Assembly: GCA_020355085.1 (NCBI GenBank)
Contig: CP070657.1
Span: 1,166,615-1,201,900, forward strand
Direction of reading: 5' to 3'
Source: Deltaproteobacteria bacterium
Lineage (GTDB): Bacteria > Desulfobacterota > DSM-4660 > Desulfatiglandales > B25-G16
Length of the DNA: 35,286 nucleotides
Position numbers and translations under genes: made by a program. Shown here in pieces: positions 1 to 35,286 of this stretch; positions within the stretch are counted from its first letter, which is position 1, and every line of letters starts with the position of its first letter. The notes below the pieces were generated by a model. It saw only the letters and a list, made by a program, of their open reading frames with translations. It was not told the DNA's origin and ran no database searches.

Positions 1-327
1 AGCCGCAGTCTGCCGGAGACAGCTTCCCTGAGCCAGCCGAGGTACGAGGAACTGAAAGCCGAGATTGACGGCCTCAAGAAAAGGAGCCGCGAACTGGTGG
101 CAGAAATACAGCGGGCCGCCGCCGACAAAGACTTCCGCGAAAACGCACCGCTGGACGCCGCCAAGGAAGAGCGCGGGCACGTGGAGGGGAGGATTAAGGA
201 ACTGCAGGAAATACTGAAGACGGCGACCATCATCGAAGAGAAGAGAAAGCCCGCCGTCAAGACATGCACTGTGCATAATAGATACGCCTGCGCTGAGCTG
301 GGGCAGATACGGGGCCACGTGAGGTAG
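1..327 (+). CDS. Partial CDS (5' end off window); Gre-factor-like N-terminal coiled-coil protein
   Basis: Frame 1 is open from base 1. The segment 'DKDFRENAPLDAAKEERGHVEGRIKELQEIL..ATII' resembles the GreA/GreB N-terminal coiled-coil motif (SENAEYxAAKExQxxxExRIxxLE). The frame stops about 30 aa later with no recognisable Gre C-terminal domain. Confidence 0.4.
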   Translation, partial: SRSLPETASLSQPRYEELKAEIDGLKKRSRELVAEIQRAAADKDFRENAPLDAAKEERGHVEGRIKELQEILKTATIIEEKRKPAVKTCTVHNRYACAELGQIRGHVR

Positions 328-329
328 CC

Positions 330-1139
330 ATGGAAATGGACCATAAAGACCGCGTAAAATTCCTGGGTACCGCCGGTGCCCGATTTGTTGTGGCAAAACA
401 GCTCCGGTCTTCAGCCGGCGTTTACGTGAGCATGAAAGACGCCCGTATTATCATAGATCCCGGTCCGGGCACACTTGTAAGATGTGCCAAATCCAAGCCG
501 CCCATTGATGTAACAAAGCTCAATGCCATTATCATCACTCACGCCCATATCGACCACTCCAATGACGCCAACATATTAATTGACGCCATGACAGGCGGCG
601 GGCTCAACAGGAAAGGCCTTTTGTTCGCACCTGAGGAGTGCATCCGTGGTGAGAATGCCGTTGTGCTTCCCTATGTGAGGGGCTTTCCTGAAGATATTGT
701 CATACTCAGACCGCGAGGGCAGTATTCAGTCGGTGAGGTATCTTTTACCACCTCACTGAGACACCAGCACCCGGTGGAAACATACGGTATCATCTTTGAC
801 TACAATGGTCGAAGGATCTCCTTCATGGTCGACACACACTATTTTCCAGAGTTGACAAAAGATTATGAAGATTCCGACATACTGGTAATGAATGTCGTCA
901 GATCCGCCGCCCATGAGAGCGACAAGGTAATGCACCTATGTATTGATGATGTAAGGGAAATCCTCTCCCGAATACGTCCGAGAAAAACCGTATTGACTCA
1001 CTTTGGCATGACCATGTTAAAAGCAAAGCCGTGGGTGGTTGCGGAACAACTATCCCATGAGCTTGGAGTGGATGTAATTGCAGCCTCCGATGGAATGACT
1101 CTCGAGCTTGAGCGAGGATCCGGTAGGCGCGTGGATTGA
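330..1139 (+). CDS. MBL-fold metallo-hydrolase
   Basis: 269-aa ORF with the 'IIITHAHIDHSND' HxHxDH metal-binding motif and a downstream His/Asp pattern. It starts 2 nt after the upstream stop. Confidence 0.8.
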   Translation: MEMDHKDRVKFLGTAGARFVVAKQLRSSAGVYVSMKDARIIIDPGPGTLVRCAKSKPPIDVTKLNAIIITHAHIDHSNDANILIDAMTGGGLNRKGLLFAPEECIRGENAVVLPYVRGFPEDIVILRPRGQYSVGEVSFTTSLRHQHPVETYGIIFDYNGRRISFMVDTHYFPELTKDYEDSDILVMNVVRSAAHESDKVMHLCIDDVREILSRIRPRKTVLTHFGMTMLKAKPWVVAEQLSHELGVDVIAASDGMTLELERGSGRRVD

Positions 1140-1156
1140 AAGGGAAGGGGCCTTAC

Positions 1157-1729
1157 ATGAACACCAAAACCGACAAGGAGTCGAACCTCCAAATTATTCC
1201 CGGCACCTATCCCCTCGAGATCTCCTTTGGAGCCATCCACATCGTGGCGGCACCCAAAGACAGGCCTCCGTTCAAGGCAGAAGCAATGGCGTTCGAGGAG
1301 GACACCTTCCTCGTCATGAGCGCAGAGCCGATCGTCCGTGCCCCCAAGGAATCACGCATGAGGATAATGACCCGGGTGATTGAAACACGGCCCGAAACAC
1401 CTGGTACCGTGCTCGTCAGGGGAAAACGGTCGCTACGGTTCCTTGCCGTTGTTCATGACCTGAACCAGGAGCCCTCGTGGAGAGAGGAATGGGTAGCGCA
1501 TTGCCTGGAGAAGATCTTTGCGGAAGCTGAGAATCGAAAACTGAAATCGATTGCGCTTCCATTTCTCGGCACCTTACACGGGAGGTTGGAAAGAGGGCGC
1601 TTCCTGGAGCTGCTTGGGCATGCTCTTAGCCAAACTGAGCTGAGGCACCTTGAGCGCATCTGGCTCGTGGTGCCCGATGGCATGAACTCCAAGATCCTCG
1701 AAATACTGGAATCTGGCACCCAAGGTTGA
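1157..1729 (+). CDS. Hypothetical protein with a macro-domain-like C-terminal half
   Basis: The ATG at 1157 is preceded by GGGAAGGGG; the ORF track uses a TTG at 1136. 'KLKSIALPFLGTLHGRLE' and 'RFLAVVHDL' resemble the macro-domain core (SIAFPxIxTGxxG). The N-terminal NAAN/GGG motifs are not seen. Confidence 0.45.
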   Translation: MNTKTDKESNLQIIPGTYPLEISFGAIHIVAAPKDRPPFKAEAMAFEEDTFLVMSAEPIVRAPKESRMRIMTRVIETRPETPGTVLVRGKRSLRFLAVVHDLNQEPSWREEWVAHCLEKIFAEAENRKLKSIALPFLGTLHGRLERGRFLELLGHALSQTELRHLERIWLVVPDGMNSKILEILESGTQG

Positions 1730-1749
1730 GCGGGTTCATCGCGCATTTG

Positions 1750-1765
1750 CCCTTTTTTTGAAGGG
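1750..1765. terminator. Weak hairpin between convergent genes (CCCTT-tttttg-AAGGG)
   Basis: 5-bp stem with a T-rich loop or tail, lying between the stop at 1729 (+) and the stop at 1803 (-). Confidence 0.2.
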
Positions 1766-1802
1766 ATCAAGCCACAATATGGCCCCCGCTGACCATGATG
1801 CT

Positions 1803-2627
1803 TCAGTGGATGATCTGCCCTTTGATACTCGAGGGCAAGAAGCGCTTGAAAAACTCCCGTATTCTTTGGGCAAAGGGTGCTCTGACACGAATCTGGACAA
1901 AGAGATCTCCCGGCTCTGCCCCGCCTTTTCCTTCTCCCCCCATCCGCTTCAACCTTATCTGCTGGCCTGCTTTGATGCCTGCGGGAATCCTAACGATCAG
2001 TTGCTTGGAGTTAATGCGGCAGAAGTAGCTGATCTTACCACCGCTCTGGGCCAAGGCAGGAGGAATCACAATGCTGTCGTGCAGATCCTTCCCCTTTTCC
2101 GGCCACTCTACGCCCCATATCTTTTTCAGGCCCACTTTTACCAACTTACCGAACGGGCCACCTAGGGAAAAACTGGACAAGGGTGCTCCCTTGCCCATGG
2201 AAGGACTTACAAATACCCTGCCAAAGGCCCCGGGTCTTCTAAACTCAAAGGTTCGACTTCCCGCCCCATAGGCCTCCCTGAACACCTCATCAAATCCCCT
2301 GAACCCGAAGGCCCTGCTCAACTCCTCAAAGATCTGCTGGATATCGGAGCCCCTGAAGATATCCTGTTCGGAATAGGCCTGTCTAAACTGCCCATAAGCG
2401 GAGGAGCCGTAAATGTCCCTTAGCGAGTCATATTCTCTCCTTTTTTGGGGATCCGAGAGCACCGCATACGATTCGTTAATCTCCTTCATCTTGGCGGCCG
2501 CAGCCGGGTTACCCTGATTTCTGTCCGGATGATACTGAAGGGCCAGTTTTCGGTAGGCCTCCTTGATGTGCTGCTGATTGTCGTTTCTGTCAACACCCAG
2601 AATCTCGTAGTAATCCTTTTGTTGCAT
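1803..2627 (-). CDS. J-domain co-chaperone (CbpA/DnaJ-like, no zinc-finger domain)
   Basis: N-terminus 'DYYEILGV....AYRKLALQYHPDRN' carries the HPD motif. The C-terminal DnaJ_C-like segment reads 'PGDLFVQIRV'. Confidence 0.9.
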   Translation of the reverse strand: MQQKDYYEILGVDRNDNQQHIKEAYRKLALQYHPDRNQGNPAAAAKMKEINESYAVLSDPQKRREYDSLRDIYGSSAYGQFRQAYSEQDIFRGSDIQQIFEELSRAFGFRGFDEVFREAYGAGSRTFEFRRPGAFGRVFVSPSMGKGAPLSSFSLGGPFGKLVKVGLKKIWGVEWPEKGKDLHDSIVIPPALAQSGGKISYFCRINSKQLIVRIPAGIKAGQQIRLKRMGGEGKGGAEPGDLFVQIRVRAPFAQRIREFFKRFLPSSIKGQIIH

Positions 2628-2713
2628 GAGCCTTGTTTTACTTTAAAGCCAGGTCTTTGGGGCCTCGGGTTTCAAAGCAAGTCCCCAGAAGAATCTGCTC
2701 ATATATTTTTCTA

Positions 2714-2741
2714 AATATAATTCCGGAATTTATGATTGCAA
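2714..2741 (-). promoter_or_regulatory. Sigma70-like promoter for the J-domain gene, with an embedded 12-bp palindrome
   Basis: Minus strand reads TTGCAA-N16-TATATT about 85 nt upstream of the ATG. The perfect palindrome AATTCCGGAATT (2719-2730) lies in the spacer. Confidence 0.35.
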
Positions 2742-2873
2742 ATAGCGACCGAGGAAAATCCCATACCTCCCCTCATGATTCTGCGTTATCAAAGGAGTCT
2801 CTTTCTCCTATCACTCCGCGCCGTATTTCCCGGCCTTGTGCGTTACTGGGAGCAGGCGGAATTAACGGATGGC

Positions 2874-3881
2874 TTATTCCCTCTCCGGCCAGCCGGAGGG
2901 CGAACTGAATGCCAGGGAAACATAACTAACAGTGTCGCGTTCGTCCCCGGTAAGTTCTCCTGAAGTATAATAGGTAAGCAGGGTGCCTTTGGCGTCTTCG
3001 GGCAGGAGCTCCAGCAAGATACCGATGGGGCACCTTCCGCATATGGTAGCTCCGGTATCTTCGATGTAGTCTATGAATTTGGGACAGTCCTTCTCAATAA
3101 TGATATCCACCGCTCCCAAATCGAGCTTTCTGATGTTCTCCTTGATATCATTTTTGTAAGGAACATAGCCAAATCGCGGGCCCTGATGGGTGAAGTCGGA
3201 ACTGATGACGACTACATCACCTTTCGTAACAACTTCCCTGAGAGAACCGGCTATCGCCTTATAGTCGCCGTTCCGGAGTTGCCCGACCACCATGGGTATT
3301 AAGGTAAAATCATCCCCCAGAACAACCTGAAGAAAGGGCAGTTGCACCTCGAGGGAATGCTCCTGGGAATGAACCTCCGCAATTGACGTGAAGAGCGTCT
3401 GCCTCCGGAGCATATCACAGGCCGTGGTGTCGAGTTTTACGACACCGAGTGGTGTCTCATAGCCGCTGACCTGAGCTATTGAAACTCCCCTGAAGCCCAC
3501 CCGATGGGTTGGGGCGAGGACAACGGCTCTCTTGATCTTGGACTTATCCAGGAGCTTAAAACCAAACGCGGCAGCCTGCCCTGAATACACGTAGCCTGCA
3601 TGGGGGCTGATGAGCGCTATCACCTCTCCTTCAACGCGTTCCGGTGTTGCGTTATGCAGGTACTTGTTGATTTCATCCTGTAAACGTTCGGGATTGCTAT
3701 CGTAAAACATTCCGGCCACAGCTGCTCTCCGCACCTTGAACCTCCTTTCCTTTTCTGCCACGAGCCCTGAACTATCTGGCTCGCTGCACTGTGAGGCCCC
3801 CCAAAAGCCCGCCACCGCGCATATCAAAGCCACGCCGGCACTTAGTGTAATCCAGCGGATCAATTTTTGGCGTTTTTTCAT
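2874..3881 (-). CDS. Memo-family protein (AmmeMemoRadiSam system protein B-like) with an N-terminal signal/anchor
   Basis: Motifs 'AGMFYDSNPERLQ', 'ALISPHAGYVYSG', 'LAPTH' and 'SSDFTH' are typical of the MEMO1/AmmeMemoRadiSam B family. The N-terminus 'MKKRQKLIRWITLSAGVALICAVAGFWG' is hydrophobic. Confidence 0.8.
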   Translation of the reverse strand: MKKRQKLIRWITLSAGVALICAVAGFWGASQCSEPDSSGLVAEKERRFKVRRAAVAGMFYDSNPERLQDEINKYLHNATPERVEGEVIALISPHAGYVYSGQAAAFGFKLLDKSKIKRAVVLAPTHRVGFRGVSIAQVSGYETPLGVVKLDTTACDMLRRQTLFTSIAEVHSQEHSLEVQLPFLQVVLGDDFTLIPMVVGQLRNGDYKAIAGSLREVVTKGDVVVISSDFTHQGPRFGYVPYKNDIKENIRKLDLGAVDIIIEKDCPKFIDYIEDTGATICGRCPIGILLELLPEDAKGTLLTYYTSGELTGDERDTVSYVSLAFSSPSGWPERE

Positions 3882-4125
3882 CTTGCCTACCTCTGTTCTG
3901 CAGCCTTCCAGTTCTTTTCTGCATAGGATCGGGCTTATTCATCCGCATCGTCATGACGTATAGATGAACATGCACTGATTATCCGACCGGTGGGGACCAG
4001 TTTACTCTATCTTTACCAAAAATTAGCACAAAGTAAAGGTTTTAGCTTAATAACGAATTGACTCACCAAAGCCCTCCTGTGAGTAAGCATTGTTCATACC
4101 GGGTCACGATACAGATTACAAGCTA

Positions 4126-4155
4126 TTGACAGATACCCTCAAAACTGATTTTAAT
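4126..4155 (+). promoter_or_regulatory. Sigma70-like promoter (TTGACA-N18-TTTAAT)
   Basis: Perfect -35 hexamer and a 5/6 -10 hexamer, about 110 nt upstream of the ATG at 4267. Confidence 0.35.
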
Positions 4156-4266
4156 AGACCAACGCACCGGTCCCCCGGTCAAACAGGGGCTTGTGGCTGC
4201 CCAGCAACGCCTTCATGGTCGAACCCTCAGCCACGGTTTTATCGGGGGTTTGAAAAGGGAAGAGAC

Positions 4267-5184
4267 ATGATCGGTATTTCCACATGCTGGTGGAACCTGG
4301 AGACGATTCCAGGCGACAGGTTGATCAACGAAATCATTGATCTCGGGTTTGAAGGGGTGGAACTGGAATACAGGATCACCAATGCTTTCTATCAGCAGAT
4401 GCGTCCTCAGTTATTCAGGAGACTCCGGGTTTTGAGCATCCACAACTTTTTCCCCAAACCGGAAGAGCGGGCTAAAGAGCAGGGAAGTGGTGATCTGTTT
4501 CTTTTATCCGCCACCGGCAGGGATGAACGAGAGACTGCCGTAAAATACACCCTCCGGACCATAGAGCATGCCAATGACCTGGAAGCCAGGGCTGTCATTC
4601 TTCACCTGGGCCACGTGGATATGACAAATCCGATAGAGCGCTTCAGGGAGCTATATAAGAGCGAAATGATAACTCAGGAAGATGGTGCAACCTTTCTGGA
4701 AGAACAACGGGAAATCAGGAAAAGCAAGCAGAGGAAGAATCTGGATGCTGTTCTCTTTAGCCTGGAAAAGCTGAATCAACTGGCAGAACGACAGGGGGTA
4801 TTTATCGGCATCGAAAACAGGTACCATTTTCACGAAATCCCAGATTACGAGGAGATCGGGATTATCCTGAGTGAATTTAAGGGCGGGAATGTGCGGTACT
4901 GGCATGACGTTGGCCATGCCGGGGTACAGCAAAATCTGGGGATATGCCACCACAAGGATCTCCTTGACGCTTACTCGGATAGGATGATCGGAATCCATCT
5001 TCACGATGTGCATGGCCTGGATGATCATCTCTCGCCCGGTCAGGGAGAACTAAACTATGAGGAGATCACCCCTTTCCTGAAACCCGATCTCATTAAAGTC
5101 ATGGAAATCCACCCCAAAGTAGGCAAAGAGGAGTTGCTGGAAGGGCTTCGATTCGTCCAAGAGGCTATGACGAAGACCTCATGA
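4267..5184 (+). CDS. Sugar phosphate isomerase/epimerase (xylose isomerase-like TIM barrel)
   Basis: The ATG at 4267 is preceded by AAAAGGGAAGAG. Motifs 'GFEGVELEY', 'LHLGH', 'IENRY', 'WHDVGHA' and 'IHLHD' fit the AP_endonuc_2 TIM-barrel family. The upstream extension to 4090 is unlikely to be coding. Confidence 0.8.
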   Translation: MIGISTCWWNLETIPGDRLINEIIDLGFEGVELEYRITNAFYQQMRPQLFRRLRVLSIHNFFPKPEERAKEQGSGDLFLLSATGRDERETAVKYTLRTIEHANDLEARAVILHLGHVDMTNPIERFRELYKSEMITQEDGATFLEEQREIRKSKQRKNLDAVLFSLEKLNQLAERQGVFIGIENRYHFHEIPDYEEIGIILSEFKGGNVRYWHDVGHAGVQQNLGICHHKDLLDAYSDRMIGIHLHDVHGLDDHLSPGQGELNYEEITPFLKPDLIKVMEIHPKVGKEELLEGLRFVQEAMTKTS

Positions 5185-5313
5185 CCACTTCTTACCCTTG
5201 CCGGCTACGCGCAATGCAAGAAATAGAGTGCTCTCGTTAGTAGTTGCACAATCTAAGGACTCTTTTCGATCGTCTTTTCTCGCTCTTGTGGAAATTTGCG
5301 CTAAATGTGATCC

Positions 5314-6135
5314 ATGATCCAGACTGAACAGATTGATGAAGTCCTCAAGTTTCGGCTGGCCCGCTCATTGTTTGGCCGAGGGCTCTATTTTACCACGGCC
5401 TACTGGGTGGACGGTATGATGATCGATACGGGCTGTGCGCACACGGTCCGGGAACTGATAAACGCCTTGAAAGGACATCCGGTTGATCTCGTTGTCAATA
5501 CCCACAGCCACGAGGATCATGTTGCCGGAAATGCGGCACTGCAAAAGCTTTATGGTGCCGAGGTGCTGGCGCACCCGTTAGCGCTACCCGCGATCGAGAA
5601 TTTGGACAGACGACGACCACTTCACCCCTACCGGAGATTGCTGTGGGGCTACCCAGTTCCCTCCAAAGGCAAGGCTATTGGTGAAACTGTGGAGACCCGT
5701 CATCACCACTTTCAGGTAATTCACACGCCCGGCCACAGTCCGGATCATATCTGTCTCTATGAGCCTGCAAAGGGCTGGTTATTTTCAGGGGATCTCTTTG
5801 TAGGCGGTCGAGATCGGGCACTTCGGGCCGACTACAATATTTGGCAGATAATCGAATCGCTGAAAAAGCTGGCACCCCTCGATACTTCCCTACTTTTTCC
5901 CGGTAGCGGCTCAGTTCGCCAAAACCCTCAGGATGAGATTATCAGAAAAATCGAGTACCTGGATGACCTGGGGAAGCGCGTCCTCAGCCTTTACAACGCT
6001 GGTATGGGTTATGCCCGGATTCGTCGCAAGCTAATTGGAGCCGAGATACCCCTGGCCTACTTCACGCTGGGCCACTTCAGCGGCAAGAACCTCATTCGCT
6101 CCTACGTCGAAGATAGTCCTTTTACAGGTGTATGA
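5314..6135 (+). CDS. MBL-fold metallo-hydrolase (glyoxalase II-like)
   Basis: 'VVNTHSHEDHVAGN' HxHxDH motif, followed by 'HTPGHSPDH'. Confidence 0.85.
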   Translation: MIQTEQIDEVLKFRLARSLFGRGLYFTTAYWVDGMMIDTGCAHTVRELINALKGHPVDLVVNTHSHEDHVAGNAALQKLYGAEVLAHPLALPAIENLDRRRPLHPYRRLLWGYPVPSKGKAIGETVETRHHHFQVIHTPGHSPDHICLYEPAKGWLFSGDLFVGGRDRALRADYNIWQIIESLKKLAPLDTSLLFPGSGSVRQNPQDEIIRKIEYLDDLGKRVLSLYNAGMGYARIRRKLIGAEIPLAYFTLGHFSGKNLIRSYVEDSPFTGV

Positions 6136-6414
6136 GCCGCGGATCGGACTCTCCGGGACACCATTTCGTATTTTCCTTAACTACAGCCCCTCCATTGCCG
6201 ATAGAAGCAATAATTACTGTTTGTTGATTCGCCGTTATTGAAACAACAGTCGCTTTGTGGCACTGAAATCGTCATAGGAAATCGCTGAACCCTGGAGTGA
6301 AGTATATTCTCAATAGCCCTGGCGCCACACCGAACTACAGCCGAGAGTCAGGATGCGAGGTTTGATGGCGGTTTTGCGAATGCTCTATGAACACCAAAAG
6401 ACACCGATGACAGG

Positions 6415-7728
6415 ATGATCCCAAGCTCCATTTCCGCCCGATTTTGCGACAATGCCAACTATGCCCTGTCTTGGGCATACGTACCCCAGATCCACCTCCT
6501 CATGGAATTCGCCGGGAGGCTCGACCCCGATCGACTGACAAGGGCATTATACCTTACCCTTCACGCCGAGCCTGTCCTAGGCTGTCGGTTTGTGCCTCGC
6601 TGGATCAATCCCTACTGGGCCAGAATTGCCGAGGACGAACTGGATAACTCGGCCTTTTTCCACGTGCTAACGGGTGATGAGTTGACCCTCGAAACCGCCT
6701 TGGAAGGTTTTCTCGTCGAACAGATCAATGAACTCCAGGGGCCTCAGGTCAAAGCACTGCTTCTAAGAGGTGAAAGCGGAGACAGGCTTGCGCTTAAGCT
6801 AAACCACCAGGTAGCCGATGCCGGAGGCACAAAGGAATTCGGATATCTGCTGGCATCGCTTTACAGAGAGTTAGGCAACAATGCAGATATCAATCCTGTG
6901 CCCAATTTAGGAACACGAAGCATGCGCCAAGTGTACAGCCGATTTTCGAAACGACGCCTTCTGAGCATACTGCTCACCTACTTCAAGGAATTCTTAGATA
7001 GCTCCATCCCTTACCAAAGCATGACCTATCCTATGAAATCCGATGCAAACGGCCGTCACACCTTTGTGATGAAGCGGCTTTCAGGAGAACGGGTGCGCCC
7101 AATAAAGGCTTACTGCGCTGAGATGGATGCCACCATAAATGATGTGGTGGTGGCCGCCATGCTCCGTTCGTATGTCCGTAAGACCGGATGGAACGGCAAT
7201 GGCGAGCTTAGGATGGTCGGCACCGTCGACCTGCGCCGTTACCTGCCAAACCAACGCGCTCAGGCGCTCTGCAACCTAAGCTCCTTCTATTTTATTGACC
7301 TCGGTCGTAGTCTGGGTGCTCAATTTAACGATACGTTATCGCGGGTAAAGGGACAAATCGATAGCCTCAAAACCGATAATCTCGGGCTCGGCTTCGCGCT
7401 CGGCACCTATCTTCTCGGGCTGCCCTACCCGTTCGGCCTTAAAATGCTCATGTTCAGGGAGTATTTTTCGAAACTGGCCACTACCGGAAACATACCGCCC
7501 TCCATGACAAATCTGGGCACAATTGATGATACTGCCCTTGACTTTGGCTCACCGGACATCACTGCTGCTGAGGTTTTGGTGCCGCCGTGCAACCCCCCAT
7601 TTCTCGTCACCGGGCTCTCCGGGTATAGGGACACCCTTACCTTGAGCTTGGGCTTTCGTGAATCGGCCCTCCCCAAAGCCGAGATAATAGGGCTTTTCGA
7701 AGTAGTTGATCAAGAACTACCATCTTAG
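6415..7728 (+). CDS. Hypothetical protein, condensation/CoA-dependent acyltransferase-like
   Basis: 437-aa ORF. 'LKLNHQVADAGG' resembles the (H)HxxxDG catalytic motif of condensation, WS/DGAT and PapA5-type acyltransferases, and the size fits. Confidence 0.45.
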   Translation: MIPSSISARFCDNANYALSWAYVPQIHLLMEFAGRLDPDRLTRALYLTLHAEPVLGCRFVPRWINPYWARIAEDELDNSAFFHVLTGDELTLETALEGFLVEQINELQGPQVKALLLRGESGDRLALKLNHQVADAGGTKEFGYLLASLYRELGNNADINPVPNLGTRSMRQVYSRFSKRRLLSILLTYFKEFLDSSIPYQSMTYPMKSDANGRHTFVMKRLSGERVRPIKAYCAEMDATINDVVVAAMLRSYVRKTGWNGNGELRMVGTVDLRRYLPNQRAQALCNLSSFYFIDLGRSLGAQFNDTLSRVKGQIDSLKTDNLGLGFALGTYLLGLPYPFGLKMLMFREYFSKLATTGNIPPSMTNLGTIDDTALDFGSPDITAAEVLVPPCNPPFLVTGLSGYRDTLTLSLGFRESALPKAEIIGLFEVVDQELPS

Positions 7729-7935
7729 AATTCGACGCCATCACGAACCAGTTGCCCAAGTTCGTTATAATAACCACGCCATAAACCGTTACCTGCCATT
7801 TGCCTTGCAGCGTTGCACGCAATAGTTTCTTGAGTGGCCGAAATGTGGTAAATCTCACAACCTGGTCCTGCGGGGATTCTGACCGGGGTCAACAAAAGCG
7901 TAAGCTGCTATCGACGGGCCGACTTGGGATAGATT

Positions 7936-8325
7936 ATGGCAAAAACGCGAAAAAAGATGGAGTTGATTCCTATTCCGGAAATAACGGGAGAATGCCCTAC
8001 CATGCACGGGGCAACCCGTGGTGCAGTGAGGGTGCTTGTCGATTTCAAAGAGGCGAGCGGCTATATCGAAGCAACCCTCCCATCCTCAGCAGAGATTCTG
8101 GTGACACGGGAAATCGACTGGTCGTGGACTCGGATTTTGGAGCGTTTTTCCGGGGTCATTACCGACCATGGCACTCGCGTTTCCCGGGCTGCAGAGGTGC
8201 TGGTAATCATGGATAAGCCGGGAGTGCTGGGCACCAAGAAGGCAACGCAACTGCTCGAGTCGGGAACTGAGGTGCAGGTTATATGTAGTGGAAACGTGGC
8301 ACGAGTTTACTGTATTGGCGGTTAG
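7936..8325 (+). CDS. Stand-alone PEP-utilizing-enzyme mobile (swivel) domain protein, His replaced by Arg
   Basis: 'ILVTREIDWSW...GVITDHGTRVSRAAEVLVIMDKPGVLG' aligns by eye to the PEP-utilizers motif 'ILVxxxTxPxW...GIVTxxGGxTSHAAIVARExGIPAVVG'. The phospho-His position holds Arg. Confidence 0.6.
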   Translation: MAKTRKKMELIPIPEITGECPTMHGATRGAVRVLVDFKEASGYIEATLPSSAEILVTREIDWSWTRILERFSGVITDHGTRVSRAAEVLVIMDKPGVLGTKKATQLLESGTEVQVICSGNVARVYCIGG

Positions 8326-8373
8326 AGCGTCCCGTAGATCGCCCGTTATTCTCACTGTAAGGAGCAAGAGCAC

Positions 8374-9024
8374 ATGAAAGAGAACGGAGAGCCAGTCTCC
8401 GGTGAAGGGAAAGCCGAAAAGGAGGAATTCGGCGAGTTACTCAGGTACACGGTGGCGGGCTTTGCCGGGGGTTTGATAGCAGGAATACTTTTAGACTTCT
8501 TTGGATTTCAGAAGAGCCCTGTTGGGCAGTGGCTAGTCCGAACTCTTTCCGGGGAGGGAGAAAGCATCCTTGAGGGGCTATACGCCTTCCGCCGCCGTAT
8601 TCGCCGTGAGATCGGTTCTCTTGCAGAGGCCTACGGCTGGGGCAAGTTATTCGGCATGATAGCTCCCTGGATAATCGATTGGGGAAGCCGCATCCTCGGA
8701 ATTGATATATACGGGATCGAGAGTTTCTATATACCGTACTTCTACGCCATGAGCGATCAAATCGGTGCAAATGTGAGTGGCTTTCTGTTTATTCGAAGAA
8801 AGGCAGGCCCATCCTCAAGGGCATTTCTTGTATATTTTCGCGAGCCGGTAATGTTGGTGAGCCTGGCGGTTATCTTTGTTGTTCCCGCCGGCTTGCTCGG
8901 TGCCCGGTTGCTCGGGTTCAGCCCGCAAACTCAGATCCTTACAGCCCTGGAGACCATTGTCGCCAATCTATGCTGGCTGCCACCGCTTGTAGGTTGGCTT
9001 GCGGAAAGATTGCGAGCTCAATGA
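8374..9024 (+). CDS. Hypothetical integral membrane protein
   Basis: 216 aa with several hydrophobic segments, an acidic/lysine-rich N-terminus and an AGGAG RBS. It starts 48 nt after the upstream gene. Confidence 0.55.
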
Positions 9025-9048
9025 AAACTGAAAATGATTTTCTGTTTA

Positions 9049-9112
9049 ATTGAAGCTTGCGTCATGCCGATATGCTTAACAAGAGCATGGAACGCAGGAA
9101 GCAAGCTTCAGT
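9049..9112 (+). other. Long-range stem-loop (10-bp perfect inverted repeat TGAAGCTTGC / GCAAGCTTCA)
   Basis: Arms at 9051-9060 and 9101-9110, extendable by A-T and T-G pairs. The 40-nt interior holds a second small hairpin (ATGCT..AGCAT). It sits between the membrane-protein gene and the GT2 gene. Confidence 0.35.
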
Positions 9113-9147
9113 ATGCTTACTTTACAAGCCTGACCTGTTGAATTTCA

Positions 9148-9927
9148 GTGCCCTTTGGATATAATGCAAATATGAGCTATCCCGAGCCTTTTAATCCTCG
9201 CTTTTCCCTTATCATCCCGGCCTACAACGAGGAGGCATATCTTCCCCACTTGTTGGATACCGTAAACGCAGCTCGCCAAAGGTATGCCGATGGGGCAGAA
9301 GCCATTGAGGTGATCGTAGCTGATAACACATCAACCGATGCAACCGCTCGTGTTGCCCGTTCTCGGGGATGCCGGGTAGTGCAGGAGCGGCGGCGCCTCA
9401 TCGCGGCGGTACGCAACCGCGGCGCTCGGGCCGCCAACGGTCAGGTGCTCGCATTCGTTGACGCCGATACCAGAATCCATCCCGACACGTTCAATGCCAT
9501 TGATCGCACCCTTTCAACAGGCAAGGTTATAGCCGGAGCAACCGGGGTAAAGATGGAGAGGATGTCCCTGGGAATAGCCATAAGCTTCATTGTTGTGGTT
9601 TCCATGGTCTGGCTCACCGGCATGGACACCGGAGTAGTCTTTTGCCGGAGAGAGGACTTTAATGCAGTTGGTGGGTACAACGAAGGCCGTTTGTTTGCAG
9701 AAGACGTCCGGTTGCTGCTGGACCTTAAGCAATTGGGCCGGTCGAAGGGGCAAAAGCTGGTCCGCATCAGATCGGCCAAGGCTATCTGCTCTACCCGCAA
9801 GTTCGACGAGCTGGGAGAATGGCATTATCTAAAGATGTTGGGCCGCCTTCTTTATGGGCTCATCTTCTCGCGGCGTTCTTTAGACAAATATGCCCTTGCC
9901 TATTGGTACGACAATCAGCGAACCTGA
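9148..9927 (+). CDS. Family 2 glycosyltransferase
   Basis: 'FSLIIPAYNEE', 'VADNTSTD' and 'FVDADT' (DxD) motifs. The start is either the GTG at 9148 or the ATG at 9172. Confidence 0.85.
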   Translation: MPFGYNANMSYPEPFNPRFSLIIPAYNEEAYLPHLLDTVNAARQRYADGAEAIEVIVADNTSTDATARVARSRGCRVVQERRRLIAAVRNRGARAANGQVLAFVDADTRIHPDTFNAIDRTLSTGKVIAGATGVKMERMSLGIAISFIVVVSMVWLTGMDTGVVFCRREDFNAVGGYNEGRLFAEDVRLLLDLKQLGRSKGQKLVRIRSAKAICSTRKFDELGEWHYLKMLGRLLYGLIFSRRSLDKYALAYWYDNQRT

Positions 9928-10224
9928 TAAGCCCCTCTCCCAATTCCATTCAGCAACGTTACTGCGATTAGATAAACCTGTCAGACCCAAAAACGGTAGC
10001 TTGCGCGTCACTAATTGGTGCATCAGGCCTCTTTCTTGTTGGCTTCATCTCCAGGCCAACGCCCGCAATTAAGAGCTGACCTCCTTTACTTGTGCCTCAA
10101 ACCCAATTAGCAAAAACGAAACTCAAAATTCTCCACAGAAAAAAAGTCGGGCCATTCATTCAGTTTTTTTGTATAAATACCTGCAAGGCACATTCTCTTT
10201 GGGTGCAATGGAGGATCTCAACTC

Positions 10225-11070
10225 ATGCATTTCTTTAAGTATCACGCACTCGGCAATGACTATATCGTCTTAGATCCTGAAGATGTCGGAGACGAACCAA
10301 CGACAGCACAAATCCAGCTGGTTTGCCACCGGAACTACGGCATCGGCTCCGATGGCATTCTTTTCGGTCCGTTGGAAACCCCGGAGAATGACTTCGCCGT
10401 GCGCATCTTTAATCCCGACGGGAGCGAGGCAGAAAAGAGCGGCAACGGTCTCCGTATCTTTTCCCGTTATCTGTGGGATAAGGGGCTGGTCGGAACGAAA
10501 CCGTTTACCATCTCGACGGCTGGAGGAACGGTGCAATCTCAGGTCCACGAAGGAGGTGATCAAGTTACCGTGGATATGGGCGCGGTGAGTTTTAACAGCA
10601 CCCTGATACCCGTTGAAGGCCCACCGCGGGAGGTAATCAACGAGACCATAGCGATAGATGACCAGGAATTCAGGTTTTGCGCCGCAACTATTGGCAACCC
10701 CCACTGCGTCGTACTGCGCGATGAGGTGTCTGCGCAGGAAACTCGGAGATGGGGACCTCCTCTCGAGAATGATACCCGTTTTCCCAATCGGACCAATGTT
10801 CAGTTTATGAAGATAATTGACCGGGGGAACATCCAGATCGAGATCTGGGAGAGGGGAGCGGGCTATACCTTGGCCTCGGGTAGCAGCAGCAGCGCGGCAG
10901 CAGCCGTTGCCCGCCGTTTGGGTTTTTGTGATTCCAACATAATCGTGCATATGCCCGGTGGCACCCTCGAGATTACCGTTGCAGATGACTTCTCCATATC
11001 CATGACCGGACCCGTTACCCCTATCGCCGAGGGCACCATATCACCTGAAATGTTCGACCAGCGACTCTAA
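10225..11070 (+). CDS. dapF: Diaminopimelate epimerase
   Basis: 'FFKYHALGNDYIVLD', 'FNPDGSEAEKSGNGLR', 'IGNPHCV' and 'ERGAGYTLASGSS' are classic DapF motifs and include both catalytic Cys/Ser-region signatures. Confidence 0.93.
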   Translation: MHFFKYHALGNDYIVLDPEDVGDEPTTAQIQLVCHRNYGIGSDGILFGPLETPENDFAVRIFNPDGSEAEKSGNGLRIFSRYLWDKGLVGTKPFTISTAGGTVQSQVHEGGDQVTVDMGAVSFNSTLIPVEGPPREVINETIAIDDQEFRFCAATIGNPHCVVLRDEVSAQETRRWGPPLENDTRFPNRTNVQFMKIIDRGNIQIEIWERGAGYTLASGSSSSAAAAVARRLGFCDSNIIVHMPGGTLEITVADDFSISMTGPVTPIAEGTISPEMFDQRL

Positions 11071-11304
11071 AGGCCTTAAGGCTCTATTTACCCGCAATGG
11101 CTGAGGCCTGAACCGCTTTGAGAACCGAACTTACTGATAAAAGCATCAAATAGTCTAAACTATTGGGAAGGGGGCATGAGGTCTTTCCTGCTGTGACTGG
11201 CGGGAGGCCGCTGTCCTTTTCACGGCGTATCAATGGGGGAAGCCGCATCCCCGAGCTTGTCGAGGGGAATGCGGAGGGGGCAGGAATCCCCTGTTGATAC
11301 ATCG

Positions 11305-11331
11305 TAGAAAAGATCCCGCTTTTCAGCGGGA
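11305..11331 (-). terminator. Candidate intrinsic terminator (CCCGCT-GAAA-AGCGGG followed by TCTTTTCT on the minus strand)
   Basis: GC-rich 6-7-bp stem at 11314-11331 with a tetraloop and a T-rich tract downstream on the minus strand. It lies about 75 nt below a 34-codon minus-strand ORF (11405-11509). Confidence 0.3.
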
Positions 11332-11681
11332 GAGCCTTGGAACAGAGGAAAAGACCTTATTTCCCCTCCTACATCCTTCTCGGTTATGTCGAGTGCAAAC
11401 AACACTATTTTGTCGCTAGTGTGTCACAGAGAACAAATTCTTTGTCACCGAAGCCCAGCAGTTCACTCTTGGCTGTGCGGTTATACCCTTGTAGCTCTCT
11501 CATGTTCATGCCATTCTAGAAACCATATTCCCTTGTTTGCTCACGTGTCGAACTTGTGATAGTATTTCTTGTTAGTAAACGAAGATATTCGCAGGTTTTC
11601 TTTCGGTTCCATTGTTATCCTATTGCAAGGGTTACCTTCCCTCTTTCGTGCCGAAAAGGAAGCGGAGAAAGGAGGGGCGAA

Positions 11682-12092
11682 ATGTTCCGCAAAGAGATTC
11701 GTGGCCTGATATGGGCCTTTTTTCTCATCTCCCTTGGAGGTTTGCTGTTGCACGTTCGCATCCATCCACCTGCCAACAGCCTGTTCAATTGGATTCCCGC
11801 TGCATTCGGTGCTGCCAATGCCTTTGTCTTGCCCTTTCTCTTTAACGGACGCGCTACCGCTCCATGGGGCTATCTTATAACCTGGGTCACCGTTGCTACC
11901 GGTACGGTAACCATGACTTACTATTCAGCAGCAAACTGGTCGCTGCCCTTGACCGTGAAAACCGTTATGCTGTACTCAACCCTGCCCGATATCATAATCC
12001 TCTGGGCCAAGGTCTTTCTGGCCCATAAGATCCTAAGATTTCATTGGCCCAATGGCGTTCACCTGGAGAGAGGAAGGGGGTGTGCTGAATGA
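11682..12092 (+). CDS. Small hydrophobic membrane protein (about 4 TM)
   Basis: The ATG at 11682 is preceded by GGAGAAAGGAGGGG. The sequence is strongly hydrophobic. Its stop overlaps the next start (ATGA), implying translational coupling. Confidence 0.6.
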   Translation: MFRKEIRGLIWAFFLISLGGLLLHVRIHPPANSLFNWIPAAFGAANAFVLPFLFNGRATAPWGYLITWVTVATGTVTMTYYSAANWSLPLTVKTVMLYSTLPDIIILWAKVFLAHKILRFHWPNGVHLERGRGCAE

Positions 12093-13489
12093 GTCGCAAA
12101 ACTCATTACCCGAGCACCCTCCTCTCACCGAAATCCCGGGTCGTTCTGGGAATCCTTCTCATTGCCGTGGCCGTGGGAATTTTGGCCGGGGCTGCCACCA
12201 TAGCGTTTCACGGGCATGAAGAGCTACCCGCCTTACACGAGGGCGAAAAAGGGGGCCTCCATGAGGAGGGAAAAGCATGGCAGGGGATACTGGGAAAGAT
12301 GTTCGGCCTATTGGCCGCAGCGCTGGTGTTGCTCCAATTCCCGCTGAGCGCAAAGCTCAAGTTCCTTGACCGCGTCTTTGGCTTACATCGAGTGCTCTTT
12401 ATGCACAGAATTATCGGGCCTTTCACGGCCGCGTTTGCAACCTTGCACCCCATGTTTCTGTACGCTCCGGAGGGAAAAACCCTGGGCGCCATCCGGTTAG
12501 GGATTTGGCCTGAACTTGTAGGCGTGGTGCTCTTGATTGGGGTGTGGATCGGAGCATGTCTCTCGCTCTGGAGGGCTTTTCTGGGAATACCCTACCAGAT
12601 CTGGTATCGATTTCATCGCCTGGGCATGTTCAGTGCCGTAGTGCTGGTTGCCGTCCACGCCCTGAACGTGACCGGTGTCGCCAAGCAAGGCTGGCCGCTC
12701 TATGCACTGCTCATTGCCCTTATCCTCTATGTGGCCCTGTTTGTTTGGACAAAAGCGATGAAACCAAAGCTCCTGAAGCGGAGCAGGTATTCGATCTCCA
12801 AGGTATTCCCCGCGGGGAGGGATACCTACGCCGTTGAACTCTCTCCCAGCGAAGGAAGTGTTTTCGATTATGCCCCCGGCCAGTTTGCCTTTGTTACCTT
12901 TCACTCCGAATCACTGCCGGTGGAGCGCCACCCCTGGACCATCTCATCCACGCCTACCCGACCGCAAAGCCTGATCTTTACTATCAAGTGCAGTGGCGAT
13001 TTCACCGCATACATAGGCAGGCTCAAGGCTGGTGATACCGCTGAAATCGACGGGCCCTATGGGCTCTTCAGCTATTTAGCCTCTGTTCGAGACACGAACC
13101 GCGAACTGGTCATGATTGCCGGGGGAGTCGGGGTCACGCCCATGCTCAGCATGCTCCGGTACATGGTTGACGTTGACCAGATGCGAAAGGCTATCCTCAT
13201 ATGGAGTAACAAGACTGAGGAGGATATCTTGTGTCGAGAAGAGATTGATGAGATGGAGGCAAAACTGCCAAACTTCGCAGTGCATCACGTGCTGAGCGCG
13301 CAGGCGGATTTTCAGGGTCGCACCGGCCGCCTGAATCAAGACATGCTCAGAGAACTACTCTCAAACACAAGCCATGAAGCGTGTATTTTTGTATGCGGCC
13401 CGCCGCCCATGATGGATTCGGTGTGCAGGGATCTCAAAAAGATCGGCTACAGTGCGCGCACTATATTCACCGAGAGATTCTCTTACTGA
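12089..13489 (+). CDS. Ferric-reductase/NOX-like flavocytochrome (6-TM bis-heme domain plus FAD and NAD(P)H domains)
   Basis: Two H-x13-H pairs in TM helices ('MHRIIGPFTAAFATLH' and 'FHRLGMFSAVVLVAVH'). FAD motif 'RHPWTISS', NAD(P)H motif 'GGVGVTPM' and a C-terminal 'CGPPPM'. Confidence 0.85.
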   Translation: MSRKTHYPSTLLSPKSRVVLGILLIAVAVGILAGAATIAFHGHEELPALHEGEKGGLHEEGKAWQGILGKMFGLLAAALVLLQFPLSAKLKFLDRVFGLHRVLFMHRIIGPFTAAFATLHPMFLYAPEGKTLGAIRLGIWPELVGVVLLIGVWIGACLSLWRAFLGIPYQIWYRFHRLGMFSAVVLVAVHALNVTGVAKQGWPLYALLIALILYVALFVWTKAMKPKLLKRSRYSISKVFPAGRDTYAVELSPSEGSVFDYAPGQFAFVTFHSESLPVERHPWTISSTPTRPQSLIFTIKCSGDFTAYIGRLKAGDTAEIDGPYGLFSYLASVRDTNRELVMIAGGVGVTPMLSMLRYMVDVDQMRKAILIWSNKTEEDILCREEIDEMEAKLPNFAVHHVLSAQADFQGRTGRLNQDMLRELLSNTSHEACIFVCGPPPMMDSVCRDLKKIGYSARTIFTERFSY

Positions 13490-13536
13490 TCCCTCTTTTG
13501 CTGACTGCACCTGATCTGTAAAAAGATGGAGAGCTG

Positions 13537-14304
13537 ATGATTGAAGTTGTGTTTTTGGGTGTGGGCGAGGCATTCGACGAGACGCTCCCTAACACCTCCA
13601 TCCTCATCCGGTTCGGCGCTGAAAATTCTCCGGTAGCGCTGCTCCTTGACTGCGGCTTCACAGCTCCGCCCCGTTTATGGAAGGAGGCCTTGGAACCAGA
13701 TTCCGTAGATGCCATCTGGATTTCTCATTTCCATGGTGATCATGCCCTGGGGCTCCCGCCATTGCTCATCCGGGCCTGGGAAGAGGGGCGTAGCAAGCCT
13801 TTATTGATTCTGGGGCAGAAAGGAATAAGCACTTTCACCCGCCAGGCACTTGACCTGGCCTACCCGGGTTTCTATGAAAAACTGGCATTTCCAATTACAT
13901 TCGAGGAGATCGAACCCGGCGGAAATGTTGATCGCCTGGGCCTTACGTTTAGGACAGCCGAAACGGGCCATTCTCAGAGAAATCTGGCTCTGAGAATAGA
14001 TGCCGGGGGAAAAGCAATCTACTATAGCGGTGACGGCAAACCAACGCCGGAGAGCATGCTCCTGGCACAGGACTGCCATCTCATCATTCATGAGGCCTTT
14101 CATATGGAAACCGAGCTGCTAACACATGGAGGCGTTACGAGCTCCATTGATATGGCCAAGCGATCCGGGGCATCGCATCTCGCGCTGGTCCACATCCAAA
14201 GGAAGACGCGAGCACAGGTGATTGAAAACTTGGGACAATTGAGAGATCTGGCAGGCCCAGTACAGGTAATGGTTCCGGAGCCCGGCGATAGGATAGCGCT
14301 GTGA
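13537..14304 (+). CDS. MBL-fold metallo-hydrolase (RNase Z/BN-like)
   Basis: 'WISHFHGDHALGLP' HxHxDH motif, 'LLLDCG', a downstream 'HSQ' and 'HEAF'. GGAG RBS. Confidence 0.85.
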   Translation: MIEVVFLGVGEAFDETLPNTSILIRFGAENSPVALLLDCGFTAPPRLWKEALEPDSVDAIWISHFHGDHALGLPPLLIRAWEEGRSKPLLILGQKGISTFTRQALDLAYPGFYEKLAFPITFEEIEPGGNVDRLGLTFRTAETGHSQRNLALRIDAGGKAIYYSGDGKPTPESMLLAQDCHLIIHEAFHMETELLTHGGVTSSIDMAKRSGASHLALVHIQRKTRAQVIENLGQLRDLAGPVQVMVPEPGDRIAL

Positions 14305-14428
14305 TTGGCATTGTGACAGGACGCGGACAGGCGATTGGTCTTAGCACTACACACGTAATACATGCGGTGATCCTTAGTAGATCGAGGTGCCCATTCTGCT
14401 TTTGAGCTTGTCTTGACAAGTTTCCATT

Positions 14429-15151
14429 ATGAAACCTGCGAGTGACATAAAGGTTGGCTGCTGCGGTTTCATTGTATCACAGGCGGAGTATTTCAAGCTC
14501 TTCCCTTTGATCGAGATCCAAAACACCTTCTACCAACTCCCTCGACTTGGGACTGCGAAAAAGTGGCGCGACAGTGCGCCGCCGGGTTTCGAGTTCATCA
14601 TGAAGGCCTGGCAGCTTATCACCCACGAGCCATCAAGCCCCACCTACCGCCGGGCAAACATCAAGATCGACCCAAACAATTTTGAGCGCTATGGGTGCTT
14701 CCAGTCAACACGGGAGGTCCTGGAGGCTTGGGATCGGACAGCCCAGTTTGCCCACACATTAGGGGCAACCATTGTCCTGTTTCAGTGCCCTGCAAGGTTT
14801 CGGCCGACCAAAGACAATGTAGAAAACATGAGGGAATTTTTCGGCAGGATCGATCGGGCGGGCCTCCGGTTTGCATGGGAGCCTCGCGGCACATGGCCGG
14901 AAGAGCTCATGCTTCAGCTCTGCGAAGAGCTCCGGCTCATCCACTGCGTTGACCCGTTTAAAGACAAACACCTTTTCGGAGACATGCAGTACTTCCGCCT
15001 CCACGGGATAACCGGTTCTGCCTATCGTTATAGCGATGGCGATCTCTTGCAGTTGAAGGAATGGGTAAAAACAAAGCCCACCTACGTGCTCTTCAACAAC
15101 AACTGGATGAAAGAAGATGCCGTGCGGTTCACCGAGCTTATTGGAGCTTGA
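14429..15151 (+). CDS. DUF72 family protein
   Basis: 'VGCCGF', 'IEIQNTFYQLP', 'W....PPGFEFIMKAWQLITH' and 'YFRLHG' match my recollection of DUF72 conserved blocks. Confidence 0.75.
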   Translation: MKPASDIKVGCCGFIVSQAEYFKLFPLIEIQNTFYQLPRLGTAKKWRDSAPPGFEFIMKAWQLITHEPSSPTYRRANIKIDPNNFERYGCFQSTREVLEAWDRTAQFAHTLGATIVLFQCPARFRPTKDNVENMREFFGRIDRAGLRFAWEPRGTWPEELMLQLCEELRLIHCVDPFKDKHLFGDMQYFRLHGITGSAYRYSDGDLLQLKEWVKTKPTYVLFNNNWMKEDAVRFTELIGA

Positions 15152-15298
15152 ACACGTGCTTTACGCCCTTGAAAACGTCTAAGAAGCTGAACTCCATCCA
15201 CGACCAGCATTTTCGTAACATACTGAAATAGTTTTTTTTATTCCTTTATTGATCCTGCTGGGCCTTTCTGGTGTGCACAACCATGCCTCATCATTTTG

Positions 15299-15328
15299 TT
15301 GCATTATCCCCAAAGTCGGCAGTACAAT
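15299..15328 (+). promoter_or_regulatory. Sigma70-like promoter (TTGCAT-N18-TACAAT) abutting the DedA start
   Basis: The -10 hexamer ends 6 nt before the ATG at 15335 and no SD sequence is present. This is compatible with a leaderless or very short-leader mRNA. Confidence 0.3.
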
Positions 15329-15334
15329 CCGACC

Positions 15335-15712
15335 ATGCTCGATATCGTGAGGGAATTTGGTTACTTCTTTGTATTCATAGGCACCTTCATTGAGGGGGAA
15401 GCCACCCTGGTCATGGCCGGTGTCATGATCAGGGAAGGGAGTTTTACCTTTGCCGGTGTCGTGGCTATTGCAGTCGTCTCTTCCTTTCTGAGCCATTACT
15501 CCTTTTATCTCCTCGGACACCTAGGAGGTCGTAGCTTCTTGGCGAGGCTTCGCAATCTGGAGAGCAGAGTCCTGAGGGTCTATTCCCTCGTCCGACGCTA
15601 TGAAACCGCCGGGGTCTTTATCTTTCAGTATGTCCTCGGATTTCGGCTGGCTGGCTCAGTGGCCTTCGGATTGGCTGGGATGTCGCCCCTAAGGTACGGC
15701 CACTGCAGCTGA
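15335..15712 (+). CDS. DedA-family membrane protein, apparently truncated (possible pseudogene)
   Basis: 'FGYFFVFIGTFIEGEATLVMAGV' is the DedA N-terminal signature. The frame stops at about 125 aa. DedA-like sequence ('LQLISCVVCAP', then 'YEVLITAVVGRFL') continues in another frame and past a stop. Confidence 0.55.
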   Translation: MLDIVREFGYFFVFIGTFIEGEATLVMAGVMIREGSFTFAGVVAIAVVSSFLSHYSFYLLGHLGGRSFLARLRNLESRVLRVYSLVRRYETAGVFIFQYVLGFRLAGSVAFGLAGMSPLRYGHCS

Positions 15713-16066
15713 TAAGCTGCGTTGTTTGCGCCCCAAAATAGCTGTTGGTCAGACCCGACAATACTCATATATTGAGTGTAGCGAGCGGAAAAGACAAACC
15801 AAGGGTGTGTCAACCTGTCGCCAAGCAATATGAAGTTCTAATCACAGCCGTGGTTGGAAGATTCTTGCCTCAATTGATCTCTCCCCCCATGAAAAGGGGT
15901 ATTTCATCCTCTTATTGCAGGGTTTTCTTTGACATTTTGGGCTGTATTGATAAAAAGGATTTAAGATGTAGCGTGTGGTATATAATATTCCCTTCGATCG
16001 AGAGTTGTTTCAGATCACACACATTGGCCCTGGGTGGAACTTATGAATGGAAGGAAACGGCAAGAA

Positions 16067-17455
16067 ATGAAAAAATTCTTTTACCCCTCGAGCATCGTTG
16101 TCTTTGGTGTAGCGGATAAACGGACAAACCTGGCGCAGAACATTATTGTGAACTGTCGGGAGTTGGGCTTTAAGGGGAACATCTATCCGGTGGGGAAAAG
16201 CCCGGGCGTGGTCTACGGCAAAGAAATCATAACGGACCCGGAGTCTTTGCCAAGCGATATTGATCTGGCCGTGATCCTTGTGCCGGCTGAAGTTGTGCCC
16301 GACACGCTCGACATATGCGGGCGCAAGGGGATCCGTCACGCTGTCATTTCCACCGCCGGCTTTCGAGAATTCAACGAGGTTAACAATACCGCCGAGCGGG
16401 ACATGCTTGCTGTTACAAAACGATATGGCATCCGATTCCTCGGCCCTAACTGCATTGGCGTCATCTGCACCGGCTCAGGCCTTTGCACCCCATTCAACCC
16501 ATTGGAGCCAAGAAGGTTTAAGAAGGGGCCGGTCAGCCTTATCATCCAGAGCGGCGGGGTAACCACCCAATGTGCCTACACCTTCTCAGATGAACACGTG
16601 GGGTTCTCCAAAATCATCAGTGCAGGCAACAAGCTCATGATAGACGAGATCGATCTGTTGGAATATCTCATGGAGGACGAGGAAACCGAACAGATTCACT
16701 TGTATCTGGAAAGCATCGAACATGGCAGGGAGTTTCTGAGGCTTGCAGAAAGTTCAAGAAAACCCATCGTGATCTTTAAATCCAATGTGAGTCCAACTGC
16801 GGCAGAGGTGGCCAAATCACATACAGCTGCCCTTTCAAATGATGACGCCATCGTTGACGGTGCCTTGAAACAGGCAGGGATTATTAGGGCTGAAGATATC
16901 CGCGACATGACTGTTTGCGCAAAGGCGCTGCAACTCAAGCCCCTGAGAGGGAATCGTCTGGCGGCCTTATCCTTGTCGGGTGGCTTTTCCGTGATTATGG
17001 GAGATGCATGCGAGAAATACGGGTTCACCTGCCCTGCCCTGCCCCGTGAACTACTGAATAAAATTGAAAGCTATCGGCGAGCCGGGGTGATTCGCATGTC
17101 AAATCCCATGGATCTGGGCGATGTTCACGATATCGAGGCCCTCATCTTTACGCTCAGGAGCTGTTTGGCACTGGATTACATTGATGGCCTTGCCATGTCA
17201 CTCATGTACGAGCCGCAGATGATTACCCTGTTTGGCCGCGGCATGGGTAATCCTGAACAGATAGCGAGTTTCTTCAAATACCTCTGCGAGGAGAGCAAAA
17301 AACCTGTGGCGGTGAGTGTTGTCTGTGAAAGGCAGTACCTCGACGAGTTCAAACAGACAGGAATCTTCCCCGTTTTTAATGACCCCATAGAGTGTATCCG
17401 GGCGCTGCGTGCGTTGAAGGACTACTGGCACGGCAGACATGCTGAGGATACATGA
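16067..17455 (+). CDS. ADP-forming acyl-CoA synthetase alpha-type protein (CoA-binding plus succinyl-CoA-synthetase-like flavodoxin domains)
   Basis: 'FFYPSSIVVFGV', 'GFKGNIYPV', 'GPNCIG', 'IIQSGG' and 'AKSHTAAL' (phospho-His loop). No ATP-grasp (beta) domain in this ORF. ATG at 16067 with an AAGGAAA RBS; the ORF track starts at a GTG at 16034. Confidence 0.8.
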   Translation: MKKFFYPSSIVVFGVADKRTNLAQNIIVNCRELGFKGNIYPVGKSPGVVYGKEIITDPESLPSDIDLAVILVPAEVVPDTLDICGRKGIRHAVISTAGFREFNEVNNTAERDMLAVTKRYGIRFLGPNCIGVICTGSGLCTPFNPLEPRRFKKGPVSLIIQSGGVTTQCAYTFSDEHVGFSKIISAGNKLMIDEIDLLEYLMEDEETEQIHLYLESIEHGREFLRLAESSRKPIVIFKSNVSPTAAEVAKSHTAALSNDDAIVDGALKQAGIIRAEDIRDMTVCAKALQLKPLRGNRLAALSLSGGFSVIMGDACEKYGFTCPALPRELLNKIESYRRAGVIRMSNPMDLGDVHDIEALIFTLRSCLALDYIDGLAMSLMYEPQMITLFGRGMGNPEQIASFFKYLCEESKKPVAVSVVCERQYLDEFKQTGIFPVFNDPIECIRALRALKDYWHGRHAEDT

Positions 17456-17697
17456 GTAGTTAGAGCCTGAATCGCGACTGAGCTGACTTCCTCGCCCAAT
17501 GAGTCCGGTGTGTTTTCCCCCACAAGGCACCTCGATACGGAATCCTTCCCCTTACATTAAGACATCGGGTCCAATCCTGGCAGAAAATTTGTATTCGTAA
17601 TCTAATTCTGGTAGGGTAAAAAACGTTGTGGTTAGTTGTCCTGCACCGAAGCATTTTCTTCTAACCTTGAGCAATGGAGCAAAAAAAGGAGGGACCG

Positions 17698-18717
17698 ATG
17701 AACTGCACGAAGCAAATGGCCTGCATCATAGTGCTAACGATCAGCGTTCTTACTATGGGTGGCTGTGTGGTCAGCAAAAAGGACTATATGGTGAAGGTGG
17801 AGGAAAGCCAAAGTCTTTCCAGTGAACTGGCAGCCTTGAGGTCCGATCATGAACGGCTGAAGAAAGAAAAAGAGGCCCTTGAAAAACAGGTGGCCGAACT
17901 TCAAACAACCAAGAGCGATCTAGCGGAGGCGAAAAGCGAATTGGAGCTCGAAACCGTTTCTCTTGGAAAGGAGATCGCTATCCTCCGCGAGGATAACCTC
18001 CAACTGGAGGAGATCTTGAAGTCCAAATCGGATACCCTGAGCAAGAACATCGTCGACCTTAGGGGTCATGTGGCGGACCTAAAAAAGGAAAACGCCCTTC
18101 TGAAAGAAAAAAACGAGGATCTGGAAAACAAGACGAGAGCCCTCACCGCGGATAACACCAACCTTCAAGAGCGGATCGCGGCTCTCCAAGAAAAGGCCGA
18201 CGCCATAGAGCGCCAGAGAAAGGAAGAAATTCTGCAGATGAGGGGCACATATGAATCCCTGCTCGAAAACATGAAGTCAGAGATCGACAAAGGCGAGATT
18301 ACCATTACCCAGCTAAATGGAAAGCTCAAGGTGAATATGCTTGACGAAATCCTCTTTGACTCCGGAAAAACTACGATTAAATCCCAGGGGCTTGAGGTGC
18401 TCGAGCGGGTGGGGAAGGTCTTGTTAAATGTGGAGGATAGGGCTATTAGCATTGAGGGCCACACTGACGACGTTCCTATTGGACCTGAGCTTAAAAAGAA
18501 GTATGCCACCAACTGGGAGCTCTCGGCGGCTCGAGCTACCACGGTTGCCAGGTACCTGCAGGAGAAAATCGGTATTGACCCGAAGATTCTCTCGGGTACA
18601 GGTTACGGTGAGTACCAACCAGTAGCTAGTAATGAGACCGAGGAAGGCAGAGCTAAGAACCGGCGCATTGAAATCGTACTCATTCCAAAGGAGATTGTGC
18701 CGGTTTCAAGAAAGTAG
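17698..18717 (+). CDS. OmpA-family lipoprotein with a long coiled-coil region
   Basis: Lipobox 'LTMGGC' after a signal peptide. About 160 aa of heptad-like E/K/L-rich sequence. C-terminal OmpA_C motifs 'FDSGKTTI', 'IEGHTD', 'NWELSAARA' and 'NRRIEIVL'. The ATG at 17698 follows AAGGAGGG. Confidence 0.9.
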   Translation: MNCTKQMACIIVLTISVLTMGGCVVSKKDYMVKVEESQSLSSELAALRSDHERLKKEKEALEKQVAELQTTKSDLAEAKSELELETVSLGKEIAILREDNLQLEEILKSKSDTLSKNIVDLRGHVADLKKENALLKEKNEDLENKTRALTADNTNLQERIAALQEKADAIERQRKEEILQMRGTYESLLENMKSEIDKGEITITQLNGKLKVNMLDEILFDSGKTTIKSQGLEVLERVGKVLLNVEDRAISIEGHTDDVPIGPELKKKYATNWELSAARATTVARYLQEKIGIDPKILSGTGYGEYQPVASNETEEGRAKNRRIEIVLIPKEIVPVSRK

Positions 18718-18758
18718 GGAAATTGCATGAAAGCGCTGAAAGAAGTTGAGAACACCCG

Positions 18759-19559
18759 ATGTTGTATGGAGCCATGAATTTTCCCGTCAGACCTGTCCTT
18801 GACGAGCTCGCGGTACTCTCGGACTTGGGATTTGACTACTTGGAGCTTGCTATGGATCCACCGCAAGCACACTATCGCGTCATCCGTGAAAAAAAGGCGG
18901 AGTTACTGAAGGCCTTGGACCGCCACAATATGCACTTAGTCTGCCACCTACCGACTTTCGTGTCCACCGCCGACCTCACCGATCGGCTGAGAGACGCATC
19001 CTTGGCCGAGGTACTCGATTCTCTTGACACTGCTGCTGAACTGAAACCGCTTAAGGTCGTGGTTCATCCAAGCACGGTAAGGGGCCTGAGCGTGTTTGTG
19101 ATGGAACAGGTGAAGGAATACCTCCTCAAGAGCCTGGAGCTTGTCGTGGAGAAGGCCGATCACCTTGGGCTTTGCCTTTGCATTGAGAATATGTTCCCTC
19201 AATACTACAGCCTTGTAAATGCGGAGGACTTCGTTGAGGTCTTCGAGAGATTCCCAACACTTAGGCTGACTCTGGACACGGGGCATGGACAGATAGGAAG
19301 CGCCGGCAGAAGGAGAACAGTTGAATTTATAGAACGCTTTGCCGACCGGATCTACCATGTCCACGCGAGCGACAATCTCGGCAAGGCCGATGACCACCTG
19401 CCTATCGGAGCCGGGGTCATCGATTTTGAAGAGGTGGTCGAGGCACTGAAGGCAAGCGGATATGACAAAACCGTAACCTTTGAAGTATTCTCACGAGACA
19501 GGGACTATCTGAGGCTCAGCAGGGACAAGTTTTCCGAAATGATGAAGGAGCAAGCATGA
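18759..19559 (+). CDS. Sugar phosphate isomerase/epimerase (xylose isomerase-like TIM barrel)
   Basis: 'GFDYLELAMD', 'VVHPS', 'IENMF', 'LDTGH' and 'HVHASDN' motifs. Confidence 0.8.
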   Translation: MLYGAMNFPVRPVLDELAVLSDLGFDYLELAMDPPQAHYRVIREKKAELLKALDRHNMHLVCHLPTFVSTADLTDRLRDASLAEVLDSLDTAAELKPLKVVVHPSTVRGLSVFVMEQVKEYLLKSLELVVEKADHLGLCLCIENMFPQYYSLVNAEDFVEVFERFPTLRLTLDTGHGQIGSAGRRRTVEFIERFADRIYHVHASDNLGKADDHLPIGAGVIDFEEVVEALKASGYDKTVTFEVFSRDRDYLRLSRDKFSEMMKEQA

Positions 19560-19942
19560 AAGTGCATCATGTCGCCGTTGTATGCAGATCTCAGGAAAAC
19601 GCAGACCGGTTCTACCGTAAGATTCTCGGATTAGCCAAGATCAAAGCCTCTTTGCTGAGCGAGGATCTTGCGGAAGCAATATTTCATGTAGCCCAGAGAT
19701 GTACCGTAATCACCTATGGAAACGATAACATGCTGATTGAGGTGTTTGTGCCCGAAACGCCTGCGGAAAACAGGCCCCCTTTTTTACACCTCTGTCTCGA
19801 GGTGGAAAACAGAGAGGAGTTTATTCGAAAGTGCCGGGATATGGCCCTTACGGTAAACCGAATAAAAAAGGGAGATTCCCTGCTTCTGTTCGTTGCCGAT
19901 TACGATGGGAATCTCTTTGAGATTAAGGAAAGGGCTGGATGA
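19556..19942 (+). CDS. VOC/glyoxalase-family protein
   Basis: 'KVHHVAVVCRSQENADRFYRKILGL' is a typical glyoxalase-fold N-terminus, with 'DGNLFEI' at the C-terminus. ATGA overlap with the upstream gene. Confidence 0.75.
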   Translation: MKVHHVAVVCRSQENADRFYRKILGLAKIKASLLSEDLAEAIFHVAQRCTVITYGNDNMLIEVFVPETPAENRPPFLHLCLEVENREEFIRKCRDMALTVNRIKKGDSLLLFVADYDGNLFEIKERAG

Positions 19943-20081
19943 ATTCCCGAGCCTTAGGCTTGCCAGGCTTTCTGCTAAGCCGATGTGCCTGCTGGCTGAT
20001 CATCTTGGAAAGCCTGCCTTCCTGCGTAATCTCGCGCACCAGTAATACATATCCGTGAAATGAAGACACGAGAAAAGGTAC

Positions 20082-20291
20082 ATGGGGTTCATACGGCAAC
20101 AGGAAGAGCGCTTGGCTATCCGCTTATTGGTGTGGCAGTATAAGAGGGAGAACCTTGTTGTCCCGCCCCCCGAAAGGCTTCGAGATCAAGCGGCTACCAT
20201 CGTTGAAGAGGCCCATCGTATTGCCCGGGAAACGGGCGGCAACGTTATTGCTATAGTCAAAGAGATGATTGCGGACCTGAAAAAGAAATAG
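20082..20291 (+). CDS. Small hypothetical protein (69 aa)
   Basis: ORF with a weak GAAAAGG RBS and helical-looking sequence. No recognisable motif. Confidence 0.35.
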   Translation: MGFIRQQEERLAIRLLVWQYKRENLVVPPPERLRDQAATIVEEAHRIARETGGNVIAIVKEMIADLKKK

Positions 20292-20464
20292 GATATTAGT
20301 GCCATATTCGGGTACGTGCCCGTTAGGCTAAACAGGGGAGATATCCTGTTTGAGTTCTGAACTCCAGGGGAAACCAGATCCGGTGGGCCAGCAAAGGGAG
20401 GTCATATGAAGAAAAAAGGGATTCTAGCGTGCTATGATTTGCACTTGAAACAACGCAGAATACA

Positions 20465-20493
20465 TTGACAATACTGGCAAAAAACCGTATTGT
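20465..20493 (+). promoter_or_regulatory. Sigma70-like promoter (TTGACA-N17-TATTGT)
   Basis: Perfect -35 hexamer with ideal spacing, about 50 nt upstream of the FmdB-type gene. Confidence 0.4.
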
Positions 20494-20542
20494 TCATTAA
20501 GGTATAACATTGATGAGTCTCATCTGTTAGGAGAGGTTTCCC

Positions 20543-20707
20543 ATGCCCATATATGAGTTCATGTGTGAAAAGTGCAATAAGCCGTTCACCGTGGCAATTC
20601 CGGTTTCCGAATACGGCAAGAAGAAATTCAGGTGCCCCCAATGTAAGAGCACGAGGGTGAAACAGCAGATTACCGCCTTTCAAACCATAACCTCCAAGAA
20701 AAGCTGA
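20543..20707 (+). CDS. FmdB-family zinc-ribbon protein (54 aa; absent from the ORF track)
   Basis: My own translation is 'MPIYEFMCEKCNKPFTVAIPVSEYGKKKFRCPQCKSTRVKQQITAFQTITSKKS'. The MPIYEY-C..C...C..C pattern is the FmdB/CxxC_CxxC_SSSS signature. There is an AGGAGAGG RBS. Confidence 0.75.
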   Translation: MPIYEFMCEKCNKPFTVAIPVSEYGKKKFRCPQCKSTRVKQQITAFQTITSKKS

Positions 20708-20715
20708 AAACACGC

Positions 20716-20754
20716 GCATGAGATTCCCTCCAGTAATACGGCTGGAGCTCATGC
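20716..20754 (+). other. 13-bp interrupted hairpin immediately 3' of the FmdB-type gene
   Basis: GCATGAG(attcc)CTCCAG-taatacgg-CTGGAGCTCATGC. No U-tract follows. The interior ATTCCCT can alternatively pair with AGGGAAT at 20755-20761. Confidence 0.3.
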
Positions 20755-20948
20755 AGGGAATCGCAGCTTGAGCCTTGCCTTCTGATTCCCTTTGCTTGAA
20801 CCCAACCAATCACGATGAAATTACACCTTCTAGCACCATACGGCTGTGCTTTTGCCGGGGTCACAGGGGCAGCTGACGCAATCCTCTGTAAGTCCGCTTT
20901 ACAGTCACGATTCGGGCCCCTGAAGATCCAAATAGTGAATTGCACGTC

Positions 20949-21557
20949 ATGAGCGGCAACCTTCTCAAGATACAACGAGCTTATCTGAAGGAGCTATACG
21001 ATCACCTGCCCCAAGAGATGGAGCAAATGCTCCCGGCCTCCCGGGAAAATGATATCTTCTCATTCAGGGCGTTTGGGGAGTGCTGTGAGATCCGGCCCGA
21101 TGGTATAACACTGGCCGGCGAAGTGATTACCGGACCAGAAGGTATTCTCATAGCGCTTTATGCGAGAAATGCGCGTAAGGAACCGGCTCAACTTGAGCCC
21201 TTCAAATCCTTTCGGGACTTGAAGGGGAGTATGCCGTACCAAGGCGCCTTTGCCCTTCGCGCCGAGAGCAGCCTAGTTCCTTACGTTAAGCATATACAGC
21301 AATCCAAGAAAAGAGTGATTGAATCGTTCGACGGTCATGAGAACGGGGGGTTGGGAGGCGATTTTTCATGTATCCTTTTCCCCTTACCTAAGATACCGCT
21401 CTGCTATGTATTCTACGCCTCAAATGAGGAATTCCCAGCAACGGTCACCTGTCTTTTTGGGGCCAATGCGGAGGCATTCATGCCTGTTGACGGTCTTGCT
21501 GATGTGGCAGAGCACACGGCCACCAAGATAATAAAGCTGATAACTTCTGAAAGGTGA
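20949..21557 (+). CDS. DUF3786 domain protein
   Basis: 'FKSFRDLKGSMPYQGAF' and 'PLPKIPLCYVFYASNEEFPATVTCLFGANAEAFMPVDGLADV' match my recollection of DUF3786 conserved blocks. Confidence 0.65.
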   Translation: MSGNLLKIQRAYLKELYDHLPQEMEQMLPASRENDIFSFRAFGECCEIRPDGITLAGEVITGPEGILIALYARNARKEPAQLEPFKSFRDLKGSMPYQGAFALRAESSLVPYVKHIQQSKKRVIESFDGHENGGLGGDFSCILFPLPKIPLCYVFYASNEEFPATVTCLFGANAEAFMPVDGLADVAEHTATKIIKLITSER

Positions 21558-21689
21558 AGGAACGAAGACCAAACCCGGAGGAGAGTGAGCCATTCGATCA
21601 GGACCAAAGAATGGTACAACAGTGACAGGTAGTTTTGCTGGCTCGGGCAAGAGGTCTTTTAAAGTCTTTGAAGTGTTTGGAGATAGCTG

Positions 21690-22730
21690 ATGAAGATCAT
21701 TGATCTCAGGAGTGACACCGTTACCTTGCCGACGCCTTCGATGCGAGAGGCGATATACCATGCCGAGTTGGGCGATGACGTATACGGAGAGGATCCGACT
21801 ACGAACCACCTGCAGGAAATCGCAGCAGAGCGAGTGGGAATGGAATCAGCCCTTCTCGTTTCCAGTGGGACCATGGGTAACCTGGTATGCACGCTCACTC
21901 ACTGCGCCAGAGGAGAAGAGGTGGTGCTGGGCGATCAGTCACATATGTTTCTCTACGAGGCCGGCGGCATGTCCGCCCTCGGCGGTATATTCCCCCATAC
22001 TATCCCAAACCAGGCTGACGGTACAATGGACCTAGGGGAGATAGAGGCTGCTATACGCGGTGACAATATTCATTTTCCGCGGACCCGACTTATATGCGTT
22101 GAGAATACCCATAACCGATGCAACGGCTCACCGTTGTTACCGGAATATATTGATTCGGTAGCGATACTCGCCAAACGCCATGGCGTCCGGGTGCATATGG
22201 ATGGTGCTCGAATATTCAACGCAAGTATTGCCCTCGGTGTAGAGGTTAGTGAATTCACAAAAAACGTTGATTCCATCATCTTCTGTTTGTCAAAAGCGCT
22301 TTCGGCTCCTGTGGGTTCGGTAATTTGCGGTTCGCGAGAATTCATCGCCGAAGCGATCAGAACCCGCAAGGTATTAGGAGGGGGCATGCGCCAGACCGGT
22401 GTCATCGCTGCACCAGGGATTACAGCCCTGAATGAGATGGTGGACCGGCTGGCAGAGGACCATGCGAATGCCCGTCACCTGGCGGAGGGAATCGCCGAAA
22501 TCCCTGGACTATCCATTGATGTAGAGAGGATCAAGACGAACATCCTGTTCTTTGATTTCATCGCGGACCAACCTACGCCTAAGGAATTCATGGAAGGACT
22601 TGACGAAAGGGGAATCAAGTGTTCACATCCGGGGCCATCCCGTTTTCGAATGGTCACCCATTACGGTATCGATTCAGAAGACATTCACAGAACGCTGGAG
22701 TGCGTACGAGAGGTAATGGGTGCCGGCTAA
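21690..22730 (+). CDS. ltaE: Low-specificity L-threonine aldolase
   Basis: 'IDLRSDTVTLPT..MREA', 'LGDDVYGEDPT', 'SGTMGN' and 'CLSKALSAPVGS' (PLP Lys) are typical beta-eliminating lyase/threonine aldolase motifs. Confidence 0.88.
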   Translation: MKIIDLRSDTVTLPTPSMREAIYHAELGDDVYGEDPTTNHLQEIAAERVGMESALLVSSGTMGNLVCTLTHCARGEEVVLGDQSHMFLYEAGGMSALGGIFPHTIPNQADGTMDLGEIEAAIRGDNIHFPRTRLICVENTHNRCNGSPLLPEYIDSVAILAKRHGVRVHMDGARIFNASIALGVEVSEFTKNVDSIIFCLSKALSAPVGSVICGSREFIAEAIRTRKVLGGGMRQTGVIAAPGITALNEMVDRLAEDHANARHLAEGIAEIPGLSIDVERIKTNILFFDFIADQPTPKEFMEGLDERGIKCSHPGPSRFRMVTHYGIDSEDIHRTLECVREVMGAG

Positions 22731-23027
22731 AAGCATTTTTTATCGGCCTCAAACCGACGAGTTGAGAAAGAACATATTTTATTACGCGAGGCGAAGTTGA
22801 GTTGGTTTCGTGTAACGTTGTACGGTTGCGCCGCTGGTTACGTATGACGTTGACCGTTAACGCTTTCGAGCTGCCCAACCGCAACCGTTCTACTATGCGA
22901 AGTATCCCTCGGGCCGTTGTGCGATTATAAAAACCTGACAGAAATTTTAAGATCTTACTTTATATAGACGGCTACTGGTAGAGGGAAAGCTTTGACCACC
23001 CTTGATCCGAGAGGAGGTGAATGAAAA

Positions 23028-24449
23028 ATGACCCAAATCAAAGATGATCTGACGATTGAAGAACTTCGGAAGGTTATGAGTTACCTGAAGGACGGTGACC
23101 GTCATCAAGAAAACGTGGCTGATGCTGTTCATACGCTTCTGCAGAGACCTGAAAACGTATTCTATAGGGATTTGGGACACGGTAGGGGCTTGTGGATTGC
23201 CAGGAATAACACAATCATATGCCCCAGGACTCCGAAACCAACGGCCTGGTATCTCGGTGGCTGCAGGTGGAAAGAGTATAATAGCGAGAGTGACGCAGAA
23301 GCAGACGTGAGAAACCTTGCCAAAGGCATGAGCTACAAATGGGCGGTACTTAACCTGATGTATTCGATGATGGCACTGGAAGGCAGAGCGGAAATAGAGG
23401 AGGTGAGAGCAACCAGGATTGGCGGAGGGAAATCCGTCATCTTCGAGCCACATCGCAATACGCAAAACTTCTCTCGAGCTGGCCAGCCGTTGTCTGATTT
23501 GGAAAAGGCAGTATTGCGAGATAAGGTTGTGCCAGTGATTCTTGGGCTTGTTCAATACATATTCGCGCCGGACATGGGAACCCGCACAGATCATGTGTGC
23601 TTCGTAGGAGAATATGCCCCTAAAAATGCTGTCTGTTTATCCTTGGAAAATGGGGGGTCCGGCGACCCTTCCTTGATTACCGCTCGAGGTGTGTATGAGT
23701 CAATGCTAGAATCCGTCAGCTACCAGCTAGACAGGGACGATCTCAATGGCCTGACCATCGCTATGCAAGGCGTCGGCAAGGTCGGTTCGCCGCTCATGGA
23801 ATACATTGTTCACGATTCCCCCGGCGTAGAGTTTATCCTCGCCGATGTCGATAAGACTAAAATTGAAGAAAAGCTAGGCGCTCTGCGGGCCAAGGGTATA
23901 AAGGGACGACAGATTGAACCGAATGAGATCTATGACCAGCAGTTCGATGTCTTCAGCCCCAATGCCATGGGACAAATCGTCAACCCTTCTACAGTCAGGA
24001 GGATGATTAAGGCAAACCCCAAGAAAAAGCTCCTTATCGTTGGGGGTGCTAATAACCAAATAGACGACAGGCACAGGGGAAGCAAGAAAGAGGTGGAAGG
24101 GTTACTGAAGCAGTCCGATATACTCTATGCCCCCGACTTCGTGGTAAATCTTGGCGGGATACTGAACTTGATATACGAGTTCCCAACGGTGAAAGCCGTG
24201 TTCGGGGGAACGTACAACCCTCAGAGACCTTTAGAGGTTATCTCCGGCGTAAGGCCAATTCTGAAGGAGATATACGACCGGAGTAGGAAATTGCGTCTGT
24301 CTACACAGGGAATCGCCGATCGGCTCGCTGAGGAACAAATCGCACGATGGGCACTCTATTACGGATTTGGCCCCGATGACCTGATGGAAAGGAACTACCT
24401 GGTTGATTTATTGCCGACGAATTCCGGGAATACTGTTCCAATCGCTTGA
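23028..24449 (+). CDS. Divergent Glu/Leu/Phe/Val dehydrogenase-family protein
   Basis: 'GGCRWKEY', 'AKGMSYKWA' and 'GGGKSVIF' (catalytic Lys), 'APDMGT', Rossmann 'MQGVGKVG', 'VGGANNQ' and 'APDFVVNLGG'. There is an N-terminal extension of about 50 aa and an insertion of about 17 aa before GGGK. GAGGAGGTG RBS. Confidence 0.75.
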   Translation: MTQIKDDLTIEELRKVMSYLKDGDRHQENVADAVHTLLQRPENVFYRDLGHGRGLWIARNNTIICPRTPKPTAWYLGGCRWKEYNSESDAEADVRNLAKGMSYKWAVLNLMYSMMALEGRAEIEEVRATRIGGGKSVIFEPHRNTQNFSRAGQPLSDLEKAVLRDKVVPVILGLVQYIFAPDMGTRTDHVCFVGEYAPKNAVCLSLENGGSGDPSLITARGVYESMLESVSYQLDRDDLNGLTIAMQGVGKVGSPLMEYIVHDSPGVEFILADVDKTKIEEKLGALRAKGIKGRQIEPNEIYDQQFDVFSPNAMGQIVNPSTVRRMIKANPKKKLLIVGGANNQIDDRHRGSKKEVEGLLKQSDILYAPDFVVNLGGILNLIYEFPTVKAVFGGTYNPQRPLEVISGVRPILKEIYDRSRKLRLSTQGIADRLAEEQIARWALYYGFGPDDLMERNYLVDLLPTNSGNTVPIA

Positions 24450-24664
24450 TTCCGGTTGAGTCCGGTTCATGTCCTTGCTCGAGTGCAACTAAGAGAAGGG
24501 CAGAGGACACATGGTTGACAGATAGAGCGATGAGCGGTCTCAGATGACCATAGGTGATTCTTATACTGGTTTTGAGATCTTGGGAAGCTCCACTCGCATG
24601 GGGGAGGAGCCTCGCAATCGGAAGATCTCGTATATCACGGGAAGGGATGCCGCCGCTCAGAGGC

Positions 24665-25429
24665 TCATACATCAGCCCGTTCCCGATCCAAAAGAGCAAA
24701 GAACTCCTGCCACGTAGAGACTCTCGGCACTTCACTGTCAGGATCTTGAACATTGCTCGATTTCATGCCCGGCGCTGACGCTATATTATGGTCACGGACA
24801 TAGGTAAACCAAACAGGCTGTATCCCTGCCTGCTCAGCGCCCAGGATATCCGGCTCCGGATCGTCTCCCACATAGAGAACCTGGCTTCCATTTACCTCAA
24901 AACACTCGATGAGCCGACGAAAGACCAGCGGATGCGGTTTGCGGTATCCTAGCTCGCCGGATATGAGCACCACATCAAAGAAAGCGGTGAGCCCTACCCG
25001 ATCGACGATCTTTCTCGCAGCAGGACCGTGGGTGAAATTAGAAAGCAACCCAAGACGATAGCGGGCTTTTAGGGTTTCGAGCATCTCCGCAGTGCCGGGT
25101 ATAAGGTGGCAGTGCTCAAGAAAAGCCGAAAAATAAGCATCAACGCCTACGGCTATGCTCGGATCATCTGGCGGGACATGGTATCCCAAGCTCTGAAGGG
25201 CGGCGCTGATCCAAAAGCGGTTGTGCGTTTCTCTTCCATCTTGGCGGGCTTCTTCCACAAATCTGAGGGCAGCCTCCCGGTAGGCCTGGCTGAATGCAGC
25301 GTTATCAAAGGCGAAGCCGCTTTTCAAGAGACTGCGCATTAGCCGATAAAGGCCCTTCTCCAGTGCCGGAGCATCCACGGTGATGAGGGTGTTGAAGAGA
25401 TCAAACCCTATGCCTGTAATCTGCTTCAT
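24665..25429 (-). CDS. HAD-superfamily hydrolase
   Basis: Motif I 'GFDLFNTL', motif II 'LLSNF' and motif IV 'YVGDDPEPDILGAEQAG'. The ATG at 25429 (MKQITG) is preferred over the longer ORF-track start at 25540. Confidence 0.85.
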   Translation of the reverse strand: MKQITGIGFDLFNTLITVDAPALEKGLYRLMRSLLKSGFAFDNAAFSQAYREAALRFVEEARQDGRETHNRFWISAALQSLGYHVPPDDPSIAVGVDAYFSAFLEHCHLIPGTAEMLETLKARYRLGLLSNFTHGPAARKIVDRVGLTAFFDVVLISGELGYRKPHPLVFRRLIECFEVNGSQVLYVGDDPEPDILGAEQAGIQPVWFTYVRDHNIASAPGMKSSNVQDPDSEVPRVSTWQEFFALLDRERADV

Positions 25430-25772
25430 GACGCTTGTACTTAACCGAATTGTGAGTGAAATGCAAGTCATCAAAGATCGAACAATCGTGTAATTGGGCA
25501 CTTCGAAAATTACTGAGAACAAATGCGCCGTGCCCTCCAACCTGCAGAAATAGCAAACGCGGGCTCAGGTTGTATTCGGCGTTGGTGTGGAGCAGGGTTT
25601 TTTATTCAACGGCTGAGTCTTTTCTCTTGAACTCCACACTACACCTTGAGTATCGTAAAGATCAAACGAACGGCGATTCCCGCCAGGAATCTTTCACAAC
25701 CAGGGGCAGGAGGAGGGTATGCCGAGAAGTCTGCAGGCTTTAGGACAAACGGCCAAAGAATAGGGGGTAACT

Positions 25773-26186
25773 ATGGCAATAAAGCATTTATTGAGCATCT
25801 TAACACTATCAGCAGTGGTCCTGCTCTGGGTCTTCACCGCTACAGCAGCGACTTCGGATGATGTGCCCCGAATGAGTGCTCAGGAACTGAAGGGGCTGCT
25901 CGGCTCTGCTGACGTCATCATTCTGGATGTGCGCACAAGCAGAGACTTGGAAAGCAGCACATCTACCATCAAGGGGGCAATCAGGGCAGACCCGCAGGCG
26001 TTTGACACATGGGCAGATACCTACCCGAAAGACAAGACACTTGTCTTGTTCTGTGCCTGAACCAACGAAGGCACCAGTGCCAGGCTGGCACGGAAACTAA
26101 TGGACAGAGGTTTTTCAAAAGTCTATGCCCTGAAGGGAGGTTGGCGCGAATGGTCTGAGGCCGGGTATCCAATTCAAGGAAAGTGA
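25773..26186 (+). CDS. Exported single-domain rhodanese with an in-frame TGA (26058-26060) at the catalytic position: candidate selenoprotein or pseudogene
   Basis: Signal peptide 'MAIKHLLSILTLSAVVLLWVFTATAA'. The rhodanese N-terminal half ends '..KTLVLFCA' at the TGA. The same frame continues 'TNEGTSARLARKLMDRGFSKVYALKGGWREWSEAGYPIQGK' to a TGA at 26184-26186. The ORF track reports only 25773-26060. Confidence 0.65.
26074..26093 (+). promoter_or_regulatory. bSECIS-like hairpin 14 nt downstream of the in-frame UGA
   Basis: CC(A)GTGCC-AGGCT-GGCACGG gives 7 bp with a bulged A and a G-containing apical loop. Its position relative to the UGA fits bacterial SECIS geometry. Confidence 0.4.
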
Positions 26187-26259
26187 TTGTATCCTGTGTT
26201 TCTTCTCGTGCTGCAAGTTGCGCGCTCCTTGGAGCCTTTCCGGTTATCTCTCATACCTC

Positions 26260-26300
26260 TTTACTGGGCAAAATAAGTGATTATATACAGTTTATCACTT
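26260..26300 (+). promoter_or_regulatory. Promoter (TTTACT-N16-TATATA) overlapped by a 7-N12-7 palindrome AAGTGAT..ATCACTT
   Basis: The palindrome at 26275-26300 spans the -10 hexamer directly upstream of iscU, making it a candidate repressor operator (Rrf2/IscR-type is only a guess). Confidence 0.35.
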
Positions 26301-26317
26301 AAATGGAGGCGACGGTT

Positions 26318-26836
26318 ATGTATTCAGAAACGGTAATGGATCACTTCAGGAACCCCAGAAACGTGGGTACAATTGAAGATGCCAACGGCGTTGGCGAGGT
26401 GGGAAACCCCATGTGCGGGGATATCATGACCATGTACCTGAGCATTAAAGATGATCGCATAGATGATATAAAATTCCAGACCTTTGGTTGCGGCGCTGCT
26501 ATTGCTGTTTCAAGTATGCTCACCGAGATGGCAAAAGGCAAGAGCATTGAAGAGGCGAAGAAGATCTCCAATAAAGATGTTGCTAACGCGCTCGGCGGTT
26601 TACCGAAAAACAAGCTTCATTGTTCTAATCTGGGCGCAGACGCGTTGCACAGTGCCCTTAAGGACTATGAAGATCGAAAAGCCGAAAAACCCAGAGGCGA
26701 GCTGAAGCGCAAGGAGAAGCACGAGCATGTTGGTGGCGAAAAGTGCTATTGTCCCTATTGTGATGTTGAAATCGGTGAGGGTGAAACTGTGTGCGCGAAT
26801 TGTGCGCTAACCGTTGATGTCGGTCAACAAGACTGA
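26318..26836 (+). CDS. iscU: Fe-S cluster scaffold IscU/NifU-N with a C-terminal CxxC-x12-CxxC extension
   Basis: 'HFRNPRNVG', 'GNPMCGD', 'FGCGAAIA' and 'LHCSNLG' give the three scaffold Cys plus Asp. The tail is '..KCYCPYCDVEIGEGETVCANCAL'. The ATG at 26318 follows GGAGG. Confidence 0.9.
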   Translation: MYSETVMDHFRNPRNVGTIEDANGVGEVGNPMCGDIMTMYLSIKDDRIDDIKFQTFGCGAAIAVSSMLTEMAKGKSIEEAKKISNKDVANALGGLPKNKLHCSNLGADALHSALKDYEDRKAEKPRGELKRKEKHEHVGGEKCYCPYCDVEIGEGETVCANCALTVDVGQQD

Positions 26837-26853
26837 AGGTGGAGGTCGCGAAT

Positions 26854-28035
26854 ATGAATATTCTCAATCTGGATCACATTTCGGCAAACCAGCTTTTGCC
26901 TGAAGTCCAGGACGCCATGGTCAGTGCTATAAAAATGGGCTATGGCAATCCTTCGAGCCAACATAAAATGGGCGAACAGAGCTCTGAGGCCTTGGAAAAA
27001 GCCCGAGAATCCGTGGCAGCACTCATCAACTCCCCGTCTCCGAAAGAGGTGGTTTTTACGTCATGCGGTACCGAGTCCATTAATCATGCCATAAAGGGTG
27101 TGGCTCTGGCCAGTGCAGACAAAGGGAAGCACCTGGTCACATCCAACATCGAGCATAATTCCGTTATTCGAAGTATCCGTCGGCTGAAAATGATGGGTTA
27201 TCAGGTCACTTCAGTTCCCGTTGATAAATATGGACGGGTCAGTCCCGATCACGTAACCAAGGCTATAAGAGATGACACCATACTCGTATCGATCATGCAT
27301 GCCAATAATGAAATTGGAACTATTGAGCCGATAGAGGAAATCGCGTCAATCACCAAAGGCAAAAAGGTAACCTTTCATGTGGACGCAGTAGATTCCGTGG
27401 GAGTCCTGCCGATTGATGTGCAGAAACTGGGTGTAGACTTGCTCAGTTTCGCGTCTAATCCTTTTTACGGTCCTACCGGCGTGGGAGGTTTGTATATCCG
27501 GCGTGGAACCAACGTTTGGCCATTGCTTGAGGGAGGTATTCAGGAGAATAACAAAAGAGCTGGCACGGAAAATCTGATCGGTATCATCGGGTTGGGCGTT
27601 GCAGCTGAGCTTGCTAAACGGGATATGGACGCGAGACTTTCTCAGTTCAAGAGACTCAGAGAGAAGTTCCTCAAGGAGCTTCCCAATTACGTCGATGAGT
27701 ACATCATTAATGGACATCCGGAATACTGCCTGCCTAATCTTGTGTCTGTATCCTTAAAATACATCGAAGGAGAGAGCATTGTCCTCATGATGGACGATGA
27801 GGACATCGAAATATCTACACGGTCAGCGTGTGCATCGGGATCGCTGCGAGCATCGCACGTGTTACTGTCCATTGGGCTGCAGTTCGCTGAGGCTCAGGGT
27901 ACGCTGGTCATTACCTTTGGCTTGGAGAATACCGAGAAAGACGTGGTTCGGTTCCTGACCGCCTTAAAGGAAACGGTGAAAACCCTGCGTAACCTCTCTC
28001 CCCTATACAAAAAGGCTCATCAGACCGAGCACTAG
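26854..28035 (+). CDS. IscS/NifS-like class V aminotransferase-fold protein lacking the PLP-binding lysine
   Basis: 'TSCGTESINHA', 'HANNEIG', 'HVDAVDSVG', 'RAGTEN' and the active-site loop 'STRSACASGS' are conserved. The canonical 'SFSGHKIYGPKG' reads 'SFASNPFYGPTG'. The ATG at 26854 follows GGTGGAGG. Confidence 0.85.
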   Translation: MNILNLDHISANQLLPEVQDAMVSAIKMGYGNPSSQHKMGEQSSEALEKARESVAALINSPSPKEVVFTSCGTESINHAIKGVALASADKGKHLVTSNIEHNSVIRSIRRLKMMGYQVTSVPVDKYGRVSPDHVTKAIRDDTILVSIMHANNEIGTIEPIEEIASITKGKKVTFHVDAVDSVGVLPIDVQKLGVDLLSFASNPFYGPTGVGGLYIRRGTNVWPLLEGGIQENNKRAGTENLIGIIGLGVAAELAKRDMDARLSQFKRLREKFLKELPNYVDEYIINGHPEYCLPNLVSVSLKYIEGESIVLMMDDEDIEISTRSACASGSLRASHVLLSIGLQFAEAQGTLVITFGLENTEKDVVRFLTALKETVKTLRNLSPLYKKAHQTEH

Positions 28036-28355
28036 CTTTGTTCCCTGTTCATTACCAGAGCTGAACCTTGGAATATTCTCAATGAGCAAATCGACCTCAG
28101 TCGAAGCTTTTATTCGTGTATTTCCGGTGGCTAAATAGTTCGCTTGACTCTCCCAATATGCAGTTTTATTCTATTAATAAGAGTGCCCGCGATAGGGTCT
28201 ACCGTTGATGGAATAATTGGGACCTGGGGGAGGAGTGGCAACAAGAGGTATCATTCATAACAACCTCATTCAAACCGGGAGATACGGAAGGTGCTTCTTG
28301 AGTGAATATGAAAACAGTGGGGGTCACGCCGTTACGTATTTCTTTAAGATAATCC

Positions 28356-28384
28356 TTGTAAACACAATATATTCTACTTATAAT
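28356..28384 (+). promoter_or_regulatory. Strong sigma70-like promoter (TTGTAA-N17-TATAAT)
   Basis: Consensus -10 hexamer, 4/6 -35 hexamer and ideal spacing, about 120 nt upstream of the ATG at 28507. The leader contains the hairpin TGACAG-N8-CTGTCA. Confidence 0.5.
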
Positions 28385-28506
28385 ACTAAAAGACACAAGA
28401 TATATGGAGTCATTTCGTGACAGCCATTGGCCTGTCAGGATCTGATTTCACCATTTCTCGGGCAATGGGTAAAAACCTTAGCCGCAGTATGAGGAGGGGC
28501 AATAAA

Positions 28507-29004
28507 ATGAGTGAGTATTGTGTTGTAGTTACCGGTGGGGCGCGTGCGCGCTTCTTTACCTTAGAACCGGTGGAGCACCCCGAGTTGGAATCAGGGCCCA
28601 GACTGATTGAATGCGGGGAACTCTGTAACCCTCAAAAGGAGATCCCAAGACGGGACATTTATGCCGAGCCGAAGACCGGCCGCCATCGAGCTCCCCGTGG
28701 AGGCCCTACCCATGGCTATGACGACCACCGGTCTCAGCATGAAGACGAATTCGATCGCCGCTTCGCCCATGAAGTCATGGTGGAAGCGAGGCGTTTCGTA
28801 CACGCAAACCAGGCCCGCTGCCTGGCGCTCGTAGCGCCCCCCCATATCCTTGGAATGATCCGCAGCGACCTCCAGAACATTCTCAAAAGGGGCATGGTGG
28901 TACAGAAATTATCTAAGGATATGTCCAAGTTTTCACCCAGAAAGATTCATGAGCATCTTGCAAGACAGCAGGTGCTCCCGCCGCGCAGGAGGCCAGGCGT
29001 ATAA
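28507..29004 (+). CDS. Host-attachment protein family (Host_attach / baeRF-like)
   Basis: 'YCVVVTGGARARFF', 'RRFAHEVMVEARRF', 'LALVAPPHILGMIRSDL' and 'KLSKDMSKFSPRKIHEHL' resemble the PF10116 pattern (vaDGxxARxf ... rFaxxva ... LxxxAxPxxLGxLRxxL ... KDL). The ATG at 28507 follows GAGGAGGGG. Confidence 0.55.
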   Translation: MSEYCVVVTGGARARFFTLEPVEHPELESGPRLIECGELCNPQKEIPRRDIYAEPKTGRHRAPRGGPTHGYDDHRSQHEDEFDRRFAHEVMVEARRFVHANQARCLALVAPPHILGMIRSDLQNILKRGMVVQKLSKDMSKFSPRKIHEHLARQQVLPPRRRPGV

Positions 29005-29093
29005 AGAGCCGCTGCACTTAATACATTATGCTTTCCGTGAGATTGTACGGGTTGCAGATCACTATTTCCCAGTCGGGAAAGGAGGTGAGAAAA

Positions 29094-29279
29094 ATGGTTC
29101 AAGCTAAAATGCCCCACCCAGAACACGAACAACACCTTTGTTACCTGCAAAACGTAGGTTACGTGCAGTCAAACTTAGAAGATTACAAGAAACTCGTTGC
29201 CGAGCCGAAATTCATATGTAGGAACTGCGGGCGAGTAGCTGCAAGCGACAAGAACCTTTGTGCACCTGAGGGATTGTAA
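29094..29279 (+). CDS. Small His/Cys-rich protein (61 aa)
   Basis: The ATG follows GAAAGGAGGTG. The sequence is 'MVQAKMPHPEHEQHLCYL....FICRNCGRVAASDKNLCAPEGL' (C-x33-CxxC-x12-C). Confidence 0.5.
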   Translation: MVQAKMPHPEHEQHLCYLQNVGYVQSNLEDYKKLVAEPKFICRNCGRVAASDKNLCAPEGL

Positions 29280-29539
29280 TTGAAGTTCGAAGGGGTCATC
29301 CCTTGAGGAATTCATTAGAGTTGTGGGACTATGATCTGATCCGAGGGCTGTTCACCCAAAAAGAGGTATGGTCCGATTCCCACATTCTCGGGTAGAAGTT
29401 TCTCTGTTTGTCAACCACATCTTTATGCCGTTTGCGCACTCCCGACAAATCGACTGCGTCCTGGTTATGCGATAGGAATACCGCTTTTTTTACAAGAGGC
29501 AGACAAGCAATTCGTTAATCCATCGGGCCCCAATCGACA

Positions 29540-30598
29540 TCATTGAAGTATTTGATGTGCACTCCTTAATCTCTCAGGAATCGGAACCCCATAAGGGCAG
29601 AGTGCCTCACATTTCCTGCACTCTGAACACGCAACAGCGTTTATGGCAAGCGATCTATACTGCTCTATTGCCCAGTCTTTTAGGCCGTAACGATCATGGT
29701 AGCTCTCGAACCGAAATATATCGGGTATGGGTATTCCCTCAGGGCAGGGTAAGCAATACCCGCAGTTCCTGCAAAATCCCTTCCCTGCGTCGCCCACCTC
29801 TTCTATGAGGCTCTTGATCTCATCTGGATTCAGCTTTCTCGGTTGCCTCCCAACACGCAGGTTTTCCTCCAACTCATAGAGTTCCTTCATTCCGGGTATG
29901 GCGCAGCTGATATTATGGTTTGCGAGAACATAGTACAGCGAAATCTGGGCAAGGGAGTCTCCCCCAATGAATGCCCTTGCTCTTGTCTCACCAGGGCCCT
30001 CCGCAAGGATCCCGCCGGCAAGGGGTTTCATGGCAACAACGCCCACCCCTGTTTTGTGAGCCTTTGGAAGGAGATCTGCCTCCAACCGGTCTTCATCAAA
30101 GGCGCTGTAAGCAACCATGAGCACGGAAAACACTTCGGATTCTATGGCCCTCCTCATCATCGGAGGGGAGTAGTGAATGCTCATCCCAATCTCCCGTATC
30201 TTCCCGTCCCTTTTGGCCGCTTCCAAGGTCTCCAGCCCTCCTCTTTCGAATAGTCGATCGTATTCATCACCTCGAACATCATGGAAGAGCACCAGATCGA
30301 TCCAGTCTGTCTTCAGACGGCGAAGACAGCGCTCCAGTTTCCTTTGGACACCAGGCCCGTCCCGTTCGTCTATTTTGGTAGAAAGGTAAAATTCCTCCCG
30401 CCGCTTTCCTATTGCAGTGCCGATCTTCTCCTCGCTATCGCCGTAACAATCTGCGGTATCAACGAAGTTGATCCCCTCGTCAAGGGCCCTGTTGAGTAGA
30501 ATGTCACATTCCCTTTGAGGGATCTGCGGCAGTTTAATGGCTCCAAAGCCGATTACCGAGACCTTCCAGCCTGTTTTGCCGAGCATTCGTTTTTGCAT
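29540..30598 (-). CDS. Aldo/keto reductase with a C-terminal 4Fe-4S-type Cys-cluster domain
   Basis: 'LGKTGWKVSVIGFGA' and 'INFVDTADCYG' are AKR motifs. The C-terminus has 'CRNCGYCLPCPEGIP' and 'CSECRKCEALCPYGVP'. Confidence 0.88.
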   Translation of the reverse strand: MQKRMLGKTGWKVSVIGFGAIKLPQIPQRECDILLNRALDEGINFVDTADCYGDSEEKIGTAIGKRREEFYLSTKIDERDGPGVQRKLERCLRRLKTDWIDLVLFHDVRGDEYDRLFERGGLETLEAAKRDGKIREIGMSIHYSPPMMRRAIESEVFSVLMVAYSAFDEDRLEADLLPKAHKTGVGVVAMKPLAGGILAEGPGETRARAFIGGDSLAQISLYYVLANHNISCAIPGMKELYELEENLRVGRQPRKLNPDEIKSLIEEVGDAGKGFCRNCGYCLPCPEGIPIPDIFRFESYHDRYGLKDWAIEQYRSLAINAVACSECRKCEALCPYGVPIPERLRSAHQILQ

Positions 30599-30705
30599 AG
30601 CACCTTGATTCCGGGCAAAAAGACCAGCCGTTTTTTCAGAAGCTGAACTCTTCCCAGCCGAAAGCAGCCAACCCCGATGAGGTTATGCCCGAACGCTGTC
30701 TGCGC

Positions 30706-30975
30706 TTAAGACCTCCGAATACGGAGGGTAACCGCGTTTTCACGATCGGGGCATTCCAACGTCAACTCATCCCCCGAGCTCCAAGGATAACTACCCCCGA
30801 ATTGCATGACGCTCAGATTGGGGAAGATATCGTGATAAAAAAAGCCGCAAAGCCCGCCACAATCCCAGCAGGTCAGCTCCAGTTTATCGCCAACCTTATG
30901 CCCGGCGCTGCACTCTCCCTTTACCGAAATGACCTCCGCGGTCAGTGGTTTAACATCTGGTGGGTTAAGGGCCAT
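30706..30975 (-). CDS. TIGR04076-family small Cys-rich protein
   Basis: 'GECSAGHKVGD', 'GGLCGFFYHDIFPNLSVMQFGGSYPW' and 'LECPD' match my recollection of TIGR04076. AAGGAGG RBS 7 nt upstream. Confidence 0.7.
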   Translation of the reverse strand: MALNPPDVKPLTAEVISVKGECSAGHKVGDKLELTCWDCGGLCGFFYHDIFPNLSVMQFGGSYPWSSGDELTLECPDRENAVTLRIRRS

Positions 30976-31205
30976 GACAAACCTCCTTACTTTTGGTAGT
31001 CTATGTTCTCTGTCTCAGGTTGATAGGTTGGAGAGGCCACCCTTATCCTTTGGCAATCGACCCAAGTGGTATAAGTGGTGCCGCATTCCGTAGCAAAAAG
31101 AGTAGAGGAAAGATCTATTTGTGTAAATCAAAAAATTCTCTTAGCCTAGATCTGGCCTTGTGATCTCCTTACTGTTCGAGTGAATGGCACTTTGTGTATT
31201 CATTG

Positions 31206-31233
31206 TTGAAGGGTTTCAAGATCGTGATACAAT
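31206..31233 (+). promoter_or_regulatory. Sigma70-like promoter (TTGAAG-N16-TACAAT)
   Basis: Hexamer match in an AT-richer intergenic region, about 200 nt upstream of the small ORF at 31439. Confidence 0.3.
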
Positions 31234-31438
31234 GTAATCCCCTGAGATCATCAGGACGTTGTTGTTGCGATTTAATTGGGTATTTATCTCCTTCTGAAAC
31301 AAAGTGCGCGCTCCGTTAGAGGCTACCGCCCCGAGCGGCTTTGATAATGAACCGAAAACCCCAAGACGTTATACTGTACGCGTTCTGCGAGTTCCCGTGC
31401 CACGGAAAAGACAGCTGAACCCTGTTCGAGGTAATTCA

Positions 31439-31615
31439 ATGGAAGATGGAGTTGATGAGAAAGAACTGGTACTTTTCCTTGAGCTTCTGATGCCACATAT
31501 CATTCATCTCAATGCCGTAACCGACCTGCTATTGGAGAAAGGTATCTTCACAAGAGAAGAATTTTCTACCAAAAGGAAGCAGGTGCAACAGCAATACGAG
31601 AATAGGTCAGAATGA
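31439..31615 (+). CDS. Small helical hypothetical protein (58 aa)
   Basis: 'ELVLFLELLMPHIIHLNAVTDLLLEKGIFTREEFSTKRKQVQQQYE' looks protein-like. The RBS is weak. The ORF-track GTG start at 31304 gives an Arg/Pro-rich N-terminus that looks non-coding. Confidence 0.4.
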   Translation: MEDGVDEKELVLFLELLMPHIIHLNAVTDLLLEKGIFTREEFSTKRKQVQQQYENRSE

Positions 31616-31629
31616 AACAGGGAAAACAG

Positions 31630-31647
31630 CCACCACTGAACTGGTGG
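31630..31647 (+). terminator. Hairpin CCACCA-ctgaac-TGGTGG 15 nt after the small ORF
   Basis: 6-bp GC-rich stem. The downstream tract 'atgcctcgtttgtg' is only weakly T-rich. Confidence 0.25.
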
Positions 31648-31776
31648 ATGCCTCGTTTGTGCACAGGTTCACTCCCTGGGGTCTGTCAAGCGAGTAGAAT
31701 TAGCACCATGAGCCCCAAGCTATGAAGCATTCCTATAGATCCAGATACCAGAGAAACCTTATAAAGGAGGTTTGCG

Positions 31777-34161
31777 GTGAAAAAATGGATCTTGATTATC
31801 CTATCCATTGTCTTTGGCCTCATTCTAGTAGTGGCGGCGGGAGGCTACCTGTGGTTTCAGCATACTCTCAAGAAAAGCTTGCCGGAAACCACGGGAGAGA
31901 TCGTCCTCCCGGGCCTTACCGAACGGGTCGACATTATTCGAGATTCCTACGGCATACCTCACATCTACGCCAAAAACGAACCCGACCTCTACTTCGCCCT
32001 CGGGTATGCAATAGCACAAGACCGTTTCTGGCAGATGGAGTTTCACCGCCGGTTGGGCCGCGGTCGTCTATCAGAGATATTCGGTGAAGAATTCGTCGAA
32101 GTAGACCGTTATTTCAGGACCTTGGCCGCTGCAGGCCCGAATAGAGGGCATCTTGAGGATATCGGTTGGCTACAACAGTCGTTTGCAGATGGGGTTAACG
32201 CTTATCTGGATACCAATCGGGGTCGACTTCCCATAGAATTCACATTCCTCGGGTATACACCTGAACCATGGAAGGCAGACGATTACCTGGCCATACTCAA
32301 GGTGATTAATTGGGGCTTATGCAGCGGGTGGGATGCGGATCTGCTGGCAGCGGAGATGCTGGACAAGGTAGGAGAGGAAAGACTGTGGGAGGCTTTTCCC
32401 GCCTGGCCGGACGATGCGCCTGTCATTGTTCCAAAAGAACTAAAAGAAATATCCTTATCCCTGAAGCCTTTCAGGGAAACAGCCCGTTTGGCGAGACGGA
32501 TCTCCGGTTTTCACAGCCCGGCAGCCAGCAATAACTGGGTGGTTTCCGGCAAAAAATCCGTCACCGGTAAGCCGATTCTGGCAAACGATACCCACCTGTC
32601 GCTAAGCAATCCCTCGCTCTGGTGGGAGGTTCACATGGTGTGCCCGACAATCGATGTGTCGGGGTTTGTTCTCCTCGGCACAACAGGGGTGCCGGTTGGG
32701 CATAATCGTCATGTGGCCTGGGGAGTAACCAATGTCATGGTCGACGATGTGGACTTTTTCATCGAGAAGGTCAATCCCGATAATCCCCGGCAGTACTGGT
32801 ACATGGATCATTGGGAGGATATGAAGGTGGTGGAGGAGACAATCCCTGTCAAAGGAAAGTCCCCCGTCAAAGTGGAGATCCTCCTGACCCGCCACGGACC
32901 CATTGTCAATGAGATAAAAGAAGGTTTAGACGAAAAGGTCATTTCGGCACGGTGGGCGTTCACCGAGTGCCTTCAGCCCGTTCGGGCCGGCTACCTCTTG
33001 GCCAAGGCGAATACCGTAGAGGATGTGATAGAGGCCTTGAAATCCTGGGAGTTGCCCGGCCAGAATTTCGTCTTTGCAGACACTAAGGGGAACACCGGCT
33101 ACTGGTGCTGCGCTCCCGTTCCTATCCGTCTAAAAGGAGACGGTCTCCTCCCGGTACCCGGCTGGACCGGCGAGTACGAGTGGGAGGGATATGTGCCCTT
33201 TGAAAAAAGGCCCCACCTCTTAAATCCTGAAGAGGGGTTCGTGGCAACAGCTAACAACAAGGTAGTAGGTGGAAGCTACCCCCATATCATCAGTCACTAT
33301 TGGGAACCATTGGACCGAATTACCCGTATCAGCAGGCTGCTCAATGCAGGGGAAAAGATATCGGTTGATGATATCAAAGGCATGCATAAAGACAATTACT
33401 GCGTGCTCGCAGCTGAACTGGTGCCTCACCTGATATCCGTCCTTGATCGACGATTTTCCGGGGTACAGGCTCAAAAGGCGCAGGATATCTTCTCAAAGTG
33501 GGACTTTATGATGAACGCGGACAGCGTCGGGGCGTGCCTGTTTGCAGTAACCTTGAGAAAGATGATGGGGAATATATTCGAAGATGAATTGGGAGAAGAC
33601 CTCTTCATGCAATACATAAAGATGGTGTCCTTTCCTCCACGTGCTATCAGGGCGATGATCAGAGACGGTTCATCACCGTGGATCGACAACGTCAACACCC
33701 CGGAAAAGGAGACCATGGAAGACATTTTGGCCGCGAGCCTCGGCCAGACGCTTTCGGAGCTTAAGGAGTCCGTTGGTGACGATATCAATGAATGGACATG
33801 GGGAAAAATCCACACGCTCACATTCAAGCATGTTCTGGAAGAGCAAAAACCTCTAGACATGATATTCAATCTAGGTCCCTTCCCCGTTGGTGGAGACAAC
33901 CTCACCGTCAACAAGAAGCAGTACTCCTACGATAAGCCTTATCAGGTTGTTCACGGGGTTTCACAGCGAATGATCGTGGATCTCGCGAACATGAACAGAT
34001 CGCTTCACGTTCTTCCAACAGGTGAATCGGGACATCTCAAGAGCCCTCACTATAAGGACCAGATTCGGCTCTATCTCAGCGGCGCATACCATACTGCATG
34101 GATTGATCGCGGTGACGTCGAAAAAAATAGCGAGGGAATACTGGTATTAAGGCCCAGGTAA
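31777..34161 (+). CDS. Penicillin-acylase-family Ntn hydrolase (possible acyl-homoserine-lactone/beta-lactam acylase)
   Basis: GTG start after AAAGGAGG. N-terminal signal/anchor 'MKKWILIILSIVFGLILVVAAGG'. 'DRFWQMEFHRRLGRGRLSEIFG' is present. The self-processing nucleophile context is 'AASNNWVVSG', with 'ANDTHL'. Confidence 0.9.
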   Translation: MKKWILIILSIVFGLILVVAAGGYLWFQHTLKKSLPETTGEIVLPGLTERVDIIRDSYGIPHIYAKNEPDLYFALGYAIAQDRFWQMEFHRRLGRGRLSEIFGEEFVEVDRYFRTLAAAGPNRGHLEDIGWLQQSFADGVNAYLDTNRGRLPIEFTFLGYTPEPWKADDYLAILKVINWGLCSGWDADLLAAEMLDKVGEERLWEAFPAWPDDAPVIVPKELKEISLSLKPFRETARLARRISGFHSPAASNNWVVSGKKSVTGKPILANDTHLSLSNPSLWWEVHMVCPTIDVSGFVLLGTTGVPVGHNRHVAWGVTNVMVDDVDFFIEKVNPDNPRQYWYMDHWEDMKVVEETIPVKGKSPVKVEILLTRHGPIVNEIKEGLDEKVISARWAFTECLQPVRAGYLLAKANTVEDVIEALKSWELPGQNFVFADTKGNTGYWCCAPVPIRLKGDGLLPVPGWTGEYEWEGYVPFEKRPHLLNPEEGFVATANNKVVGGSYPHIISHYWEPLDRITRISRLLNAGEKISVDDIKGMHKDNYCVLAAELVPHLISVLDRRFSGVQAQKAQDIFSKWDFMMNADSVGACLFAVTLRKMMGNIFEDELGEDLFMQYIKMVSFPPRAIRAMIRDGSSPWIDNVNTPEKETMEDILAASLGQTLSELKESVGDDINEWTWGKIHTLTFKHVLEEQKPLDMIFNLGPFPVGGDNLTVNKKQYSYDKPYQVVHGVSQRMIVDLANMNRSLHVLPTGESGHLKSPHYKDQIRLYLSGAYHTAWIDRGDVEKNSEGILVLRPR

Positions 34162-34362
34162 CGGGCTACGGAGATGTTGTGCGGTACATCGGCCGTTGCG
34201 GTCGAACCCATCTCCCCAAACCTCCCCAAATGACTCTAACCTTGACCTTAACGAGAGTTTGCCCTAGACTGCCCCCGGAGTAAAGAACAGTTGAGTCAAT
34301 CAAGCCTTATCACAGGGTTTGAACATGGCGCAACAATCTCTCAAAGCCGAGGAGCGAATGCC

Positions 34363-34566
34363 ATGTCAGCAGAAGACGGAAAGCGAGAGGCAAGATTCCA
34401 TCTCTGGGGGTGGTTACTCTTTGTGGTTTGTGCGGGTTTCTTTATCGCCTCAAGCATTGAAAGCAATGATACCTTGAGTCTTGTTGGAAGCATCATCTTT
34501 CTGATTGCCTGTGTGGTGTTTATTACCCCCTTCGCGATGAAAAAAGGACGATCTGAAGATAAATAG
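34363..34566 (+). CDS. Small two-TM membrane protein
   Basis: The ATG at 34363 follows GAGGAG. There are two hydrophobic helices ('[17 protein letters not shown]' and '[18 protein letters not shown]'). Confidence 0.45.
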
Positions 34567-34582
34567 ACAGGAGCATTCCATC

Positions 34583-35158
34583 ATGAAAGCCGTGGCATTT
34601 AATGGCAGTGCCCGCAAAGACGGCAATACAGCCATTCTGGTCAATTACGTGTTAGATGAGCTCAGAAAGGAAGGTATTGAAACCGAGCTGGTGCAGCTTG
34701 CCGGCAAAAAGATACGGGGGTGTGCTGCTTGCTACAAGTGTTTTGATAACAAAGATCAGCGCTGCTCAGTAAAGGACGACGTGGCCAATGAATGTATCGA
34801 GAAAATGATAGAGGCCCAGGGCATAATCATGGCCTCGCCAACCTATTTCGCCGACGTTACGGCGGAAATGAAGGCCCTGATCGACCGGTCGGGTTTCGTA
34901 TCCAGGGCAAGTGGAGATATGCTTAAGCGCAAGGTCGGTGCTGCAGTTGTCGCCGTTCGTCGGGCAGGGAGTATCCACGCCTACGACTCAATTAACCACT
35001 TTTTCCTTATTGCTCAGATGCTTGTTCCCGGCTCCCGTTATTGGAACATGGGCTTCGGCTTGGATAAGGGAGACGTGGAAGGAGACGAAGAAGGCCTAAA
35101 GATCATGAAGACCCTCGGACAGAATATGGCCTGGCTACTCAAGAAAACCCATGGATAG
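34583..35158 (+). CDS. Flavodoxin-like FMN reductase / iron-sulfur flavoprotein (Isf-like)
   Basis: '[12 protein letters not shown]' is the NADPH-dependent FMN reductase N-terminus. The compact Cys cluster 'CAACYKC...QRC' is typical of Isf. 'SPTYFADV' is also present. Confidence 0.85.
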
Positions 35159-35286
35159 CACTTCACGGCAACCCCATCCGGCCAGGATCGGCTTGCACTT
35201 CCCATGTTCAAACTCTTATGGGTTCTTGCCGGTAACTATGATCAGGTCGAAGACTGAAGGCCAGGTTAATGGCTTGAGAATGGCAT

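Follow-up and report, generated by a model that had tools for sequence, protein, structure and literature searches.

An in-frame UGA at the catalytic position of a deltaproteobacterial rhodanese gene is very probably recoded as selenocysteine

Introduction

The window analysed here is a stretch of 35,286 nucleotides from contig CP070657.1 of a deltaproteobacterium, and it contains an open reading frame for a rhodanese that is interrupted by a TGA, after which the same frame goes on. The question raised by this locus is whether the TGA is a nonsense codon in a decaying gene, an error of sequencing, or a codon that is read through, and in the last case which amino acid is inserted. Recoding as selenocysteine (Sec) had been proposed in the initial annotation, which was made from the sequence alone. 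As that annotation had stated, Sec-containing rhodaneses are known from selenoproteome surveys of deltaproteobacteria and of marine samples (PMC1088965, PMC1976440, PMC9312934, PMC13188914). The CxU form of the family has been reported since 2005-2007, a UxU variant is included in PMC1976440, and the family is listed among the "predicted" selenoproteins in reviews (PMC9312934). The comparisons presented below indicate that positions 25773-26186 are very probably one intact gene, in which UGA is recoded as Sec and which encodes an exported selenoprotein of the LYCAU/CxU rhodanese family, with a single domain.

Results

One reading frame across an in-frame TGA

The upstream open reading frame runs from the ATG at 25773 to the TGA at 26058-26060 and ends in "...KTLVLFCA*". 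Beyond this TGA, 41 codons (26061-26183, TNEGTSARLARKLMDRGFSKVYALKGGWREWSEAGYPIQGK) are open in the same frame and are followed by a second TGA at 26184-26186. Translation confirmed both the end of the first frame and the 41-codon tail that had been annotated, and the spacing of 17 residues between the TGA (residue 96) and the conserved GF was also confirmed (G113-F114). The read-through product has 137 aa and comprises a whole rhodanese domain. The features of the gene are listed in Table 1.

Table 1. Positions in the window of the features of the Sec-rhodanese gene and the basis for each
Feature	Positions	Strand	Basis and remarks
Shine-Dalgarno-like AGGGGG	25762-25767	+	5 nt 5' of the ATG; read from sequence
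Whole selenoprotein gene	25773-26186	+	137 sense codons including Sec codon 96, plus stop; translation, PF00581, NF041203
Predicted Sec-type signal peptide, residues 1-25, A-T-A site	25773-25847	+	probable cleavage point
Cys94 codon TGT, C of the CxU motif	26052-26054	+	TGC/TGT in 82/85 copies
UGA for Sec96, catalytic-Cys column	26058-26060	+	TGA in 81/82 distinct orthologs; Cys in distant homologs
41 post-Sec codons: active-site loop TNEGTS, helix, KGGWxEW block	26061-26183	+	in frame, conserved in all orthologs
SECIS hairpin, local fold: 8 bp with A26076 bulged and an A-U pair closing the loop GGC	26074-26093	+	RNAfold
Conserved SECIS core: 26077-26081 paired with 26087-26091; loop 26082-26086 (AGGCU), invariant G 26083	26077-26091	+	82-sequence comparison, RNAalifold
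True terminator, TGA	26184-26186	+	no hairpin behind; read from sequence

Since TGA is one base away from TGC or TGT, a sequencing or assembly error could have created it in an ordinary Cys-rhodanese gene. However, the gene is nucleotide-identical in two assemblies from independent SRA runs (L002 and L003), the copy on the complete chromosome CP070752.1 differs by one synonymous base and keeps the TGA, and the same TGA is present in about 80 other genomes, so that the probability of such an error is negligible.

Conservation of the TGA, the downstream codons and the catalytic column

For the comparison, 82 distinct gene copies from 80 species-level genomes, mostly of Desulfobacterota and Nitrospirota and with 45-86% identity, were used as the ortholog set; the loci were found with the tight alignment (A2), not with the broad alignment (A1). 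The column of codon 96 was TGA in 81 of the 82 copies. The same TGA column followed by an in-frame tail of 40-42 codons recurs at 45-86% identity, which, judged by sequence comparison, is far more than chance. The tail had exactly 41 codons in 72 of 83 copies and 40-42 codons in 80 of 83. The variability at the first, second and third positions of the post-TGA codons was 0.19, 0.16 and 0.43, respectively, indicating purifying selection on the 41-codon tail and confirming that it is conserved in frame. Residues E+3, T+5 and S+6 were invariant (82/82), and the KGGW motif was invariant or nearly so.

The placement of the UGA at the position of the catalytic Cys, first proposed from residue spacing, was reproduced by a MAFFT alignment and by a phmmer alignment to PDB 6mxv. 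The two agree in aligning the TGA with the catalytic Cys residues found in P0103, P0105 and 6mxv. Cys was found at this column in the distant homologs P0035, P0091, P0095 and P0099, in the form YC(A/S)C, and for the first two of these proteins TGC was verified there in the DNA (Cys-form genes L084 and L087). The column thus carries TGA or Cys in relatives, as expected for a Sec codon. In two relatives a different sense codon replaces the TGA, TTA in L062 and CAA in L089, indicating that Sec is not strictly indispensable.

At the -2 column (Cys94), 82 of 85 copies have TGC or TGT, and the other three (L030, L066, and L073) have TGA and are UxU variants. The consensus of the motif columns was Y (80/82), C (79/82), A (63/82) and stop (81/82); the present copy reads L-F-C-A-U (26046-26060) and conforms to the (L/F)(Y/F)-C-x-U motif.

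A covarying hairpin downstream of the UGA

A hairpin with 7 bp and a bulge had been annotated at 26074-26093. A SECIS-like and covarying hairpin does exist there at the expected distance from the UGA, but the local fold has 8 bp with one bulged A (CC-a-GUGCCA-GGC-UGGCAC-GG) and an MFE of -10.2 kcal/mol (RNAfold, local 30-nt stretch). The conserved part is not the whole 26074-26093 stem but a 5-bp core with a 5-nt loop, 26077-26091. This core starts 19 nt 3' of the UGA, and its loop starts 21 nt downstream.

The fold energy of the single sequence is unremarkable (z = -0.77, 71-nt stretch), so the significance of the hairpin comes only from the comparative data. Across the 82 sequences, 99% of cells were paired, compensatory changes were present in four of the five pairs, and 27 cells were double-compensated; none of 500 shuffled controls reached the observed pairing and covariation values, and the identical helix was predicted by RNAalifold. 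The pair at alignment positions 21-33, which joins two synonymous third positions, was UA in 54 sequences, CG in 22, UG in 6 and CA in none. The covarying third positions are those of Ser AGY and Ala GCR (Ala is GCC in 78/82). The loop G (G26) was invariant in 82/82 although the encoded residue varies among R, S, G and W.

Published criteria for bacterial SECIS elements (PMC13188914, Fig. 2 legend) are a loop of 3-9 nt, a stem of 4-16 bp, a G in the first two loop positions, a spacing of 16-37 nt and an MFE of -7.5 or lower. The hairpin described here falls within all of these ranges, with a stem of 5-8 bp, a loop of AGGCU or GGC, a spacing of 21-22 nt and -10.2 kcal/mol. Among the 82 orthologs, the loop pattern N1-G-[G/U]-N-N2 was found in every copy, and the MFE was at or below -7.5 kcal/mol in 74, while 8 missed this value. 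The helix was broken in both Cys-form genes checked (L084 and L087).

Like the bacterial SECIS consensus (bSECISearch model, with E. coli fdhF as archetype), the hairpin is a stem-loop within the coding sequence just 3' of the UGA; it departs from this consensus in the shortness of its conserved helix (5 bp) and in the lack of an Rfam match, and it may be regarded as a candidate SelB target. No Rfam covariance match was obtained at the gathering score in the whole window, and at E<=10 the stretch 25950-26250 gave two chance lncRNA matches alone and no SECIS. To our knowledge, most bacterial SECIS types are not covered by Rfam, so the absent match says little.

These data bear on the possibility that the locus is a pseudogene or a truncated gene, with the TGA as a nonsense codon, a 95-residue fragment or nothing being made, and the downstream frame decaying. 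Such a reading would accord with the 95-aa product that is called for nearly all homologs and with the lack of visible Sec machinery in the window. It is contradicted by the retention of the "nonsense" codon in all but one of the 82 copies across several phyla, by the purifying selection on the downstream codons and their common stop, and by the constraint on downstream synonymous sites that maintains the hairpin. In addition, the 95-aa fragment would be without the active-site loop and half of the fold, and it scored 95.9 bits against NCBIfam model NF041203, below the cut-off of 115. The pseudogene reading is effectively refuted by the comparative data and is left with very little probability.

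Decoding of the UGA and the Sec machinery

If the codon is read through, it might still be decoded as something other than Sec, either in a reassigned code (as Trp or Gly) or by a near-cognate Trp or Cys tRNA stimulated by the hairpin. Some database entries (P0031-P0034) show W at this codon, and no Sec machinery was seen in the 35-kb window or in 20 kb of CP070752.1, both of which would suit such decoding. However, the W residues of P0031-P0034 are TGA in the DNA, so that W reflects the caller's choice of code. UGA is also used as a normal stop, terminating this gene itself, 33 of the 83 family genes (the others ending in TAA, 30, and TAG, 20) and 12 of 20 long open reading frames in the window, which indicates the standard code. 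Furthermore, the column alternates with Cys and never with TGG in relatives, the hairpin, with its invariant loop G, conforms to the bSECIS consensus of the SelB type, and in L054 the ortholog has a tRNA-Sec gene as a neighbour. Decoding as an amino acid other than Sec is therefore highly improbable.

In the two regions surveyed (the window and 20 kb of CP070752.1), the genes sought were those for tRNA-Sec, selA, selB and selD, and a scan for TGA-split frames together with NCBIfam and Pfam searches of about 30 open reading frames found no second selenoprotein or sel gene in the window. When ARAGORN was applied to the window and all loci, one tRNA-SeC was detected (L054:11165-11261), 5 kb from the ortholog at that locus, and no selA, selB or selD was found beside it. 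A tblastn search with E. coli SelA and SelD probes gave a single match, in L053 (25% identity), which was rejected because it was without the N-terminal Cys/Sec motif of SelD; this protein looks like a generic member of the AIR-synthase family. Among the orthologs is a locus of the Olavius Delta 1 symbiont (L041), for which a large selenoproteome has been documented (PMC1976440).

Recoding of the in-frame TGA as Sec is supported by four observations: the UGA is conserved, it pairs with Cys in homologs, the tail is under selection and the hairpin covaries. By this mechanism, the hairpin (core 26077-26091, loop N-G-[G/U]-N-U) would act as a bacterial SECIS for the UGA at 26058-26060 and would recruit SelB-GTP-Sec-tRNA(Sec) to the ribosome, leading to insertion of Sec at residue 96. 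Another 41 codons would then be translated before the real stop, a UGA without a hairpin behind it. As the nucleophile, Sec96 would be the first residue of the active-site loop of the rhodanese, U-T-N-E-G-T-S, and Cys94, at the end of the central β-strand, would be its likely selenenylsulfide partner, forming a putative C94-U96 redox pair.

Family membership, fold and predicted export

With Cys placed at residue 96, the product matched the Pfam rhodanese family PF00581 over profile positions 1-101 of 102 (E=2.3e-14; 54.1 bits, cut-off 22.2). Against NF041203 ("rhodanese_LYCAU, rhodanese-related (seleno)protein"), which is a curated equivalog model, it scored 178.3 bits (E=4.2e-53, profile 4-126/126), well above the cut-off given above, and by this profile match it is a member of the CxU Sec-rhodanese family. 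The CxU motif, Sec in the catalytic column, the size and the taxa (Deltaproteobacteria/Desulfobacterota) are shared with NF041203, and the sole difference is the motif LFCAU in place of LYCAU, Phe at -3 being present in 2 of 82 copies. Passing this curated model means that the family is already known and that no novelty is involved. The statement in the initial annotation that such proteins had been "predicted" was correct in that the surveys describe the family, but it understated the case, since a curated equivalog exists.

Other Sec-rhodaneses are forms 1, 2 and 4 (with UxxS or UxxG) and TsoB, a rhodanese/DsbD fusion (NF045694; PMC13188914). They likewise combine the rhodanese fold with a Sec that lies within the active-site loop or close to it, but their motifs and architectures differ from those found here, and the match to TsoB was weak (25.9 bits against 805). 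The UxU variant reported from delta symbionts of Olavius algarvensis (PMC1976440, Fig. 3A) belongs to the same family, whereas the present copy has Cys (TGT) at -2.

In an AF2 model of P0035, a family member of the Cys form, the domain had a pLDDT of 89-97, with a strand at 92-97, a loop and a helix at 103-114, and the equivalent of Cys94 was the last residue of the central β-strand. When this model was submitted to Foldseek, the matches listed were rhodanese domains, GlpE and the periplasmic Sud among them. E. coli GlpE (1gmx), PspE and Wolinella succinogenes Sud (1qxn) have the same fold, with Foldseek target-normalised TM-scores of 0.62-0.77, and share the nucleophile position and the loop length (nucleophile, five residues and Ser/Thr). 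They differ from the present protein, in which Sec would replace the Cys nucleophile and an additional vicinal Cys is present at -2. In contrast to the basic or neutral C-R-x-G-x-R/T loop of Cys rhodaneses, an invariant Glu is found here (U-x-x-E-x-T-S), making thiosulfate a less obvious substrate. The score against the GlpE model NF001195 was 26.9 bits with a cut-off of 102, and no PspE model was matched in the NCBIfam profile search, the loop U-T-N-E-G-T-S not being of the CxxGxR/S type. The protein shares the GlpE/PspE fold and is outside both families.

The N-terminus, MAIKH-LLSILTLSAVVLLWVF-TATAA, consists of a basic n-region, a 16-residue hydrophobic core and an Ala-rich c-region. The signal peptide that had been annotated for this copy is a feature of the family, since nearly all of the 81 family N-termini are organised in this way, and a lipobox is present in at least 12; in the modelled homolog, the N-terminal ~30 residues formed a lone helix of low pLDDT. 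Export, as far as it can be predicted from N-terminal sequences, is supported by the presence of signal peptides or lipoboxes throughout the family, and the signal peptide would send the protein across the inner membrane. Sud and PspE are periplasmic. The enzyme, which is comparable to them, would most likely function in periplasmic sulfane-sulfur transfer or thiol-redox chemistry.

Gene neighbourhood

The genes downstream of the rhodanese might point to a different role, as a cytoplasmic protein that would take persulfide or selenide from a cysteine desulfurase in a relay of sulfur or selenium. The rhodanese gene lies 117 nt upstream of genes for NifU (TIGR03419, 198.8 bits) and a NifS-type desulfurase on the same strand, no terminator or promoter-like site was detected in the intervening DNA, and rhodanese-desulfurase relays exist in other systems. 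However, this neighbourhood is common to the two closest relatives (L001 and L004) alone among about 80 loci, and the predicted signal peptide together with the lipoboxes of relatives, from which the protein is expected outside the cytoplasm, is at odds with cytoplasmic NifU and NifS. A partnership with nifU-nifS is accordingly quite unlikely. A functional link to nifU/nifS, to the HAD hydrolase or to the GDH-like neighbours was rejected, as tblastn against all loci recovered the arrangement in L001 and L004 only.

Across the family, a divergent, uncharacterised permease of the APC superfamily (10-12 TM) was found directly upstream of and co-oriented with the Sec-rhodanese gene in 19 of 77 genomes, belonging to Syntrophobacteraceae, Desulfobulbales, Nitrospirota and one Anaerolineales MAG, with gaps between the two genes of mostly -4 to ~70 nt. 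It is conceivable, though on balance doubtful, that this permease and the exported CxU selenoprotein, as its partner in the periplasm, make up a two-component module for uptake or detoxification of a sulfur, selenium or metalloid compound. No description of a module of permease and CxU selenoprotein was found in the Sec-rhodanese literature cited here. The permease is absent at the present copy, which would be a stand-alone version if the module exists.

Discussion

The in-frame TGA of this locus is best explained by Sec recoding in a selenoprotein family that is already described, and in this respect the initial annotation was correct but the finding is ordinary; known principles are unchanged by it. 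Its value lies partly in annotation. Most of the 106 database homologs are calls of 88-96 aa, and all 17 truncated calls that were retrieved end one residue before the TGA column, bearing out the statement that these genes are routinely mis-annotated as truncated. For this gene and the majority of its database homologs, the call is a "hypothetical" protein of 95 residues or a truncated rhodanese, while the correct product would be a 137-residue selenoprotein precursor, and such miscalls will persist in automated pipelines without exceptions of the NF041203 type.

For the biology of the family, the gene adds one further member to a large family of selenoproteins, predicted to be exported, in anaerobes that are sulfate reducers, syntrophs or Nitrospirota. 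A starting point for biochemistry is provided by the data collected across the family, which comprise the covariation of the SECIS at synonymous sites, the invariant loop U-x-x-E-x-T-S, the N-terminal signal peptides or lipoboxes, and the linkage to the permease.

The UGA codon at the catalytic position of the rhodanese

The initial annotation had described an open reading frame that ends at an internal TGA and stays open in the same frame for 41 more codons, and this agrees exactly with the sequence. The features of the gene and of the related loci are listed in the table below. With Cys placed at residue 96, the 137-residue read-through product covers the full Pfam Rhodanese profile (PF00581, E=2.3e-14, profile positions 1-101 of 102). 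The proposed position of the TGA at the catalytic Cys was borne out both by a MAFFT alignment with the canonical rhodaneses P0103 ('VYCRSGGRS') and P0105 ('VYCRSGRRS') and by a phmmer alignment to crystal structure 6mxv ('yfyCgggfrS').

Coordinates of the features of the Sec-rhodanese gene, its surroundings and related loci (L, loci of relatives; other positions refer to the window)
Feature	Position	Strand	Remark
Shine-Dalgarno-type AGGGGG	25762-25767	+	precedes ATG; read from sequence
ORF start ATG	25773	+	sequence
In-frame TGA	26058-26060	+	after '...KTLVLFCA'; sequence
41 further in-frame codons	up to second TGA	+	TNEGTSARLARKLMDRGFSKVYALKGGWREWSEAGYPIQGK; translation
Folded hairpin	26074-26093		CC-a-GUGCCA-GGC-UGGCAC-GG
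Conserved hairpin stem	26077-26081 with 26087-26091	+	alignment columns 20-24 with 30-34
Second TGA, end of extended frame	26184-26186	+	sequence
Inverted repeat	26274-26281 / 26294-26301		TAAGTGAT-N12-ATCACTTA
ELFV-dehydrogenase-like gene	23028-24449	+	473 aa
Host_attach/release-factor-like ORF	28417-29004	+	PF10116, PF18856
APC-superfamily permease (examples)	L009:8591-9901, L030:6024-7313, L054:4493-5788		and 16 further loci
tRNA-SeC	L054:11165-11261	-	anticodon TCA
UxU codons	L030:7626-7634, L066:10262-10270, L073:10268-10276		LY-U-x-U
Sense codon in Sec column	L062:2590-2592		TTA, Leu
Sense codon in Sec column	L089:787-789		CAA, Gln; protein P0028
Paralogous Sec-rhodanese genes	L058:2938, L058:10259		7 kb apart
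Gene call with Trp for TGA (example)	L088:501-914

Conservation of the UGA codon across relatives

The protein search retrieved 106 homologs, the majority called at 88-96 residues, and all of the truncated calls fetched (17/17, 40-100% identity to the query) stop at the residue preceding the TGA column. A genome scan with one genome per bacterial species gave 461 relatives, of which the best 80 loci were analysed. These were labelled mostly Desulfobacterota/Thermodesulfobacteriota ('Deltaproteobacteria'), with 8 Nitrospirota, 1 NC10 and 1 Anaerolineales, and the nearest relative among them was a Desulfatiglandales MAG (86% identity). The codon in the Sec column was TGA in 81 of 82 distinct gene copies, the window gene included, and TTA in one. 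Downstream of it, 40-42 codons were open in 80 of 83 copies, with a common stop after ...YP(T/V)E(P/K)K, and variability at the first, second and third codon positions was 0.19, 0.16 and 0.43, a pattern typical of a sequence that is translated and under selection. The remoter full-length homologs P0035, P0091, P0095 and P0099 carry Cys in the Sec column (YC[A/S]C), and TGC was confirmed in the DNA for two of these four. By sequence comparison, the gene is thus intact, with a UGA conserved at the nucleophile position and Sec paired with Cys in homologs.

A sequencing error was excluded as the origin of the TGA by this conservation, by two independent read-set assemblies in which the gene is nucleotide-identical, and by the complete chromosome CP070752.1, which differs from it at one synonymous base. 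A recent nonsense mutation was likewise excluded because the TGA column, the selected downstream frame and the Cys homologs all speak against it. Reassignment of UGA was also ruled out: the window gene itself ends in UGA, as do 33 of the 83 family genes, and among the 20 longest open frames of the window UGA is the stop codon of 12. One mRNA therefore holds two UGAs of different meaning, and a local feature must tell them apart.

Several individual sequences depart from the common pattern. The public gene calls P0031-P0034 show Trp at the Sec position where the DNA has TGA, the source having used a different code, and such entries can falsely suggest a Trp variant in alignments. The sense codons of L062 and L089, both with the SECIS hairpin intact, may stem from recent inactivation or from errors, or may mark non-catalytic variants. 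In P0090, Arg replaces the Cys two residues before the Sec position. The Deltaproteobacteria MAG at L058 has two paralogous genes, both with TGA and hairpin, and the hairpin of L058:2938 shows a compensated C-G to U-A pair.

A covarying hairpin downstream of the UGA

The hairpin that had been proposed downstream of the UGA was recovered by folding, while the single-sequence fold of the 71-nt stretch was statistically unremarkable (z = -0.77). In an ungapped alignment of 60 nt from the UGA (82 genes), a hairpin with a 5-nt loop lies at a fixed position. Standard pairs made up 99% of cells, compensatory double changes occurred in 4 of 5 pairs, none of 500 column shuffles attained the observed values, and the signal was lost when the partner was slid by 1-3 nt. 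Unguided RNAalifold returned the identical helix. One pair joins the third positions of a Ser codon (AGU/AGC) and an Ala codon (GCA/GCG); it is U-A in 54 genes, C-G in 22, U-G in 6 and C-A in 0. The other Ala is GCC in 78/82, two genes with UCU for Ser carry a compensating G opposite, and G occupies the second position of the loop in 82/82, though the codon containing it encodes R, S, G or W. These patterns indicate that the constraint acts on nucleotides rather than amino acids, which is the strongest point for a predicted SECIS element.

In the published bacterial SECIS model (PMC13188914, Fig. 2 legend), the stem has 4-16 bp and the loop 3-9 nt, a G falls within the first two nucleotides of the loop (pattern N1-G-[G|U]-N-N2), the spacing from the UGA is 16-37 nt and the MFE does not exceed -7.5 kcal/mol. 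The window hairpin agrees with this model in all four respects (spacing 21 nt, MFE -10.2 kcal/mol); across the family, the loop pattern was present in 82/82 genes, and 74/82 reached the MFE limit. A covarying SECIS-type hairpin at the correct distance is thereby established at the level of sequence. At the equivalent positions, the two Cys-form genes have lost the pairing. No Rfam family matched the hairpin, a search uninformative for bacterial SECIS elements.

Family membership, fold and predicted export

The read-through product scored 178.3 bits (profile 4-126 of 126) against NF041203 (rhodanese_LYCAU, rhodanese-related (seleno)protein), an equivalog model with a cut-off of 115 bits, and the truncated 95-residue call scored 95.9 bits, under the cut-off; this profile match places it in a curated selenoprotein family. 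The motif of the 82 genes is K-D-K-T-[LI]-V-[LF]-Y-C-A-U-[PT]-N-E-[GA]-T-S-A, with Glu+3, Thr+5 and Ser+6 (relative to Sec) invariant, and the sole peculiarity of the window gene is Phe, not Tyr, at -3. P0035, a Cys-form member, was modelled with AlphaFold (domain pLDDT 89-97); in the model, the -2 Cys is the final residue of the central beta-strand and the Sec-equivalent Cys lies in the short loop ahead of the next helix, the standard rhodanese active-site geometry. The Foldseek matches listed for this model are rhodanese domains, among them GlpE and Sud, a polysulfide-sulfur transferase of the periplasm. A rhodanese fold is established.

Nearly all members have a basic, hydrophobic, Ala-rich N-terminus ending just before the conserved (D/E)(V/A)PRMTKEELK, and at least 12 of 81 N-termini contain a lipobox. 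Given this shared layout and the lipoboxes, both read by inspection of the sequences, the N-terminal export signal pattern is established, and the initial annotation's prediction of an exported protein therefore holds family-wide. In three loci (L030, L066 and L073), TGA also replaces the -2 Cys codon, so that two Sec codons are served by one downstream hairpin; this UxU form matches the variant reported for Olavius symbionts (PMC1976440).

Genomic context

The window gene is flanked by a HAD hydrolase gene in divergent orientation and by the nifU-nifS pair on its own strand, an arrangement that it shares only with its two closest relatives. Because it is rare and topologically odd for an exported protein, the nifU-nifS neighbourhood was rejected as a functional unit. 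The 117-nt gap before nifU showed no promoter-like or terminator-like site. A perfect 8-nt inverted repeat just 5' of the nifU start looks like a putative operator for a dimeric regulator of nifU-nifS. The third ORF past the Sec-rhodanese gene, some 400 nt beyond nifS, matches Host_attach and the bacterial archaeo-eukaryotic release-factor family 12 and is conserved only in the two closest relatives; its closeness to a recoded UGA is probably a coincidence. The ELFV-dehydrogenase-like protein is extended at its N-terminus by a long segment, gives only weak matches (Trp dehydrogenase ScyB, 142.7 bits, cut-off 600) and is conserved together with the HAD hydrolase in close relatives. tRNA-Sec, selA, selB, selD and a second selenoprotein gene were not found in the window or the 20 kb of CP070752.1 read.

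Across the family, only one neighbour recurs: a divergent permease of the APC superfamily (~430 aa, 10-12 predicted TM segments). In 19 of 77 loci, spread over several phyla, it immediately precedes the Sec-rhodanese gene on the same strand; the window lacks it. The gaps are mostly -4 to about 70 nt, and the pair looks like an operon. PF13520 was matched by 5 of 16 permease members (best E-value 1.3e-21), with neither a curated NCBIfam model nor a PDB relative found. At L054, a tRNA-SeC gene lies ~5 kb downstream of the Sec-rhodanese gene of that MAG, near uvrB, rmuC, dusB and ispH, with no selA/B/D adjoining.

Proposed mechanism and relation to known Sec-rhodaneses

In bacteria, Sec is inserted when SelB binds the SECIS loop and brings Sec-tRNA(Sec) to the UGA. 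By analogy, SelB would bind the loop of the window hairpin and Sec-tRNA(Sec) would decode the internal UGA. The predicted signal peptide would be cleaved at about A25/A26, and Cys94 and Sec96 probably form a selenenylsulfide redox pair; the UxU variants indicate that both positions are chemically active. The enzyme probably performs periplasmic sulfane-sulfur transfer or thiol-redox chemistry. A simple thiosulfate:cyanide rhodanese is disfavoured by the acidic, invariant Glu of the active-site loop.

As the initial annotation stated, selenoproteome surveys already record Sec-rhodaneses: 'rhodanese-related sulfurtransferases' with Sec were listed for the Sargasso Sea in 2005 (PMC1088965), the Olavius symbionts yielded Sec-rhodaneses and the first UxU variant in 2007 (PMC1976440), and later catalogues give 'COG0607 form 2, CxU' (PMC9312934, 2022) and 'form 3, NF041203, CxU' (PMC13188914, 2026). 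The Olavius delta-1 symbiont, source of ortholog L041, has a large published selenoproteome, with 8 genes for rhodanese-related selenoproteins counted over the symbiont metagenome (PMC1976440). This, like the tRNA-SeC gene at L054, lends indirect support to Sec decoding in carriers of the gene. The original observation is thus confirmed and its Sec-rhodanese interpretation supported; the feature is already known, and the gene in the window is an ordinary representative of the CxU (Cys94-x-Sec96) family. The remaining interest lies in the correction of its annotation and in the linkage of Sec-rhodanese genes to the permease.

Follow-up and report, generated by a model that had tools for sequence, protein, structure and literature searches.

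A lysine-less IscS/NifS-like protein from a bacterium of the Desulfatiglandales, probably a non-catalytic partner of the IscU-type scaffold encoded upstream

In IscS of E. coli, the residues His104, Asp180, Gln183, Lys206 and Cys328 are each indispensable, and either K206A alone or Q183E alone abolishes desulfurase activity, while the K206A protein still holds some PLP, non-covalently (PMC9978102). Members of this family that lack the Schiff-base lysine are already known from Archaeoglobus and Methanosarcina. In the IscS of Archaeoglobus fulgidus (AfIscS) the lysine is replaced by aspartate, desulfurase activity is absent, and, when IscS and IscU are in complex, the cysteine serves as a ligand to a [2Fe-2S] cluster (PMC7585200, in part); the mobile cysteine ligating the cluster on IscU has been seen crystallographically (PMC7585200 and PMC13066941, both in part). 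IscS1 of Methanosarcina acetivorans is likewise Lys-less (PMC7585200, in part). The MIS system has been called the least studied system of Fe-S biogenesis (PMC13066941, in part), and both the way in which anaerobes living in sulfide build their Fe-S clusters and the role of "dead" IscS proteins are an open point in the field. No paper on a bacterial Lys-less IscS was found in the literature searched; Garcia et al. 2022, outside that set, may touch on the subject.

The gene described here lies in a window of 35,286 nucleotides (the whole stretch of DNA analysed, from contig CP070657.1), to which coordinates refer unless another locus is named. The host, a member of the Desulfatiglandales within the Thermodesulfobacteriota, is probably an anaerobe. 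The open reading frame (26854-28035, forward strand) starts with ATG, is preceded by a GGAGG sequence 8 nt upstream, and encodes without interruption a protein of 393 residues, P0001. This protein has the type-I IscS/NifS fold, with the architecture of class-V aminotransferases (fold type I), and matches PF00266 over model positions 3-371 of 371 (E 5.9e-73). The best NCBIfam model is TIGR03402 (NifS), with 440.1 bits against a cut-off of 530.75, followed by NF010611 (347.7 against 548) and TIGR02006 (341.8 against 643.2); among its best models, NifS and IscS, the protein thus stays below every curated equivalog cut-off. The AF2 model has a pLDDT of 91.5 and a pTM of 0.90, and its uncertain parts are confined to the Cys loop and the loop of residues 221-240. 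TM values to IscS, NFS1 and AfIscS are 0.91-0.96; superposition on AfIscS gives an rmsd of 1.3-1.6 A with a TM to target of 0.96-0.97, and superposition on NFS1 and IscS a TM of 0.93-0.96.

P0001 was aligned to solved desulfurases with phmmer, and its columns were compared by MAFFT with those of 150 family representatives and of 80 genome loci. The phmmer alignments have no gap in the PLP motif, which reads "sfasnpfygptg" in P0001 and "sfsahkmygpkg" in the solved desulfurases, and MAFFT gives the same column assignment in both sets. The His205-Lys206 pair of E. coli IscS is replaced by Asn202-Pro203 (27457-27462, forward strand, codons aat cct), so that the Schiff-base lysine is absent, Pro203 occupying the Lys206 column. 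In the same way Gln183 is replaced by Asp180 (27391-27393, forward strand; "hvdavdsvg" against "htdavqslg"), an aspartate also found in 120 of 120 close homologues. Misalignment or a frameshift is ruled out by the gapless alignment and by direct reading of the codons. The first-pass annotation had described a protein colinear with cysteine desulfurases in which His-Lys had become Asn-Pro and the Gln of the HxDAxQ motif had become Asp, with the persulfide Cys loop retained, and each of these assignments holds.

Two further changes, which that annotation had not listed, are Ser203 to Ala and the exchange of the substrate-carboxylate Arg354 for Val352 (27907-27909, forward strand, in "GTLVITFG"), the valine being present in 118 of the 120 homologues. 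In total, Gln183, Ser203, His205 and Arg354 of IscS are Asp, Ala, Asn and Val in P0001. Thr76, His104, Asn155, Asp180, Thr243 and Cys328 (E. coli numbering) are kept, the last as Cys326 in a flexible loop STRSACASG...SHVLLS (27814-27870, forward strand) that contains the "SACASGS" motif. The low pLDDT of residues 327-329 in the AF2 model is as expected of a mobile Cys loop. As both Lys206 and Gln183 are changed, each of them essential in E. coli IscS (PMC9978102), the earlier judgement that P0001 is probably no conventional cysteine desulfurase is, on the residues present, well supported. Binding of PLP is a separate matter: E. coli K206A keeps some of the cofactor, and P0001, judged from sequence alone, could do so too.

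The same residues were followed through the 120 closest database homologues, which are at least 73% identical, most of them derived from metagenomes or from MAGs labelled Deltaproteobacteria or Thermodesulfobacteriota. The lysine is missing from all 120, showing that its loss is neither chance nor a sequencing error; the Lys-less state has been selected and does not represent decay. The former Lys position holds Pro in 84, Thr in 23, Ala in six, Ser in five, and Tyr and Asn in one each, next to an invariant Asn202 at the former His205 position, so that the Asn of the Asn-Pro pair is universal in this set and the Pro predominant. Cys326 is likewise present in 120 of 120, in a loop (STRSACA...ASHVLLS) that is almost invariant. 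Invariance extends to several residues of the former pocket (His101, Asn152, Asp177, Asp180, Ser198, Ser201 and Asn202), compared with 104 of 393 columns overall, which hints that the pocket may still bind something. Comparison with a 92%-identical orthologue gives a dN/dS of 0.13 at a dS of 0.30. Fold, dimer-type architecture and mobile Cys loop are therefore under strong purifying selection.

Immediately upstream, separated by 17 nt from the start of the P0001 gene, lies a gene for an IscU/NifU-type scaffold protein (26303-26836, forward strand; PF01592, E 1.1e-50), the partner of the IscS-like gene, which scores 198.8 bits with TIGR03419 against a cut-off of 187.9. Its probable start is the ATG at 26318 (MYSETVMDHF...), which has a GGAGG sequence 7 nt upstream and fits the N-termini of homologues; a start at the ATG of 26303 is less probable. 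The protein carries a zinc-ribbon-like C-terminal tail of the form CxCPYC-x10-CxxC (26744-26803, forward strand), modelled as small strands following a disordered linker, in which C150, P151, Y152, C153, C164 and C167 do not vary among 13 partner IscU proteins. The match of this tail to Zn_Ribbon_1 is weak (E 0.002, below the cut-off). Each of the 13 orthologous loci detected among 60 relatives has an iscU gene directly before the IscS-like gene, as have 14 of 14 named Thermodesulfobacteriota loci, and the IscU proteins encoded there all bear such a tail; the iscU-iscS pair is thus a conserved two-gene unit. The canonical pairs sampled have a short IscU encoded downstream of IscS, and on none of them does IscU bear a CPYC zinc-ribbon tail.

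Other Cys- or His-rich tails were seen in the survey. Two canonical pairs from Bacillota MAGs (L072 and L085) have an IscU with a different Cys/His-rich tail (CDxCxxCCHDH...), and in three Nitrospirota MAGs (L051, L055 and L063) an IscS that is Lys-less but keeps the His (S-S-G-H-Q), with Gln183 and Arg354 absent, is followed by an IscU ending in a His/Glu-rich "GHEHEME" tail. An uncultured bacterium (L058, CAKZPX010000099.1) encodes a Lys-less IscS of another sublineage (S-A-A-Q-S), and the IscU downstream of it ends in a double zinc-ribbon-like tail (CICPFC...CKPC...CPDC...CPEC); here the loss of Lys and a Cys-rich tail on IscU may have become linked a second time, independently. Since the 14 named loci form one lineage, the combination of Lys loss and a tailed IscU can be counted as independent no more than twice.

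No other conserved neighbour (TusA, DsrE, rhodanese or Host_attach) was identified, as only IscS and IscU recur in the 28 loci of the lineage. The rhodanese and Host_attach genes recur in the same-genus locus only, and an Rrf2/IscR-like ORF occurs in four of the 28 loci. The rhodanese gene of the window (25773-26186, forward strand) encodes a signal peptide and has an in-frame TGA exactly at the position of the catalytic Cys (LFCA-U-TNEGTS), the frame running on to 26186; the RNA 3' of this TGA folds into a hairpin no better than those of shuffled sequences (z -0.1). A palindrome upstream of iscU (AAGTGAT-N12-ATCACTT, 26275-26300) is absent from that position in the orthologous loci, even when one mismatch per arm is allowed, and without such conservation a role as operator is unsupported. 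A scan for promoters and terminators yielded nothing decisive.

Closest in sequence is the copy of a Desulfatiglandales MAG (L031), which is the 92%-identical one. Copies with 55-64% identity occur in Syntrophorhabdales, Syntrophales, Syntrophobacterales and other Thermodesulfobacteriota, and copies with 50-52% in Planctomycetia and Scalindua. In these two groups of relatives the motif is mostly S-A-A-N-Q, i.e. Lys has become Gln, and judged from these sequences the Desulfatiglandales subclade has moved on from Gln to Pro and other residues at the former Lys site. The host-group survey, which used one genome per species, yielded 80 scored loci, 26 Lys-less and 54 Lys-bearing. Gln183 is absent as well from all 26 Lys-less proteins, Arg354 from every scorable one, and the loop Cys is present in every one whose column could be read; the Lys-bearing proteins have Arg354 in 54 of 54 and Gln183 in 53 of 54 cases. 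Among the best 150 family representatives (at 50% identity), 22 have no Lys; none of the 22 has Gln183, and the Cys is retained in all that are scorable, i.e. in every full-length protein. Across the Lys-less clade at large, Gln183 is replaced by A, V, S, T, D, Y, N or C, and the His205 position holds N, Q, H, S, R, G or I. The named Lys-less homologues retrieved all bear the source annotation "cysteine desulfurase", which is probably a systematic over-annotation.

Family tree analysis, with or without the trait columns, places P0001 inside a starred group of mostly Lys-less proteins, the named members of which come from Nitrospirae, Chloroflexota, Latescibacterota, Gemmatimonadota and Zixibacteria. 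The AfIscS-type group consists of L004, P0161, P0143 and P0171 (Odinarchaeota), and P0001 lies across a 98* branch from it; the tree leaves out IscS1 of M. acetivorans. The best tree with all Lys-less rows in one clade has a log-likelihood lower by 112 units (AU p 0.0015). A single Lys-less clade is thereby rejected, and the catalytic site must have been lost, or regained, more than once. That P0001 is a simple AfIscS orthologue is ruled out by the tree branch, by the AU test and by the separate AfIscS-type copy, L004.

The host's own genome, a single contig of 3.18 Mb that is about 82% complete by marker genes, contains five IscS-like genes: three canonical ones (L001-L003), of which two adjoin IscU/NifU-type genes, the AfIscS-type L004, and the P0001 gene. 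P0001 is 39-46% identical to the paralogues, and at least four IscU/NifU-type genes are present. L004 (G000:C1:967882-971961) encodes the second Lys-less IscS; its genes lie at positions 1094-1336, 1492-2661 and 2662-2928+ of that locus, with a TusA-like gene upstream and iscU downstream of iscS. The motifs "LSSNDLSGP", with the same "SSND" as in AfIscS, and "HVDATAAAA", the exchange of Arg354 for Ile, and a match to AfIscS 4eb5 with E 5.8e-127 characterize this second protein. The genome accordingly carries Lys-less IscS genes of two distinct lineages. No match to SufB/D (PF01458) was obtained in the 3.18-Mb contig, while all control genomes were matched, and Fe-S assembly in this genome therefore appears to rest on modules of the IscS-IscU type. 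Orthologues of P0001 are patchily distributed, occurring in 13 of 60 relatives and in one of six within the genus. In the genomes checked, the host's own and G015, canonical pairs accompany the module. One relative, assembled as a single contig of 1.7 Mb for which marker genes indicate about 80% completeness, retains exactly this module together with a single canonical IscS-IscU pair, a point in favour of a non-redundant role.

These surveys alter the wider reading given in the first-pass annotation. Its comparison with Archaeoglobus was apt in that AfIscS is indeed a Lys-less protein without activity, but P0001 belongs to a separate Lys-less lineage and the true AfIscS-type copy is L004. Nor is a bacterial Lys-less IscS a rarity, with 22 Lys-less proteins among the best 150 representatives and whole orders of Thermodesulfobacteriota that carry Lys-less copies. 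The suggested dependence of Fe-S assembly on sulfide rather than cysteine cannot be extended to the organism as a whole, since the canonical desulfurase that was to be looked for elsewhere in the genome exists in three copies.

By analogy with the archaeal protein, we propose that P0001 is probably a PLP-free, non-catalytic protein of the type-I IscS/NifS fold and a dedicated partner of the IscU encoded upstream. This proposal is based on the loss of catalytic residues, the concerted manner of that loss, purifying selection, the pairing with IscU, the structural model and the AfIscS precedent; it is weakened by the gene order, iscU before iscS, which is the reverse of both the Archaeoglobus and the canonical order. 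P0001 would form an (IscS-IscU)2 complex with its partner, as in the solved complex of Archaeoglobus, which belongs to another clade. Following the archaeal protein, Cys326 could be the fourth ligand of a nascent [2Fe-2S] cluster on IscU, or act in a persulfide relay, or both. Sulfur would then presumably be derived not from cysteine at P0001 but from ambient sulfide or from one of the three canonical paralogues. The zinc-ribbon-like tail of IscU appears to be a lineage-specific addition, which may dock to IscS or bind metal.

Several other explanations have to be weighed against this proposal. The former PLP pocket could have been re-used for another ligand, e.g. Fe(II) or a small molecule, making P0001 a donor of iron or sulfur instead of a passive partner. 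The seven pocket residues that are invariant in the 120 homologues would fit such a use, and the changes of Gln to Asp and of His to Asn are fixed and do not resemble drift. Two of these positions (Gln183 and His205) vary in the wider Lys-less clade, however, and the residues belong to core motifs which the whole family conserves for the sake of its fold, for which reason we regard re-use of the pocket as unlikely. That P0001 is still a cysteine desulfurase, working with non-covalent PLP or with another base in place of the lysine, is very improbable. His104, Asp180, Thr76, Asn155 and Cys328 are indeed kept, and the E. coli K206A protein retains some PLP, but K206A and Q183E are each inactive (PMC9978102), and P0001 is changed at both positions and at Ser203, His205 and Arg354 as well. 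Moreover, close relatives have Pro, Thr, Ala, Ser, Tyr or Asn at the former Lys site, so there is no conserved replacement base, and AfIscS, with a similar loss, is inactive (PMC7585200, in part).

A regulatory or decoy subunit, tuning Fe-S assembly without taking part in it through a heterodimer with a canonical IscS paralogue or through sequestration of IscU, could be accommodated in a genome with three canonical paralogues and four IscU-type genes, and the patchy distribution (13 of 60 relatives) is as expected of an accessory function. The strict pairing with its own tailed IscU and the invariance of the Cys loop nevertheless point to a dedicated, productive pair, and identity to the paralogues is just 39-46%, making such a role quite unlikely. 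Finally, the chance that the gene is a pseudogene, a decaying paralogue or the product of a misalignment or sequencing artefact is negligible: nothing beyond the missing Lys speaks for it, whereas the open reading frame is intact and preceded by a good ribosome-binding site, no gap interrupts the alignment, and hundreds of intact homologues share the same losses. A pseudogene is ruled out by this conservation together with the dN/dS of 0.13.

A bolder extension of the proposed non-catalytic partnership, tentative and in our view rather doubtful, is that the Lys-less IscS and the zinc-ribbon-tailed IscU make up a self-contained machine with which anaerobic Thermodesulfobacteriota assemble Fe-S clusters independently of cysteine. 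Sulfide would be used directly, and iron or electrons would be supplied either by the Cys-rich tail of IscU, which resembles a rubredoxin or zinc ribbon, or by the His/Asp/Asp/Asn pocket of IscS in its remodelled form. If true, such a machine would take the place of desulfurase chemistry, of ferredoxin and of helpers of the frataxin type. Apart from this, several features of the module were found described nowhere in the literature searched, namely a bacterial Lys-less lineage that is separate from the Archaeoglobus type and widespread in Thermodesulfobacteriota, an inverted gene order with a tailed IscU, and the coexistence with canonical and Archaeoglobus-type pairs in one genome. Lys loss is accompanied in these bacteria by a fixed change on the side of the partner scaffold, in the form of an added Cys4-5 tail and the inverted gene order. 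The module thus offers a clean bacterial two-gene system for asking whether the scaffold or ligand role of IscS is separable from desulfuration, and what supplies the sulfur.

Compared with the known systems, P0001 has the fold of E. coli IscS (1p3w, 3lvl) and human NFS1 (TM 0.93-0.96) as well as their mobile Cys loop, but is only 36-38% identical to them and is replaced at Lys206, Gln183, His205, Ser203 and Arg354. NifS and NifU of anaerobes (TIGR03402 and TIGR03419) are the best-scoring families for P0001 and its IscU as well, the latter scoring above the TIGR03419 cut-off, and the two-gene MIS system (MisS/MisU) of Garcia et al. (PMC13066941, in part) resembles the P0001 pair in being a minimal unit without chaperone or carrier genes. 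P0001 differs from them in scoring below every equivalog cut-off (440 against 530.75 bits), in the loss of catalytic residues, and in a gene order opposite to that of the canonical pairs sampled. The IscS1/IscU1 pair of Methanosarcina acetivorans, which is of the MIS type, offers a parallel in that a Lys-less paralogue exists beside canonical, active IscS-IscU pairs in one anaerobe (PMC7585200, in part); its IscS1 is archaeal, unlike P0001, and insoluble when expressed alone (PMC7585200, in part).

The most instructive comparison is with IscS2 (AF0564) and IscU of Archaeoglobus fulgidus (PDB 4eb5, 4eb7 and 4hvk, and the D199K variant 4r5f), which has the type-I desulfurase fold in common with P0001 at 44-45% identity. 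Lys, Gln183 and Arg354 are lost in both proteins, the AfIscS motifs being "SSND", "HIDATA" and "GTLLLTLG", and both retain the loop Cys and are encoded beside iscU. The differences are that the lysine has given way to Pro or Gln in the P0001 lineage and to Asp in AfIscS, that P0001 belongs to a different clade and has a bacterial host, and that, in contrast to the AfIscS type, the 28 loci of its lineage have no TusA or DsrE neighbour. Furthermore, the order of the genes, iscU followed by iscS, is the reverse of that in Archaeoglobus, and it is the IscU partner of P0001 that carries the zinc-ribbon-like tail.
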